This document shows positions 1-64,000 of a stretch of DNA of 64,000 nt, one piece after another. The stretch comes from Candidatus Latescibacterota bacterium (GTDB lineage: Bacteria; Latescibacterota; UBA2968; GCA-2709665). A model generated the notes under the pieces. The model did not search any database and was not told the DNA's origin. It saw only the letters and a program-made list of their open reading frames with translations. The DNA is taken from contig OZ241917.1 of assembly GCA_965203805.1 (NCBI GenBank), forward strand, positions 2,624,001 to 2,688,000. Direction: 5' to 3'. Position 1 is the first letter of the stretch; each line of letters starts with the position of its first letter. A program made the position numbers and the translations under genes.

Positions 1-2
1 AG

Positions 3-848
3 ATCGTCGACGGCGTGCGAATCTATCCTCTGGACGCCGCCGTATCCGCGGCCGCAAACGGAGGGCCGCTGGTCGACGAATCCGGCCGCGCGATCGGCGT
101 GGTTTCGATTTCATCGCACGAAGATGGCGTATCCGGACGGGCGATTCCATCCGCCTATGCGCTGGGCCTGGATGACACCTTGCCGACCCGACCCTGGGAG
201 AGGATCGCCACACCCGCAACGCCTCCATCGCCGGCGCACGCTCCCGAGGATGTGCCTGCGCCGCCGGACCCCAACAGCATCCGCTTTCGCTTCTACCGGG
301 CTGAGAAACAGAGATTCAGCGACGTCAACCGGAACCTGTGGACGGATTCGATTCAGTGGTGGGTGGGGAATATCCAGGAAAAGTGCGGCGGAAACCCGCG
401 CGTCGACAACGTGGAAGACCGGGGTGTGGATGCAGTAACGATTCCATCCGCAAAGGCGCGGTTCACAACCCGGACAACCGGATGGGACTCCTGGGTGCTG
501 GGTACAGCCGCGCTGCAGGAATTGATCGCCGTCACCGAACGGACCCGTGACTTTCACATCGGCGTTTTTCAGGAAGTCAGGTACAAGCCTTCGCCCCAGG
601 AGAAGTCCCGGGCTGTCGCGGGGATCCACGTCCCGTCCAACGTCCTGGCGCTTTACTTCAAGGCCACCCGGATCGAGGAAGACGAACGCGCTCACTTTAT
701 CGGCTACCTCTTCGGTCTTGACAGCGGCGACGGCGGCGTGATGTCCTCCAGGTATCCCCGCGGGCCCGGCTCGCCCCCCGCCTACGGCAACATGTCCGCG
801 TGGCCGGCGCACTGGTGCGGGAAAATCGCCGGATATCTCGATCGATAG
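3..848 (+). CDS. Partial (5'-truncated) protein with trypsin-like peptidase C-terminal motif, probably catalytically degenerate, plus Pro-rich linker and unknown C-terminal domain
   Basis: Frame open to the window edge. DAAVSAAANGGPLVDESGRAIGV resembles the trypsin/HtrA motif DAAInPGNSGGPLvd..G.viGV. Confidence 0.5.
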   Translation: MVDGVRIYPLDAAVSAAANGGPLVDESGRAIGVVSISSHEDGVSGRAIPSAYALGLDDTLPTRPWERIATPATPPSPAHAPEDVPAPPDPNSIRFRFYRAEKQRFSDVNRNLWTDSIQWWVGNIQEKCGGNPRVDNVEDRGVDAVTIPSAKARFTTRTTGWDSWVLGTAALQELIAVTERTRDFHIGVFQEVRYKPSPQEKSRAVAGIHVPSNVLALYFKATRIEEDERAHFIGYLFGLDSGDGGVMSSRYPRGPGSPPAYGNMSAWPAHWCGKIAGYLDR

Positions 849-861
849 AATGCCGGAGGTC

Positions 862-902
862 ACAGGAAAGGCCCGGCAGAATTCCTGCCGGGCCTTTCCT
901 GT
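862..902. terminator. Bidirectional intrinsic terminator-like hairpin
   Basis: 18-bp perfect stem ACAGGAAAGGCCCGGCAG / CTGCCGGGCCTTTCCTGT with a 5-nt loop, between convergent genes. Confidence 0.75.
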
Positions 903-957
903 ATTCGACCGCCACAGTCTGCCGGGCGACGCGACGCGACGCGCGCCGCCGCCAGCA

Positions 958-2352
958 TCAGACGCCGGGCCCCGTCATTTTCTCCGGGCGCACCGCGGCG
1001 TCGAACGCTTCACCGTCCATCAGGTCGAGCGCCACCGCGGATTCCCGAAGCGTCAGATTCTCGTCGAATGCCTTCTTCGCCACCTTTGCCGCATTGTCGT
1101 ATCCAATCTGAGGATTCAGTGCCGTGACGAGCATCAGCGACCGCTCCAGATGGTTTCGGATATTCTCCCGGTTCGGTTCAATGCCCACCGCGCAGTGATC
1201 GTTGAACGCCGCACAGGCATCCGCCAGCAGCCGGACCGATTGCAGCAGATTGTAGACGATCAGCGGTTTGAACACGTTCAGTTCGAAATTCCCCGATGAT
1301 CCGCCCACCGCAATCGCCGTATCGTTTCCGATCACCTGCCCGGCCACCATCGTCATCGCTTCGCACTGCGTGGGGTTCACCTTCCCCGGCATGATCGAAC
1401 TGCCCGGTTCATTGGCCGGGAGCGTCAACTCGCCGACGCCGCACCGCGGCCCCGAAGCCAGCCACCGGGTGTCGTTGGCTATTTTCATCAGCGAGCAAGC
1501 CAGTGTTTTCAGTGCGCCGCTCGTTTCCACCATCGCGTCGTGGGCCGCCAGCGCCTCGAACTTGTTGCCTGCCGATACAAACGGATGCCCTGCCAATTCG
1601 GAAATCCGCGCGGCGGCCCGGTCGGCAAACTCCGGATGCGTATTCAGCCCGGTACCGACTGCCGTGCCGCCCAGCGCGAGCTCATACAGATTCGGCAGGC
1701 ACCGCTCAACGCGCTCCAGGCCTTTCGTCAACTGCGTTACGTATCCGGAGAATTCCTGGCTGAGCGTGAGTGGAACGGCGTCCATCAGATGCGTGCGACC
1801 AATCTTTATAATGTCCTCAAATTCGTCCGCTTTGCCTGCCAGTGTATCGCGCAGTTGTCCGACCATCGGAATCAACCGCCCGTGAATCTCGCAAACGGCC
1901 GCAATATGCATTGCCGCGGGAAACGTGTCGTTTGAGGACTGCGCCATGTTGACGTCGTCGTTCGGATGAATCGGGTCCTTGCCGCCCATCCGCCCGCCGG
2001 CAATCTGAATGGCCCGGTTGGAAATGACTTCATTGGCGTTCATATTCGTCTGGGTGCCGCTTCCCGTCTGCCAGACCCGCAGCGGAAAGTGGTCGTTCAG
2101 GGTACCCTCGATGACTTCGTTTGCCGCCCGCACAATGAGGTCCGCCTTTTCCGGCGGGAGCTTTCCCAGGTCCCGATTCACCAGCGCCGCCGCTTTCTTC
2201 AGAATGCCGAACGCCCTGATCAACTCCCTGGGCATGCGCTCTTCGCCAATATCGAAATGAACAAGCGCCCTGGCCGTCTGGGCGCCGTAATACCGGTCGT
2301 CCGGAACCTGAATCTCTCCCATGCTGTCCGTTTCGATTCTGTATCCCGCCAT
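958..2352 (-). CDS. fumC: Fumarate hydratase class II
   Basis: [11 protein letters not shown]-terminus, [23 protein letters not shown] and the [11 protein letters not shown] signature. Confidence 0.97.
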
Positions 2353-2708
2353 CTTTCCTTCTCCTCAAGGATTGCGTGTTGATGCCAGAACTGTGTCCCG
2401 TCTCGGAACGATGTCACCGCTTGTCCGCCCATTCATCCCGCCTGCCTGCGGCGCCGCGCACTTCAAGATACAAAAACAGTACATTCCCGGCAACCCCATC
2501 CAGTGCGTCAGGCGCCATCATTAAGAAATATAACAGGATGTATTATTTTCTTGCTTTTAAAATTACTCTTGCTTATTTTTAAAGCTTGCTTTACCGACTC
2601 ATTCCGCGAGGTGTTCCGCGCACGGAGACCCCTCGGCCGTTTTCCGTTTCCGCCAGGGGTTCAACGGGAAGAAACGGTTGATACGAACTTCAATAGGGAG
2701 ACGTTTGC

Positions 2709-3626
2709 GTGCTGATCCAGAGTCTGAAGATCTTTTGCGACCTCATCGATACCCAGAGTTTTTCGAAGACGGCCGTTCTCAATGGCGTTACGCAATCCGC
2801 GGTCAGCCAACAGATCAAAAGCATCGAAAATCGCCAGGGCAAACCGTTGTTGGAACGGCATAAACGCAAGATCGGTCTCACAAAAGAGGGCGAGGTGTTT
2901 TACAAGGGCGCCGGCGACATTGTCAGGCGTTACGATGAGATGTTACAACGCGTGGAGGCTCTGGACGGCGTGGTTTCGGGCACGGTTCGCCTCTCGGCGA
3001 TTTACAGTGTGGGCATGCGTGAACTCGGACCCTACCTCAAGACCTACCTCAAAGCCTACCCGAAGGTCAACTTCCGCCTGGCCTACAACCACACCCCGCG
3101 GATCTACGACGACGTTGCCAGCGGCGAGATCGACTTCGGCGTGGTCGCCTTCCCCAGGCCCCACCGCAATATCAAGATCATCCCATTCTCCGAAGACAAC
3201 ATGGTGGTGGCATGCCCGCCCTCGAATCCACTTGCAGCGCGAGACCACATGGCCGTCAACGACATCAGCGATCATCCGCTGATTCTCTTCTCCCAGGAGA
3301 CCCACACCCGGCATGCGCTCGACCAGTTCTTCCGCAAACACCGGATTCAACCCAACATTGTCATGGAATTCGATCATATCGATACCATAAAGGACGCCGT
3401 CGAAGTCGACCTCGGCATCTCGATTCTGCCTGAACACTCGGTTGACCTGGAACACAAGGAAGGCAGCCTGAAAGCGCTCACCATCAAGGGCGACGTGCTA
3501 ACCAGACCCCTGGGCATCCTGCACAAACGTGGCCGCAGCCTTTCGGTGGCCGCCCGAAAACTCCTCGACGTGCTCAAGAACGGGAAAGCCCCGGCCGGCG
3601 AGTCGCAGGCGTCTGCCGCCGGATAG
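2709..3626 (+). CDS. LysR-family transcriptional regulator
   Basis: N-terminal HTH (SFSKTAVLNGVTQSAVSQQIKSIE) plus substrate-binding domain, 305 aa. Divergent from fumC across an AT-rich spacer. Confidence 0.93.
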   Translation: MLIQSLKIFCDLIDTQSFSKTAVLNGVTQSAVSQQIKSIENRQGKPLLERHKRKIGLTKEGEVFYKGAGDIVRRYDEMLQRVEALDGVVSGTVRLSAIYSVGMRELGPYLKTYLKAYPKVNFRLAYNHTPRIYDDVASGEIDFGVVAFPRPHRNIKIIPFSEDNMVVACPPSNPLAARDHMAVNDISDHPLILFSQETHTRHALDQFFRKHRIQPNIVMEFDHIDTIKDAVEVDLGISILPEHSVDLEHKEGSLKALTIKGDVLTRPLGILHKRGRSLSVAARKLLDVLKNGKAPAGESQASAAG

Positions 3627-3742
3627 GCTCCGATCGGGCGTCTGCCGGACCGGTTTGCGCCATCGGGCCGATTCCGGCTTCTCCTTCCCGCAATCAACGA
3701 ACATTCGCGTCAGGACTCACCGGCGGAAGCCGCTTCGAAACG

Positions 3743-4447
3743 TCACGCTGCACGGCCGTCGCCCGCGACCATCTCCTGAATCAGGAATCGAAGGAACCGG
3801 ACGCCCGTCCGGAAAGAAGGCGCTTTCGATTCTCCGCCGACCCGGTTTCCCTCCCACGTAGGAATCTCCTCGATCCGCATTCGTTGTTTCATCGCACGGA
3901 TCGTCATTTCGTATTCGATCGTATACCCCGTCGATGCGGGATTGAGCCTCAGGAATGCTTCCCGCGTAACCCCTCGAAACCCGTTGATGGTGTCCGTCAC
4001 GTACGATCCCCGATTCCAGAGTTGGTTGGCAATCCGCGTAAACATCTGGTTCGTCCACTTTCGCAGCGGCAGCGCGTCGTCGTCCTCCTCGTTCCGGGAG
4101 CCCGGCAGGAACCTGGACGCAATCACCATATCGGCGCCGTTTTCGATCGCGGTGAATAGCCCGGGGATGTCCTCCGGGTCTTCATTGCCGTCGGGACTGA
4201 AGAAAACCAGGCTCTCGCCTTTCGACGCCCGGACCGCCGCGCGAAACGCCTCGCCCCTCCCCGGGCGTTGCTGGTCCACCAGCCGGATCTGACGGGACGC
4301 CAGAACCTCCCGGGTACCATCCGTGGACCCGCCGTCCACGGCGAACACTTCGTCGGCCATCCGGGACAGATCCGGGCCGGCTGAGAACAGCCAGCGTACG
4401 CCGTCGACCTCATCGAGGGTAAGTAGAACAAGCGTCCGTCTTGCCAT
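3743..4447 (-). CDS. Glycosyltransferase family 2 (DPM1-like)
   Basis: VDGGSTDGT, FSPDGNEDP, ADMVIASRF and TDTINGFRG motifs. Start reassigned to ATG at 4447. Confidence 0.88.
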   Translation of the reverse strand: MARRTLVLLTLDEVDGVRWLFSAGPDLSRMADEVFAVDGGSTDGTREVLASRQIRLVDQQRPGRGEAFRAAVRASKGESLVFFSPDGNEDPEDIPGLFTAIENGADMVIASRFLPGSRNEEDDDALPLRKWTNQMFTRIANQLWNRGSYVTDTINGFRGVTREAFLRLNPASTGYTIEYEMTIRAMKQRMRIEEIPTWEGNRVGGESKAPSFRTGVRFLRFLIQEMVAGDGRAA

Positions 4448-4461
4448 CGTCCACCCCGGAC

Positions 4462-4525
4462 TCTGAGCCGCTCCCTGACCCTGCCTGCAATGAGCTTGTC
4501 GAAATGTCGAAGGGTCGGCGAAGGA
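4462..4525. repeat. Nested REP-like palindromes of the TGAG...CGAA type
   Basis: TCTGAGCCG..[CCCTGACCCTGCCTG[CAATGAGCTTGTCGAAATG]TCGAAGGG]..CGGCGAAGGA. The same core, TGAGCTTGTCGAA, recurs at 24456-24476. Confidence 0.6.
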
Positions 4526-4584
4526 ATGTCGTCGATTGACACGGAACGAAAAGCGAAACGCGAGGAACGCGGCGAGCCGGGACA

Positions 4585-5793
4585 CTAGGCCCGTCCGCCC
4601 TTGAAGAAACGATCGAACAGTTCCACGATACGATCCAGGTCGGCCAATGTGAGGTCCTGGTGGCAACCGATGTAGAATCCGCTCCGGTTGATCCACCCGG
4701 CAACGGGGTAATCCGCCTCGCCGATGCCCAGCAGACGCTGGTAGAGCGGCTGATTGGTCAGCGGGAGCATCTCCCGCGTCTCAACCCCGTTCTGTTCCAG
4801 GAAATCCACCAATGCGTCCTTTTTCCGGTCCCTCAGGACAATCGGATACATCATGAATGAATGTTCGCACCCCGGTCGAATCCGGGGAAGCTGCACAGAC
4901 GCTTCGTGTCCGGACAGACACCGGGTCAGATAGGCGGCATGCTTCCGCCGGCTGGAGATCATCTCTGTCGCGACCTCAAGCTGCGCCAGCCCGAGAGCGG
5001 CCTCCATCTCGGTCAATCGGAAACTGTAGCCGAGACTGACGAAAGAGAATCGCCGGGCGACGATCTCACGCAGTTCCTCCGGCGGTTTCCTGTCGTCGTC
5101 ATCTATATTCAGGTACGTCGAATCCCGCCCGTGGTTGATCAGCGATCTCAGCTTTTGCGCATAGCCGGGATCGTCGGTCGTATTCAATCCGCCCACGCCC
5201 GTTGTGAGCAGGTGCGCCGCATACGTGGAAAAACACCCGATTTCGCCGAGACTTCCGACGCTGCGGCCCTTGTATCCCGCGAACATGGTCTCGGCCGAAT
5301 CTTCGATGACCCGAAGGCCGTGCCCCCGCGCAAGTTCGAGGACTGGATCCATGTCGCACGGTTGTCCGAAGACGTGGACGGGAATGATCGCCCTGGTGCG
5401 AGGCGTGACCGCGGCCTCGATCCTTTCCGGGTCCAACTCGTAGTGGCGTGGGTCGACGTCCACCAGCACCGGACGCATCCGTCCGTGGAAGACGATATTT
5501 GCCGTACCCGCGAACGTCACCGCGGGCAGGATCACTTCGTCCCCGTCATCCCAGCCATGCAGTTCCTTCAGCGCGGCCAGAGCGACCAGCAGGGCGCTCG
5601 TCCCGCTGTTGCTCATCACGCCGAACCGACACCCGTGGGCGCGTGCGAATCCGGCCTCGAACGCCTGTGTCATCGGGCCGTAAGACAGCCGGTTGCTGTC
5701 CAGGACCTGGTTTACCAGCGCCCGGGCCCGTGGACTGACGTTCATCGTACCGACGCCGATTACGGGCGGCCGGTGATCACGATCTTCCGACAC
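4585..5793 (-). CDS. DegT/DnrJ/EryC1/StrS-family PLP/PMP enzyme, His-type (ColD/RfbH-like 3-dehydratase)
   Basis: NSGTSALLVAL, IIPVHVFGQPCDM, IEDSAET. FSTYAAHLLTTGVGG has His where aminotransferases have the Schiff-base Lys. GTG start at 5793. Confidence 0.85.
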   Translation of the reverse strand: MSEDRDHRPPVIGVGTMNVSPRARALVNQVLDSNRLSYGPMTQAFEAGFARAHGCRFGVMSNSGTSALLVALAALKELHGWDDGDEVILPAVTFAGTANIVFHGRMRPVLVDVDPRHYELDPERIEAAVTPRTRAIIPVHVFGQPCDMDPVLELARGHGLRVIEDSAETMFAGYKGRSVGSLGEIGCFSTYAAHLLTTGVGGLNTTDDPGYAQKLRSLINHGRDSTYLNIDDDDRKPPEELREIVARRFSFVSLGYSFRLTEMEAALGLAQLEVATEMISSRRKHAAYLTRCLSGHEASVQLPRIRPGCEHSFMMYPIVLRDRKKDALVDFLEQNGVETREMLPLTNQPLYQRLLGIGEADYPVAGWINRSGFYIGCHQDLTLADLDRIVELFDRFFKGGRA

Positions 5794-5806
5794 TTCGAAC
5801 CCGCTT

Positions 5807-6763
5807 TCAAGCCTTCGAAGATTCGCAGGAAGGCTGCTTCTCAACCCACGAAATCATGCGGCGAAGCCCTTCCTCCAGAGTCGTTGCGGCCTCAAATCCG
5901 AAATGCCGCTTCGCCCGCGTCACGTCCACGCACCGCCGCGGCTGCCCGTTCGGCCGGGTCGTATCCCAACGAACCCGCCCGGCGAATCCCGTCAGGCCGC
6001 GGATCTTCCCTGCGAGGTCGCGGATTGAGATCTCCACTCCCGATCCCAGGTTGACCGGTTCGGGCAGATCGTAACGTTGAGACGCGAGCAATACGCCCTC
6101 TGCGGCGTCCTCGACGTACAGAAACTCGCGCGTGGGCGACCCGTCTCCCCACAGGGTGACGTGACCGCGTCCGAGATTCCGGGCATCCACGAACTTTCGC
6201 ACCATGGACGCGAGTCCGTGGGACGTCTCCGGATCCAGGTTTTCTCCCGGTCCATAGAGGTTGGAAAGAAGCAGATGAATCGCGTTGTAGCCGTATTCCG
6301 CCCGGTAGGCCTGGCTCTGCACCAGCATCATTTTCTTGGCCAGGCCATAGGCCGCGTTCGTCTCTTCCGGATACCCGTCCCACAGGTTCTCCTCCCTGAA
6401 GGGGACCGGCGTGGACTTCGGATAGGCGCATACCGATCCGATCCCCACGAACTTGGGCACCTCGAACCTGCGGGCGCCTTCCATCAGGTGCGCGCCCATG
6501 GCCAGATTGTCGTAGAAAAAACGGCCCGGATACCGCTGATTGGCGCCAATGCCGCCAACGGAACCCGCCAGGTGAATCACCAGGTCGGGCCGCGTCGTCT
6601 CATACAGGCGGCGTACGTCTTCCTGTTCCCGCAGGTCGTAGTCCCGGCTGCGCGGCGCGAATACCCGACGGCAGCCCCGATCGCGCAGTTTCCGCACGAC
6701 GTGCCTGCCCAGAAAACCCGCGCCGCCGGTCACCGCAACCCTTTTGTCGGTCCAGAAACCCAT
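5807..6763 (-). CDS. fcl: GDP-L-fucose synthase / GDP-4-keto-6-deoxy-sugar epimerase-reductase
   Basis: VTGGAGFLG, HLAGSVGGIGAN, SVCAYPK, YGLAKK and WGDGSPTREFLYVEDAA. ATG at 6763. Confidence 0.9.
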   Translation of the reverse strand: MGFWTDKRVAVTGGAGFLGRHVVRKLRDRGCRRVFAPRSRDYDLREQEDVRRLYETTRPDLVIHLAGSVGGIGANQRYPGRFFYDNLAMGAHLMEGARRFEVPKFVGIGSVCAYPKSTPVPFREENLWDGYPEETNAAYGLAKKMMLVQSQAYRAEYGYNAIHLLLSNLYGPGENLDPETSHGLASMVRKFVDARNLGRGHVTLWGDGSPTREFLYVEDAAEGVLLASQRYDLPEPVNLGSGVEISIRDLAGKIRGLTGFAGRVRWDTTRPNGQPRRCVDVTRAKRHFGFEAATTLEEGLRRMISWVEKQPSCESSKA

Positions 6764-7278
6764 GCCGCGGTCCTCGCCGTCTTCCGATGGTTCCGTCGGG
6801 GAAAGGTCCTCTACCAAGTACCGGAACACCACGCACAGAATGGCCGAATAATTGGCGAGACTAAGGCCTTGGGAGCCATTGCGATGGTCCATTCAATCGA
6901 AAGCTGCACCCATCACCTTTTGCGGTTGGCGACTAAAGCCTCTGCGGGGTCATTTCGTCAAGGAACCTCTGATCAACCAGAGGGAATGAGCAAGTTGTAA
7001 CTTATGGGTCGTTTCGGAGGCTGTTTATGTTGAGAGGGTCGTCATCTTTCGGGTTTGCACGGGTGATTCCGGCCCCGGATGCGCTCGGTGCCGGCCATTT
7101 TGGCCGCCAGCGTCCGAATTGGAGGCACGGGTGCCTATGTAGTAGCCAGTTCCTGACGTGCCATATGGAAGTTAGCCAAGGCAAACAAGGTGAACAGATG
7201 CGCCGTATTCTTCGCCAGACCGCGATACCTGACCTTTCGGTAGCCCCACAGGTGTTTGATGATCCCAAAGGGATGTTC

Positions 7279-7314
7279 CCTGTCTGCGTGCGTGAGACAG
7301 CACGCACAGGCAGG
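7279..7314. repeat. 36-bp palindromic insertion A (CCTGTCTG...CAGGCAGG)
   Basis: CCTGTCTGCGTGCGTGAGACAGCACGCACAGGCAGG. Removal restores RARVEHPF. Confidence 0.9.
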
Positions 7315-7850
7315 GACCCGTGCGCGCGTGCGATTGCTCTTCTTGTTGAACGAAACATCCGCGCAGTTGAGCCGCTTGCCCCGGCGGGCCTTGCGAAGCA
7401 CTCGCCATTCCACGTCGTTGGCTTCGGCCCGTTCTTTTCGCGTCTGATCCGCATAGGCCTTGTCGCCGTAGATGGTCTTTTCTTTTCCGTGCAGACAGGC
7501 ATCCATCGCCTGCGAATCATGCACCGAAGCGGGGGTGGTCACCACACTGTGCACCCGTCCCTTCACATCCGCGCCCACGTGCGCCTTCATGCCGAAATGC
7601 CACGTGTTGCCCTTCTTCGTGCTGGCCATTTCAGGATCCCGTTTCCGATCCTTGTTCTTCGTCGAAGAAGGCGCGTGAATGATCGTGGCATCCACGATCG
7701 TGCCTTCGTTCACGATCAATCCCCGCCTGGACAAGTAGCGCTTCGTTTGCCGAAACAACGCTTCCGTCAACCCATGGTGCTCCAGAAAGTGACGGAATTT
7801 GCAGATCGTCGTCTCATCAGGTACGCCGTTGATGTTCACACCCGCAAAGC

Positions 7851-7869
7851 CCTGCCTGCAGCAGGCAGG
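7851..7869. repeat. 19-bp palindromic insertion B (frameshifting)
   Basis: CCTGCCTGCAGCAGGCAGG. Removal restores the frame and SMRRFAGVNINGVPDETTI. Confidence 0.92.
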
Positions 7870-7979
7870 GACGCATCGACTCCACGTCGTAGAGACTGTC
7901 TTCCATTCCCGGATCGCTCAATCCATACCATTGTTGCATAAAGTAGATACGCAGCATCACCTCCGCACCGATCGGACGA

Positions 7980-8006
7980 CCTGCCTGCGCCGACTCGGCA
8001 GGCAGG
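7980..8006. repeat. 27-bp palindromic insertion C
   Basis: CCTGCCTGCGCCGACTCGGCAGGCAGG. Removal restores YPKPGNGRRPIG. Confidence 0.9.
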
Positions 8007-8222
8007 CGACCGTTGCCAGGTTTCGGATACTTCCTCTCAATCGATTTAAGCAGTATCTCCCACGGCAACACCGCATCCATCTCTTTCAGAAAACGTTCCC
8101 TGCGCGTCTGCTTCTTCTTCGTCCTGTACGCCAGATCCGAAAAACTCATTTGTTTCATCCCTGGGCCCCTCGTTCTATGTCGATCCATCAGAAATCACAA
8201 CACGACGGCTCACGCTCCAATT

Positions 8223-9845
8223 CTACGACTTTCTGCATGGCGTGCCAATAGGTAACTTAATCAGAGCTTCCTCAAATAGATCAGCTTGCTTTGCCCGGCG
8301 CCGTGTAGCCCACTCGGGAAACAACTCGGCAACAGAATTCGCGGGGACATTTGCCAACTCCTTTGGCTCTAGCTTATGCAGTCCGCCTCCGTAGACGCGA
8401 CCCTCCCCGAGCATCACCCCCGGAGAGATTTCGTTCAGGAACTCCCACACCTGTCGCTTTAGTATGGGCATTTCCTGGATGGCGCGATTTAAGGGTTCTT
8501 TCGGGTACAACATCAAATACACGTTTGCGGCCGTTGCCTTGGAATTGTTCAATATGAAACGAAACGGCCTTCCGCTCTTCCTGTCGCTTCGGCCCAGATA
8601 GGTACAGACGTACGGAGCCGGCGGCCGGTATTCCTGTCTGTACCAAAGCGCACGATGCCGACAGATATAGCGATCACTTACGCCCTCCGCCTTGCCTTCC
8701 TCCAGATACGTCCAAAGACTTGGATAACGTTTCTTGATTTCGCTTTCCATCCACGGTGGATCGAGCAGGAACAATCGCAGTTTGAGAAGCGGATTGCCCA
8801 TTCGATCGCCCTCGACTTCGTCCTCGGGCACATATCTCGGGCTAGGAAGGATTGGCTTGAATGCATCCATAGGCAGCTGGCGCTGATGGATCTGCTCGGC
8901 TGACAGGATGAAATAGCTGTTGTTACCCGTAGCCAAACCCCGTTTTATCTCGAAAAAGTCACCCAGCACCGGTCCATCGGCTGCTTCATGGTTCTGACTC
9001 TTAGGATAACGTGTCCATTTTGGCTCACGGCGCAAAGTCTCGAGAGGAACCAATCGATCCAACACCGGTTGTTCTAGTGTTCCGCCATAGGTGAACCGAA
9101 CTTGATGCTGTGGTCGAGGAGGTTCGTTCCGGAACCACACCACAGCCGACGACACAAGCGCATCGCAGAATTGCACGTCATTCGGATCGAAGCGGTGAAT
9201 GTGATGAAGCGTCACCTTGTCGAGCAGGTAGCGCTTCACCGCTACCCCGTACTTCACGTCCATGAATTCGCTGGGGATCAACCAGCCAGCCAGCCCGCCG
9301 GCGGTCATCCACATATGACTTATGCAGAGGAAATAGCAATAAAGCCCGGCCAGACCGTTAATTTTCACGCCGGAAGCGGCTTGCGCGCGCGACCTTAACA
9401 GCTTTTTCTCCCCACTGTCAATATGGTGGTGCCGCACATAGGGCGGATTACAGATCAGCAGGTTGAACCGATCGGAAGCCTCTGGCGCATCGGCCCGCGT
9501 GAAGTCTTCCAATATAATTTCCAGACCCGTCTTGCCCCACAGCGTCGTTGCCGGCCTGCCGTAATGCGGATCTATCTCATATCCAATGGCAGCGTCGATA
9601 CGGGCTTGGGAAAACGCGTGCAGCAGCGCCGAATAGAAAGCGCCAGTCCCGATAGCCGGGTCGATGAAACGCAATCTCTCGTTCTTGCCGAGACGCGCCT
9701 TCGCGTATCGCTGAATATCGACAGCAAGGCTGGTTGGTGTAGCGAACTGCCCCATTCTGTTTCGTACGGCTGCGTCTCTTCTCGCATCCAGTTCTTCCTG
9801 AAGTGCCAGCCGCCGAGTCTCTAATCCTGCAACCGCCATATTCAT
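8223..9845 (-). CDS. Type II N6-adenine DNA methyltransferase (Eco57I/TaqI-like gamma class); C-terminal tail replaced by IS sequence
   Basis: GQFATP, motif I FIDPAIGTGAF, motif IV NPPY, IKRGLATG.N.YF and GRVYGGGLHKLEPKEL. Confidence 0.9.
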   Translation of the reverse strand: MNMAVAGLETRRLALQEELDARRDAAVRNRMGQFATPTSLAVDIQRYAKARLGKNERLRFIDPAIGTGAFYSALLHAFSQARIDAAIGYEIDPHYGRPATTLWGKTGLEIILEDFTRADAPEASDRFNLLICNPPYVRHHHIDSGEKKLLRSRAQAASGVKINGLAGLYCYFLCISHMWMTAGGLAGWLIPSEFMDVKYGVAVKRYLLDKVTLHHIHRFDPNDVQFCDALVSSAVVWFRNEPPRPQHQVRFTYGGTLEQPVLDRLVPLETLRREPKWTRYPKSQNHEAADGPVLGDFFEIKRGLATGNNSYFILSAEQIHQRQLPMDAFKPILPSPRYVPEDEVEGDRMGNPLLKLRLFLLDPPWMESEIKKRYPSLWTYLEEGKAEGVSDRYICRHRALWYRQEYRPPAPYVCTYLGRSDRKSGRPFRFILNNSKATAANVYLMLYPKEPLNRAIQEMPILKRQVWEFLNEISPGVMLGEGRVYGGGLHKLEPKELANVPANSVAELFPEWATRRRAKQADLFEEALIKLPIGTPCRKS

Positions 9846-9848
9846 AAT

Positions 9849-10811
9849 CTACAATCCAAGCTCGCCGAGGTCGTTGATACGATGCTCCCAGACCCAGTCA
9901 ATGCCTTTCGCCGCCTCATAGCCGAGATAGCCGCTATCAAAATACCCGCACAGAAACAGAATGTAGCGCACGTTGTTCCCATAGGTCTGGCGAAGTTGGT
10001 TCATCTTGGTCGCTTCTTCTTTACGTCGCTTGTTGACATTCGTGAAATCACCCGCCGATTTTGCTTCAATCAGTATTGGTAAGTCCGCTGTCTTCGCCCC
10101 TTTGGGCTTCACAACCGCGTCCACAGGAATATTGATCGTCTCTCCGATCCCCTCCTGCTCAACCGGCACATTTAGCCGGAACGAGCAGGTTCCAGGACGC
10201 ATGGCGTCATACTTCGTACCACTACCCGTCGGCAGGTTTTCATACCTGAGTGCCTTTAACCATTTGTCAATCGCGGCAAGCTGACGTTTTTCCTGCGCAT
10301 TTCGGATGATTGGATTGGCAACGGCTCCGCACAAGCGATCAGCAACGATCGTCGCCGCCCGGTAGAATTCCTGTTCGGACGGATTGTCCCTACGTTCCAA
10401 CCAGACAAAGACATCCGGATCAGCCATCTTCTCGATGACCCTTGCAATCTTCTCAAGCTCGCCGTTCAGCTTCCGACCCGGCATTCGTGGCGGGAGTCTC
10501 TTATCTTTTTTCATCGATCTGACCAGGTTCTTAGAGACGCCGGAAAGGCCGATCAGCCGGTCCACGGCCAAAGGCGGGCACGTCGACATGCGTAATGACG
10601 GCAACACCGACGGTTTCGATCTCAGCAGTTCCACTCCGACATACGTTAAGTTCTTCGTCGCTTCAAGGGTCGCCTCGACGTCCTTAGCGGTTTGCGTCCG
10701 TGTAGCACGGTAAGCCTCCGGTGCAAAGCGCATAAACCAGTCGTTGAACATGTCCACCGACTGCGCAATGTCCTCTTTCCACCGGTCCGGTTTATCTCTG
10801 TTGATGGCCAT
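9849..10811 (-). CDS. Type II restriction endonuclease, PD-(D/E)xK, XamI-family-like
   Basis: PVDAVV...LIEAKSAGDFTNVNKRRKEEA motif. Directly upstream of the MTase (3-bp gap). Family assignment from recall. Confidence 0.75.
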   Translation of the reverse strand: MAINRDKPDRWKEDIAQSVDMFNDWFMRFAPEAYRATRTQTAKDVEATLEATKNLTYVGVELLRSKPSVLPSLRMSTCPPLAVDRLIGLSGVSKNLVRSMKKDKRLPPRMPGRKLNGELEKIARVIEKMADPDVFVWLERRDNPSEQEFYRAATIVADRLCGAVANPIIRNAQEKRQLAAIDKWLKALRYENLPTGSGTKYDAMRPGTCSFRLNVPVEQEGIGETINIPVDAVVKPKGAKTADLPILIEAKSAGDFTNVNKRRKEEATKMNQLRQTYGNNVRYILFLCGYFDSGYLGYEAAKGIDWVWEHRINDLGELGL

Positions 10812-11021
10812 CAATCCTTCTACCTTTTCTGAACTCCCAGCTTTGCGTGCCGGTAATGTCCCATCGTCTCATCACAAAGTTCCATCTGGTACGCACTTCG
10901 GATTGCGAATCACTTCTGATCTCGACCGCTGCTGCTCCGGCAGCCTTATTCTTACTTCCTCCGTGGACATCCGACCCGACAGGTCGGCCGGGCGCGTCTG
11001 GCGATTCCGTCCGTCAGGCAA

Positions 11022-11954
11022 TCACAGTTCGCGCAACAGACGATCGGCAACGGTGTAAGGATCGTCCTCTTCGGCCCGGATGTCTGCCGCCGCCCTGTCA
11101 AGAGACTCCGGCGACAGCGCTGCACTGAATCGGAGACGGAGCAGCGCCTCGACGCGCTCCTTTACTTCACGCCGGATCTGCCGCTCCCGAAGAACCGCCA
11201 GCCTGTCTTCCGCTTTCAGGTGACACGAGTACGCCCGGAGCGCTTCGTACAGCTCCCCGACGCCGTTGCCGCGCGTGCCCACCGTGCGCACGAGCCGCGT
11301 TTCCCAGCCATCGACCTTGCCGCGGGCGTGAAGGGATTCCGCGAGTTCTCCCGCCAATCCGGCAGCGCCGGGACGGTCGGACTTGTTCAGGGCAATCACG
11401 TCCGCAATTTCCATCACGCCCGCTTTCAGCACCTGGATTTCGTCGCCGGACTCCGGCACGAGGGTCAGCACGACGGCATCGACGCACCAGGTCACATCCA
11501 CGTCGGTCTGCCCGACCCCTGCGGTCTCGACGAGCACCACGTCCTTCCCCATCGCCTCCATCACCCGGATCGCGTCGCGCGCCGCGCGGCACAGCCCGCC
11601 CGGCAGACCCTCGTTCCCCATGCTTCGAATAAACACCGACGGATCGCCCGACAGTTCCTGCATCCGAATCCGGTCGCCCAGCAGGGCGCCGCCGGAAAAC
11701 GGGCTGGCGATATCCACGGCCAGAACGCCCACCGCCCTTCCGGCTTCCCGAAAGCGCGTTGCGAGACAGGCCGCGAGCGTACTCTTGCCCGCCCCGGGCG
11801 GGCCGGTGATGCCGATCCGGTAAGCGTCGCCCGTTGAAGGGTACAGGGCCGCAAGCAGGGGCGCCGCGTCGTTCTCGCGTCGCTCGATGAGCGAAATGGC
11901 GCGCGCCGCGGCGCGGACGTCACCCTTCAGCACCCGTCCGGCCAGGTCTCTCAT
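11022..11954 (-). CDS. meaB: Methylmalonyl-CoA mutase-associated GTPase MeaB/ArgK
   Basis: IGITGPPGAGKST, SPFSGGALLGDRIRM, VFIRSM, VETAGVGQ, KAGVMEIAD, NKSD. Confidence 0.92.
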   Translation of the reverse strand: MRDLAGRVLKGDVRAAARAISLIERRENDAAPLLAALYPSTGDAYRIGITGPPGAGKSTLAACLATRFREAGRAVGVLAVDIASPFSGGALLGDRIRMQELSGDPSVFIRSMGNEGLPGGLCRAARDAIRVMEAMGKDVVLVETAGVGQTDVDVTWCVDAVVLTLVPESGDEIQVLKAGVMEIADVIALNKSDRPGAAGLAGELAESLHARGKVDGWETRLVRTVGTRGNGVGELYEALRAYSCHLKAEDRLAVLRERQIRREVKERVEALLRLRFSAALSPESLDRAAADIRAEEDDPYTVADRLLREL

Positions 11955-12346
11955 TTCACGGCTTCCCGGAGACACGCGATGATATCGCCGGTATGGGTCC
12001 CGGGCCCCCAGAAGAATGCCAGCCCTCTCGCCTTCAGCGCCTCCCGGTCCGCCGGCGAGATGATGCCGCCGCCCACCACCAGGATGTCGTCCGCGCCCCG
12101 CTCCCGGAGGCGGTCCATCACTTTCGGGAAGATCGTGAGATGGGCCCCCGAGAGAGAGCTGATCCCCAGCACGTCCACGTCTTCCTGGATCGCGGTGTTC
12201 ACCACCTCGTCCGCGGTGCGGTGCAGACCCGTATAGATAACCTCAATTCCCGCGTCCCGCAGCGCGCGCGCCACCACCTTCGCGCCGCGGTCGTGCCCGT
12301 CCAGGCCCACTTTCGCAATCAGAACCCGTATTTTGCGACCGGACAT
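11951..12346 (-). CDS. Cobalamin-binding domain (acyl-CoA mutase small subunit)
   Basis: AKVGLDGHDRGAKVVARALRDAG.EVIYTG (DxHxxG), SSLSGAH, VVGGGII. Confidence 0.93.
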   Translation of the reverse strand: MSGRKIRVLIAKVGLDGHDRGAKVVARALRDAGIEVIYTGLHRTADEVVNTAIQEDVDVLGISSLSGAHLTIFPKVMDRLRERGADDILVVGGGIISPADREALKARGLAFFWGPGTHTGDIIACLREAVK

Positions 12347-13095
12347 TTCGACTCCCGGACCTGAGCTTGTTCCTTAGTATTACTCGTGGCTAACCCACCG
12401 AGTACAAGCATCTATTCTTCAGCAATTCAAGCCGCCCAACCTGCTCGCCCAAGACGGAAGCGCGATTGAGTCGGGTTTCTTTTCCTATTTTTGGCTTGTT
12501 CAACGCGAAAGCGTTGTCCAATGCACGGCCGCAATTCCGGTCACCCGAAATATCAGTCCGACAGGAGTGCCAGAGTATCCGGATCGTATCGGTGAACCCC
12601 CTTCACCCTGATGCTGACGCCGTGTGGCAGGAAGTCACCGGCAAGCGGTTCGCTTGCTAGCTCAACGTCGAACCGGTCCGAATCGATGATCGAAAACTGC
12701 AGGCGGTGGTTGTCCGCAGGCCGATGTTTTCGTCGGCGGGGACGAGATTTTTCACGCTGACGGGGATTAAAGAGATGAATCGTGTAATAGACGAATTCAC
12801 AGGGAGATCACGGGCGGTTGCCTAGAACGACGCTATGTATAATCCGGAATCCTGACATTACGAAGAAGCGGCTCAGACTCCGCCGACAACCCGGAAACCA
12901 TCGTCAAGAAAATACCATCGGTTGCGTCCGTAGTACTTTCGGGGATCGGGCACATTGGAGGGGCAAATGGCGGCAGAGACACCGCTAGAGAATCTGACGC
13001 GCGGCAGAGCGGCAGATGGCTGGCATCGGCATGATGGATGTTCTTGTGGCACACACTTTCGGCGGAATTCTCCTGTATCGACACCGCCACGTCGA

Positions 13096-14373
13096 CTAGC
13101 CTACTGCGGACGCTGACGTTTGCTCCCTCTCCAACTCTACCTCTCCGTGCTCCTTCCAAAGCCGAACAACGAAGCGATCGTCCTGCTCTTCGAGGTCCGG
13201 TTCCGTGCCGTTATGCAGCCGCATCGATTCGATGATCCGGTTGCGAACCCCCATTCCCTGGTGTTCGACGTAGCGGTAGTCGCGGAGAATCTCCTTGAGC
13301 AACTCGTTGCGGGCCACCCGAACGACCCCCTCCCTCATCTTCTCCACGGTGACACCGTTCGGAAGCCGACCCGGAGAGATGACTTCGAGCCGATCGCTAT
13401 ACAACGAGACCTCGATGTCGGTGCCTTCGCGCGCGTAGTCACGATGCGCCACCGCGTTCACCACCGCTTCCCGTACCGCTTCGAGCGGGAAAGCCTCCTT
13501 GCGGCGGCGGCGGGCGTCTTCGAGCCACGCTTTGCTACCCATGTTGCGTTTCACGAAATCCACCGTGCGGTCGATCACACCTTTTTCGACCGCCGCACTA
13601 CATTTGGAGATGATTGAGACAAGCGGTCCGCGGATCCGCTCTTCGTCATTCATGTTGTAGTCCTTCTCTACGCCCGGGAACGCCGCTGCCGTCACGCCAG
13701 CCTGCGGCAGACGGCGGTTCGGGTTCTCGCCGAACAACAGAAGACCGGCCGCCGATGCGAGCAATTGATCTCCCACGGCTACCAGAAAGTCCGAATTGAG
13801 CAAAAGTCGCCGCCAGCTCTCAACGTCGGCGCGACCCGGGGCGGATCGGTTCAAGATCTCAACAAAGTAATTCTCAATCCTATCAAAGTCGAGGCACTCC
13901 AGTCCCATATCCGGTACCGCCTTTATCTCGTATCGAACCAGACGGGCGGCCTGATAGAGTCTGGCTTCCTCCTCTCGTGTGGCCCTGTTTGATTCACTGC
14001 CGACACGCGTGAACGAGACCCACGCCCCCCCTCGCCTTGCCTTGTGAGGTTTGCCGGGACTGTCGGCGGGAAGCTCGACTACGCCCACAATGCTGCCGTC
14101 TTCCATCGTTATGGAAGTCCATACCGGCGTCGTTGGCGGTTGAAGGTTGTTTCGAGCAATATTCATCACCCACTCCTCCGCCGTCTCGCGGTTCCGGGTC
14201 AGTCCGGTTATTCGCTGGTCCTTCTCCACGCCAAGCAGAATGATGCCTCCCTCAAGGTTCAGCAACGCCGACATCTCCTTCGCAAGAGAATCGGGATGAC
14301 AGTCGTCGCGTTTGAATTCAACCCTCGAGTTCTCGTCATTGGCGATGAGTTCGAGTAGTTCCGTTTTGTTCAT
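13096..14373 (-). CDS. AlbA_2/Schlafen-domain protein with C-terminal HATPase_c_4 (RecG-C-like) domain
   Basis: ENSRVEFKRD...EMSALLN.EGG.ILLGVE at the N-terminus. AVREAVVNAVAHRDY, DRLEVISPGRLP and RNELL at the C-terminus. Confidence 0.85.
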   Translation of the reverse strand: MNKTELLELIANDENSRVEFKRDDCHPDSLAKEMSALLNLEGGIILLGVEKDQRITGLTRNRETAEEWVMNIARNNLQPPTTPVWTSITMEDGSIVGVVELPADSPGKPHKARRGGAWVSFTRVGSESNRATREEEARLYQAARLVRYEIKAVPDMGLECLDFDRIENYFVEILNRSAPGRADVESWRRLLLNSDFLVAVGDQLLASAAGLLLFGENPNRRLPQAGVTAAAFPGVEKDYNMNDEERIRGPLVSIISKCSAAVEKGVIDRTVDFVKRNMGSKAWLEDARRRRKEAFPLEAVREAVVNAVAHRDYAREGTDIEVSLYSDRLEVISPGRLPNGVTVEKMREGVVRVARNELLKEILRDYRYVEHQGMGVRNRIIESMRLHNGTEPDLEEQDDRFVVRLWKEHGEVELEREQTSASAVG

Positions 14374-14376
14374 CGT

Positions 14377-17070
14377 TCAGAACCCGTACTTCCTGCGTCG
14401 CGTCTCAAAAGCCTCACGACCACCTTCGAGGATTTCCTCTACGAGCTCCCGAACCAATCGGGAGTCGATCGATCCAGCATGACCAGGCGCTACACGTGCC
14501 CGTCCGCCGTCTGCTTCACCGGCGGCCGAAAGTCCGAGAATGAGCTCGGCGTCGCCAAGGACGGGGATGTTCGCATTATGCGATGCGAAGATGAACTGTC
14601 GTCGTTGCTTTTCCTCCCGCATACGTGGGACGACGCCTTCGGTGATGAAACGGTTGTCAAGATCGTCCTCCGGCTGATCCACGATCAGTGGGGCGCCTGA
14701 TTCGAGTAGCAGAAGAAGCAGAACGGCAGTTGCCTTCTGGCCGGTCGACAGGTCATCAAGAGACTGCCATGCGGGCGGAGCGCCCGCTGGGGCGGTGTTG
14801 AGACGAATCGACATGGTGGGCAGGAGCTCCAGTTCCTCGATTCTCATAAACACTTCGTCCTCGCCGCTTGCGAGACGTTCCGCCTGACCGGGCGTGATGT
14901 CGTAGGTCTTGCGTAACGCGTTGGCGCCGGATCGGCATGCGCCGACGAATTGCGTAAGCGATAGATCGGGTGAGTGCCGCAGGCTCTCGATGGCTTCCGA
15001 CATGCGCCCGCCGATCTCGTCGCGCAGCATCTGAAAGAGCGGTTCACGGTTTCCCGCGCCCGTCACCTGTACCTGTACGCGGTTGCGAAGTTTGTTGCTG
15101 ACCTTTCTTGCGGCCTCGTCCAAGGCGCGGAACTCTGAGGCTTTGATATCTTCCCATTCCGCAAGCAGAGTTCGACGTTGCTCGGCATGTTCATTCTCCA
15201 ATCTCCGTAGAACTACCACGCGCTCTTGAAGTGGCCTCAATTCTTCGATCTGGCGGCGAAGGCCGATGAATTCCTCACCGTCCACGCGAGATTTCTGAAG
15301 TTCCCGCAGGATCCGTTCGTACTCGGCCTGAACTTGCTGCCTGCGCACGTCCCAGGTGGTCCGCACCTGGTCAATGCCGTGATCAACACGCATCAACGCC
15401 TGCTCCAAGCCGTCTGCAATGCGGCCAACTTCCTCACCCAGATCGGTGAGCGCCTTGTTCGCCTGGGAAAGAATGTCCCTGCCAGGCAGTTCCTCTAGCG
15501 CTTTCTCAGACAAAAATGCCAAATCAATAGGCAGCTCTCTACGCAAGATATCCAGTGCCTCACGGAAGGGCGCCAGACGTTGAGGAACGGAACCAATCAC
15601 GCGTTCCTCTCGCAAAAGCAGGCTTTGCTCCTGCAGACGTTCCTCAAGGCCCACTTCCTGGAATCGTTCAAGCGTTTCCTTCAGCCTGGGAAGCGCGGCA
15701 AGTCGCTCTTCAATGGAAGCAATCTCCGCGCGGGCGTCGCACAAGGCGCTTCGATTCCTGCCGAGGTCGCGCCTTACCGACGCCTTGCTACGTGAGAGCG
15801 ACTCATCCCGCTCGACGAAGCGATCAAGCAAGCGGGTGAGCTTATCAGGGCTTCTTGCAAGTTCGGAAATCTCGTGCTGACCATAGGCTTCGACTCGAGG
15901 TAGAATGTCCGCTGGCGCACGGTGTAGCACCTCGCCGCTCGCGTCCCGGACCAATGGCGGATTTGGTATGGTCCGCTCGATGCGATATTCACGAACCCCG
16001 GGGCGCTGGACGCGTACTCGAAGTGAAATCTTCGTCCCGTTGCGTAGCACCTGACGCATGATTCCGTCATGGGCCTTACGCGCTTCGTCGCCGATAGGAT
16101 CAAGTCCAAGCGCGCTGCGGATACTTTCGATCACGGTCGATTTTCCCGTACCGCGCCCGCCAATGAGCACATTCAAATTTGGATTGAGACGCATGGTCAC
16201 GCCATCCAGAAACCCGCCTTCCCAAGCGACAGTGATTATCTCAATGTGCTCGTCGGGCTTAAACTCGCCTTCCTTGGGGTTTAGTCGAATGCGCGATCCC
16301 GGATCCAGGAAGGCTTGGCGCAATCCGTCGATGGTGACTTCCTGCATCTTGATCCAGCAAGTAGCCGACCGACCATCTAGTTGTTCCGGTTTCACGATGT
16401 CCCTCGCATTGACTGCGGCGATTGCGACTCGGTGCTCAGGCGCGTGAATGCGACGGTAATGTGTATTGCTGTTCCTTACGATCTGACGGATATCCGGCGG
16501 CAGATCGTCAATAGCACCCGGGATTTGTACGGCAAGTAGATTTTCGTCCTTCCATGCGCGAATCCTGGCTTTCCCCTTCAATACTTCCAATAGACCGCCA
16601 TTCCCTGTTACGTGCGCTGCGATCAAAATCCCACCCTGATTGTGAACGGCTTCCAAGACTCCTGTAAACGGCTTATTGGCAAGATCGGAAGAGGGGTCGG
16701 TATCGTGTATGCCAAATTCACCGAGATACCGTTCGAGCCTATCGAGTTCCGTATCCGGGGAGTAAAGGCATAAGACGTGTACACCCTCGCTCGATGAGAG
16801 TTCAAAACCGGGGAAGATACGGACTTCGCGATTGCGCGCGGCGGACCGAAAAGCCGCGACCGCGCTGACACTATTGTGATCTGTGATAGCGAGCACCTCG
16901 ATACCGAGGTCAATAGCTTTGTCCACAATCTCCTGTGCGTGGCTAATCGCATTCCCATCTGACGGCTGCCCCCGGAAGGTACCGCCATAGTGGTGCGGGT
17001 TCACTTGAAGCGCACACTTGTAGAAACGTGCTCCCGAAGGTGCCCGAGCGTTTGAGTTGGTATCCGTCAT
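14377..17070 (-). CDS. PHP-domain + coiled-coil ABC/SMC-type ATPase (Ppl/TrlF-like, putative anti-phage)
   Basis: PHP motifs AITDHN, GFELSSSEGVHVL, AAHV. Walker A GGRGTGKS, long coiled coil, signature LSTGQK, Walker B PLIVDQPEDDLDN, H-loop SHNANIPVLGDAE. Confidence 0.85.
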   Translation of the reverse strand: MTDTNSNARAPSGARFYKCALQVNPHHYGGTFRGQPSDGNAISHAQEIVDKAIDLGIEVLAITDHNSVSAVAAFRSAARNREVRIFPGFELSSSEGVHVLCLYSPDTELDRLERYLGEFGIHDTDPSSDLANKPFTGVLEAVHNQGGILIAAHVTGNGGLLEVLKGKARIRAWKDENLLAVQIPGAIDDLPPDIRQIVRNSNTHYRRIHAPEHRVAIAAVNARDIVKPEQLDGRSATCWIKMQEVTIDGLRQAFLDPGSRIRLNPKEGEFKPDEHIEIITVAWEGGFLDGVTMRLNPNLNVLIGGRGTGKSTVIESIRSALGLDPIGDEARKAHDGIMRQVLRNGTKISLRVRVQRPGVREYRIERTIPNPPLVRDASGEVLHRAPADILPRVEAYGQHEISELARSPDKLTRLLDRFVERDESLSRSKASVRRDLGRNRSALCDARAEIASIEERLAALPRLKETLERFQEVGLEERLQEQSLLLREERVIGSVPQRLAPFREALDILRRELPIDLAFLSEKALEELPGRDILSQANKALTDLGEEVGRIADGLEQALMRVDHGIDQVRTTWDVRRQQVQAEYERILRELQKSRVDGEEFIGLRRQIEELRPLQERVVVLRRLENEHAEQRRTLLAEWEDIKASEFRALDEAARKVSNKLRNRVQVQVTGAGNREPLFQMLRDEIGGRMSEAIESLRHSPDLSLTQFVGACRSGANALRKTYDITPGQAERLASGEDEVFMRIEELELLPTMSIRLNTAPAGAPPAWQSLDDLSTGQKATAVLLLLLLESGAPLIVDQPEDDLDNRFITEGVVPRMREEKQRRQFIFASHNANIPVLGDAELILGLSAAGEADGGRARVAPGHAGSIDSRLVRELVEEILEGGREAFETRRRKYGF

Positions 17071-17259
17071 CTCTTTCACTTGTGTTCTACTCCGGCGTGC
17101 GTTGTTATGGAAATACGATTCAAACGAATATTACTGCGGGAGTGAGACTTTTGGCCGAGTCTGATCGACCGAAGTTCGACCCGTCGTAACAACCAAAAAT
17201 AGGTTAAGATATACATAGGTGTCAATTAGATTCTCCATGTCACAGCGGAAATCGCCAAA

Positions 17260-17288
17260 CAGAAAAGACCCCGACGGGGTCTTTTCTG
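17260..17288. terminator. Terminator-like hairpin
   Basis: CAGAAAAGACCCC-GAC-GGGGTCTTTTCTG, a 13-bp perfect stem with A/T tracts. Confidence 0.55.
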
Positions 17289-17488
17289 CAAACGGCGCGT
17301 ATTCTTTGAATTGTTCCGCTTCTCTGGAATTCATCGATCCGCACGCAGATCCGAATATCGCCGTTTGCGAATCCTCGGCGCAGTTCCTATATTCAACATG
17401 AAATCACTTCGCACGCCGACGCGAAGCCTCAATCTACGAGATTCAGACCCGTCTGAAAAATCCCACGTTTGGGCAGAAAGGGCAAAAA

Positions 17489-18262
17489 ATGGAGGTACCG
17501 GAAACCCTGAATCCCGGCGGAGTCGCCGGTTTTCGCAGGAACGGATACGTCCTGTTGGATAATCTCTTCAGTGAAGCCGAAGTCCGCATTCTGCTCGACG
17601 CGGTCGAAACGGGCGCGCGGGTGGCCGAGAACACCCGCGCCACCTCGGATGCATCGGGAAAGTCGGCCAGGCTGGCGATCTGGCACGAACTTGGCAACGA
17701 CATCTGGACCGCGGTCTCCACGTGTCCCCGCATCGTCAACAATATCCGCATCCTTCTGGGCGAAGAGGTCGCCTTTTTTCACGGCAAGGTGATGTTCAAG
17801 GACGCCCATGAAGGCGGCGCGTGGGAGTGGCACCAGGACTATGGATACTGGTACAGCCAGGGGTTCGTCTTTCCCAGGATGATCAGCGCGTTTATCGCCC
17901 TGGACGCATGCACGCGGGAAAACGGCTGCCTGAGGGTCCTTCGCGGGTCCCATCGTCTCGGGCGGCTGGACCACGTCAGAGTCGGTACCCAGACCGGCAC
18001 CGACCCCGCAAGAATCGAGGGTATCGAACCCCTGTTCGATTGCATCAATTGCGAGATGTCACCGGGTTCGGTCCTCTTCTTCCACTGCAACCTTCTCCAT
18101 TCCTCCGCGCCCAATACATCCAGCCGGCACCGGCGGTCGTTCATCATCTGTTACAACGCACTGGGCAATCCCCAACTGGGCGGCAGGGAAACCGCCGACC
18201 AATACCCCTGTCCGGTGGCGCCGGACGACGCCATTCTGGAGTACGGCCGGGCGCCCGGATAG
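17489..18262 (+). CDS. Phytanoyl-CoA dioxygenase (PhyH) family Fe/2OG oxygenase
   Basis: WHQDYGYW (HxD), ENGCLRVLRGSH and FHCNLLHSSAPN.S...RR. Confidence 0.92.
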   Translation: MEVPETLNPGGVAGFRRNGYVLLDNLFSEAEVRILLDAVETGARVAENTRATSDASGKSARLAIWHELGNDIWTAVSTCPRIVNNIRILLGEEVAFFHGKVMFKDAHEGGAWEWHQDYGYWYSQGFVFPRMISAFIALDACTRENGCLRVLRGSHRLGRLDHVRVGTQTGTDPARIEGIEPLFDCINCEMSPGSVLFFHCNLLHSSAPNTSSRHRRSFIICYNALGNPQLGGRETADQYPCPVAPDDAILEYGRAPG

Positions 18263-18275
18263 CCGGCTTTTCTCC

Positions 18276-19319
18276 CTATCCGCTCAATACCTCGAGTTCA
18301 CGGTCCGGACCCGTGAGCGGCAACTCGACCCACGCGGCGTTTCCGGCATGGGAAACGTGAAAGCCCACAATGGCTTCCAGCGTCCGCGCAGCTTCCGTTG
18401 CGGCATAGGGAAAGGGCGCTTTGCCGTCCAGCCAATCCACAATCTCGCCCACCGCCACGTCCATCGAACTTGGGGAACCGTGAGGATCCGGCCAGTGCTC
18501 CCGCCGCCCGTCGCGGAACTCCAGGACCACGTCCCTGCCGTCGAGCGCGGCGCAGCCTTCCGTACCGTGGACCGCGATCCTCGGCGGCAGCGTCGCATAG
18601 TCCGCAGCGTCGACCGTACAGATCAGTCCGCGCTCGAGACGCAGCATGCCCCATCCGCCAGGGTCGCGGAACTGTGCGCCGCGGCAATCCGGCTTCCCGG
18701 CCGGATCCAGCGTGCCCGAGACCGCCTCGACGGCCCGTCCCGTCAACATCTGGATCGTATCGATGAAATGCGTTCCGACGTTGCCAAGCCGCCCCGAGCC
18801 CCATTGCACGATTGCCGACGTCAGCTCTCCCAATGCGCCTTCGACCACGAGGTCGCGCAGACGCCGGGCGTTGGCCTGGAAACGGCGGTTGTGGTTCACG
18901 ACGAGAAGGGCGCCGGCGTCATCGCAGGCGCTGCGCATCCGCTCCGCGTCCGATGCGCGGGTCGCGACGGGTTTTTCGCAATAGACGGCTCGCACCCCTT
19001 GCCGTGCGCAGGCGACCGTGACGTCGACATGAAATGGCGCATAGGTCGCGACGCTTACGACGTCGAGTGACTCCTCTGCCAGCATGTCCCGCCAGTCGGC
19101 GTAGGTCGGTACGCCCGTTCGGGCGTGAAACCGCTCCCTCCGTCCGCTGTCCCGGCTGGACCCGGACGCGATTACGACCCGCGGATGTCCGCTCAACGCA
19201 TCGACGTGGGTACCGTCCAGGTCGCTTACGAATTGGCCTATTGCGTCGCCCGATACCTGGTCCGCGGCGCCAATAAAGCCCAGGCCCACGATCCCGGCAC
19301 GATAGGTCTTTTCAGCCAT
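18276..19319 (-). CDS. Gfo/Idh/MocA-family oxidoreductase
   Basis: GIVGLG Rossmann start, CEKPVA, VNHNRRF, GTHFID. ATG at 19319. Confidence 0.88.
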   Translation of the reverse strand: MAEKTYRAGIVGLGFIGAADQVSGDAIGQFVSDLDGTHVDALSGHPRVVIASGSSRDSGRRERFHARTGVPTYADWRDMLAEESLDVVSVATYAPFHVDVTVACARQGVRAVYCEKPVATRASDAERMRSACDDAGALLVVNHNRRFQANARRLRDLVVEGALGELTSAIVQWGSGRLGNVGTHFIDTIQMLTGRAVEAVSGTLDPAGKPDCRGAQFRDPGGWGMLRLERGLICTVDAADYATLPPRIAVHGTEGCAALDGRDVVLEFRDGRREHWPDPHGSPSSMDVAVGEIVDWLDGKAPFPYAATEAARTLEAIVGFHVSHAGNAAWVELPLTGPDRELEVLSG

Positions 19320-19433
19320 GTATTCTCCCCTATCGGTTCGACTTACAGCGATTCGGCGCCACGTGCGCTTCACGATCCCGAATACGATGCCGGACGTCAT
19401 TCGTTCGGTTGGGCTCCGTCCGGTCCGGCTTCC

Positions 19434-20093
19434 TTACCCATACAGTTCAACGGCCCGCCAGAGGTACCAGCTCGCTACGGACCGGTACGGACGCCAGATT
19501 TCACCGTGTTCCAGCAGATCCGCGGGCTCGGGCAGCCCGCTCGACCCATAGGTGAGCATAAACCCCTTCCTCACGCCCAGGTCCTTGACCGGCAGCACGT
19601 CCGCCCGGCCCAGATCGAATATCAGCATCATCTGCACGGTCCACTCGCCCACCCCCCGGACACGCGTGAAGCGCTTGATGATCTCGTTGTCGGGCATCCC
19701 GTCCAGCCGCCGCCCGGGCGGGACATCGCCCTCGAGCGTCTTTTCGGCAAGGTCTTTTATGGCCGCCACCTTGGCCCGGGACATGCCTGCGCCGCGAAAC
19801 GCTTCGTCGGGCAACGCCAGCACCTGTTCCGGCTCGGGATGCGTGCATTCCGGAAACAGATCCAGAACCCGGCCGTAGATCGTACCGGCGGCCTTTCCGG
19901 AAAGCTGCTGGTACACAATCGAGCGCATCAGCGCCCGAAACGGAGAGTAGGGCGCTCGCGCTTCCAGCAGGCAGGGGCCGGCGCGCTCCATCAATTGTCC
20001 CAGGGCCGCGTCCACCTTCGACAGCGCCGCAACCGCTTCTCCGGGATCGTATGTCAATCCGCTCGCGATATCCGGTACCACATTGCGATTCAT
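19434..20093 (-). CDS. alkA: DNA-3-methyladenine glycosylase II (AlkA/HhH-GPD family)
   Basis: LMRSIVYQQLSGKAA, HhH motif VRGVGEWT.QM.LIF.LGR.DVLP..DLG, WRPYRSVA. Confidence 0.85.
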   Translation of the reverse strand: MNRNVVPDIASGLTYDPGEAVAALSKVDAALGQLMERAGPCLLEARAPYSPFRALMRSIVYQQLSGKAAGTIYGRVLDLFPECTHPEPEQVLALPDEAFRGAGMSRAKVAAIKDLAEKTLEGDVPPGRRLDGMPDNEIIKRFTRVRGVGEWTVQMMLIFDLGRADVLPVKDLGVRKGFMLTYGSSGLPEPADLLEHGEIWRPYRSVASWYLWRAVELYG

Positions 20094-21055
20094 GAGTTCG
20101 TCGTCGAGTGACCGCGTTTCAATGCCGCGGTGAGGGCCACCGCGCCCAGCAGGCCCGAATCGCCCTTAAGCCCGGCGGGAAGAATTCTCAGATGGGGGCG
20201 GTGCACGGGCATCAGAAACCGGTCCGTCTGTTCGCGCACCGGTTCCAGGAGCACGCTGCCCGCTTTGGCCACGCTGCCGCCGATCACGATGGCTTCGGGC
20301 GCGAGCGCATTCATCGCGGCCGCCACGCCCATGCCCAGGTAACGGCAGGTCTCATTCACAAGTTCCATGGCCAGCCCGTCGCCCGTTCGCGCGGCGTCGA
20401 AGACGGCTTTGGCCGTAATCGGACCTTCCGACGCCTGCCGGATCCCGCGGCCTCTCCGAGGCTGCCTGCGTACGGCCTCTTCACCGCGGCGCCCGATGGC
20501 CGTGCCGGAACACAGCGCTTCGAGGCACCCGCGATTGCCGCAATCGCAGAGCGGCCCGTCGGGAAGGACCGGCACGTGGCCGAGTTCACCCGCGTTGCCG
20601 TTGGCGCCCCTGTAGATCTGCCGGTCGATGATGATCCCGGCGCCGATGCCCGTCCCTATATTGTAGTAGACCAGGTGACGGCAGCCTTTGCCCGCTCCAT
20701 ACCTGAGTTCGCCCAGCGCGGCCGCGTTGGCGTCGTTGTCCACAATGGCCGGTATTCCGAGACGCCCCTGAATCGTCTCCGGAATGGCCAGGTTGTCCCA
20801 ACCCGACACGTGGGTTGAATTGACGATCCGCTGCGCTTCGAAATCCACCGGGCCGCCGAAACTGATTCCGCACGCGGTCACGGTTTCCGGGGATGACGCA
20901 AGCAGCCGGCGCCCCTCTTCGAGGATGCGATCAATCATCCATCGGGCCCCGCCGGAGCGATCCGTGGCGCCGGTCTTCCGTTTCAGAATTCGCCCGTCGG
21001 AAGTCCCCAACGCCAGACGAAAACGGGTGCCGCCGATGTCGACCGCAAGAATCAT
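20090..21055 (-). CDS. ROK-family sugar kinase
   Basis: AVDIGGT, NDANAAALGE, GTGIGAG, GELGH, CDCGNRGCLE. ATG at 21055. Confidence 0.92.
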   Translation of the reverse strand: MILAVDIGGTRFRLALGTSDGRILKRKTGATDRSGGARWMIDRILEEGRRLLASSPETVTACGISFGGPVDFEAQRIVNSTHVSGWDNLAIPETIQGRLGIPAIVDNDANAAALGELRYGAGKGCRHLVYYNIGTGIGAGIIIDRQIYRGANGNAGELGHVPVLPDGPLCDCGNRGCLEALCSGTAIGRRGEEAVRRQPRRGRGIRQASEGPITAKAVFDAARTGDGLAMELVNETCRYLGMGVAAAMNALAPEAIVIGGSVAKAGSVLLEPVREQTDRFLMPVHRPHLRILPAGLKGDSGLLGAVALTAALKRGHSTTNS

Positions 21056-21819
21056 CAGTCCGCCAGCCCGTGGTCGCGAAGGTAGTCCAGCGACTGCTCG
21101 ATCCTTCGTTCCACGTCCCGCCGCGTCAGCGACTCGCCGCTGATCCCCTCCACTTCGAGCGTGTAGGGGCCGTTGCGGCCGTGACCCGCGAATATCTCGA
21201 AAATAGAGGGGAAATCCACGATCCCCTCTCCGAGCGCGGGAAAATGCCACGTCTGATATCCGCCGTTCGTATCCTTCAGATGCACGGCCGCCGCCGCGTG
21301 GGCGATCTTTCGAAACTGATCGACCGAATCCACGCCTTCATTGTAATAGTGCACGTTCGCCGTATCGAAATTGACCCGGATATTCGGATGGTCCACGCAC
21401 CTCATCGTCTCCAGCGCGACGTCGGCATTCGTGACCAGGTCCGGATGCGTTTCCATGGCCACGACGATCCCCCGTTCAGCCGCGGCATCGCCGATGTCCT
21501 GTAGTCTCCCGTACACGAAATCCCGGTCTATGCCTCCGGACTTTATGCTCGTGAACACCAGGCCGACCCCCATCTCAGCGACAGTAGTCAGGCTGTGCGC
21601 GAACCGCCGGACCGCGTCGTCGGCGTGCATCTCGCAGCGGACGACGAGGCTCGATGGCTGCAGTCCGAACCGGTCGAGCTCACGTTGCACGACGCCCCTC
21701 TCCTCGGGCTCGGGGCATGGAATCTCCACGTTGGTCAGGCCGATCCGGGCAAGATGTTCGAACGCGCCGTCGCGATATTGTCGATAGCTGTTCAGGTTGC
21801 ACGCAATCAGGTTTCCCAT
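21055..21819 (-). CDS. Sugar phosphate isomerase/epimerase (xylose isomerase-like TIM barrel)
   Basis: METHP, NFDTAN, VHLKD, GEGIVDF and LEVE metal motifs. Confidence 0.85.
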   Translation of the reverse strand: MGNLIACNLNSYRQYRDGAFEHLARIGLTNVEIPCPEPEERGVVQRELDRFGLQPSSLVVRCEMHADDAVRRFAHSLTTVAEMGVGLVFTSIKSGGIDRDFVYGRLQDIGDAAAERGIVVAMETHPDLVTNADVALETMRCVDHPNIRVNFDTANVHYYNEGVDSVDQFRKIAHAAAAVHLKDTNGGYQTWHFPALGEGIVDFPSIFEIFAGHGRNGPYTLEVEGISGESLTRRDVERRIEQSLDYLRDHGLAD

Positions 21820-21865
21820 GGTTCCTCCCTTTGGTCGTGGCCGGGGACCGGTCCTCCGTGCGGCT

Positions 21866-23122
21866 CTATCCGTGTCGAACCCACCGGACCATCTCCGACA
21901 GCGTGGCCCGCTTGCCCCGCATCAGGATCCCCACCCGGTAGATCCGTGCGGCCGCCCACATCACGCCTGCAATCGTCCCGATCAGAATCAGTACCGACGC
22001 CGCGATTTCGATCATCGGAGGGGTGAGGACGTTCACCCGCACAATCATGATCATGGGCGCAAAGAACGGAATCAGCGACATCACCACGGAAGGGGCGGCA
22101 TTGGGCTGCCGGGTGATGAAGGTCATGGCGAGCAGCGAGAGGATCATGGGCACGATGACGAGGATCTGCAGGTGCTGCGCATCCTGCTCCGTGTCGCAGA
22201 TGGCGCCGATGATCGCGTAGAGTGTGGCGTACAGAAAATAACCCAGGATGAAGTAGATCCCGAAGTAGACCACCATGTCCGTTTCAATCGCAAACGGCAG
22301 GTTGGGGCCGAACGCCATCCTGCCGTACGCGGTGGCCAGAAAGCCCACACCGATCCAGACCGTGACCTGGACCAGGCTGGCGGCGCCGATGCCCAGGATC
22401 TTGCCCGCCATCATCTGCAACGGATCGACCGAGGAAAGCATCACCTCCACCATTCGGGTGGACTTCTCTTCAAGGACGCCGCGCATGACCATAATTCCGT
22501 ACAGGATGGTAACCATATAAAGCAACATCGCGAATGCAAATGAGGTGAAATATTCACGGGCAAACCCGCTCTTCTTCTCCTTCCCCTTGACGATTTTCAG
22601 CGTTTGAAGCTGCACCCTGCGGGTCCATTTGCTCACCTCATCGGGATCCAGCCCCCGCTGCGCCAGTCTGTGGGCAACCACAATGTGAGTCAACGCACTC
22701 CGCAATCGCCCGACCTGCCGGATGTCGCTCACGTTCTGCCCGTAAAACCCGGCTTCGCTCTTCTCGAAAACATCGGGCGGCACCACAAGGTAGGCGTCCA
22801 GTTTTCCGGCGTTGATCTCGGACGTAAGCTGTCGCCGCGTGGTTTCCAGGTCTGGGCCGGGCCGTACCTCCTGCAGGAGGTATTCCGGCCGGCCGTCCTC
22901 GAGTCGTTCGTCCAGGCGGCTTACGAGCGGCCCGTACAGGATCCCTGTCCGGTCGACCACGGCAATGCGTTTCTGTTTGCCGACGTCGACACGCGCCAGA
23001 AGGACGGGGACGAGGATACTGGCCACGACGAAAACCGGCACAAGAAACAGGCCGATCAGGAAACTCTTCCTGCGGACGATTTCGACGAATTCCCGACGGA
23101 CAATCTTCAATATCTTATTCAT
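21866..23122 (-). CDS. ABC-2 transporter permease (NatB/YhaP-like)
   Basis: N-terminal TM, extracytoplasmic domain, VLEEKSTRMVEVMLSS...MAGKILG and several C-terminal TMs. Confidence 0.88.
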   Translation of the reverse strand: MNKILKIVRREFVEIVRRKSFLIGLFLVPVFVVASILVPVLLARVDVGKQKRIAVVDRTGILYGPLVSRLDERLEDGRPEYLLQEVRPGPDLETTRRQLTSEINAGKLDAYLVVPPDVFEKSEAGFYGQNVSDIRQVGRLRSALTHIVVAHRLAQRGLDPDEVSKWTRRVQLQTLKIVKGKEKKSGFAREYFTSFAFAMLLYMVTILYGIMVMRGVLEEKSTRMVEVMLSSVDPLQMMAGKILGIGAASLVQVTVWIGVGFLATAYGRMAFGPNLPFAIETDMVVYFGIYFILGYFLYATLYAIIGAICDTEQDAQHLQILVIVPMILSLLAMTFITRQPNAAPSVVMSLIPFFAPMIMIVRVNVLTPPMIEIAASVLILIGTIAGVMWAAARIYRVGILMRGKRATLSEMVRWVRHG

Positions 23123-24032
23123 TCCGGTTCTCCCCGGTATCTTCGCCGCCGACGGCCATCAGGAAGACATCCCTCAGGGACGGCTCCGAGACTTCGAACC
23201 GGTGGATCCGGGCCCCGGACAGCGCCCGTCTCAGCAGCTCGCCGGGGTCCGCGCCAACCTGGAGTTCGACCTCCACGTGATTCCCGCGATGTTCAGCCTG
23301 CCGGACCAGCTTTGTATCCTTGAGAAAATCGTCGCTCCCGTCAAAGGCAATCCGTAACCGGTCCCTTTGATACATGGACTTCACCTCGGGTACGGTGCCT
23401 TCCAGCACCTTGCGACCGCGGTTGATCAGACAGATCCGGTCGCAAAGCGCCTCTGCATCCTCCATCTGATGGGTGGAAAAAATGAGAATCTTGCCTTCGT
23501 TCGTCAAGGTCTGCATAATCTCCTTCAGGACCGCCACGTTGATCGGGTCGAGCCCGCTGAACGGCTCGTCCAGAATCAGGAGATCGGGGTCGTGGATGAT
23601 GGTCGCGATGAATTGCAGCTTCTGCTGCATACCCTTGGAAAGCTGATCCACGCGCCGGTTCGACCATTCCGACAGGCCCATGCGTTCCAGCCATTCTCCC
23701 GCGCGGCCCGCTGCTTCCGGGCGCGAGAGCGACTTGATCTCCCCCAGGAATATCAGCAGGTCCATTACCCGCATCTTGGGATACAGTCCTCGTTCTTCGG
23801 GCAGATAGCCTACCCGGTCCTTGGACAGTCCCGTTCCACCGTTGTCATAATCGATCTTCCCTGAATCCGGTGCGTAAATCCCCAGGACCGTGCGAATCGT
23901 CGTTGTCTTGCCGGCGCCGTTGGGACCGAGCAGCCCGTAGACCTCGCCCGCCTCGACGTCGAGATCCAATCCATCCACGGCCCGGACGCCGTCGAACGTT
24001 TTCGTGACCTGCCGGAGCACAATCCTGCGCAT
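23115..24032 (-). CDS. ABC transporter ATP-binding protein (NatA/YhaQ-like)
   Basis: GPNGAGKTT, GYLPEERGLY, LSKGMQQK, ILDEPFSGLDP. ATG at 24032. Confidence 0.92.
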   Translation of the reverse strand: MRRIVLRQVTKTFDGVRAVDGLDLDVEAGEVYGLLGPNGAGKTTTIRTVLGIYAPDSGKIDYDNGGTGLSKDRVGYLPEERGLYPKMRVMDLLIFLGEIKSLSRPEAAGRAGEWLERMGLSEWSNRRVDQLSKGMQQKLQFIATIIHDPDLLILDEPFSGLDPINVAVLKEIMQTLTNEGKILIFSTHQMEDAEALCDRICLINRGRKVLEGTVPEVKSMYQRDRLRIAFDGSDDFLKDTKLVRQAEHRGNHVEVELQVGADPGELLRRALSGARIHRFEVSEPSLRDVFLMAVGGEDTGENRNE

Positions 24033-24391
24033 GAAGTTCTCCCCGACTGATTCCACTGGTAAAGCGCGGTCCATCCGTTGCCGAAGGCCGGGAACCCTCA
24101 CTTCGAACAGGCATAAAATACGAGCGCCGGCAAGGGCGCGCAACAGGACTTTCCCCGCGTTTGAATGCCGTCGAAGCCGGCCATCCCGATGATTCAACAG
24201 ACGGACAGCTCGTCGTTGCACAAAAAAAGGCGCCAGCCGTACTGGGTACGATCGGCGCCTTTCGGGAGGGGTGTAGCATGGTTGCATTCGCTTAGACGCA
24301 CTCCGGGCGGAGAGGTTTCAATTTTCCAATATTGCCATTAGATTCAAGCGCTCGTTCCGGGTAAGACGACGGTGAGGCAGATCCGGAACAA

Positions 24392-25230
24392 GTGTCCTGT
24401 CCCAAAAATACCTCACCATTCTTCCGCCGATTCATCCCGTCTTTTGACGTTGCTTGCGCTGAGCTTGTCGAAGTGCCTTCGCTCGCCGACCTGCCCAAGT
24501 CGCCTGTTGGCGGACAAACACCCTTTGGAACTAACCTCTTGGGGGCCAAAGACTTTATCTCTTCCACCAACTCTCATTTTCTCTTCGTCCTTTTTCTTGT
24601 ACGCCCAAGAAAAAGGACCAAAAAGAACGGCGCCGCTCGGCGCGGGGCCGGTTTTTCCGTGAACCACCTCAGTGGTAACAACGGAACTATGCCGCCCTCT
24701 GACCGGAACAGCCGGTAACGAACGATGTTGCTGGACGGAATAGCACGGAAAAACCCCCCAATCCACAACCGGGCGGACTAAAGATCGTCCGGGGAGTTCA
24801 TCTTGGTGGATTCGCGATGGTCCGCCGTTTGTCTTTTGCTGTTTGCCTTTGCTTCGAGCTGACGGCTGTCCTCATCATTCAAGTGCCAATCGATCTACAA
24901 GGGTATTCGCTGACCGGAGGACTTTCAGAGCAGAGCGCGCGGTTCCGTCCAGCTACGCCGAACGATTGGTTTCCGCGGGTTTGAGGGCAGAGGATCCCGT
25001 GCGTCCTGTGAGTGGATTCGCGCTGTGCATATGGCAGGCCCCGCGCCCAGCGGCGACTTTTGGTTCCTTTTGGTCGCTTCAAAAGGAACCCGCCGGAGGC
25101 AGGGAATTTGGGGAGATGTGGACGTTGAATTTGAAGTTGGCTTTTGATTCAAGCCGACGGCTGGCGGCTGACAACTGATCGCTGCTTTTCTCCGGCCGAA
25201 TTCAGGCAACTAATTTCCGGGACAGAACAC
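24392..25230. mobile_element. Non-coding MITE-like element with IS630-type terminal inverted repeats and internal hairpins
   Basis: Left end GTGTCCTGTCCCAAAAAT vs right end (rc) GTGTTCTGTCCCGGAAAT, followed by TAG. No credible ORF. Hairpins at 24587-24618 and 25062-25090, REP core at 24456-24476. Confidence 0.55.
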
Positions 25231-25254
25231 TAGATTTGACGGCGTCTTGAAAAA

Positions 25255-25303
25255 TGACTATATTATCGTCAAATTACTGCGAAAAATGACGACAACATAG
25301 TCA
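25255..25303. promoter_or_regulatory. Tandem TGAC-N9-GTCA operator-like boxes
   Basis: TGACTATATTATCGTCA (25255-25271) and TGACGACAACATAGTCA (25287-25303), 32 bp apart, abutting the ATG at 25305. Confidence 0.55.
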
Positions 25304-25304
25304 A

Positions 25305-26456
25305 ATGACAATTCCGCGTATATTTGACGCCCCCCGGAAGAGCTTCTTTCTCCTGGGACCTCGTGGCGTTGGAAAAAGCACCTATCTGCGACTGGCGTTT
25401 CCGGATGCGCACGTCATCAATCTGCTCGCCGAGGATACGTACCAGCGCCTGCTTGCGAATCCGGGTCTCCTTGCCGCGGAACTGCGCGCCGTGCCCGATG
25501 ACCGGTGGGTGGTTCTGGACGAGATGCAGAGATTGCCGGCGTTGCTCAACGAAGTTCACCGGTTTATCGAAGAAAAGCGAATGCGCTTCGTATTGTGCGG
25601 GTCCAGTGCAAGAAAACTCAAACGGGAAGGTGTCAACCTGCTCGCGGGCCGCGCCCTGAATCGCGCGATGCATCCCTTTACTCCCGAGGAGTTGGGCGAA
25701 CGGTTCGCGCTCGACGACGCCTTGCAACACGGACTGCTGCCCATTGTATGGGATTCGGAGGACAGGGCGGAGACACTGGTTGCCTATACGCAGATGTATC
25801 TCAAAGAGGAGATACAAGCCGAGGCACTCGTGCGGAATCTGCCCGGATTCGCACGCTTTCTCCCGGTTGCGGCGCTCTTTCACGGCCAGACCTTCAACGT
25901 GACCAACATCGCAAGAGAAGCTCAGGTTGCGCGCACGACAGTGACGGGATACCTGCAGATCCTGGAGGAAACACTTCTCTGCTTTCAACTTCCTGCATAC
26001 GAGACCCGATTGCGCGTGCGCGAACGCAAAATGCCAAAATGGTACTGGTGCGACCCCGGTCTCGTACGGGCGATGAAACGGGTCACGACGCCTCCCGCCC
26101 CGGAGGAGCGCGGCGCTCTCTTCGAAGGCCTGATTGCCCAGTTGATCCGTGCGTATACAGACTACCGTCATCTCTGCGACGTGTGCTTCTATTGGTCGAC
26201 CGCGGCGCAGACCGGTACTGAGGTGGACTTCCTGCTCAAGCGCGGCGGGGAATTCGTGGCAATCGAAGTCAAATCCGCCGGCGCGTTCGCGGAATCCTGG
26301 TGCAAGGGGCTGAGGGCGCTTACCGAGCTGCCGGGACTTTGCCGCAGGCTTGTCGTTTATCCCGACGGGCCTGAATTACGGACCGCTGACGGTATCGAAG
26401 TCCTCCCGTTTTCGCAATTCTCCAACCTGTTGGCCACCGATACGCTGTGGCCGTGA
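25305..26456 (+). CDS. AAA_14 ATPase with DUF4143 (PD-(D/E)xK-like) C-terminus
   Basis: GPRGVGKST, VLDEMQRLP.LL, LCGSS, LAGRA, GALFE and EVDFLL....VAIEVKS. Confidence 0.88.
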   Translation: MTIPRIFDAPRKSFFLLGPRGVGKSTYLRLAFPDAHVINLLAEDTYQRLLANPGLLAAELRAVPDDRWVVLDEMQRLPALLNEVHRFIEEKRMRFVLCGSSARKLKREGVNLLAGRALNRAMHPFTPEELGERFALDDALQHGLLPIVWDSEDRAETLVAYTQMYLKEEIQAEALVRNLPGFARFLPVAALFHGQTFNVTNIAREAQVARTTVTGYLQILEETLLCFQLPAYETRLRVRERKMPKWYWCDPGLVRAMKRVTTPPAPEERGALFEGLIAQLIRAYTDYRHLCDVCFYWSTAAQTGTEVDFLLKRGGEFVAIEVKSAGAFAESWCKGLRALTELPGLCRRLVVYPDGPELRTADGIEVLPFSQFSNLLATDTLWP

Positions 26457-26468
26457 GGGTATGCTAAG

Positions 26469-26729
26469 ATGAGTGCGTATAGAAGCTTCAGGGACTATCA
26501 CATTGAGCAGTTGCGCGATCCGGAGGACGCGAAGGTATATCTAACCGTTGCGCTTGACGATTATGAAAAAAATGGGGACAGCGAAGCGTTCTTGCTGGCG
26601 GTCAGAGACGTTGCGGAGGCGCAGGGCGGTATGTCCAGGTTAGCTGAGCGGGTCGGCCTGACTCGTGAGGGACTTTACAAGGGCTTTTTCAAAAATGGGA
26701 ATCCGCATCTCAAATCGATGGGCGAATAG
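26469..26729 (+). pseudogene. Addiction-module antidote (HI1420-like HTH antitoxin), probably C-terminally truncated; orphan
   Basis: LRDPEDAKVYL..AL...FLLAVRDVAEAQGGMSRLAERVGLTREGLYK....GNP. Stops a few residues after GNP; no toxin upstream. Confidence 0.65.
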
Positions 26730-26779
26730 GCGGAACTGATAGGACCGCGCTCAATTTGTAACTTACCCAACTCACTCGG

Positions 26780-27943
26780 TCACCAATCCCGAAGCATGCC
26801 TTTGACTTTGTCAAGAACCTCTTGTGGCATCTCCTGTTCATTCGGAGAGTTCTGAATCGGTATGTAGTTTAGTGCCCATCCTATCGCTCTCATCTTAGCC
26901 TTAGCTTGGGCAAGTCTAAGTATAACAGAAGGCTCATTGGTTTCATTGTCCTCAGAAGGTTCGAGTTCGCGCCAACTTTCCTCAATTTCACCTTCGCTGA
27001 GATCGGGTAGCTGTTCGAAATGTTCCACGAGATCTTCGACTCGCGGAAACGTCTTCAACTGCTCTTGAAGATTCGATAGGTTCTCCTCGCCCAAAAAAGA
27101 TCGAAGATGTGCAAAATTGACAGGATCAAAAAAGATGCCTACCGGTCCTCCATATCCCCATTTCTTGTAGCCTTCGACAGGAAATATGCTCATCGGATAA
27201 ACTAAAACGTAAAGATAAACAAGCTGACGCAAGAGTATGTTCGCCCGAGATAGAAAGTAGAAAAAGGTATAAAATGATAATCTATCGTGACCCCCACTTA
27301 GTGTAACTACCGACTCCTCAATTTTAGGGCTATGATTGTAGGCACAGCTCACTTGGTAAAATTCAAGAAGAACCTTACGCAGACGAGAAACTCTTTCACT
27401 ATCCACATAGTCTCGAGTAGGTAAATTCTCGAACACATACTCAAGCATATTTCGGAATGGTGGTTTGGCCTTTTTTCCTTTTAACCATTGATAATATGGC
27501 TGATATTTACTCTTATCGGAACGTAAAGACCAATATAAATGTAGAATTGCCAATTCCATAAATGGCCGTAACAGAGTAAACGCAGCAAGAAGGTTTTTGT
27601 TCAAGAGACTCGCTCCGATTTCTCTGAGATATACCAAACTCTCACAATAACAATAATGTCGATTTGTTACCTGATCAGTTTCTCGGAATGTAATCTCAAG
27701 GATATCTTGAAATTGGGTGTATGCACTAAAACCCCGACTAAACTCGTTCAGATCTTTATCAATAGTCTCATGTTCTCTTGCTCCGTTGATAAGTTCAATC
27801 GCGAAGGGGTTGAGTTGGGATTCTGGGATATTTAAGACTTCGAATATTGCTTTCTCTCGTGGTTCGCCTTGGAAATAATCACCGATCCCTGTAAATACTA
27901 CGTCATTGTCGATGGCGAAATGGTTCAAGAGTTCCTCATTCAT
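26780..27943 (-). CDS. Hypothetical low-GC protein, possibly HEPN/DUF5677-like
   Basis: Long AT-rich ORF. LLRPFMELAILHLY and FYQVSCAYNHS resemble DUF5677/HEPN-like helical motifs. Confidence 0.6.
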   Translation of the reverse strand: MNEELLNHFAIDNDVVFTGIGDYFQGEPREKAIFEVLNIPESQLNPFAIELINGAREHETIDKDLNEFSRGFSAYTQFQDILEITFRETDQVTNRHYCYCESLVYLREIGASLLNKNLLAAFTLLRPFMELAILHLYWSLRSDKSKYQPYYQWLKGKKAKPPFRNMLEYVFENLPTRDYVDSERVSRLRKVLLEFYQVSCAYNHSPKIEESVVTLSGGHDRLSFYTFFYFLSRANILLRQLVYLYVLVYPMSIFPVEGYKKWGYGGPVGIFFDPVNFAHLRSFLGEENLSNLQEQLKTFPRVEDLVEHFEQLPDLSEGEIEESWRELEPSEDNETNEPSVILRLAQAKAKMRAIGWALNYIPIQNSPNEQEMPQEVLDKVKGMLRDW

Positions 27944-28035
27944 TCTTCTATTCCTCGAGATATATCCATTTAGGATATGGTGACGTTGAGATCCCGTCCG
28001 TCTGTTTCATTCCAAGATAACTACGGAAAAAGACA

Positions 28036-29391
28036 ATGACGAATCAAGAACACGTCAAATGGCTTAGGGAAGGCGTTGAAGCATGGAACAAGAGACGCGA
28101 GACAAGGAGGTTTATACCTCTCCTCTCCGGTGCTAATCTAAGAAGGGTTAACCTGAGCGGCGGCGATCTCTCCGGTGCCTACATGGGCGGTGCTGATCTG
28201 CTTGGCGCCGATTTGAGCGACGCGCACCTCACATTTGTCGATCTAAGCGACACTATCCTCGTGTCCGCCAATCTAAGTGGTGCCAACCTCGCATCTGCCG
28301 ACCTGAGCGGTGCAAACCTCATTAATGCGAATCTGAGTCGTGCTAACTTGCGTGGTGCCGATCTGAGCGGCGCTTTGCTAACACAAACGGAGCCGTGGAA
28401 AGCTAAACTATATATCACCGCCAAAGATAGCGGGACAATTCAAGGTACAACGGACGCAGCCGGCGACGACGAAAGGAAGAAAATCAAGAGCATTGAGAGT
28501 TTGTTACTCGAATGCCGCGATCTGCGAGACAGATACAGAGACGATATCCTATTCTATTTTCGAGGAGATAGTCGCACCTCAAGGGAATTGAGGCCCTCCG
28601 TAATGCGGCCTTCTCCAGCGGGTGAATTTCCCTTTCGTGCGTGCGAGGGAGAGATGCTGCTAGATCTCATGTCGCGTCAGCCAGAGGCATTTGGTGGTTT
28701 GACGCTGGCAATTGACCAATGGGTGCTTGCACAGCATCACGGACTCAAGACACGACTTCTAGACATCACGCGAAACCCACTCGTTGCACTGTTCAATGTC
28801 TGCAAAAAACACGACATACAACGCGGCTCTGACATGGAGGATGGGTGCTTGCATGTATTCGCGGTACCACGAGACATGGTTAAACCGTTTAATAGTGATA
28901 CGATTAGCATTGTCGCCAATTATTCTAAACTTCGGCGAAGCGAGCAGACTCATCTATTGGGTAAAGACTCTCTTGACCCGCAGGATAAATCCGTGTTTAC
29001 GAGATATGACCGAGTCTTGAGTCGCCTTTACAATTTTATACGGCATGAGAAACCGTCCTTCCAGGAGAAAATCGATCCGAGAGACCTGTTCCGTGTCTTT
29101 GTAGTTGAGCCTCAATGGTCATTCCAACGACTCCGGGCACAGTCTGGGGCTTTTCTCCTATCGGCCTTTCACGAAAGATTCGAGCGCGATGAAATCCTGA
29201 AGTGGAACACCGAAATACCAGTTTACGACCATTACACGTTGACGGTTTCGGGAGAGAGGAAGGGATATATCATGGATGAACTGCGTTTGTTGAATATCAC
29301 TCATGAGAGTCTCTTTCCCGGCCTTGATGAGGCTGCGAAGGCGGTCATACAACGCTATTCCAACGAGAGATCAACGAACAGTGAAGACTGA
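28036..29391 (+). CDS. Pentapeptide-repeat + FRG-domain protein
   Basis: A(D/N)LSG pentapeptides at about aa 30-115. [39 protein letters not shown] and C-terminal [13 protein letters not shown]. Confidence 0.9.
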
Positions 29392-29852
29392 TACTTCGCA
29401 CGAGTTCAATCAGGAAATTACCGGTTGGTTCATTCATCGCAAATGGCTGGAGGCAATACGACATGCACGGCAGCGTGTTGAAAGGGTTCAAGATCGCCGG
29501 TATTAGGATTACCGGGTCAGAACTGACGTCGGCTTTTAAGTCGGAGTCTAAGGACTGCGATTATTGCATGAAGCGTGGTGGTTCGGGGCTCAGCTTAGCG
29601 TGAAACCTTAGTTCTGCGCATCGTGAAAGGAAAATGTCCTCTTATCGAATTACCCAACGGAATTTCGAGGCTTCCCTTGCCAGAGCAGTTCGATCGGATT
29701 TCGAGTTGTTCGATCATTTTAGTTCCGCGCTAATCTACCTCTGTGGTAGTGTCGGCAAAGCGCTTTATAACTACGGCAATTTCGGTGAAGGTGATGTTGA
29801 CCACGCCCAACTGACATCGGCTTCGTGTGAGAACCGGCGACCGTCCCCATAG

Positions 29853-29884
29853 AAGAAGGCACCCGCTTTCGCAGGTGCCTTCTT
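29853..29884 (-). terminator. Terminator downstream of tRNA-Leu
   Basis: AAGAAGGCACC / GGTGCCTTCTT stem immediately 3' of the tRNA. Confidence 0.7.
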
Positions 29885-29890
29885 TCGTTC

Positions 29891-29977
<87 letters not shown>

Positions 29978-30129
29978 GTCGTTGGACCCGGGACCGACAA
30001 ATATCCCCATCGACGCTCAAGCTGTCAAGAGGAAACCGGCAACTTTACGCGCAGCAGGAGAACCTTCGTCAGACTGACGGCCTCCTCTGCATGACAGTTC
30101 AGGAGCACCCGTGACGGCAGCGCCGAACG

Positions 30130-30768
30130 CTACGGCCTTCGATCCGCCACGGGAGGCCCGAGAATCTCATGGTAGATGATCGCCTTGCGGACCGTTTGCG
30201 GCTTGAAATCGAGCCGGATCCTGCGACGGCGGGCTCGGCGGCGAGGCGCCAGAGCCGGCGGCAGGTCCTCCAGCAAGTCGTCCGCCCCGTTTTCCGCCGC
30301 GGCTTCAGACCCGTCGCGAGGCCGTTCAGCCGGCGGACCTCCGCTTTCGGCTCCGCGGGGGCGCCCATCGTCGGGGCGGTCGAAATCCACCTCCCTGAAT
30401 TCGACCCCTTCGTACTCCTCACTCACCGGCCGCGTGCCCCGGACTTCCCGAAACTCGATTCCGCCACGGGGCTCGTCCACGGGGCGAGCGCCCCGAATCT
30501 CCCGGAACTCCTCTCCCGTCGGCGCTTCGCTCACCGGCCGCGTGCCCCTGACCTCTCTGAACTCCCGCCCCGCGGGCGGCTGCCCAAAGGGTTGCTGTTC
30601 CGGAAAGACGTCATCCTCGGAAGGGTCGACGTCCGGCCCGCCCAACGGGGGCAGATCCAGGTCCTCATCCTCCAGTTCCCGGCGCCGCCGGGATTCCAGG
30701 ACCTTGTTGATCAGAGAGGAAATCAAGCCCGTTACGATCAGCAGGAGTATGGTGAATTCGAAACTCAT
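30130..30768 (-). CDS. YqfB-like membrane-anchored protein with 18-aa tandem repeats
   Basis: N-terminal TM, C-terminal VRKAIIYHEILGPP motif typical of floA-downstream genes, internal xEFRE(V/I)RG(T/A)RPV repeats. Confidence 0.7.
   Translation of the reverse strand: MSFEFTILLLIVTGLISSLINKVLESRRRRELEDEDLDLPPLGGPDVDPSEDDVFPEQQPFGQPPAGREFREVRGTRPVSEAPTGEEFREIRGARPVDEPRGGIEFREVRGTRPVSEEYEGVEFREVDFDRPDDGRPRGAESGGPPAERPRDGSEAAAENGADDLLEDLPPALAPRRRARRRRIRLDFKPQTVRKAIIYHEILGPPVADRRP
30388..30567 (-). repeat. 54-bp (18-aa) coding tandem repeat, about 3.3 units
   Basis: REFREVRGTRPVSEAPTG / EEFREIRGARPVDEPRGG / IEFREVRGTRPVSEEYEG / VEFREV. Confidence 0.85.
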
Positions 30769-30771
30769 GCC

Positions 30772-31770
30772 TTACGACTCACTCCTGTCCGTATCATTCT
30801 CCGCACCCTCCTGGGTGTCGGCGATCCCCTCACGCATCGAGGTATCGGCCTGGATATTCTGCATGCGGTAATAGTCCATCACGCCCAGATTGCCGCTGCG
30901 GAACGCCTCGGCCATCGCGCGCGGCACCTCGGCCTCGGCCTCCACGACGCGCGCCCGCATCTCCACGACCCTCGCGCTCATCTCCTGCTCGTGCGCGACC
31001 GCCATCGCCCGCCGTTCTTCCGCTTTGGCCCGCGCAATCTTAAGGTCGGCCTCGGCCTGGTCCGTCTGAAGTTTCGCCCCGATATTGTCGCCCACGTCCA
31101 CGTCCGCGATATCGATCGACAGGATCTCGTACGCCGTGCCCGAATCCAGCCCCTTCCCCAACACGGTTTTCGAGATCAGGTCCGGATTCTCCAAAACGGC
31201 CTTGTGCGTTTCCGAAGATCCGATCGTCGTCACGATCCCTTCGCCGACGCGCGCGACGATCGTTTCTTCACCGGCCCCGCCCACGAGCCGGTCGATGTTG
31301 GCGCGCACCGTCACCCGGGACGTGGCCTTGACCTGGATGCCGTCCTTCGCCACGGCCGTGACCATGGGCGTGGAAATCACTTTGGGATTGACGCTGACCT
31401 GGACGGCCTCCAGCACGTTTCGGCCTGCCAGGTCGATGGCCGCCGCCCGCTCCGTGGTGAGATTGATCCCGGCTTTGTCAGCCGCAATAAGGGCCGTTAC
31501 CACGTTCTCCACGTGTCCTCCGGCCAGGTAATGCGCTTCCAGGAAGGAGGTCGGAATCGCCAGGCCCGCCTTGGTGGCGCTGATCTGCGACCCCAGGATG
31601 ATTCGCGGGGGAACGCGCCGCAGGCGCATCCCCACCAGTTCCCCGATGCCGATTCGGACGCGGGCCGCAAGGGCCGAGATCCAGAGCCCGACCGGGATGA
31701 AATAGAAGAATAGGAACAGCGCAACGACGACGGCGACAACAATGACCAGAAGTAAAGCTGCATCGACCAT
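30772..31770 (-). CDS. floA: Flotillin-like protein FloA (YqfA)
   Basis: [45 protein letters not shown]...[22 protein letters not shown]. Confidence 0.95.
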
Positions 31771-31819
31771 GATACGACTCCTTGTATCTGCGAACGATCG
31801 GACTCAACTGGCGACGTCT

Positions 31820-32128
31820 CTACCGGGCATCCTCGGTTTTTCGAACCACAACCCGGTTGCCTTCGACCTCGACGACCTTGATCCGGCAATCCCTTTCGAT
31901 GAACTCCCCGTCGGCAGCCACGTTGACGCGACGCCCGTCGATCAGACCCATACCGGATGGTCGCAGGGGCGTGGCGGCCACACCCTCCTTGCCAAGAAGC
32001 GGTTCATGTGTTCCCGTGGCGATGTAACCGGCCTCAGCCCTTTCTTCGGCGTGGAGAACAAGCCATTTCCACAGCGGAACCGCAAGGGCGACGATAAGGA
32101 CGAATAAAATCGCAATTCCTTCGACCAT
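31820..32128 (-). CDS. Short NfeD (TM + OB-fold), paralog of the upstream NfeD C-terminus
   Basis: One TM helix, then GKEGVAATPLRPSG...GEFI.....VVEVEGNRVVV. ATG at 32128. Confidence 0.8.
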   Translation of the reverse strand: MVEGIAILFVLIVALAVPLWKWLVLHAEERAEAGYIATGTHEPLLGKEGVAATPLRPSGMGLIDGRRVNVAADGEFIERDCRIKVVEVEGNRVVVRKTEDAR

Positions 32129-32225
32129 ACCACGTCTCCGGTCCAACTCCGGTCGAGGGAGCCGGATCTCCCAATTCCCGTCCGCTGCTAACCTTGATTC
32201 GTCATTATTCGGGGACGTTAAAAGG

Positions 32226-33569
32226 CTAACCCGTCTCCTCGGATTTGCGGACGACAATCCGGTTGCCCTCAACCTCCACCACCGTGATCCGGCTGTCCCT
32301 GTCGATGAACTCGCCGTCCGCCGCGACATTGACGCGCCGCCCGTCGATCAGACCCGTGCCCGAGGGGCGCAGCGGCGTAAAGGCCACCCCCTCTTTGCCA
32401 AGTAGCGCTTCATGTTTTCCCGTGGCAATGTAACCCGCGTCGCTGCGTTCTTCTTCCTGAAGCACCAGCCACTTCCACGCGGACGTGCGCGGCAGCATTT
32501 TCAACATCACACCGGCGATCAGAACCGTCGTCAAAAACGCCAGTAATAACGGCCGGGCGCCGATTCCGACGGACTCCCACGTCCACAGCTCGGGTCGTCC
32601 CATCAGACTCAGGAAGAGACCTGCAATCATCAGAATGACGCCGGGAACGGCCAGCACTCCGAATCCGACGATGAAAAACAGGTCGGCGATCACCAGAATC
32701 ACGCCGCCCAAAAAGAGAAGTACTTCCGTCCAGTCCGCCAGCTGCACCAACAGATGGCTGCCGAAAAACAGACCGAGGCAGATCAGGCCGATCGTGCCGC
32801 CGACGCCCCAACCCGGGCTCTGGATCTCAAAGATCAGTCCCAGAAAGCCGAGTGACATCAGCAACGACGCCACAATCGGATGGGTGAGCCAGCGCACGAC
32901 CTGCTCCGACCAGTTCACCGACTGGCGGGTTATCCGCGCCCCGTCCAGTTCGTAGTGCGCCAGTACCGCCTGGAGTTTATCGCCGTCGCCCGTTGCCGTA
33001 ATCATGGTTTCCGCGATCTTCGTCGCAACCGCCTCGGTCGAGGTGAGCGTCAGCAGCTTACCTTTCGGCGCGAGATCCGCTATATCCACGTCTTCGTCGA
33101 CCATCGCCTCCGCGAGTTTGGGAGGGCGGCCCGTCTTCTCGGCGGTCGCCTTCATCTCGTTGCGGAAATAGGAGATCACCTTTTCGCTGGCTTTTTTGCC
33201 CTGCATGTCCACGGCCGTGGCCGCGCCGATCGTCCCCCCTTCCACCATGACGATATGCCGGGTGGCCAGTGAAATCAGGGCGCCGGCAGAAATCGCGCGG
33301 GGGTTGATAAAGGCAATCGTCTTCACGTCGCTGTAAAGGATCGCGTCCCGGATGACAAGGGCCGCGTCCAGCGCGCCGCCGGGGGTGTCGATTTCGAAGA
33401 TCACCGCCGACACATCCTCTGCTTCGGCTTCTTCCATGACCCGCGAGATGAAGGCGGCCAATCCCCCTTCGATGGTACCCTCGATGGGCACGACGTAGAC
33501 CGAGCCTTCCGCCCGGCAAAGGGCCGGCAAAAGCAGGACGAGCGCCAGAGCCGGAAGATAAACGCGCAT
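32226..33569 (-). CDS. nfeD: NfeD (YqeZ-like) membrane serine protease
   Basis: Signal peptide, ClpP-like IDTPGG and AISAGALI, GKLLTLT, TM bundle, C-terminal OB fold. ATG at 33569. Confidence 0.9.
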   Translation of the reverse strand: MRVYLPALALVLLLPALCRAEGSVYVVPIEGTIEGGLAAFISRVMEEAEAEDVSAVIFEIDTPGGALDAALVIRDAILYSDVKTIAFINPRAISAGALISLATRHIVMVEGGTIGAATAVDMQGKKASEKVISYFRNEMKATAEKTGRPPKLAEAMVDEDVDIADLAPKGKLLTLTSTEAVATKIAETMITATGDGDKLQAVLAHYELDGARITRQSVNWSEQVVRWLTHPIVASLLMSLGFLGLIFEIQSPGWGVGGTIGLICLGLFFGSHLLVQLADWTEVLLFLGGVILVIADLFFIVGFGVLAVPGVILMIAGLFLSLMGRPELWTWESVGIGARPLLLAFLTTVLIAGVMLKMLPRTSAWKWLVLQEEERSDAGYIATGKHEALLGKEGVAFTPLRPSGTGLIDGRRVNVAADGEFIDRDSRITVVEVEGNRIVVRKSEETG

Positions 33570-33621
33570 GTCGGAGAACTCCCACGGTTTTCGGGAATAA
33601 TGAGGCATTAACCCCGGTATG

Positions 33622-33650
33622 AGTGTACCGTATTCACCCGGGTTTGTCAA
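33622..33650 (-). promoter_or_regulatory. Sigma70-like promoter for the nfeD-floA operon
   Basis: Minus strand TTGACA-N17-TACACT. Confidence 0.55.
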
Positions 33651-33706
33651 TGGCTTTCAGGCCAACCGCGGAGGCGCCGGAACCGCGTTCGATGTCGCTT
33701 TCCGGC

Positions 33707-33735
33707 TTGACATCAATGCCGCATGCTTGTATTTT
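33707..33735 (+). promoter_or_regulatory. Sigma70-like promoter for tRNA-Met
   Basis: TTGACA-N17-TATTTT, 18 bp upstream of the tRNA. Confidence 0.65.
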
Positions 33736-33753
33736 TAACCCGAGAGTACCGGT

Positions 33754-33829
33754 GGCGGCGTAGCTCAGTTGGCAGAGCAGTGGAATCATAATCCATGGGT
33801 CGGGGGTTCAAGTCCCTCCGCCGCTACCA
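33754..33829 (+). tRNA. tRNA-Met (CAT), elongator-type
   Basis: GGCGGCGTAGCTCAGTTGGCAGAGCA, GTGGA-ATCATAA-TCCAT anticodon arm, GGTTCAAGTCC, ACCA end; 76 nt. Lacks the initiator GGG/CCC anticodon stem. Confidence 0.93.
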
Positions 33830-33845
33830 CATTGAAATGCCAGTG

Positions 33846-33887
33846 ATAGAAACGGCGTTTGCGTTGAGGCGCAAACGCCGTTTCTAT
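33846..33887. terminator. Bidirectional terminator
   Basis: 18-bp stem ATAGAAACGGCGTTTGCG / CGCAAACGCCGTTTCTAT between the tRNA and the convergent gene. Confidence 0.8.
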
Positions 33888-34939
33888 TTAGCGTTGACTT
33901 CGTGTTGTAAAAAGGGATGGGAGCAGGGATACCCCTCCGTTGCCCACATGGTCCGCTTGCCGGGACAAATGATGATCCCGCTGTCCGTATGCAGACCGGC
34001 CTGTCCGTGCTGGCAGATCCCAACGGGATCGTCGTGCGTCCGGTACATCCGCGTCAATCCCTCGAAGCTCCTCTCGACGCCTTTCTCCATCTCTCGCAGC
34101 AATGAGATTCGCGCGTGGCTGTTGTCCAGGTACGGCGACGCCGGATCGTCCTTTCCGACCAGCTCCTTTCCGAGACAATGGTTGGTCTCCCACACCGCGG
34201 CTTCGGGGCCGGACGGGCGCCTGACGGTCTGTCCGGCGACGTGTTTTTCCAGAATCGCCACGTCCCCGGTCGCGTCGCCCATCAGCACGCTCATCCCGTG
34301 CATCGGCACCTCGAACCGGGCGCACAGTGCTGCAGCATCCTCAACCGTGCGGCACTGATCCGCCAGCAGCGGCAGCAGGAACAGCACGGGAACGCCCCCC
34401 TGACGGCGTTCGCATCCGGTCAGCCCCGTCATGCCGAACCCGAACCCGGCCTCGTTGACCGCCGCGGACGTCCAGATGGTGCCGACAAAGTGCATCTGGA
34501 CCGACCGCAGTTTGCCCGCGGGCGCCGCGTGATGGACCGCGTTGGATCCCAATTCTCTCTTACCGAGGTCGTCGGACTTCCCCAGCCAAACGTCGCCGGA
34601 CCGGTCGGCAAATCCGAAGACGGTGCACGCGGGCGTTGCGGACTCCTCCAGGTCGAAGACAAGATTGAGCTCGAACACGTCTTCGAACGGCAGCCCGGCG
34701 CCCACTGCAATTCCCTCTATTTCCCGGACCATTTCGGGAAACAACCGCCCGATCCGTTCCGTCCACAGTTCCACCTTCCGCTTCCGCGCATCCGGCTCAA
34801 GCCCCGGGCGCCAGCCGCCTTCCCCGTCGGCAAAGTCCTCCCTGTACCGATCGATCAGTCCCGCGATGCGATCCGACGCGGCGCGGCCGTGGGCGATCCC
34901 CCTCGCGTGGGAGTCGCCTTCGGTCCGGAGATAGAACAT
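33884..34939 (-). CDS. Peptidase C45 (Ntn-hydrolase, acyl-CoA:6-APA acyltransferase family)
   Basis: RG..HG, EIEGIA.GAG, nucleophile ACTVFG, VNEAG, TNH, ICQH. Confidence 0.8.
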   Translation of the reverse strand: MFYLRTEGDSHARGIAHGRAASDRIAGLIDRYREDFADGEGGWRPGLEPDARKRKVELWTERIGRLFPEMVREIEGIAVGAGLPFEDVFELNLVFDLEESATPACTVFGFADRSGDVWLGKSDDLGKRELGSNAVHHAAPAGKLRSVQMHFVGTIWTSAAVNEAGFGFGMTGLTGCERRQGGVPVLFLLPLLADQCRTVEDAAALCARFEVPMHGMSVLMGDATGDVAILEKHVAGQTVRRPSGPEAAVWETNHCLGKELVGKDDPASPYLDNSHARISLLREMEKGVERSFEGLTRMYRTHDDPVGICQHGQAGLHTDSGIIICPGKRTMWATEGYPCSHPFLQHEVNAK

Positions 34940-34987
34940 AATCACCCCGTTACCTGTACAAATATACCTGCAACCGACGGGTATCTC

Positions 34988-35860
34988 TTATTTCCCCATC
35001 GCCCGCGCCATCGCGCGAACGTGTTCCGGACCGGCGCCGCAGCAGGATCCCAGGTAGCGGATATCCGCCGCCGCCGCGTCCCTCGCGAACCGGGCGAACT
35101 GCGCCGCCGTGGCAGCGGGACCCTTCCACCACGAATGCCAGGCCGATGGCTGACAACAGACAGGCACGTCCACCGCCCGCCGCATCTGAGCCGCAAAACC
35201 GAGCATCGACGATGGCGGGCAGATGCAATTCAATCCCACCACGTCGGCGCCGGCATCCGCCAGTTGCCTGGCGCATTCCGCCGGCGAAAACCCGTCGAAC
35301 GTCTCCGCGTTTCCCCTTCCCTCCATGCTCACCGTAACCACCAGCGGGAGACCCGATCCTCTGGCCAGATCCAGCGCCAGGAGCGCCTCGTCCAGCCACG
35401 AGAACGTCTCCAGGATCAGGAAATCGACGCCACCGTCGCAGATCCAGGGAAGCTGCTCGTCCAGCCACGCGCGCGTCCGGTCCCGCTTCGCGGCATCGGA
35501 GGGATCGTAATCCATCAGTGAAATAGTCGGGCTGTTCAGATTGCCCGCGACCAGCGCCTCGTCGCCCGCCACTTCCCTGGCGATCCGGCAGGCCGTGGCA
35601 TTGATTTCCTTCGCGCGGTCCCCGAAACCCGCCGGCTTCAGCATGTTTGACGTGCCGAAAAACGTGAGCGTCTGCAGGACGTCGGCCCCGGCGTCCTTGA
35701 ACTCCTGGGTCAACCTGCGCACCTCCTCGGGGTGGGTCGCCACCACCTGCGGCGTCATGGCGCCCATGCGCACAAACCCCCGGAGGCGCAGCCCCATCAG
35801 GTAGCCGCCGTCCCCCAGCACGAATCCCTTTTCCAGCCGCTGCATCAGCCCTTCAGCCAT
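34988..35860 (-). CDS. Homocysteine S-methyltransferase family (BHMT/MmuM-like)
   Basis: VLGDGG, EF.DAGADVLQT.TF, LILETF, VVGLNC and YLGSCCG Zn ligands. ATG at 35860. Confidence 0.88.
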   Translation of the reverse strand: MAEGLMQRLEKGFVLGDGGYLMGLRLRGFVRMGAMTPQVVATHPEEVRRLTQEFKDAGADVLQTLTFFGTSNMLKPAGFGDRAKEINATACRIAREVAGDEALVAGNLNSPTISLMDYDPSDAAKRDRTRAWLDEQLPWICDGGVDFLILETFSWLDEALLALDLARGSGLPLVVTVSMEGRGNAETFDGFSPAECARQLADAGADVVGLNCICPPSSMLGFAAQMRRAVDVPVCCQPSAWHSWWKGPAATAAQFARFARDAAAADIRYLGSCCGAGPEHVRAMARAMGK

Positions 35861-36032
35861 TGGCCGGGACACCTTTCGGAAATCACAAATTAGAACAATT
35901 GTCGGGTTTATCGAAGCCGGTAGAGGGTAGACGTTAGACGGGAGAGATTGCCTGCCCCGTGCGGTTTCATCCTGTGCCGGAGGCAAAAAGGTTGAACCAA
36001 TCGTGCGAGGATATCATCTACCGTCTTGCGTC

Positions 36033-37325
36033 TCACGTCTCACCAGGGGCCGGGCTGGATGGGTGCCGGTCCCGGGCTTCCTTTAACAGTGCGATAGCGC
36101 CTTCGCATATCCGGCCCTCGGATTCCATCTCCAGCGGCGCGAACAACACCTCGTCGCCGCCCTCCACGCGTGCGTGCGCCGTGGGCAGGTATCCGACCTC
36201 CGGGCACGGGTTGCACAACAGCAGAACCCTCTCGAATGCGGCGGCCTCCCGGATGGCGAACGCGGTCTCCACGAAGGGTTCGCCGGGAATGTGGATCAAC
36301 GCGCTGTTGCCGAAGACAATCGCATGAAAATCAAACGGACAGGACAGCCGGTCCCGGTAGGTCCGCGCCTGCCAGTATTCGTATCGCGCGAGCCCCTCAG
36401 AGGCGGCGGGGTTCGCCTCCCATTCCTTCCGCGCGGCTTCGACGTCCGCCACGGGCTGCCGTTCAATCTCGACTGTGCGCCTGAAGAGGCCCAGGTCCAC
36501 ATGGGTTCGCGGGGAGAGTCCGTCGTATATCTCCAGCGCCGTTCGGGCCAGCGACCTGCCGATACGTCCGCACGGGTCGTCCGTTTCCCGCACGGGATGG
36601 ACGTTGCCCAGCGCGCCCTGGATGAAGAGGCCGTCGATTCCTCTCTCGTCGAATCCGCCCACCACCACACCGGGGTAATCCGCCGAGACGTTGCCTCGGA
36701 AATCCCACAGGGCGAGCGCGTGACAACCGAAATTCGCGAGCGCGATCGACCGCCTGCCGTCCCGGTCGAACCGTACAACGCCTACCTGGGGATCCACCGC
36801 GTCATAGATCAGGTCGTCCGGCGGCCTGGCAAACTCCGTCAGTGAGACCATCCGCAGATTGCCCTGCTCATCATGCGCGCGGCGGTTGTACTGCAGGCCC
36901 TGCTCCGCGGCGCCTGTGCCGACCCCCACGCGGGCAGGCGCAGCGTCGTCCCGCGCCGTTCGGACGGCCTCCGCCGCCGCCCGGGCGTAACGCGCCTCGT
37001 TCCCGAATTCTTTCAATGCCTCCGTGGGCTGATTCACGTAAAACTGGAATAGTGTCGGCCCCGTACCCATATGGCTGGCGCCGGGGAGGATCCAGGCGGG
37101 ATCCACGTCGGTTTCCGCCAGGTCGGCCGCCATCATGTCGAAGCAGGTGTCATCGAACAGGAACAAATCCGCCGCCAGAAACGTGACCTGCCGGTCGCCC
37201 TGCCGGACGTGAAGCGCCCGGAAAAAGATGGGATCGTAGATTTCGAATGACTCGTGGGCGGGAGGCGTAATATCCACCTTGCCGAATCCCGCCAGCAACT
37301 GCCCGTCCGGGTTCGAATCGCTCAT
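36033..37325 (-). CDS. Neutral/alkaline ceramidase N-terminal-like hydrolase
   Basis: AGFGKVDITPP, ASHMGTGP, NRR, NFGCH, SADYPG, QGALGNV, IPGEPFVE, GYLPT. Confidence 0.75.
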   Translation of the reverse strand: MSDSNPDGQLLAGFGKVDITPPAHESFEIYDPIFFRALHVRQGDRQVTFLAADLFLFDDTCFDMMAADLAETDVDPAWILPGASHMGTGPTLFQFYVNQPTEALKEFGNEARYARAAAEAVRTARDDAAPARVGVGTGAAEQGLQYNRRAHDEQGNLRMVSLTEFARPPDDLIYDAVDPQVGVVRFDRDGRRSIALANFGCHALALWDFRGNVSADYPGVVVGGFDERGIDGLFIQGALGNVHPVRETDDPCGRIGRSLARTALEIYDGLSPRTHVDLGLFRRTVEIERQPVADVEAARKEWEANPAASEGLARYEYWQARTYRDRLSCPFDFHAIVFGNSALIHIPGEPFVETAFAIREAAAFERVLLLCNPCPEVGYLPTAHARVEGGDEVLFAPLEMESEGRICEGAIALLKEARDRHPSSPAPGET

Positions 37326-37643
37326 CGATGATTTCCTCTTCGCTGAACCGTCCGTTTCCGTAACCCCTTTTTTGCGGCCGTTCTCCGGATACCGGGTGGC
37401 GGGCCGCTGCCCGCGTCTCATCATAACACCGGCGCCATTTGCTGTCAAGCCGGGATCGGGCGGGGTGGAGCGGTCGCGTCACGGTCCATGGAACGCAGAT
37501 GACGCAAGCGGCTTGACAACGCTTTGTCAACTGGTTATCATGGACGTGATAGACAGGCCCCGTTGGCGAGGTCTTTCATCTCTCGCGTCGGCGATCGGTC
37601 TCAACGAAACGAAGAAGTCCGAATGCAGCCTGGAGTCCCGATC

Positions 37644-37937
37644 ATGGCCGAAACGCCCGAATCTCAAGCCGCATCGGCACCGGACAATACACACTGGGGG
37701 GTCGCCTATCTGCGCGAAGACCTGCATGACCTGCGCCAGCAGATGCGCGACGACGTCAAAGACCTTCGCCAGCAGATCGCCGAGACCAATAAGCGAATTG
37801 ACGAGACAGATCGGCCCATTGACGAATCCAACAAGCGTACCGGCGAGACGAAGAAACTCATTGACTCCAGTTTCGCCGCGCTGATTACGACGATGGTGGC
37901 ACTGACGGGCATTCTCATTGCCGTGATCAAGCTCTGA
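37644..37937 (+). CDS. Small coiled-coil protein with C-terminal membrane anchor
   Basis: Heptad-like LRQQ/ETNKRID repeats, then hydrophobic tail LITTMVALTGILIAVIKL. GGAG RBS upstream. Confidence 0.65.
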   Translation: MAETPESQAASAPDNTHWGVAYLREDLHDLRQQMRDDVKDLRQQIAETNKRIDETDRPIDESNKRTGETKKLIDSSFAALITTMVALTGILIAVIKL

Positions 37938-38246
37938 AAAATACCCATTCTCGGCTATTTTTACGTTCTGCGTACTGTTTTTCTCCTGTATATGGCGTTG
38001 CCTGGGTAACTGATTAACGGGTCAGGTCGAATCCGGATCGATCTGATCAACTCCTGCACATCCGATGGACTCGATTTCAAGACGGGACAACACACTACAT
38101 GAGTGCATTGTCCCGTTTTTGGTGTCCGGCGCGTATATTTGACATACGCATCGTGGACCGGAAACGCGTCGTTCCGATTCGCCGGAGATTGGCCGGCGCC
38201 GCGTTGTGGCATGAATTGGTCTGCGAAGCGGAAAGGCAGATTTAAG

Positions 38247-41200
38247 ATGTTTGAACTCCTGGCCGCCACCCTTTCGCCGGACGTTCTGACGGGCGTCGTT
38301 TTCTTCTTCGTCATTGCGGTGTTTCCCCGGCCCGCACCTGCGTCGGGCGAACGCACGTATTATACGGACGCCCGGATGGACGTGGTCCGGCACAACCTGG
38401 AGCATTATGATTGGGCGCAGGAGCATCGCTCTGGGATCTTAGAGAAAGCGGAGCATTGGGCCGGCTACGACGACGCGAAGCTGCGCACGCTCGTGTCGCC
38501 GCCCCAGGTACCGCGGGGATACCAGGTTCACAACGACGGGTGCCCGGTACACGGGGTCAAAGTCCATGAGCAGGGGCTGTACAGGTGGATTATCGACTTC
38601 GACCGCCCGTATAAAGTGACGTGTCCCGTGGGTGGAGAAACCTATCCCTCGAACGACTTCGAGGCGTTTCTGGCCACGGACATGAAAGACAGGTCGCTGC
38701 TGACCGGTCCGTACGCCGACGACGGATGGGGGTGGCATCGTCCCGGAGACCCGGTTCCGGCGAACTACTGGTTCGTCGCCTATTACGCACACTGGAGCAT
38801 GATGCGCTTCCTGATGGAGGCGATTGAAGTCCTGGGCCAGGCGACCGTACTTGCGGACGATGGCGACGGTGCGAAACGGTACGCGCACAAATGTGCGCTG
38901 CTGCTGTGGCAGCTTGCGGAATACTATCCGGACTACAAATACGAAATCCAGTCCAGGGAGTCGAAGGAGCACAATCCCGAGTACACGGGAAAGTTGTTCA
39001 ATAGGATCTGGGCAACGCGCCCCCCGCACACCTGCGCGATCGCGTACGACGCGGTGCGCCCCTATCTGGACGCCGACGTCGAGCTCCACCGTTTGGCAGA
39101 CAAGACAGGTCCCGAGATCGACGCGACAATGCGCGAACGTCTGCTCCTGGAAGCGGCCAGGTGCATTATGGACGCGCCCGGCGGGCGTATCAGGGGCAAC
39201 TACGGAATGCATCAGAAGGCGCTGTTGACGCTTTCCCAGGTACTTGCGACCTCCAGCGGTCGTCCGCGCAGCGAAGAGATGGTCCGCTACGTTCTGGCGA
39301 ACCCGAGTCCCTTCATGGATACCGATATGGGATTGCGGGACGCGCTTGAGAACCTGGTGTACCGCGACGGAATGCCGCATGAGTCGCTCTCATACAATCG
39401 AATCTGGGTGCACGACTTGACGGAACTGGCTGCGCAGATGGTGGATTCGGGTGTGAACCTGTTCGAACATCCGCGGTACAGGAAACTGGTGACCTGGACG
39501 TTCGACGTTTGCATCGCGGGGAAGTTCACCCCGTCCACCGGAGATTCCGGGGACATGTTCGCATACGGCGGCGCATGGGAGCCGGCCGTCTGCCAGCTCG
39601 CGCTTCCGTACGTGAACGACGCCCGCCTGGCGTGGGTCCTGAAGACGCAGCCGGGCGTCCGGCAGGACCTGTTCAGCAAACCGGTAGAGGCGCAGCATTC
39701 GGTAATTCAGGAAGGCGAAGGACCGGAGATCGGTCTGCGGTCGTTGCATTTTCCGGCGTACGGCATGGCCAATCTGCAATGCGGCGACGAAACGAACCGG
39801 TCGGCCGTTTCGTTCTTTTACGGAGACCACCAGGCGCACCGGCATTTCGACCAGCTGAACATCCTGCTGTTCTCTCACGACAACGCGCTGCTGACCGATA
39901 TCGGGTACCCGGAACAGACGGACGCCTTCAATCACCGGCTCGCCGGTTTTTTCACCAATACCGTGGCGCACAATACGGTCGTGGTGGATGAAATGAGGCA
40001 GGGACGCGGCCCCGGACGCCTGCACGGGCTGATTGCGGAGGGTTTCGCGCAGGTCGTGGACGCGTCCTGCGAGGGGACCTATGACGGAAGGGTCGACGTC
40101 TACCGCCGTGCGAACATGCTTGTTGACGCGGCGCCCGGGCAGCACTACCTGTTCGACGTGTTCCATGTAAAAGGGGGCAGGCAGCACGACTACATGCTTC
40201 ACGGCAACCAGGCCGAGTTCGACTGCCTGCCGGCGCTTGGGCCGGTCAGGGAACGGGGCACGCTGGCCGGTGAGGACGTGCCCTACGAACAGTTTTACGA
40301 CGATCCCGAGTTGAGAGACAAGCGGTTGTCCAGCGTGCCGTACAGGGGTTACCGCGGCAGCGGCTACCAGTTTCTGTACAACGTTCAGGAAGGACGATTG
40401 AACGGGGAGGCAACCGCCGAATGGCGCCTGACGGAACCCCTCGAAGGCCAGCCGGAACGCCCATGGCGGGGGATTGGACTTCGAGCCCATCTCATGGGAA
40501 GAGACGAGGCGTTGTTCGCATACGACGGACCGGTACAGAAATACGAGTACCTGCCCGAAAGCGTCAAGTTTCTTGTGCGCAGGCGAGCCGGCGCCGATCT
40601 CTCCAGCATGTTCGCCACGGTGTTCGAACCCTACAGGGACAGGACATGGATCCGGCGTGCGACACGGTTGCAGTTGACCGCGGAGGACTTCGGGGCGGCC
40701 GCGGTCCGCGTGGACCTGGAAGACGGGAGCATTCATTATCTGTTTCATGCCCTCGACGCAGACCGGGAATATTCGACGGAGAACGGGATCAGCGTTTCGG
40801 GACAGGCGGCATTTCTCGCGCTCGATGAAGAGGGACGCCCGGTCCGGGCGATGTTGTTCAACGGCAGGACGTTGTCAACGGGCGGATTCAGACTGGACGG
40901 AACGGGGACGCGCCGGAGCACAATCGCCTCCGTGGATTACACGCGGGGCACAATCGAACTCAACGAACCCGTGATCGGCGACGACCTCGCTGCGGGGCAG
41001 GCCGTACCGGTCGTCTCGGACGGGTATTCCGACTGCGTGACGCTGACGAGAGCGATGGATCGACGGCGGTTTTCCATCGGCGACGAAGACGTACGGGTCG
41101 CGGGCGGACCCGTGTCGGGCGTGCAGGCGGACCGCCTTTTCTCCAGCGCGTCCAATCCGCATGCGCACGAGGGGATGACCCTGCTGAACAGCGCGGGGGA

Positions 41201-41387
41201 ACCGCAGGGCAGGTTGGCCGCAAGAGTGGACGGCGGCTGGCGGATTGATCGCGAGGGCCGAGGACCGATGACATTGGAACACTTCCCCGTGGCCGACGGC
41301 GATCCCGGACCCCGGTATACGGTTGCGATGGTGGGCGCGGGCGATCGGCTGGAGATTCCGAACCTGGTCATTTTCCCGGATGGATGA
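38247..41387 (+). CDS. Heparinase II/III-like polysaccharide lyase family protein
   Basis: CPVHG...CPVGG.YPSNDF, DDGWG, GNYGMHQ, DG.PHES.SYN, HRHFDQLNI, TDIGYP, AHNTVVVD. Start uncertain (38103-38247). Confidence 0.78.
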   Translation: MFELLAATLSPDVLTGVVFFFVIAVFPRPAPASGERTYYTDARMDVVRHNLEHYDWAQEHRSGILEKAEHWAGYDDAKLRTLVSPPQVPRGYQVHNDGCPVHGVKVHEQGLYRWIIDFDRPYKVTCPVGGETYPSNDFEAFLATDMKDRSLLTGPYADDGWGWHRPGDPVPANYWFVAYYAHWSMMRFLMEAIEVLGQATVLADDGDGAKRYAHKCALLLWQLAEYYPDYKYEIQSRESKEHNPEYTGKLFNRIWATRPPHTCAIAYDAVRPYLDADVELHRLADKTGPEIDATMRERLLLEAARCIMDAPGGRIRGNYGMHQKALLTLSQVLATSSGRPRSEEMVRYVLANPSPFMDTDMGLRDALENLVYRDGMPHESLSYNRIWVHDLTELAAQMVDSGVNLFEHPRYRKLVTWTFDVCIAGKFTPSTGDSGDMFAYGGAWEPAVCQLALPYVNDARLAWVLKTQPGVRQDLFSKPVEAQHSVIQEGEGPEIGLRSLHFPAYGMANLQCGDETNRSAVSFFYGDHQAHRHFDQLNILLFSHDNALLTDIGYPEQTDAFNHRLAGFFTNTVAHNTVVVDEMRQGRGPGRLHGLIAEGFAQVVDASCEGTYDGRVDVYRRANMLVDAAPGQHYLFDVFHVKGGRQHDYMLHGNQAEFDCLPALGPVRERGTLAGEDVPYEQFYDDPELRDKRLSSVPYRGYRGSGYQFLYNVQEGRLNGEATAEWRLTEPLEGQPERPWRGIGLRAHLMGRDEALFAYDGPVQKYEYLPESVKFLVRRRAGADLSSMFATVFEPYRDRTWIRRATRLQLTAEDFGAAAVRVDLEDGSIHYLFHALDADREYSTENGISVSGQAAFLALDEEGRPVRAMLFNGRTLSTGGFRLDGTGTRRSTIASVDYTRGTIELNEPVIGDDLAAGQAVPVVSDGYSDCVTLTRAMDRRRFSIGDEDVRVAGGPVSGVQADRLFSSASNPHAHEGMTLLNSAGEPQGRLAARVDGGWRIDREGRGPMTLEHFPVADGDPGPRYTVAMVGAGDRLEIPNLVIFPDG

Positions 41388-42384
41388 AAAACAGAAAACG
41401 ATCGCCGCGCTCCGTGAGGTACGCCGAAAGGGAACGGCATGGCTGCTGGATCATGTGAATGCGGATGGCTCCCTCGGCGATCCGGCGGAAGGATTCCATT
41501 TCTACCGGGCGCCGTGGACGTTTACCATCGCCGGCGAAACCGCAGCGGCAGCGGGAATCTGCAACTGGATCCGGCGGGAGATGTTGACCGGGGAGGGCAC
41601 GATTGAAGGACCGTATCGCGTCTTCGACGACGCGTACGCGTACCGGAATGCCACCCTGATCGCCGGCGCGCATCTCGCGCGGCAGTACGATCTGAGCCAC
41701 GGTCTGATGCGGGATCTCCTGTCGTGGCAGGATCGGGCATCCGGCGGTTTTCACAACGACCGGACGGCCGACGGCGGCATGAGCGACCGCATGGATATAC
41801 CATACGCGTGCGGTCCGGGGCTGGCGTGCCTGGCGACGGGACGCCTGGACATCGCGCGAACGGTTCATGGGTTTCTGCGGCGGATGTACTCGGCGCAGAC
41901 GGAGCTGCCCGACCGGTTCTGCTACGCCTGGTCGTGCGAGGATGGCGGCGCGATCACGGAATTCCCGGAAAACGAAGCCTTCTGGCACGTGGTGGAAAAC
42001 CGCTTGGACCGGCCGCAACGCTGGACCGTGGGGGGCATCGCAGCCGGGTTTCTGTGCAGGTTGTACCTGGCGGACCCGCGCGCCGAAACCCTGGCGCTCG
42101 CCCGGAAGTACCAGGCTTTTTCGATGGCGGCGACGGACGCACAGTTCAAGTACGCGCAGGCCTGCAAGAGCAGCTGGGGCGGCGCGCTTCTGTATCAGGT
42201 GACCGGCGAACGGGAGTACCTGGACTGGTCAATTCGCATGGCCGATTGGTACATGCAGACCCAGCGGAGCGATGGGTGCTGGCACTGGGAGGGTTACCTG
42301 ACATTGGGGTCGCGAATCGAACTGACGCTGGAGTTTGTGATGCACGTGGACACGCTGATCGGCGGTCTGGCGGCCAGGAAGTGA
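41380..42384 (+). CDS. Hypothetical protein (possible alpha/alpha-barrel)
   Basis: Overlaps the upstream stop; repeated W..Q..DG.W/F-like motifs. Confidence 0.65.
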   Translation: MDEKQKTIAALREVRRKGTAWLLDHVNADGSLGDPAEGFHFYRAPWTFTIAGETAAAAGICNWIRREMLTGEGTIEGPYRVFDDAYAYRNATLIAGAHLARQYDLSHGLMRDLLSWQDRASGGFHNDRTADGGMSDRMDIPYACGPGLACLATGRLDIARTVHGFLRRMYSAQTELPDRFCYAWSCEDGGAITEFPENEAFWHVVENRLDRPQRWTVGGIAAGFLCRLYLADPRAETLALARKYQAFSMAATDAQFKYAQACKSSWGGALLYQVTGEREYLDWSIRMADWYMQTQRSDGCWHWEGYLTLGSRIELTLEFVMHVDTLIGGLAARK

Positions 42385-42396
42385 GGAGGATGCTTC

Positions 42397-43410
42397 GTGC
42401 GTGTTCTTGTGACCGGGGCGACCGGTCGAATCGGTCGGCACCTCACGCGCGCACTGATGGCAAAGGGGCACGAGGTTCGGGCGCTGGTGATGCCGAACGA
42501 CCGCGGGGCGGCGTGTCCGCCACCCCGCGTCGAGGTCGTATACGGGCGTCTCGAGGCGCCCACCTCGCTTGGAACCGCCGTCGATGGCGTGGACGCCGTG
42601 TTCCACCTGGCCGGCGCGCTGACGTCGCGAGGACGTCCCGAGGAAGAATTCGTCCGGGTGAACGTCGAGGGCACGTATCATTTGCTGAAAGCAATCCGCG
42701 ACCGGGCGCGTTTGCCGGCTCACTTCGTTTACGCCAGCAGCGACGCCGTCTATTTCGAAGGACAGGACGCGGACGCCCGGTACCTGCCCGTGGATGAAGA
42801 CCATCCCCGGCTTTCCGGAACGGTTTACGGCGCCAGCAAGATCGGCGCGGAGGAACTCTGCCTGAGCTTCAGCCGCGGCTTTGGGATCCCGGTGACGATC
42901 CTGCGATTCGGCGCAACGGCGGACGCCGCGGAACTCATCGATCCGAAGAGTGTATTCGCGCGCTGGTTGTTTCTGAACGCGGCGATTGAACACGCCAGGA
43001 CATCGGCTGCGGAGAACGGCGCGCGGTCGAAGACGCTGGCGGCGTTGGCAGCACTGCATTCCGGACGGGAACAGCTGGTCGTTTTGGCCGATCGCCGCGG
43101 CAACGCCGAAGTCCGACAGTGGGCGGATGCGCGCGATATCGCCGCGGGGTGTATCCGCGTACTGGGAACAACAGCGGCGGTGGGACAGGTATTCAATCTC
43201 GGAGGGCGCGGTCCGCACAGCGCCGGGGAGTTCGTAGAGTTCCTTGCCGCGCGATTGGAATTGCCGCACGTCACGGCCTGTATTCCAACCGCGCGAAGGC
43301 CGTGGTATATCACCAGCGACAAAGCGAAACGACTGCTGGGCTATGAAGCCCGTTACACGGTGTACGATATGGTGGACGACGCAATTCGGATGCGGGAGGC
43401 CTCGCTGTGA
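42397..43410 (+). CDS. NAD-dependent epimerase/dehydratase
   Basis: VLVTGATGRIG, VFHLAG, NVEGT, YGASK. Confidence 0.9.
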   Translation: MRVLVTGATGRIGRHLTRALMAKGHEVRALVMPNDRGAACPPPRVEVVYGRLEAPTSLGTAVDGVDAVFHLAGALTSRGRPEEEFVRVNVEGTYHLLKAIRDRARLPAHFVYASSDAVYFEGQDADARYLPVDEDHPRLSGTVYGASKIGAEELCLSFSRGFGIPVTILRFGATADAAELIDPKSVFARWLFLNAAIEHARTSAAENGARSKTLAALAALHSGREQLVVLADRRGNAEVRQWADARDIAAGCIRVLGTTAAVGQVFNLGGRGPHSAGEFVEFLAARLELPHVTACIPTARRPWYITSDKAKRLLGYEARYTVYDMVDDAIRMREASL

Positions 43411-44177
43411 CGCTTGCGTGCTGCGTATGGGCGATTGAGGGGTCCGAAAACGGGATCCTGTCGCGCGCGGCCTCGCTGGGGTTCGAGTGGATCGACGTGC
43501 GGCCGTTCGCGTTTTCATCGGCGGAAGCCCGCCTGTGGATCGGGGAACACGGACTCTCGGTGTCCTGCGTCGCGGCATCCTTCGGCGTACCGGAAGACGC
43601 GCTACTGGGCAGTACCGACCCGGAATCCGCGACAAGGGCCGCAAGCTGTCTCGATCGCGCGCTGGACTTCGCCGCCGGCCACGGCGCGACCGCGGCGTAC
43701 GTTGTTCCGGAACGGGACCCGATGCTTCTGGACCGCTATGCGCCGAAACTGGCGGAGGCGGCCGGACGGGCCGGAGAACTGGGCGTTCGGTTGTGCGTGG
43801 AACACTTCCCGGACAGCGCGCTGCCCACCGCCTGCGAAACGATCGCGTTCCTGCGGGACGTGGGCCATCCGAATCTTTTCCTCCTGCTGGATATCGGTCA
43901 CGCACAGATGTCCGGAGAAAATCCGGCAGCGGTCATTTCCGACGCAGGATCCATGCTGGGTTACGTCCATCTGGACGACAATGACGGATCGCGCGATTTA
44001 CACCTGGCGTTGACGGACGGCGTGCTGACCGAGGCGGCACTGGGCGATGCCGTCGCCGCGTTGAGGGATATCGGCTATCGCGGCGCATTGAGCCTGGAGC
44101 TGAATCCGGAACTGCCGGATCCCGCCGATGCGCTCAGGCGCAGCCGGGAGATCGCCCTTCGGGCGATTCATGGATAG
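43407..44177 (+). CDS. Sugar phosphate isomerase/epimerase
   Basis: CVEHFP, LLDIGH, YVHLDDNDG..DLH, LSLEL. GTGA overlap with the upstream gene. Confidence 0.85.
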   Translation: MTLACCVWAIEGSENGILSRAASLGFEWIDVRPFAFSSAEARLWIGEHGLSVSCVAASFGVPEDALLGSTDPESATRAASCLDRALDFAAGHGATAAYVVPERDPMLLDRYAPKLAEAAGRAGELGVRLCVEHFPDSALPTACETIAFLRDVGHPNLFLLLDIGHAQMSGENPAAVISDAGSMLGYVHLDDNDGSRDLHLALTDGVLTEAALGDAVAALRDIGYRGALSLELNPELPDPADALRRSREIALRAIHG

Positions 44178-44250
44178 CCTCTGCATCCCGGCGAGACGCA
44201 GATGAAAAGAGGGAATCATATCGGGTACAACTACCGGGAGGAAGGGCCGA

Positions 44251-45357
44251 ATGCGGATTGAGAGTACGAAAGTCTACATGTATCGAGTGGGGATTACCGG
44301 TAACGTCGCGCCTTTCGAGGCGTACAGAAACCTGGCGCTCGAAGCGCTGAGAATTGCCAGTTTCACGCTCCCGGAAGAGGGGAAAGTACTGCTCAAGCCC
44401 AATGCGACTGTGCTGTTTCCCGCAGAAAAACGAATCGTGACCCACCCCGGCTTCCTGGCGGGCATGGCCGACGCGCTCGTGGAGAAAGGCGTCGACGCCC
44501 GCCGGCTGGTGGTCGCGGACGGACAGTCCGGCGAGCAGCCCGAAGCCGGCAATACGTGGCGTGGCGCCGGGTACACGAAGATGGCGGACGACAGAAAGCT
44601 GGCGTTGACCGAATTGAACGACCGGCCGAGCAGGTCGGTCCCTGTGCCCGGCGGCGAGGTATTTGAGGCCTATCCGATCTATCGGGACGTGACGGACTGC
44701 GCGTTCTTTTTCAACGTGCCGCTGGCAAAGTGCCACAACCTGGGATGTACGACGCTGGCCATCAAGAACCTGATGGGAATCCTGGCGCGGCCGGAGCGCC
44801 ATCTGTGTCATATTCAGGAAGTCGACCGGCCGTATGAAAGCGAAATCTGGAGGTTGACCGGCAGCGGACTGAGTCTTTTCGAGGACCGGTTCTACCACAA
44901 ATTGTGCGACCTGGTGGCCGCCCTGCGCTCCCTGAATATCCCGCGGCTCTGCATGGTCGACGGGCTCGTCGGACGAGATGGAACCGCGTTCAACGAGGGG
45001 GAGAATTATCCGCTTGGGTGGACGTTGATCGGCGAGAACGAGGTGCACGTCGATGCCGTTGCGACCTATCTGATGGGACTGGATCCCGGGAAAACGCCCT
45101 ATCTGAAATTCGCCGCCGCGCGCGGCCTGGGCTGCAGCCGGGTTGAAGAGATCGAAGTGGTGGACCTGGCCGGCGGTGAATCCATGGATATGCAGACGCT
45201 GGCGGACGTCCGATCGGGCAAGATCCTGATGCCTATCGCGCGTTGCGAGGGCGGCTATTACAATCGCTATCGGGCCGACGGTTCCGTCGTTCCCTGGCGG
45301 ATTGACGACGTAAATCAACAGAGGCTTGCCGACGGCCTCGATGCGATTGCCGTGTAG
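44251..45357 (+). CDS. DUF362-domain protein
   Basis: VLLKPN, VTHP, NVP.AKCH, TLAIKNLMG, VDG, VDAVA..LMG.DP. Confidence 0.85.
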   Translation: MRIESTKVYMYRVGITGNVAPFEAYRNLALEALRIASFTLPEEGKVLLKPNATVLFPAEKRIVTHPGFLAGMADALVEKGVDARRLVVADGQSGEQPEAGNTWRGAGYTKMADDRKLALTELNDRPSRSVPVPGGEVFEAYPIYRDVTDCAFFFNVPLAKCHNLGCTTLAIKNLMGILARPERHLCHIQEVDRPYESEIWRLTGSGLSLFEDRFYHKLCDLVAALRSLNIPRLCMVDGLVGRDGTAFNEGENYPLGWTLIGENEVHVDAVATYLMGLDPGKTPYLKFAAARGLGCSRVEEIEVVDLAGGESMDMQTLADVRSGKILMPIARCEGGYYNRYRADGSVVPWRIDDVNQQRLADGLDAIAV

Positions 45358-45382
45358 CGTAAGGAACTGCAGCGAGAAAAGG

Positions 45383-47749
45383 ATGAACCGGACGAACGCA
45401 ACAACCGGGTACCGGATGCCGCCGGAAGAAATCGCTGCGCTGCTGGACGCGCCGCGCACGCCGGACGTCAGCGTCGACCCCAACGGGCGTTGGATCCTGA
45501 TGCTCGCGAAACCGGGCCTGCCGCCCATCTCCGATTTGGCGCGGCCGGAGTTGCGGCTGGCGGGCCTGCGTATCGACCCGGAGGCCAACGGTCCGAGCCG
45601 CTCGGGGTATTATACGGGAATGGTGCTGTTACGGATTTCGGACGGCATGGAACGCCCGGTGAAGGGTTTGCCGAAAGACGTCCGCATCGGGCGCTCGCGA
45701 TGGGCGCCGGACGGAAGTCGTGTTGCGTTTACGGTGCGAGACAGTGCGGGGATCCGGCTGTGGTGGGTCGAAGTGGCGTCGGGCGCGGCGAGGCAGGTGT
45801 CCAATATCCGCTTGAACGGCGTTTTGGGCGCGCCGTTCGCCTGGATCCCGTCCGGGCGGGGACGCGGACTTTCCCTGGTCGTCCGGGCTGTTCCGGAAGA
45901 CCGGGGTAAAATTCCCGAAGCGCCGATGTTACCCTCAGGTCCCGAGATCCGGGAGAACTCCGGGCAGTCGGCGCCGTCGCGGACCTGGCAGGACCTGTTG
46001 GAAGGGGCGCACGACGAGGCGCTCTTCGAATACTATGCGACATCCCGGATTGTGGTGCTGACCACGGACGGAAACGAACGGGAGGTCGGACCGCCGGGAA
46101 TCATTCGCCGGGCCGAGCCGGCGCCGGGTGGCGCCTATCTGTTGGTGGAGACCCTCCACCGGCCGTTTTCATACCTGGTACCGCACCATCGATTTCCTGT
46201 GCGTGTTGAAGTGTGGAGCCTGGACGGGCGGATAATTCGCGAACTGGTCGACGCGCCCCTGGCGGAAAACGTGCCCATCGCGTTCGACGCCGTGCGCGAG
46301 GGCCCTCGCGCGTTCCGGTGGCGCAACGACGTCGAGGCGACGGTGTGCTGGGTGGAGGCGCAGGATGGCGGCGATCCGTCCGTTGCGGCAAACGTACGGG
46401 ACCGCGTATACGCGCTTTCCGAGCCTTTCGATCGCGCACCGGAAATGTTGCGGTCTCTCGAGTTCCGGTTCGCCGGGTTGACGTGGGGAGACGGCGCGAC
46501 TGCGCTCGTAGCCGAGCGCTGGTGGAAGACCCGCCGGACCAGGACCTGGCGGTTTTCCCCGGACGATGAATCCAACGGCCGCGAGCTGCTCTTCGACCGG
46601 TCGTGGGAAGACCGTTACGGTGATCCGGGTACGCCGCTGTTGACGTCAAATTCCGCGGGGCGGCGGGTGTTGTTGACGGGCGCCGGCGGCCGGCATCTCT
46701 TCCTGGCCGGCGGCGGGGCATCTCCGGAGGGTGAGTTCCCGTTCCTGGACCGGCTCGACCTGCAAACGAACTCGACGAAGCGGTTGTGGCAATGCCAATC
46801 CCCGTACTATGAGCAGCCTGTCAGATTGATCGATGAGCCCGACGGTCTTTTGTTGACGCTGCGTGAGTCGGCCGAAAGGCCGCCGAACGTGTTCTTGCGA
46901 TCGTTGAAGACACAAGACATCCGGCAGATAACGGCGTTTCCACACCCCGCGCCGCAGCTGTCGGACGTGCGGAAGGAAATCATCCAATACCGTCGGGCGG
47001 ACGGGACCGGCCTGAACGGCACCCTTTATCTGCCGCCCGGGTATTCCTGCGGGCAGGGTCCGCTGCCCCTGCTGATCTGGGCCTATCCGCGCGAATTCAA
47101 GAGTGCCGATGCGGCCGCGCAGGTGAAAGGCTCTCCGAACAGGTTCAACCACGTGTCCTGGACGTCGCCTCTGCCCTGGTTGACGCAGGGGTACGCGGTC
47201 CTTGACGGCCCCTCCATGCCGATTGTGGAAACAGACGGCGCGGAAGCCAACGATACGTACGTAACGCAACTCGTATCCAGCGCCCGCGCGGCGGTGGAGG
47301 AAGTCGTGCGCCGTGGTGTTGCGGACCGTAACCGCATTGCGATCGGCGGACATTCCTACGGCGGGTTTATGACGGCCAATCTCCTCGCACATTCCGATCT
47401 GTTCAAGGCGGGAATCGCCCGGAGCGGTGCATACAACCGCACGCTGACGCCGTTTGGCTTTCAGTCTGAAGAGCGTACGCTGTGGCAGGCGCCGGATGTA
47501 TATGCCGCGATGTCCGCATTCATGCATGCCGACAGGATCAAGGCGCCTCTGTTGTTGATTCATGGGCAGGCCGACAACAATTCCGGGACGTTTCCGATGC
47601 AGAGCGAACGGCTGTACAATGCGCTGAAGGGTCACGGCGCGACAACCCGCCTGGTGATGCTGCCCCACGAGAGCCACGGCTACAGCGCGCGGGAGTCGGT
47701 GATGCACGTACTCTGGGAAATGACCGAATGGCTCGCCCGCCACCTGTGA
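45383..47749 (+). CDS. S9-family (prolyl oligopeptidase-like) peptidase
   Basis: Beta-propeller N-terminus, GGHSYGG nucleophile, GIARSGAYNRTLTPFGFQ, LIHG.ADNN, LPHESHGY. Confidence 0.93.
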   Translation: MNRTNATTGYRMPPEEIAALLDAPRTPDVSVDPNGRWILMLAKPGLPPISDLARPELRLAGLRIDPEANGPSRSGYYTGMVLLRISDGMERPVKGLPKDVRIGRSRWAPDGSRVAFTVRDSAGIRLWWVEVASGAARQVSNIRLNGVLGAPFAWIPSGRGRGLSLVVRAVPEDRGKIPEAPMLPSGPEIRENSGQSAPSRTWQDLLEGAHDEALFEYYATSRIVVLTTDGNEREVGPPGIIRRAEPAPGGAYLLVETLHRPFSYLVPHHRFPVRVEVWSLDGRIIRELVDAPLAENVPIAFDAVREGPRAFRWRNDVEATVCWVEAQDGGDPSVAANVRDRVYALSEPFDRAPEMLRSLEFRFAGLTWGDGATALVAERWWKTRRTRTWRFSPDDESNGRELLFDRSWEDRYGDPGTPLLTSNSAGRRVLLTGAGGRHLFLAGGGASPEGEFPFLDRLDLQTNSTKRLWQCQSPYYEQPVRLIDEPDGLLLTLRESAERPPNVFLRSLKTQDIRQITAFPHPAPQLSDVRKEIIQYRRADGTGLNGTLYLPPGYSCGQGPLPLLIWAYPREFKSADAAAQVKGSPNRFNHVSWTSPLPWLTQGYAVLDGPSMPIVETDGAEANDTYVTQLVSSARAAVEEVVRRGVADRNRIAIGGHSYGGFMTANLLAHSDLFKAGIARSGAYNRTLTPFGFQSEERTLWQAPDVYAAMSAFMHADRIKAPLLLIHGQADNNSGTFPMQSERLYNALKGHGATTRLVMLPHESHGYSARESVMHVLWEMTEWLARHL

Positions 47750-47786
47750 GATTTCATGAAGGCGACGCGAAAGAAGGACGACATCA

Positions 47787-49202
47787 ATGGCGAAGGGAAA
47801 TCCGACAGCGAAGGGATCTTCAGGTCCGATTCAGATGCCGGTCATCGGCGGCCTCCGGTCGTTGCTGGGTGATCGTATAAGAACGGACGAGGATATCCGG
47901 GAAGCCCACGCGGGGGACGCTTCGTATCACAGGCCCCGGTTGCCGGATGCGGTGGTCTTTCCCGTCTGCAACGAGGAAGTGTCGAAGATTCTCAAGCTCT
48001 GTGCCCGGTACCGGACACCCGTCGTGCCATTCGGGACGGGGACGGCCGTGGAAGGCGGAATCGTCGCCGTTCAGGGCGGCGTATGTATCGACATGAGGCG
48101 TATGAATCGTATCGTGAGGGTTGGCAACGCGGACCTGGACGCGACGGTGGAGGCGGGGGTAACGCGAAAGCAACTCAACCGGCATCTGGCGGGGGCGGCG
48201 ACGGGACTCTACTTTCCTGTGGATCCGGGAGCAGATGCTTCGCTGGGCGGCATGACCGCGACCCGGGCGTCCGGCAGCGCGGCCGTGGGATACGGAACGA
48301 TGAGGGAAAATGTCCTGGGTCTGACGGCCGTACTTGCCGACGGGAGCATCGTCCGCGCCGGCGGACGGGCGAGGAAGTCGTCCGCCGGTTACGACCTGGC
48401 GCATTTGTTCGTCGGATCCGAGGGCACGCTGGGTGTCATTACTGAAGTGACGTTGAAACTGGCAAGGGTTCCCGAGGCGGTTTCCGCGGCGGTCTGTGCG
48501 TTTCCTGAAATTTCGTCGGCGGTAAATGCGGTTATTGAAATGATGTCGGCGGGAACTGAAATGGCGCGAATCGAGCTTCTTGACGAAGTTCAGATGGGTG
48601 CAATCAACGCGTATTCAGGCTTTGACTACAGGGTGGCGCCAACCCTGTTTTTCGAGTTTCACGGTTCCGAGTCGTTCGTTGCCGAGCGCGTGGCAGCGGC
48701 CAGGCCGGTTGCGGACAGGCACGGCGGCGAAGATTTCCGATGGGCGACCAGAACGAAAGAACGCGACCGCCTCTGGCAGGCGAGGCACGACGCCTATTAC
48801 GCGTCACAGACCATGCGGCCGGGTTCTGTGGGATATGTGACGGACGTTTGCGTTCCGGTTTCAAGACTTGCGGATTGTATTCTCAGAACCAAAGAAGAAT
48901 TGAAGGCTTCGACACTGATTGCGCCCCTGTTCGGACACGTCGGCGACGGGAACTTTCATGTCGTCTTCCTCATCGATCCTGATCGGCCCGAAGAGCTTGC
49001 CGAAGCGCGTCAATTCGGCGAACGCATCGTGGAATTCGCCCTGGAAATGGGTGGAACATGCACGGGTGAGCACGGAATTGGAATGGGCAAACTGGCGGCC
49101 CTTGAGCAGGAACATGGCAACGGGGTGCAGGTCATGCGGGCAATCAAGAAAGCGCTGGACCCGCTCAATATTATGAATCCGGGAAAGGTCGTGAAGATTT
49201 GA
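47787..49202 (+). CDS. FAD-linked oxidase, D-lactate dehydrogenase-like
   Basis: PFGTGT.VEG, FPVDPGADASLGGM, KSSAGYDL, GSEGTLG, GHVGDGNFH, GEHGIG, DP.NIMNPGK. Confidence 0.92.
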   Translation: MAKGNPTAKGSSGPIQMPVIGGLRSLLGDRIRTDEDIREAHAGDASYHRPRLPDAVVFPVCNEEVSKILKLCARYRTPVVPFGTGTAVEGGIVAVQGGVCIDMRRMNRIVRVGNADLDATVEAGVTRKQLNRHLAGAATGLYFPVDPGADASLGGMTATRASGSAAVGYGTMRENVLGLTAVLADGSIVRAGGRARKSSAGYDLAHLFVGSEGTLGVITEVTLKLARVPEAVSAAVCAFPEISSAVNAVIEMMSAGTEMARIELLDEVQMGAINAYSGFDYRVAPTLFFEFHGSESFVAERVAAARPVADRHGGEDFRWATRTKERDRLWQARHDAYYASQTMRPGSVGYVTDVCVPVSRLADCILRTKEELKASTLIAPLFGHVGDGNFHVVFLIDPDRPEELAEARQFGERIVEFALEMGGTCTGEHGIGMGKLAALEQEHGNGVQVMRAIKKALDPLNIMNPGKVVKI

Positions 49203-49233
49203 GTCTGGATATGCCAAACAAAAAACCATCGAA

Positions 49234-49314
49234 ACTGAATAAATATTCTTGACTTTCCAATTTTTTTTGGTATTATTCGAATAATACTCCGATTTAATGG
49301 AATATTAATTCATG
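49234..49314 (+). promoter_or_regulatory. arg operon promoter with ARG boxes
   Basis: ACTGAATAAATATTCTTG (49234-49251) overlaps TTGACT-N16-TATTAT. A degenerate box (49276-49293) and ATGGAATATTAATTCATG (49297-49314) are 3 bp apart. Confidence 0.75.
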
Positions 49315-49776
49315 AATGAAAAACAGGAACGGCAGCGGCGCATTCTCGACGTCATCGCTTCACGTGCAATCGGGACCCAACGGGCGCTAAGCGACGCGCT
49401 CAGAGTTGCGGGAATATCCACCACACAGTCCACGCTCTCGAAAGACTTGAAACAATTGGGCATCGTAAAATCGCCCGACAACGCCGGAGGCTTTCGCTAT
49501 CAGGCGCCCGCCGACGGGTCAACTCCGTATGGAAGCGGATCGGATCTGCTCGCGAGGGAGTTGAAGGATTTCGTCGTCGAAACGGACGGGGCGGGGCATA
49601 CGCTGGTGTTGAAGACGATTACCGGTCACGCGCAGGGCGTGTGCGAAGCCATCGACCGGGCCGGTTGGACCGAGGTCGTGGGTACGATTGCGGGAGAAAA
49701 CACGATCTTCATCCTGTGCCGGTCCGTGGAAAAGCGAGAACTGCTGAGGGAGCGGATACTTGAGATTTCTCAATGA
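49312..49776 (+). CDS. argR: Arginine repressor
   Basis: RQ..I..I...TQ..L...L...G...TQSTLSKDLKQLG and VVGTIAGENTIFI. Confidence 0.93.
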   Translation: MNEKQERQRRILDVIASRAIGTQRALSDALRVAGISTTQSTLSKDLKQLGIVKSPDNAGGFRYQAPADGSTPYGSGSDLLARELKDFVVETDGAGHTLVLKTITGHAQGVCEAIDRAGWTEVVGTIAGENTIFILCRSVEKRELLRERILEISQ

Positions 49777-49794
49777 CGTCGCCGGAGGATTCGC

Positions 49795-50739
49795 GTGTCT
49801 CTGAAAGTCGGCATTTTCGGCGATACAGGGATGGTCGGCCAGGAAATCGAACGGGTCCTGTCGCATCACGACCGTGCGGAAGTCGTCTTTCGGCAGAATT
49901 CCAGGCGCCGGCAGGGGACCGTGCACGAGTGTGACCTCGTATTCCTGGCGACAAAAGACCCGGAATCCATGCAGTTCGCGCCGCAGGCGCTGCAGGAAGG
50001 CGCAAGAGTCATCGATATGAGCGGCGCGTTCCGGTTGCCGAGGCGGCTGTTCGAAGCGGGCTACGGGCTGGAACACCGCTCGCCGGAATTGCTCGAAGAG
50101 GCGGTCTACGGGATGCCCGCGCTGTTCTCCGACCGGATCGGCGGCGCACGGCTGGTCGGCAATCCGGGCTGTTACCCAACCGGCGTCATTCTGGCTCTGA
50201 AGCCGCTGATGGGCATGGTGCAAGGGGAAGCGACGATTGTGGCGACGTCGGGAAATTCGGGGGCCCGGAGGGACGTGGAGCCGGAACCTGACGAAGTCAC
50301 CTACAGTTTCGGCCGGCGACACAGGCATGTGCCGGAGATGGAATATTACTCCGGGTTTCGCGTGAATTTCACGCCGATCGTTCTGAGGTCGGTATTCGCG
50401 GGCATCAATGCCAATATACGGATTGAACTGGTTGAAAGCCTGAAGTCGGTCTCCGCGCGTGAAACAGGCAGGCGGCTGGTCGAGGCCATCGCTTCCGCGT
50501 ATACCGAAGAAGACCTGGTCTGTCCCGTTGAGGATACCGATGACAGGCAATGGGGCACGCGCGACGTCGTAGGCACGCACCGGTTGGCAATCAAGGTGGG
50601 CGTGGACGACGGGTTTGCCTACATCTGCGCGATGGAAGACAACCTGGGCAAGGGCGCAGCCAGCCAGGCGGTGGAGAACATGAACCTGATGTGCGGTCTT
50701 CCCAGACTCTATGGAATTGACGGGGCGTACAGCACGTGA
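49795..50739 (+). CDS. argC: N-acetyl-gamma-glutamyl-phosphate reductase
   Basis: IDMSGAFRL, VYGMP, GNPGCYPT, SG.SGA, HRHVPEM, DNLGKGAASQAVENMNLM. Confidence 0.92.
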   Translation: MSLKVGIFGDTGMVGQEIERVLSHHDRAEVVFRQNSRRRQGTVHECDLVFLATKDPESMQFAPQALQEGARVIDMSGAFRLPRRLFEAGYGLEHRSPELLEEAVYGMPALFSDRIGGARLVGNPGCYPTGVILALKPLMGMVQGEATIVATSGNSGARRDVEPEPDEVTYSFGRRHRHVPEMEYYSGFRVNFTPIVLRSVFAGINANIRIELVESLKSVSARETGRRLVEAIASAYTEEDLVCPVEDTDDRQWGTRDVVGTHRLAIKVGVDDGFAYICAMEDNLGKGAASQAVENMNLMCGLPRLYGIDGAYST

Positions 50740-50786
50740 TGAGCCGCCGGTTCAAGCCGCGCCGCGCGGAATTGAAGGATTGTGCG

Positions 50787-51665
50787 ATGGAGCAATTCAT
50801 CCAGAAAGCCGCCACGCTGGTTGAGGCGTTTCCCTATATCCGGTCGTTTCGGGACAAGATCGTCGTTGTGAAATACGGGGGCAGCACCCAGCCGGACGAC
50901 GGCGGATCGGACACGATTCTGGCGGACCTGGTCTTTATGGAAACGGTTGGGATGCGACCGGTGGTCGTGCACGGCGGCGGCAAGGAGATCAGCAGACGCC
51001 TGGACGACGCGGGCCTGGAGTCGAAGTGGATCAACGGATTGCGGGTTACGGACGCGGCTTCGATGCAGGTGGTTGAAGACACCCTGTTCGGCGTGGTCAA
51101 CAGACGGATTGTCGAGGGTATCCGGTCGCTGGACGGTTGCGCATTCGGGATGTCGGCGAAGGAAGCCGGCGTGATGCACGTCAGGAAACACGATGCGCGG
51201 GCAGCCTCCGATGGAAAGCCGGTGGACATCGGATTCGTTGGCGACGTACGCCGGGTGAATCCGGAACCGGTCCGACGGGCATGCCTGGAAGAGACGATTC
51301 CGGTGATCGCACCGATCGGCCTGGGTCCCGACGGCAGGAGTTACAACGTGAACGCGGACACGGCCGCGGGAGAAATCGCGCGGACGCTGGAGGCGGAGAA
51401 GCTGGTTTTCCTGACGGACGTCAATGGCATTTTGAGAGACAGCGCCGATCCGGAATCCAGAATTTCCACGTTGCACGTCGACGACGTGGAGAGCCTCATT
51501 CAGGACGGTACGGCAAGAGGAGGGATGATTCCGAAGCTTCAGGCTTGTGTGCGTTCCGTGAGAGGGGGCGTGAAGAAAACCCATATCATCGACGGACGGG
51601 TCCCGCACGCGTTGCTGCTCGAAGTCTTTACGCGTGAGGGGATCGGTACCGAGATTGTTCAATGA
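50787..51665 (+). CDS. argB: Acetylglutamate kinase
   Basis: VVKYGG, VVHGGG, GLRVTD, NVNAD.AA, LTDVNG, GGMIPK. ATG at 50787. Confidence 0.95.
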   Translation: MEQFIQKAATLVEAFPYIRSFRDKIVVVKYGGSTQPDDGGSDTILADLVFMETVGMRPVVVHGGGKEISRRLDDAGLESKWINGLRVTDAASMQVVEDTLFGVVNRRIVEGIRSLDGCAFGMSAKEAGVMHVRKHDARAASDGKPVDIGFVGDVRRVNPEPVRRACLEETIPVIAPIGLGPDGRSYNVNADTAAGEIARTLEAEKLVFLTDVNGILRDSADPESRISTLHVDDVESLIQDGTARGGMIPKLQACVRSVRGGVKKTHIIDGRVPHALLLEVFTREGIGTEIVQ

Positions 51666-51717
51666 ACCGGCGACGCGGTCAGGGTCGCACGCAGGAAACC
51701 CAACCAACCGGGAGTGG

Positions 51718-52917
51718 ATGATGGATACGAAAGCGATCATCGATCTGGAGCAAAACTACATTCTGCAGACGTACGGGCGGCCCGACTTCGTCCTGGAGCG
51801 GGGAGACGGGGTACACCTGTTCGACACCGACGGAAATCAGTATCTGGACTTTGTGAGCGGGTTGTCCGTGAATGCGCTGGGTTACAATAACCCGATCATA
51901 GGCGATGCGATGGCGGCGCAGGCGAAGAAGCTGATCCACGTTTCGAACCTGTACCATACGATCCCAGCGCCCCGGCTGGCGAAAATGCTGTGCGAGCGTT
52001 CATTCGCGGACCGTGTGTTCTTCTGCAACAGCGGCACCGAGTCCTGGGAAGCCGCGCTGAAGTTTGCGAGAAAGTGGGGGTACAGAAATTTCGAGGATCG
52101 CGCGAAGCACAAGTTCATCGCGATGAACAACTCGTTTCACGGACGCACGATGGGGTCGGTTTCCACGACCGGCCAGCCGAAGTACCACAAGGGCTTCGGA
52201 CCCCTGTTGCCCGGAATCTCGTTCGCGGAATTCAACGATCTCGAATCGGTGGAGCGCCTCGTGGACGCGGAGACGGTGGCGGTACTCCTGGAACCCCTGC
52301 AGGCGGAGGGCGGCATTCATACGGCAGAACCGGAATTCCTCGAAGGGCTTCGGCAGTTGTGCGACGAGATGAAGATGCTGCTGGTGTTCGACGAGATCCA
52401 GTCCGGGCTCTGCCGGACCGGCGCCCTGTTCTGCTATGAGCACCACGGCGTGTCGCCCGACATCATGACGCTGGCCAAGCCCCTGGCCGGGGGCCTGCCG
52501 ATTGGCGCGACCCTGATGAGCCAGGCCGTTGCCGATGCCGTGGAGGCCAGTGACCATGCGGCCACGTTCGGGGGGCATCCGGTCAGCTGCGCCGTGGGCA
52601 TCGAGGTCTTCAAGCAGCTCTCCGATCCGGGATTCATCGCCGCCGTAAGGGCGAAGGGCGACCATCTGAATAGCCGGCTGAACGCGCTTGAGAAAAGGTA
52701 CCCCGATAAAATCAACGAGGTCCGCGGCAGGGGGCTGATCGCGGGTGCGGTGCTGGCCGACACTCCGGCCGCGGACGTGATGGGCGCATTTCGGGAAAAG
52801 GGGATCCTGGTATGTGTCGCCGGACCCGACGTGGTACGTTTTCTGCCGCCCCTGGTGATCGAACAGGCGGATATAGATCGGGTCATGGACGCGTTCGACG
52901 AAATCCTGAAGGCATAG
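51718..52917 (+). CDS. argD: Acetylornithine aminotransferase
   Basis: YLDF.SG.SVNALG, SFHGRT, EPLQAEGG, FDEIQSG.CRTG, AKPLAGG.PIGA, RFLPPL. Confidence 0.93.
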   Translation: MMDTKAIIDLEQNYILQTYGRPDFVLERGDGVHLFDTDGNQYLDFVSGLSVNALGYNNPIIGDAMAAQAKKLIHVSNLYHTIPAPRLAKMLCERSFADRVFFCNSGTESWEAALKFARKWGYRNFEDRAKHKFIAMNNSFHGRTMGSVSTTGQPKYHKGFGPLLPGISFAEFNDLESVERLVDAETVAVLLEPLQAEGGIHTAEPEFLEGLRQLCDEMKMLLVFDEIQSGLCRTGALFCYEHHGVSPDIMTLAKPLAGGLPIGATLMSQAVADAVEASDHAATFGGHPVSCAVGIEVFKQLSDPGFIAAVRAKGDHLNSRLNALEKRYPDKINEVRGRGLIAGAVLADTPAADVMGAFREKGILVCVAGPDVVRFLPPLVIEQADIDRVMDAFDEILKA

Positions 52918-52955
52918 GATTCCAGCACACTGTCGAAGGGAAAGGAGTACGCGGG

Positions 52956-54209
52956 ATGAAAGTGGCGGATATTCGGGGAAAGCGGATTGCGCTGGCGGCC
53001 TCCGGCGGGCTGGACAGTTGTACGGTCACGCGCTGGCTGGCCGACCAGGGGGTGGAGGTGGTCGGCATCACCGCAGATATCGGGCAGCCGGACGAGGACG
53101 ATATTTCGGATATCGGACAGCGAATGCTGGCCTGCGGGGCCGTGGAATCGGTCATTCTGGATCTGAAGGCGGAACTGGCCCGGGAAGCGATCACCATGCT
53201 TCTTGCCAACGCCGTTTATGAAGGCGGATACTGGAACACCACGGGACTGGCCCGCCACGTGACCGCGCAGGGGATTCTCAGCGCGATGGAGCCGCGGGCC
53301 ATCGACGTGCTCGCGCACGGAGCCACCGGCCGCGGGAACGACCAGGTGCGTTTCCAACTCGTCGCCAATATGCTCTCGCCCGCAGTGAAAGTGTACGCGC
53401 CGTGGCGCGACGACGCTTTCCTGGAGCATTTCGGCGGGCGCAGGGAGATGATCGCCTTCTGCCAGGCCCGGAACCTGCCGATTACGGCCACGCAGGACAA
53501 GCCGTATTCAACGGATGCGAATCTGTTGGGGTTGACCCATGAGGCGGGCAGACTCGAATACCTGGACGTGGGCGCAGATTTCATCGAGCCGGGAATGGGC
53601 GTTTTCCCCGCGGACGCGCCAGACCGCCCGGAGACGTTCTCCGTGACGCTGGAAGCGGGGCGTCCGGCCCTCGTGAACGGGGAGCCCGTGGATGCCGTCT
53701 CCGCGATCGCCACGGCCAACGAGGTTGGCGGGCGTCACGGCGTGGGCATCGGCATCCACACGGTCGAGAACCGCTTTGTGGGCATAAAATCCAGAGGGGT
53801 GTATGAAAGTCCGGGGCTCGCACTGCTTGGCGCGTGCTACCAGTTCCTGCTGCAGCAAGTGCTGGACCGGAGGGCGCGGCGATTCTACGATTCGCTTTCC
53901 TCGGTGCTTGCCGAGCAGATCTATCAGGGATATTATTTCGACCTGTCGTCGCAGATGATTCGCGGCGCTCTGTCGCCTGTTCGGAAGCTGGCCGAGGGTT
54001 CGGTGACCGTTACGGTCTACAAGGGTACGGTAACGTACCAATCCTCGGAAGCCGTTGTCCATTCGCTGTATTCGTCCGAACTGTCCTCGATGGAAGCGAT
54101 CGGTGACTACGACCATCGGGATTCGGAGGGATTTCTGAACGTGCTGGGTGTGAGTGCGAAGGCATTGAATGCTTCGCGCCAGGTGCATGATGGAATGTCG
54201 GAAGACTGA
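52956..54209 (+). CDS. argG: Argininosuccinate synthase
   Basis: LAASGGLDS, HGATGRGNDQVRF, YSTDANL, VENRFVGIKSRGVYESPG. Confidence 0.95.
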   Translation: MKVADIRGKRIALAASGGLDSCTVTRWLADQGVEVVGITADIGQPDEDDISDIGQRMLACGAVESVILDLKAELAREAITMLLANAVYEGGYWNTTGLARHVTAQGILSAMEPRAIDVLAHGATGRGNDQVRFQLVANMLSPAVKVYAPWRDDAFLEHFGGRREMIAFCQARNLPITATQDKPYSTDANLLGLTHEAGRLEYLDVGADFIEPGMGVFPADAPDRPETFSVTLEAGRPALVNGEPVDAVSAIATANEVGGRHGVGIGIHTVENRFVGIKSRGVYESPGLALLGACYQFLLQQVLDRRARRFYDSLSSVLAEQIYQGYYFDLSSQMIRGALSPVRKLAEGSVTVTVYKGTVTYQSSEAVVHSLYSSELSSMEAIGDYDHRDSEGFLNVLGVSAKALNASRQVHDGMSED

Positions 54210-54269
54210 GAAACCCACAGTCCGAGTCCTTGGTTCATTTTGGGACCATGGCTGTATTTGGAGAATTCG

Positions 54270-55676
54270 ATGGACGGATCCGCAGAAAAACCCTGGTCGG
54301 GGCGGTTTGACAGGCCCTCGGATAGCTGCATGGAGCAATTCAATGCGTCCATCGGGTTCGACCGGCGGCTATACAGGGCGGACATCGCCGGAAGCCGGGC
54401 ACAGGCGAAAGCGCTCGCGAAGATCGGCGTCCTGAAAGCGCAAGAATTGGACTGCATCCTGAAGGCATTGGAGCAGGTGGAAGCAGAGATTGCCGAAGGC
54501 CGCCTTGCACTGACGGCCCGCCTGGAAGACATACACATGGCGGTGGAAACGCGGCTGATCGAGATCGCGGGCGACGTGGGCGGCAAGATTCATACGGGGC
54601 GCAGCCGGAACGATCAGGTGGCGCTGGATGAGCGGTTGTATCTGCGGGAGGCGGCAGCGGATACCATTGCCGGTATCGACCGGTTACAGGCCGTTCTGGT
54701 GGAATTCGCCGCCCGGCACATCGACGTACTGATGCCGGGATATACCCATCTGCAGCAGGCGCAGCCCGTGCGTCTGTCGCACTATACCCTGGCGTTGTTC
54801 TGGATGCTGGAAAGGGACCGGGGACGATTCGCGGCCTGCACAGATCGGGCGGATGCCATGCCGCTCGGAGCGGGCGCTCTTGCTGGAAGCGCCTTTCCGA
54901 TCGACCGCGAATTTCTCGCATCGGAACTGGGATTCTCGCGGATAACCGAAAACAGTATCGACGTGGTGAGCGACCGCGATTATCTCCTGGAGTATATGTC
55001 CGCCGCCGCAATCCTCATGGGACACCTGAGCCGGTTCTGCGAGGACCTGATCGTGTGGTCATCGTCCGAGTTCGGGTTTGTCGAACTCGACGACGCGTAC
55101 AGCACCGGTTCGAGCATGATGCCGCAGAAGAAGAACCCGGATTCTCTGGAGCTGGTCCGCGGAAAGACCGGACGGGTGTACGGCAATCTGATGTCGTTAT
55201 TGACGGTGATGAAGGGACTGCCCCTGACCTATTCGAAAGATCTTCAGGAGGATAAGGAGGCCTTTTTCGATACGGTCGATACGATCAATCAGGCACTGGC
55301 GGTATTTGCAGGCGCGTGGGAGACGATGACCGTCATGTCCGGGCGAATGCGCGAAACGCTCGACGGCACCGTCGTGGCGACGGATCTGGCGGATTACCTG
55401 GTGCGGAAGGGGCTGCCCTTTCGCGAAACTCACCGGATCGTGGGCAGGCTGGTGCGGAAGGCACTGTCGCAGGGAAGCCGCCTGGACGAACTGGACATGC
55501 CGACGCTCCGATCGGCGTGCGATCTGTTCGAGCCGGATGTTAAGGAGTCCCTCCGTATCGAGGATGGAATCGACCGCCGGGACCTTGCAGGTGGAACCGG
55601 TTACCGGGCCGTTCTCGCGCAGATCCGAGAGGGAAGGCGGATACTTGACCTCAGACGCCGGGGAGCGGACGGGTGA
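54270..55676 (+). CDS. argH: Argininosuccinate lyase
   Basis: WSGRF, EDIH, HTGRSRNDQV, MPGYTHLQ.AQP, STGSSMMPQKKNPD, YSKDLQEDKE. Confidence 0.96.
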   Translation: MDGSAEKPWSGRFDRPSDSCMEQFNASIGFDRRLYRADIAGSRAQAKALAKIGVLKAQELDCILKALEQVEAEIAEGRLALTARLEDIHMAVETRLIEIAGDVGGKIHTGRSRNDQVALDERLYLREAAADTIAGIDRLQAVLVEFAARHIDVLMPGYTHLQQAQPVRLSHYTLALFWMLERDRGRFAACTDRADAMPLGAGALAGSAFPIDREFLASELGFSRITENSIDVVSDRDYLLEYMSAAAILMGHLSRFCEDLIVWSSSEFGFVELDDAYSTGSSMMPQKKNPDSLELVRGKTGRVYGNLMSLLTVMKGLPLTYSKDLQEDKEAFFDTVDTINQALAVFAGAWETMTVMSGRMRETLDGTVVATDLADYLVRKGLPFRETHRIVGRLVRKALSQGSRLDELDMPTLRSACDLFEPDVKESLRIEDGIDRRDLAGGTGYRAVLAQIREGRRILDLRRRGADG

Positions 55677-56308
55677 AGTTCTTCAGCGAACGCGACGTAC
55701 GGCGGCACTACGACCTCCTGCAGCACCGTCCGGAACTTGGCCTCACGCAGCTGAAAGCCATGGACGGATCGCACGTCATCGGCATCGGGTTGTTCGATAA
55801 CGAGGCCGATTTCGTTTCAGAGTGCCGGCGCTACAATGGGTTGGGCACGCTGTCCGTGGGTGTGAACCCGAGGTCGAATCGCCTGCTGCACGACTACGGC
55901 GGATTGAAGAACCGCATGCGTACCCTGTTCAGGGACGTCGTTGCGGAAGGCGATATCGACTACGTAACCGGCATGGCCGTTCGCGATCCGGAACGTCTCG
56001 GCCGACCTCCCCGGAAGTTCCTTCGCGACGCTTCGGTGTTCGCGGACGGGAAGGTGTTCTTTCCGCTCGACAAGTCGATACCGGTATCCTCCGATTCCCT
56101 CCAGAACGTCCGGCGGCAGCTGGACTTCTGGCTCTACGGCGCAACCGAATCCGGCGGGATCAATCTGATGCAATTCGTACGGGTTGCGGGAACGGCGGCG
56201 GCCGATGGGGGTTGGTTCAAGCGCCGAACGGCGTTCAAGAGATTTCGCCCCTACATCATGGATGGCATCACGGCTGAGATCGAGGATGTGAAGGACGAAT
56301 CGGTTTAG
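55673..56308 (+). CDS. Hypothetical protein translationally coupled to argH
   Basis: GTGA overlap with the argH stop; coherent 211-aa ORF. Confidence 0.7.
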   Translation: MKFFSERDVRRHYDLLQHRPELGLTQLKAMDGSHVIGIGLFDNEADFVSECRRYNGLGTLSVGVNPRSNRLLHDYGGLKNRMRTLFRDVVAEGDIDYVTGMAVRDPERLGRPPRKFLRDASVFADGKVFFPLDKSIPVSSDSLQNVRRQLDFWLYGATESGGINLMQFVRVAGTAAADGGWFKRRTAFKRFRPYIMDGITAEIEDVKDESV

Positions 56309-56503
56309 CCGGCACGGAAGCGGAACTTTGTATCGGTTGGGGCGTCTGCGGGGAAGCGTGTTGTGCAGGACCGGCATCTGGCGTACGGGTCGACGACCCG
56401 TTTTTTTTTCGCGGTATCGGCTCGCGCGCTTGACCTTCCGGAGTACCCGCCGTAGCGGTCCGTTGATAACGTCGAAAGTGGAAGTCACCTCACATCCAGG
56501 GAG

Positions 56504-57532
56504 ATGGGTATGTATCAAAAAGCAATCGCATTGCTTTGCGCGTGCAGTCTGCTATGGACCAGCCTCATTGGCGCGGGCCATACCTGGGCGGCGGAGTCCA
56601 CCGGTGGCAAGGCGGAGAAGAAGGACGATGAAGAACGCCCCGAAACCATGCGCACGATCGAAGCCCTGGACGACGCGGGCTGGTCGATCGTGGACGTGAG
56701 ACAGATTACGGGAAAGCTGGTCATTCTGAGCCCACTGGTGGGACCGGAGATCGACCTGGAAGAGAGTAACCGGTACTCCCTTTTTCAAGGGAGAAGCGTC
56801 TACAACGAGAGGGTCCCCCTGCGGTTTTTCGACATGGCGATTCCCGGACTTCAGACAGCATCGTTCCTGAAACTCGGGGAACGCTTGATGGTGAGGATCC
56901 GGTATCGGTCGGGTTCGGAGATCGCGGACAGGACGATGCCGGTAGGCGATGAGGATGCGCTTCGACGGCTGCGCGAGTACGTCGAACACTTCGACGAGGT
57001 GAGGAAGGGCGAATACAAGATTGGCTTCGAATCCGGATTGCCCGAAGATGCGGAATATCCGATGTATACCGATCGGGAGGTTTCGTTCACAGAGCGGCGC
57101 ACCCGCGCGGGGATCACGCGCCGTCTTCGGGGCGGGGTGGTACTCAAGGACGGCGAACGGATACAGGGGCAATTGCTGCCGGAGTATGACGACGGGACCA
57201 TACTGGTCCAATCCGGGCTCGACGCCCGGCGGGTTCCGGTTGAAGATATCGATCGGGTGCTGTTTCTCCGGGGGCGGCGATCCAGAAAGCTCGGCGCCGC
57301 CGTCCGAATGGGGGTCGGGGGCGCCGTGTCCGGCGCTCTTCTGGGAACGTTGGCCGCCTGGCAGTCCAACTCTCCCGTTAAGGAAACAGCCATTCTCTTT
57401 GCCGCGATATCGGGCGGGATCGGGTTTCTCACCGGTCTGTTCCGCTCGCGAGGCGGTCCTGGCCAGCGAGAGTTTGTGCTCGGACCCGTAAGCGACGAAC
57501 GGGGCCGCGGTAAGGACGGAAAAGACAATTAG
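56504..57532 (+). CDS. Hypothetical exported/membrane protein
   Basis: Signal peptide, C-terminal Gly-rich hydrophobic hairpin, GGAG RBS. Confidence 0.65.
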   Translation: MGMYQKAIALLCACSLLWTSLIGAGHTWAAESTGGKAEKKDDEERPETMRTIEALDDAGWSIVDVRQITGKLVILSPLVGPEIDLEESNRYSLFQGRSVYNERVPLRFFDMAIPGLQTASFLKLGERLMVRIRYRSGSEIADRTMPVGDEDALRRLREYVEHFDEVRKGEYKIGFESGLPEDAEYPMYTDREVSFTERRTRAGITRRLRGGVVLKDGERIQGQLLPEYDDGTILVQSGLDARRVPVEDIDRVLFLRGRRSRKLGAAVRMGVGGAVSGALLGTLAAWQSNSPVKETAILFAAISGGIGFLTGLFRSRGGPGQREFVLGPVSDERGRGKDGKDN

Positions 57533-57666
57533 AAAAAGCGTGAGCCCGGCGGAAAGTAGGTTGCAAGTGCGGTCCGGTCGGGCATCTTCCAGAGACGATC
57601 CTCAGCGAAACCGGTCGTTCGCGTCCGGGATCCGCTAGACATTGGCCTCGATGCGGGGAGGATGAA

Positions 57667-58182
57667 TTGGGAATCCTGCAATTTCAGGGCATTTCACCGG
57701 CAATCGACGATTCCGCGTTTCTCGCTGAAGGAGCGATACTTGTCGGAGAGGTGAGTGTCTCGGCGGAGGCGAGCATCTGGTTCAACGCCGTGTTGCGCGG
57801 CGACGAGGAGCCGATCAGGATCGGCAAAGGGTCCAATATCCAGGACGGAGCTGTCCTGCATACCGATCCCGGATGCCCCTGTACCGTGGGCGAGTACGTT
57901 ACGGTCGGGCACAATGCGATTCTACACGGTTGTACCGTGTACCGCGGGGCGACCATCGGGATGGGCGCGACGGTGTTGAATCATGCCCGGGTCGGCGAGG
58001 AATCGCTGGTGGCGGCAAATGCGCTCGTGCTCGAAGGCATGGAAATCCCGCCCCGGACGCTGGCCGCGGGCGTGCCGGCCAGAGTAAGGCGTGACCTGAC
58101 GGAAGAAGAGATCGCAAATTTCAGGAAGAATACGGACGGGTACGTCAGGAGGGGGAGAGTCTACAAGGGACAAGGCCGGTAA
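57667..58182 (+). CDS. Gamma carbonic anhydrase family (YrdA/PaaY-like)
   Basis: IWFNAVLRGD, SNIQDGAVLH, TVGHNAILHGC, IGMGA hexapeptide repeats. Confidence 0.92.
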   Translation: MGILQFQGISPAIDDSAFLAEGAILVGEVSVSAEASIWFNAVLRGDEEPIRIGKGSNIQDGAVLHTDPGCPCTVGEYVTVGHNAILHGCTVYRGATIGMGATVLNHARVGEESLVAANALVLEGMEIPPRTLAAGVPARVRRDLTEEEIANFRKNTDGYVRRGRVYKGQGR

Positions 58183-58359
58183 GATGGGCGTTGAGATTCG
58201 TCGAAGGCGGGCTCCTGTGGATTGGCGCCCGCCGTTATTGTTGCTTCACCGTACCGTTGGTTCCGCTGAGGTCGTGAGTGTGGTGGTGCTTGATCCGGTA
58301 CCGCAAAATGGCAGTTAGCGGTACGGTCGCCGAAAATATGCGAAATCTGGTTAGATACG

Positions 58360-58737
58360 GTGGATCCCAAGCACGATATTTCCCAGAGGTTCGAAAAGGG
58401 CGTCCGTGAGTTCAATGCCGCCGACTTCTATGCGTCTCACGACACGTGGGAGGACGTCTGGATGGATGTGCGGGGCGCTGAAAGGCCCTTCTTCCAGGGC
58501 ATGATTCAGTTGGCCGTCGGCTATTACCATCTGACGTGCGAGAATTACGCGGGCGCCGAACACCTGTTCACCCGGGGGATTCGCAAGCTGACGGCGTTCA
58601 CCCCGGCACACAGGGGACTCGATACCGCGGATCTGGTTCGAGCGGCCGAGGCGGCGCTGGCCGAGGTCCTCGAGGTTCGCGCGGGGAGACGAAAGACGAC
58701 CAATTCGGATATCGCGCCCAGGATTCGACGCGCATAA
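58360..58737 (+). CDS. DUF309-domain protein
   Basis: G...FN..DFY.SHD.WE.VW.....FFQG.IQLAVG.YH. Confidence 0.85.
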   Translation: MDPKHDISQRFEKGVREFNAADFYASHDTWEDVWMDVRGAERPFFQGMIQLAVGYYHLTCENYAGAEHLFTRGIRKLTAFTPAHRGLDTADLVRAAEAALAEVLEVRAGRRKTTNSDIAPRIRRA

Positions 58738-58779
58738 TCCGGCGCTCTGTCGCCGAAGTCCGAAATCGAGCGACGTTCG

Positions 58780-58808
58780 TTGACATGAACCGGTGACTGA
58801 CATATATT
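58780..58808 (+). promoter_or_regulatory. Sigma70-like promoter
   Basis: TTGACA-N17-TATATT upstream of the SDR gene. Confidence 0.6.
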
Positions 58809-58895
58809 GTATCAAGTTCGTAAGCTATTATTATTTGGCAACGTAGACGCTGACTCTATTGTAATTGCGATCGGACGACATTAGAGAGGTTTTCG

Positions 58896-59684
58896 ATGCG
58901 GTTAGAGGGAAAGGTCGCGTGGATTACGGGCGGTGGCGCCGGTATCGGCGAGGCGGTGTCCATCCGGTTCGCGAAGGAAGGCGCGAAGGTGGTTGTGTTG
59001 GAACTCGACCAGTTGCGCGGTGAGGCCGTGGTCGAGTCGATCCGCGGGGCCGGCGGCGCGGCGGCGCTGGTGGTTGGCAGCGCTACGGACGAAGCGGATG
59101 TCAATCGGGCGCTGCATGTGGCCCAGGAAGCCTTTGGCGGCCTCGATATTCTGGTGAACAATGCCTATTATTGCCATGGCACCCATGTCCCGGACATCGA
59201 TCCGGAACTGTGGGACCGGAATATCGAGGGATGCCTGAAGAGTGCCTACCTGTGCAGCCGTGCGGCGCTTCCGCAGATGATCCGTCGCGGAGGCGGGTCG
59301 ATCGTGAATATTTCGTCCGTCAACGCACTGATGTCGTTTGGCGAGGCCGCGTATAGCGCGGCAAAGGCGGGCGTCATCTCGCTCACCAAGACAACCGCTG
59401 TAGATTACGGCCCCGATGGCGTGCGGGTAAATGCAATCTGCCCCGGTACCGTCATCACGGAAGGGTGGCAGCACGTACTCGAAAAAGACCCTCGGATTTT
59501 CGAACGTATCGCAGAGGTTTATCCCCTCAAACGCGTGGGCAGACCTGAGGAAATCGCGAATGTTGCGCTCTTTCTCGCCTCGGAGGAGGCATCGTTCGTT
59601 ACCGGCTCGGTTGTCGTGGCCGACGGAGGCGTGACGTCTGGCAATCCCGCGTTTCTGGACCACGTGGAAGGCAAACTCTCGTGA
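58896..59684 (+). CDS. Short-chain dehydrogenase/reductase
   Basis: TGGGAGIG, LVNNA, NISS, YSAAK, VNAICPG. Confidence 0.93.
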   Translation: MRLEGKVAWITGGGAGIGEAVSIRFAKEGAKVVVLELDQLRGEAVVESIRGAGGAAALVVGSATDEADVNRALHVAQEAFGGLDILVNNAYYCHGTHVPDIDPELWDRNIEGCLKSAYLCSRAALPQMIRRGGGSIVNISSVNALMSFGEAAYSAAKAGVISLTKTTAVDYGPDGVRVNAICPGTVITEGWQHVLEKDPRIFERIAEVYPLKRVGRPEEIANVALFLASEEASFVTGSVVVADGGVTSGNPAFLDHVEGKLS

Positions 59685-60604
59685 ACCCCACGCTCCGTTT
59701 GCGCGACGGGTCTGTCTCGAATCAGGATCTCGCGAACCTGATGGCGCGATGTGCCGAGGGTGGAGGCGAACTAACGCCGCCGGCCACGGAGACGCTTGAA
59801 AACCTGCGGACCGAAGAGATTGTGCTGGCGTTCGACGGTCCGGCGCCCGCAGGTGTCTGCGTGACGGCGTTCAAACCGGGAGAACGGGAAGCGGCGCTGA
59901 GATTCCTGGGGGTGCTTCCGGAACACCGCCGCGCCGGCGTGGCCGGACGGCTATTGGCACAAGCGGAGAAAGTCGCGTTCAGGAACGGGTATGGATCTTT
60001 GCGGACCGCCGCAAGCATCGCCAGCGATAACAAGGCTCCGGTGAGATTGCTCGAACGGTCAGGCTGGAAACCCGAGTTCGGCGCCAGCCTGAGAATGTGG
60101 CGGGAGCTCAAGCACCTGCCTGAGGCGAAACCGCCGGCGGGGTACGGGATCAGGACCTACGAGACCGGAGACGATGCGGCATTCGTACGGATCAAGAATG
60201 CCGCCTTTCTGAGTGAGAATGTCGGCGGCCGGGCGTGGACGGTTGCGGACTTTGAAAAGGAATACCTGGACTCGCCGTATTTCAGTCCGGAGAGAGTCCT
60301 GTTCGCAGTTTGTAACGGAGAACCTGTAGGAACGACCACGGCCTGGTCCGCGACGTATCGAGGCAGGGAAGTCGGACTGATTCACTGGGTGGCGGTAGTA
60401 CCGGAACACCGGAAGAAGGGGCTGGGCCTGGTGTTGAACGTACGGGCGTTGCACAGGTTGAAAGCGCTCGGGTACGGGGAAGCCACTCTGAATACCAGCG
60501 AAACGCTGGAATCGGCCGTTCGCCTGTATCACCGGTTGGGTTTTGAAGTCGTTGTCCGGCGCGCCCACTATCGCAAGACGTTGAGCAGCGCTGCCAACCA
60601 TTAG
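59681..60604 (+). CDS. Tandem GNAT acetyltransferase
   Basis: Two motif A copies (GVLPEHRRAGVA and VAVVPEHRKKGLG) and AVRLYHRLGF. Confidence 0.85.
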   Translation: MNPTLRLRDGSVSNQDLANLMARCAEGGGELTPPATETLENLRTEEIVLAFDGPAPAGVCVTAFKPGEREAALRFLGVLPEHRRAGVAGRLLAQAEKVAFRNGYGSLRTAASIASDNKAPVRLLERSGWKPEFGASLRMWRELKHLPEAKPPAGYGIRTYETGDDAAFVRIKNAAFLSENVGGRAWTVADFEKEYLDSPYFSPERVLFAVCNGEPVGTTTAWSATYRGREVGLIHWVAVVPEHRKKGLGLVLNVRALHRLKALGYGEATLNTSETLESAVRLYHRLGFEVVVRRAHYRKTLSSAANH

Positions 60605-60664
60605 GGTACTCCGTTCCATTTGCACCGGATGCGCGGCGGCCGACCGGGTCTGGGGACAGCGACA

Positions 60665-61183
60665 ATGAGACGATGCCTGGGAATACTGCTGATTGTTTGC
60701 GCAGGCTGCGGATCATCGGATCCCGTCGGTGTGGTCGAACCGACACCATATCCTTCGGGTGCGATGGTATCGGTTGCCGCCACGGACTTCAATGAGTACC
60801 TCGTAAACGTCGCGCGAACCTATGAAACCGTGAATGTGATGAACGCCGAATTCGGCTCCATCACCCAGGGGTGGTCGGGCGGCGTGGTTTCGAAGTACTG
60901 GACACGGCAGTTCATGTCCAACTTGATTGCCCGCCTGGAAACGCTTCAGATAAAGGTACGCGACATCCGGCCGGACGATAGCGAATTGCGGAGGATTCAC
61001 GGTAGTTACGAGCAGGGGCTGACCACGTTCCACGAGGCGTTCGTCGCCTTTCTCAACCTGATCGACTTCCCAACGACAGCGGGGATTGAAGGCGTGAATC
61101 TGCTGATTTTCAGAGGCAACAGACGAATGGATGAGTTTCGGCTGATGCTGAGCAATCTTGCAGGGCGGCAAATTCAGTTCTAG
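60665..61183 (+). CDS. Hypothetical lipoprotein
   Basis: MRRCLGILLIVCAGC lipobox followed by a helical body. Confidence 0.7.
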   Translation: MRRCLGILLIVCAGCGSSDPVGVVEPTPYPSGAMVSVAATDFNEYLVNVARTYETVNVMNAEFGSITQGWSGGVVSKYWTRQFMSNLIARLETLQIKVRDIRPDDSELRRIHGSYEQGLTTFHEAFVAFLNLIDFPTTAGIEGVNLLIFRGNRRMDEFRLMLSNLAGRQIQF

Positions 61184-61271
61184 TTTCCTCTCCCTCTTAA
61201 ACTCTCACCGCCTGTCATCAAACGAAAAAAGGATATAAAATATTAATAAATAGTAGTTTATGTATATTCTT

Positions 61272-61306
61272 CAAAGAAGGGTCCGTTCAGGACCCTTCTT
61301 TGTTTT
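61272..61306 (+). terminator. Intrinsic terminator-like hairpin
   Basis: CAAAGAAGGGTCC-GTTCA-GGACCCTTCTTTG followed by TTTT. Confidence 0.65.
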
Positions 61307-61499
61307 GGCCGTTGACGTCATGCCTCAAGGCGCCCCATTCCTTTGAGAGAGTACCTGATTGCGATTGGATTTTTTGAACCGGATCACTCTGGAATGTGTC
61401 TTCCAAGAGTGAAGGGAGGTATTGCGGGCATTGGGACCTGCAACGCCGTCCTGTTGTCCGTCCGGACATCTGGCTTGCGGGGAGCAAGGAGATCCTTGT

Positions 61500-63536
61500 A
61501 TGGTTCGACTCGCGATTACGATTGGGCTCCTGGCGTTGAGCGTTCCCGCCGTTGAGGCCGGACGATCGGATCCGGCGAGGGTGGACTCGCTGCTGGCCGC
61601 GGCGGCGGATACGCTGCTCGAACAGGACCGCCGCGAAGCCCTGATGAAGCGTGCCTTGAGGTATGACCGGTCCGGCAGGACGATGCACGCCCTGGCGCGG
61701 TTTTACATGGCGCAGGGCACGCCGGTTTCCCGCCAGACCGCGGACACGTGGCTGCTGCGCGCGATGATCCGGGAGCGGCAGAATCCGGACTATCTGGCAA
61801 CCTCGGCGGAATTGTATTGGCGGAGGTTGCAGCGTCCGAACTCGTACCGGAAAGCCCTCGAGGCGCTGGAACGAGACCCGGACCACGTGGAGGCGTTATT
61901 CTGGGCGGGGCGATTCGCGGTCTGGTCCTGGGAGTATACTTACTTTACGGAGATGCCCGATGACGATGCCAAAACGACGATCGGGAGATTCTCACTACGT
62001 ACCGAAAAGACGCTGACGTACGTCGAATATCCGGACCTGGGCATCGACACTGGGATCGGGTACCTTTCACGCGCCATCCGCCTTGATCCCGTCCACTGGC
62101 CGTCGCATCAGTACCTCGGGCTGTCGTACTATGCGGCCGAGATGCCCGGACCCCTGATCGAGCTCTTCGAGGCCTATCGACAGCGGCGTCCGGGAAATTG
62201 GAATGCCCACTTCTTCGCGGGCCTCGGCTATCAGATGAAGGGCGACCTGGAAACGGCGTACCGGGCCTACGCGGACGGGCTGAGTCGGATGACCGATACT
62301 GCCCGCAGCTTCATGCAATCGATATTCCTGATCCGGGACCCTGCAGACGAAAGTGGTGAACCCCCGCCGAGCGACGAAGCAATCCGCAAGTTCTGGTTCG
62401 GAAAGGACCCGCTGTATCTTACCTCGGTCAACGAACGCCTGCTGGAACAGTGCCGGCGCGTGGCGTACGCGAACCTGCGGTTCTCCGATCCCACACTTGG
62501 GCGGGAGGGCTGGCAGACCGACAGGGGACAGATTTATGTCCGATACGGAGACCCGCGCGTCCGGTTCATGAAGGATCCCGCGAGGGGACGAAAGGAAATA
62601 TGGGACTACGGTCCGTTTACGGTGGTTTTCGGCAATACGCTGACCTGGGACTCCTGGCGGTTCGGATGGGCCTCCCGGGGAAACAAACGCCTGACACTCG
62701 AACAACTGGTGGAGGCGGTACCCGACCTCTATGAGCATCCGTTGCAGTATGACGCCCCGTACCAGACTGCCCAGTTCCGGCACGACGACGGCAATACGCG
62801 CATCGAATTGTATTACGCGCTGTCGGAAGAAAACCTGCGGCGCGAAGGAACCGGAGGCCGCGGGACCGCCGCGGTGGACGTCAGACAGGCGCTATTCTTG
62901 TTCGACTCGGCGTGGGACACCGTCCGCCACATCGTCCAGGGTGTAGGGCGGATGCCACGGGTCGAGTATGAATCCACGGAAGAGGCCTTCCTGCTGGCAG
63001 CGGAACGCATGATCCTCGATCCGGGGATGTATTTTCTGGCGGGCGAAGTCGAAGACCGGGCGACGAATCGCGTGGGCACGATTCGGGAGCACCTGCGGGT
63101 AAGGGCTTTCGGGCGGGACACGCTGGAGATCAGCGGCCTTCTGATGGCGCGGCGCATCCGGATGCGTGAGAACGCGCCCTACGGCCGGGGGCAATTTGCG
63201 GTCCTGCCGAATCCGCTTCAGGTGTGCCGCGCGGAGGGGCAGGCCTGGTTCTATTTCGAGATCTACAATCTTTCGCGCGACGAATACGGCGGCACGCACT
63301 ACCGCATCAGCTACCAGATGCAGTCACTGCCGGAGGGCGGGGGCGACGGTTCACCGGCCGATTGGACGACGGCCGTCACGTATTCGTACAGGGGCGTCCG
63401 GGATTGGGAACCGCGCGACCTGCGCGTGGATATGGACGGCGCATCACCGGGGCCAAGGGCGTTTCGGGTTGTGGTGGAGGACCTGCACACCGGTCGAAAA
63501 GCGCTGGCGGAAGCGCGTTTCAGAGTCCGATGGTGA
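61500..63536 (+). CDS. GWxTD-domain protein with TPR-like repeats
   Basis: Signal peptide, TPR-like helices, FW..KDP....VNER....RRVAYAN.RF and GWQTDRGQIYVRYGDP. Confidence 0.9.
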   Translation: MVRLAITIGLLALSVPAVEAGRSDPARVDSLLAAAADTLLEQDRREALMKRALRYDRSGRTMHALARFYMAQGTPVSRQTADTWLLRAMIRERQNPDYLATSAELYWRRLQRPNSYRKALEALERDPDHVEALFWAGRFAVWSWEYTYFTEMPDDDAKTTIGRFSLRTEKTLTYVEYPDLGIDTGIGYLSRAIRLDPVHWPSHQYLGLSYYAAEMPGPLIELFEAYRQRRPGNWNAHFFAGLGYQMKGDLETAYRAYADGLSRMTDTARSFMQSIFLIRDPADESGEPPPSDEAIRKFWFGKDPLYLTSVNERLLEQCRRVAYANLRFSDPTLGREGWQTDRGQIYVRYGDPRVRFMKDPARGRKEIWDYGPFTVVFGNTLTWDSWRFGWASRGNKRLTLEQLVEAVPDLYEHPLQYDAPYQTAQFRHDDGNTRIELYYALSEENLRREGTGGRGTAAVDVRQALFLFDSAWDTVRHIVQGVGRMPRVEYESTEEAFLLAAERMILDPGMYFLAGEVEDRATNRVGTIREHLRVRAFGRDTLEISGLLMARRIRMRENAPYGRGQFAVLPNPLQVCRAEGQAWFYFEIYNLSRDEYGGTHYRISYQMQSLPEGGGDGSPADWTTAVTYSYRGVRDWEPRDLRVDMDGASPGPRAFRVVVEDLHTGRKALAEARFRVRW

Positions 63537-63582
63537 TTCGGATGACCCGATACGACGGACTTGCGTGAAAGTCCCCGAGTAA

Positions 63583-63618
63583 CAGAAGAGGCCGGAGGTT
63601 TCTCCCCGGCCTCTTCTG
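63583..63618. terminator. Bidirectional terminator-like hairpin
   Basis: CAGAAGAGGCCGG / CCGGCCTCTTCTG between convergent genes. Confidence 0.7.
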
Positions 63619-63661
63619 CTTTCAACGACTGTCAGATTAAGGAGTTCGACGGCAGGTACGG

Positions 63662-64000
63662 TTACACCAGCGCGACGATCGCCCCCTGCGACACCAGGGT
63701 CTCCTCGCCGTTGTGCGCCAACCGCGCCGGGGCGGCGCCGGTGTTTCTCGCCCAGACCTCCCCGGTTTCCGCGGCGTTGATCTCAAACGAACCGGTCGTT
63801 TCAATCTCCAGGATAGCCTTCTGAAGCCGGGCTTCGCCCGCGCCGAGGTCTCGCGAATAGGCGACACCATCTTCCTCCACGCGGGTAACACCGCCGAATA
63901 TGGGAATCTCGCTGAGTTCGGAGCGCGACGCTGTAAAGGCGATCGAACCGGCGCTTTCGCCGAAGTTCGCCACGGCCAGATGACCGTCGGCCAGTAGACC
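63662..64000 (-). CDS. Partial (5'-truncated) hypothetical protein
   Basis: Frame open to the window edge and ends just before the hairpin. Confidence 0.5.
   Translation of the reverse strand, partial: GLLADGHLAVANFGESAGSIAFTASRSELSEIPIFGGVTRVEEDGVAYSRDLGAGEARLQKAILEIETTGSFEINAAETGEVWARNTGAAPARLAHNGEETLVSQGAIVALV

Follow-up and report, generated by a model that had tools for sequence, protein, structure and literature searches.

The IS5-family insertion sequence (IS) examined here carries three short palindromes (hairpins A, B and C), and these, together with the family of similar palindromes dispersed over the same genome, are almost certainly mobile mini-elements. The IS lies in a stretch of 64 kb that was analysed at full length (the window) and that sits in a 5.87-Mb, 59% GC, single-contig genome. 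On comparison of sequences, insertion, the absence of a target duplication, nesting, re-use of sites and very recent activity can be taken as demonstrated, and, for palindromes this small, mobility is backed by solid and uncommonly clean evidence. A, B and C are three separate, recent and exact insertions of genome-wide, non-autonomous mini-hairpins. These enter without target duplication. The bond between G and C is the most frequent entry point, other palindromes are often entered at their foot or at the edge of their loop, and particular sites are used more than once. We propose that the elements would move as a folded single strand, with a RAYT-type HUH tyrosine transposase, the sole HUH transposase type found in the genome, doing the cutting and joining in trans. 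The full explanation, combining mini-hairpin insertion, relaxed selection and RAYT-type HUH movement, is the one we favour with moderate confidence.

The features of the host element are listed in Table 1. Its assignment to the IS5 family follows from a DDE transposase, terminal inverted repeats and a 4-bp target duplication. The initial annotation had described the inverted repeats and the duplication as intact, and both the 15-nt inverted ends, which match at 13 of 15 positions, and the TCAA duplication were confirmed. Pfam searches with the transposase fragments returned DDE_Tnp_1 and DUF772, and the NCBIfam IS5 model NF033581 scored 236 bits (cut-off 140). The nearest relatives of the IS were found in metagenome-assembled genomes from several phyla. 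Rfam searches of the window yielded two tRNAs and nothing else.

Table 1. Host element, transposase fragments and hairpins in the 64-kb window. A slash in the remarks marks the insertion point.
Feature	Position	Strand	Remarks
IS5-family insertion sequence	6962..8271	-	1310 bp with the three hairpins counted in
Target duplication TCAA, left copy	6958..6961	.	
Target duplication TCAA, right copy	8272..8275	.	
Left terminal inverted repeat GGAACCTCTGATCAA	6962..6976	+	
Right terminal inverted repeat, reverse complement GGAAGCTCTGATTAA	8257..8271	-	
C-terminal transposase fragment	7135..7839	-	DDE domain; hairpin A inside, in frame
N-terminal transposase fragment	7817..8158	-	DUF772 region; hairpin C in frame
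Hairpin A, 36 nt, T-variant (CCTGTCTG...CAGGCAGG)	7279..7314	+	inside RARV/EHPF
Hairpin B, 19 nt, bare 8-bp stem and 3-nt loop	7851..7869	.	inside SMR/RFAG
Hairpin C, 27 nt	7980..8006	.	inside GNGR/RP

The coordinates, lengths and sequences first given for the three palindromes proved correct, and excision of exactly 82 bases did yield a single minus-strand frame of 313 aa with the motifs RARVEHPF, SMRRFAG and GNGRRP. Translated in frame, hairpin A adds 12 residues and hairpin C adds 9, and hairpin B is a frameshift in the transposase ORF, the N-terminal fragment stopping 17 codons past it. The 36-mer of hairpin A is also present at three further loci in the genome, and many loci of five relatives carry it too. 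Hairpin C was inserted where the stem of a local hairpin meets its loop (CGGTCG/TCGTC/CGATCG, minus strand, slashes delimiting the loop); the sites of A and B are in DNA with weak structure. The pattern CCTGYCTG..CAGGCAGG occurred at three places only in the window (5 strand-wise matches), and none of 100 dinucleotide-preserving shuffles of the window contained any match. No further full copy is present in the window, as had been noted by eye, and the half-sites reported at 2441 and 4480 are real. Additional half-sites were found at 19968, 50465 and 60115. Partner arms were sought at all five and none was found, 2441 and 4480 being lone 8-mers.

To find alleles without the inserts, 40 relatives were searched for related IS copies, which were then aligned. 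The copies of two relatives (G002 and G013, 78-81% identity) are free of all three inserts, exact to the base, and that of a third (G003) lacks A, its contig stopping before B and C. Sequencing runs gave three states, as seen in assembled contigs, in which rare variants are hidden. In X1, a public run probably from the same organism and possibly not independent of the genome assembly, contigs have A, B and C. In a coral metagenome (X4), a 1286-nt contig of the IS with ~99% identity is devoid of all three, with exactly 36, 19 and 27 nt left out and 9 other differences, and in a 6483-nt contig position 6957 is followed directly by 8272, so that the window locus is seen there as its IS-empty allele. 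Contigs of a sponge metagenome (X5) have B and lack A and C, so B without the other two exists in nature. From the states in X1, X4 and X5 it follows that, apart from the entry of the hairpins, the IS has changed by ~1% or less.

The empty alleles that the initial annotation had proposed to look for were thus found in relatives as well as in metagenomes, and the inserts that it had proposed to verify in reads are contained in the X1 contigs, with the reservation on independence given above. Its claim that the three palindromes were inserted independently is borne out by these empty alleles, by empty-site paralogues and by nesting. Since the X1 contigs carry all three inserts, an assembly artefact is unlikely. 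The idea that the hairpins arose in assembly or sequencing has a negligible probability: short GC-rich palindromes can trouble some platforms, but no actual support for such an origin was found, the same family recurs in many independently assembled genomes, and Logan contigs of short-read runs show the three IS states across different samples.

Genome-wide, iterative peeling of minimal matches identified 266 events (231 + 30 + 5 by nesting level), corresponding to 98 strand-collapsed sequence variants. As a control, the reversed pattern gave 2 matches in the genome vs. 258 for the real one. Most hairpins are 19-37 nt in size, nested ones being longer, with length peaks at 33, 31, 30, 27, 36 and 19 nt. 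All fold in the same manner: the outer stem has 7-9 bp, a 2-nt bulge is frequent, the inner stem is variable and the loop is small. In the closing 8-bp stem CCTG(C/T)CTG pairs with CAGGCAGG, and the interior stem-loop is variable; 193 copies have the ends CCTGCCTG and CAGGCAGG. One arm has a T (or an A on the other strand) in 73 of the 266 copies, giving a T.G or C.A mismatch, and a search for the compensated pair in the stem-mismatch copies found no T/T copy among the 266. Such a conserved, uncompensated mismatch marks one strand as the folded one.

For 120 of 248 copies an empty-site paralogue in the same genome could be aligned across the junction, nearly always without a gap, from which we conclude that insertion is exact and makes no target duplication. 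The 19-mer has filled and empty sites of its own at at least three unrelated places, and the existence of this form indicates that the closing stem alone is sufficient. The suggestion that tiny, non-autonomous elements form a mobile family therefore holds, on the strength of the 120 of 248 empty-site paralogues, the nesting and the empty alleles. Among 41 genomes, nine have >=60 hairpins and the other 32 have <=24. In a set of 125 genomes of the phylum the bursts were limited to one family plus G024, and distant families had a few recognisable copies.

Collapsing copies with similar flanks reduced 230 junctions to 146 independent sites. The bond between G and C was used at 79 of these; the bases at -1 and +1 are complementary in 98 sites, vs. 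29 for -2 and +2. The flank profile contains G at -1, C at +1 and nothing else, and a conserved target tetranucleotide, sought over all 146 sites, was not found. Site windows of 44 nt fold at <=-10 kcal/mol in 24% of cases, vs. 4.1% of random and 1.3% of GC-matched windows. The bias toward palindrome-rich short repeats is real: typical targets are the foot or the stem/loop edge of other palindromes, as in GAGGGCA/TCC-TGCCCTC, GCGGGCG/TCC-CGCCCGC and GGTGGGG/CAGACATTCCTGTCTG (slash, insertion point). No replication-direction bias was detected for the oriented T-variants (20 and 22 vs. 18 and 13).

The IS with three hairpins is present in five copies in the genome. These are 99.9-100% identical, have different flanks and are bordered by the target duplications TCAA, TTAA, TTGA, (A)TGAG and GTAC. 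A tblastn search of the genome with the read-through protein found no other transposase relative. The IS may have moved four times with all three hairpins in it, thanks to leaky expression or to a helper that has since disappeared; five copies without hairpins may have received them by conversion; hot sites may have been hit in every copy; or the hairpins may be able to leave IS copies. A second IS family has 8 copies, four of which form a hairpin-free subfamily. Hairpin content varies among the hairpin-bearing copies, which shows that hairpins accumulate copy by copy, and one copy has lost a segment that extends from a hairpin as far as the next hairpin's site.

Site A was traced across IS lineages. 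In the IS of one relative (G007) hairpin A is present at the identical bond and is identical at 36 of 36 positions; B and C are missing, and another related 27-nt palindrome occurs elsewhere in this IS. Compared over the stretch that G003 also covers, the G007 copy is 97.2% identical to the A-free copy of G003 and 88.8% identical to that of the window, and the ~99% identical near-twin of the window IS in X4 also lacks A. A conversion patch does not account for A in G007, because the flanks follow G003 and not the window. The pattern therefore needs two identical insertions or two exact losses, and, judged from these alignments, site A is a place of recurrent site-specific insertion or of precise excision.

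These observations bear on the idea that the hairpins are a reversible brake, exiting the DNA precisely, or with B bypassed by a +1 shift, so that transposase would be made at a low rate. It would accommodate the finding of three hairpins in all five identical, separately duplicated copies with no other related transposase detectable, the in-frame, stop-free reading of A and C, the distribution of A with its two identical insertions or two precise losses, and the presence of CUU-U, a candidate +1 shift site, just after hairpin B. We nevertheless regard a brake as unlikely. Removal at the RNA level was considered as well: the only RNA contig over the IS (X6) does lack A, but A is already missing from the DNA of that sample (X4). 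Other transposases often carry hairpins that break the frame (19, 20 and 25 nt), and the five copies can also be due to an intact helper that was lost, to gene conversion or to hot sites that were hit repeatedly.

Gene calls were made with a crude home-made codon-usage caller (4554 genes, 85.5% coding), and the densities of hairpin sites depend on this caller and on the collapsing by flank similarity. Unique CDS contained 28 independent sites in 4.87 Mb (5.7 per Mb), unique non-coding DNA 63 in 0.751 Mb (84 per Mb), repeated CDS 18 in 0.135 Mb (134 per Mb) and repeated non-coding DNA 37 in 0.100 Mb (369 per Mb). Repeated coding DNA consists largely of IS genes. In site density, repeated CDS exceeds unique non-coding DNA ~1.6-fold and unique CDS ~23-fold. 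A ~23-fold exclusion from unique genes with an excess in repeats of only ~1.6-fold makes relaxed selection sufficient, and relaxed selection rather than targeting probably explains where the hairpins sit. The initial annotation had left two readings, preferential insertion into mobile DNA or tolerance only there, and had named an equal density in neutral DNA as the outcome that would leave relaxed selection alone. The excess over unique non-coding DNA is small enough, at ~1.6-fold, to come roughly to that outcome, so that preferential targeting is not upheld, and the four densities are consistent with tolerance. In Pfam searches with 36 flanking ORF pieces, most of the ORFs with an internal hairpin proved to encode transposases (IS5, two DDE_Tnp_1_4 families, DDE_3 and a Mu-type). 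The insertions in host genes are mostly near gene ends, e.g. upstream of the dnaE PHP domain. Lengths that are multiples of three made up 20 of 28 in unique CDS vs. 93 of 146 overall, which gives no clear frame filter.

It had also been put forward that a system of benefit to the host directs palindromes to mobile or foreign DNA and thereby silences it. Repeated DNA, 4.0% of the genome, holds 138 of the 230 junctions, at least five transposase families are hit within their ORFs, and the frame of the IS5 transposase is broken by B, all of which favours such a system. Many of those junctions are copies of one event, however. After collapsing, repeats hold 55 of the 146 sites, 100 of the 146 are non-coding, and the repeated CDS exceeds unique non-coding DNA by the small factor given above. 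The hairpin-laden IS5 is found at five sites, each separately duplicated, and the genome retains no intact relative. In the second IS family hairpins are present in three copies of one subfamily and in a fourth copy in another, and the favoured targets are palindromes of any kind, including REPs beside RAYT genes. Host-beneficial silencing is accordingly a very improbable account of these data. Under the favoured explanation the mini-hairpins in the IS5 would instead be hyperparasites of a transposon, with B destroying its reading frame, and hairpins would persist in transposon genes and in non-coding DNA because they are not selected against there, unlike in host genes.

Two Y1/HUH genes were found in the genome, and both are RAYT genes by NCBIfam (104 and 90.5 bits, cut-off 80). 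RAYT-1 is a 201-aa ORF at genome positions 4533512-4534117, and RAYT-2 is a domain in frame within a DUF1156/methyltransferase-like ORF. One hairpin is located 7 nt past RAYT-1 and another immediately before RAYT-2. Both are secondary insertions into loop edges of other REPs. The RAYT-2 loci of three relatives (G008, G011 and G016) have the empty form of the hairpin site, and no mini-hairpin was found within ~1.3 kb at the RAYT-1 orthologue loci of G001, G008, G011 and G013. The RAYT-1 orthologue loci of four relatives carry a GTAG-tagged REP, and RAYT-2 is flanked by its own pair of palindromes. Over 10 loci, hairpins beside RAYT orthologues were present in this genome only, as secondary insertions. 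A search for an HUH or RAYT gene flanked by the same hairpins had been suggested; there are two RAYT genes, and their native flanks are other palindromes.

The distribution of RAYT genes among genomes was compared with hairpin number. RAYT-1 has orthologues (77-91% identity) in 6 of 9 hairpin-rich (>=60) vs. 0 of 32 hairpin-poor (<=24) genomes, counts that come from related genomes and not from independent samples. Neither a RAYT-1 nor a RAYT-2 orthologue is present in G015 (248 hairpins, complete), G024 (133, complete) or G007 (139, draft). More decay of hairpins was looked for in these three and was not seen; per 8-mer half-site they have 0.54, 0.70 and 0.48 full hairpins, respectively, vs. 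0.55 here. A third RAYT type, flanked by GGCAGACAGGAATGTCTGCC arrays, is found in G002, G005 and G006, which have 22, 2 and 4 mini-hairpins. Searches of the genome for Y2_Tnp gave no match, nor did the same search in any of 14 control genomes, and a TnpB zinc-ribbon model gave no match on the genome. An IS200/IS605 TnpA beyond the RAYT type was also sought in the genome, and none was found. A scan of hairpin pairs 250-3500 bp apart showed no dedicated gene in between. The hairpin ends correspond to the inside-out, loop-proximal halves of two local REP types (CC-TGCC with GGCA-GG, and CC-TGTC with GACA-GG), a match that we treat as a lead and not as a result.

HUH single-strand transposition of the IS200/IS605 kind makes no target duplication, uses one folded strand and has hairpins as targets. 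That RAYT moves the hairpins is a tentative proposal on this evidence. A different mover is somewhat less probable. It could be a recombinase, a nuclease-ligase, or repair or template-switch capture of hairpin oligonucleotides, and the capture would take place at stalled palindromes by way of short homology between hairpin ends and target. The hairpin-rich genomes without RAYT-1 or RAYT-2, whose hairpins are no more decayed, argue for another mover, as do the different REPs carried by the RAYT genes and the lack of strand bias. The ends (CCTGCC.. ..GGCAGG) also resemble the loop-proximal arms of the REPs that were entered, which suits annealing-guided capture. On the other hand, the genome searches found no candidate enzyme for it. 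The absent target duplication, the single folded strand with its conserved mismatch and the hairpin targets are HUH-like traits, and RAYT-1 co-occurs with high hairpin numbers (6 of 9 vs. 0 of 32).

Several known systems were compared with the mini-hairpins. Like the IS200/IS605 elements and their palindrome-associated miniature derivatives, mini-hairpins make no target duplication, lack terminal inverted repeats of the usual type, depend on hairpins, insert exactly and possibly excise exactly. Derivatives of IS200/IS605 differ in that they have distinct hairpins at the left and right ends, whereas a mini-hairpin is one hairpin; the conserved one-sided target of 4-5 nt is absent here, and so is a bias toward one replication strand. 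The ungapped empty sites, with no duplicated base, set the mini-hairpins apart from classical MITEs, which are defined by terminal inverted repeats and a target-site duplication made by a DDE transposase. Rickettsia palindromic elements (RPE) are ~100-150 bp long and lie in frame in functioning host genes. The mini-hairpins resemble them as palindromic selfish DNA within protein-coding genes that is sometimes read in frame. Unlike RPE, they measure 19-37 nt and are rare in host genes (5.7 per Mb), with 28 of 146 sites in predicted unique CDS and many of these near gene ends. The small dispersed repeats (SDR) of heterocystous cyanobacteria, reportedly described by Elhai et al. 2008, are said to be 21-27 nt long, dispersed, and nested in one another and in other repeats. 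Their mobility was reportedly deduced from filled and empty sites, with no enzyme identified. By comparison, the mini-hairpins belong to other sequence families and another phylum, and they have a fixed 8-bp closing stem, a variable interior, the bond between G and C as target and a preference for palindrome feet and loops.

Background to the comparison includes Nunvar et al. 2010 for REPs and RAYTs, Ogata 2000 and the biochemistry of RAYT and IS608. Di Nocera et al. 2013 (PMC3733652), Bertels and Rainey 2011 (PMC3116915) and PMC2884548 were used for REP-related features. REPs and REPINs are imperfect, GC-rich palindromes, only 20-40 bp long and present in hundreds of copies (PMC3733652, PMC3116915). 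In PMC3733652, REPs have an unpaired GTAG or CGTC tag at one end, and Rickettsia palindromic elements are mentioned. Mini-hairpins resemble REPs and REPINs in being mostly non-coding with some intragenic copies, in their patchy bursts among related genomes and in the presence of RAYT genes in the same genome. With 266 events, mostly of 19-37 nt and all of them hairpins, they also fall within the size and copy number of REPs (20-40 bp, >100 copies). Three REP features were not found in them: a GTAG or CGTC tag, the hairpin ends CCTG... and ...CAGG pairing with each other; the inverted doublets of REPINs and BIMEs, since 163 of 204 groups (copies <=300 bp apart) are single; and a RAYT gene flanked by the repeat itself. 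They are also unlike REPs in being nested in each other, in their clean empty sites and in a smallest size of 19 nt. Taken together, the comparison suggests that mini-hairpins are REP/SDR-like miniature mobile palindromes. A literature search for the motif or for nested REP-like hairpins returned no description in the papers covered; the supplements of PMC3733652 (intragenic REPs, REPtrons) might list related repeats.

A bolder interpretation, which we consider improbable, is that mini-hairpins form a self-propagating layer of DNA with a minimum size of 19 nt, homing repeatedly to defined bonds and leaving without a trace. If so, the triple-hairpin IS5 would still have been mobile while spreading to its five sites, and the hairpins would be reversible switches on transposase genes. 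The hairpin ends would be inside-out halves of RAYT-cut REPs (CC-TGYC... ...GRCA-GG), which would make mini-hairpins the first clear traces, within a genome, of strand transfer by RAYT at the feet and loops of hairpins. To our knowledge, the movement of a REP-like palindrome has never been watched directly, and we know of no enzyme for the cyanobacterial small dispersed repeats. Mini-hairpins supply the biochemistry of REP-type mobility with a minimal 19-nt substrate and two candidate enzymes, and they reveal a second tier of selfish DNA that lives on transposons. The same IS with none, one or three hairpins at ~99-100% identity provides natural before-and-after sequences. In annotation, hairpin inserts make transposases and a few host genes resemble pseudogenes.

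The window's IS5, which is interrupted by mini-hairpins A, B and C, was found to have inserted into an Eco57I-type methylase gene, about 8 codons ahead of its natural stop codon (window 8223-8271; 6957/8272). An IS-empty allele of this locus was identified in a coral-metagenome contig, where the methylase reading frame spans 532 aa, as compared to 540 aa with the IS. Comparison of the window IS5 with the hairpin-free metagenome copy revealed nine substitutions (window 8034-8059 and 8125-8126). Seven of these fall within 26 bases and are common to the sponge-metagenome copy, and this cluster looks like a small recombination patch.

The nearest relatives of the transposase (loci L045-L058) share 62-82% amino-acid identity with it, and their source MAGs are labeled Gemmatimonadota, Latescibacterota, and Rhodothermales, suggesting that this IS5 transfers between phyla. 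Three matches were full-length (L045, L047, and L050). With 222 codons each they are 12 codons shorter than the query, and thus lack the 12-residue insert contributed by hairpin A.

Elsewhere in the genome, a DDE_Tnp_1_4 IS copy has lost the segment from a 33-nt hairpin to the site of a 19-nt hairpin approximately 100 bp away, which suggests that hairpin ends are able to mediate deletions. Two further 33-nt hairpins lie deep within long unique ORFs. One of these ORFs encodes a heparinase II/III-like protein of approximately 1045 aa; the other, 549 aa long, has no Pfam match. Since both hairpins are in frame, they are possible peptide insertions in host proteins, resembling those of Rickettsia palindromic elements (RPEs). 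At approximately 3.24-3.47 Mb of the genome's single contig (G000:C1), one 31-nt variant forms a dense intergenic run as part of a composite repeat with the layout CCCTCTCC..GGAGAGGGTC / hairpin / GGGGAGAGGTCTG; this run accounts for the peak in hairpin number (46 + 27 copies in two 244-kb bins). The control pattern, in which the hairpin motif is read backwards, occurred 55 times in G090, a genome of the same class, and 0-9 times in the other genomes; the G090 occurrences are possibly an unrelated palindrome family.

Positions of the loci and features described in the text
Feature	Position	Strand	Remark
Eco57I-type methylase gene	window 8223-9845	minus	
Hairpin-to-hairpin-site deletion in DDE_Tnp_1_4 IS	G000:C1:1369844-1369877 vs 434584-434735		
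33-nt hairpins deep in long unique ORFs	G000:C1:3455127-3455159 and 2955805-2955837		
RAYT-1 locus (L001)	G000:C1:4532312-4535533		
RAYT-2 locus (L002)	G000:C1:4546470-4549700		ORF from 508 onward
RAYT-2-type loci in relatives	G008:C1:1912806; G011:C2:164031 and 169774; G016:C1:3072108		
Third RAYT type			L027 (G005), L030 (G006), L032 (G002)

RAYT-1 is surrounded by repeats of approximately 200 bp bearing a GTAG-tagged palindrome, GTAG-GGCAGGGATGCCC, the core of which is present in about 30 copies in the genome. Together these look like an ordinary REPIN-RAYT system. The RAYT-2 domain lies in frame within a large DUF1156/D12-methyltransferase-like ORF, an arrangement kept across four genomes (G000, G008, G011, and G016) with open frames of 1203-1441 aa, and has its own palindromes on both sides (GCGGGCG-TCC-CGCCCGC upstream, GCGGACG-GGA-CGTCCGC downstream). 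In G000, G008, and G011 the two RAYTs are separated by 10-16 kb, and in G016 a RAYT-1-like domain shares an open frame with the RAYT-2-type domain. A third RAYT type, found in G005, G006, and G002, is bordered by regular GGCAGACAGGAATGTCTGCC arrays with CCACC/GGTGG tags, arranged as inverted pairs. G000 lacks this type, yet contains approximately 51 copies of the GGCAGACAGGAATGTCTGCC REP core. Mini-hairpins favor the foot of this REP as an insertion site.
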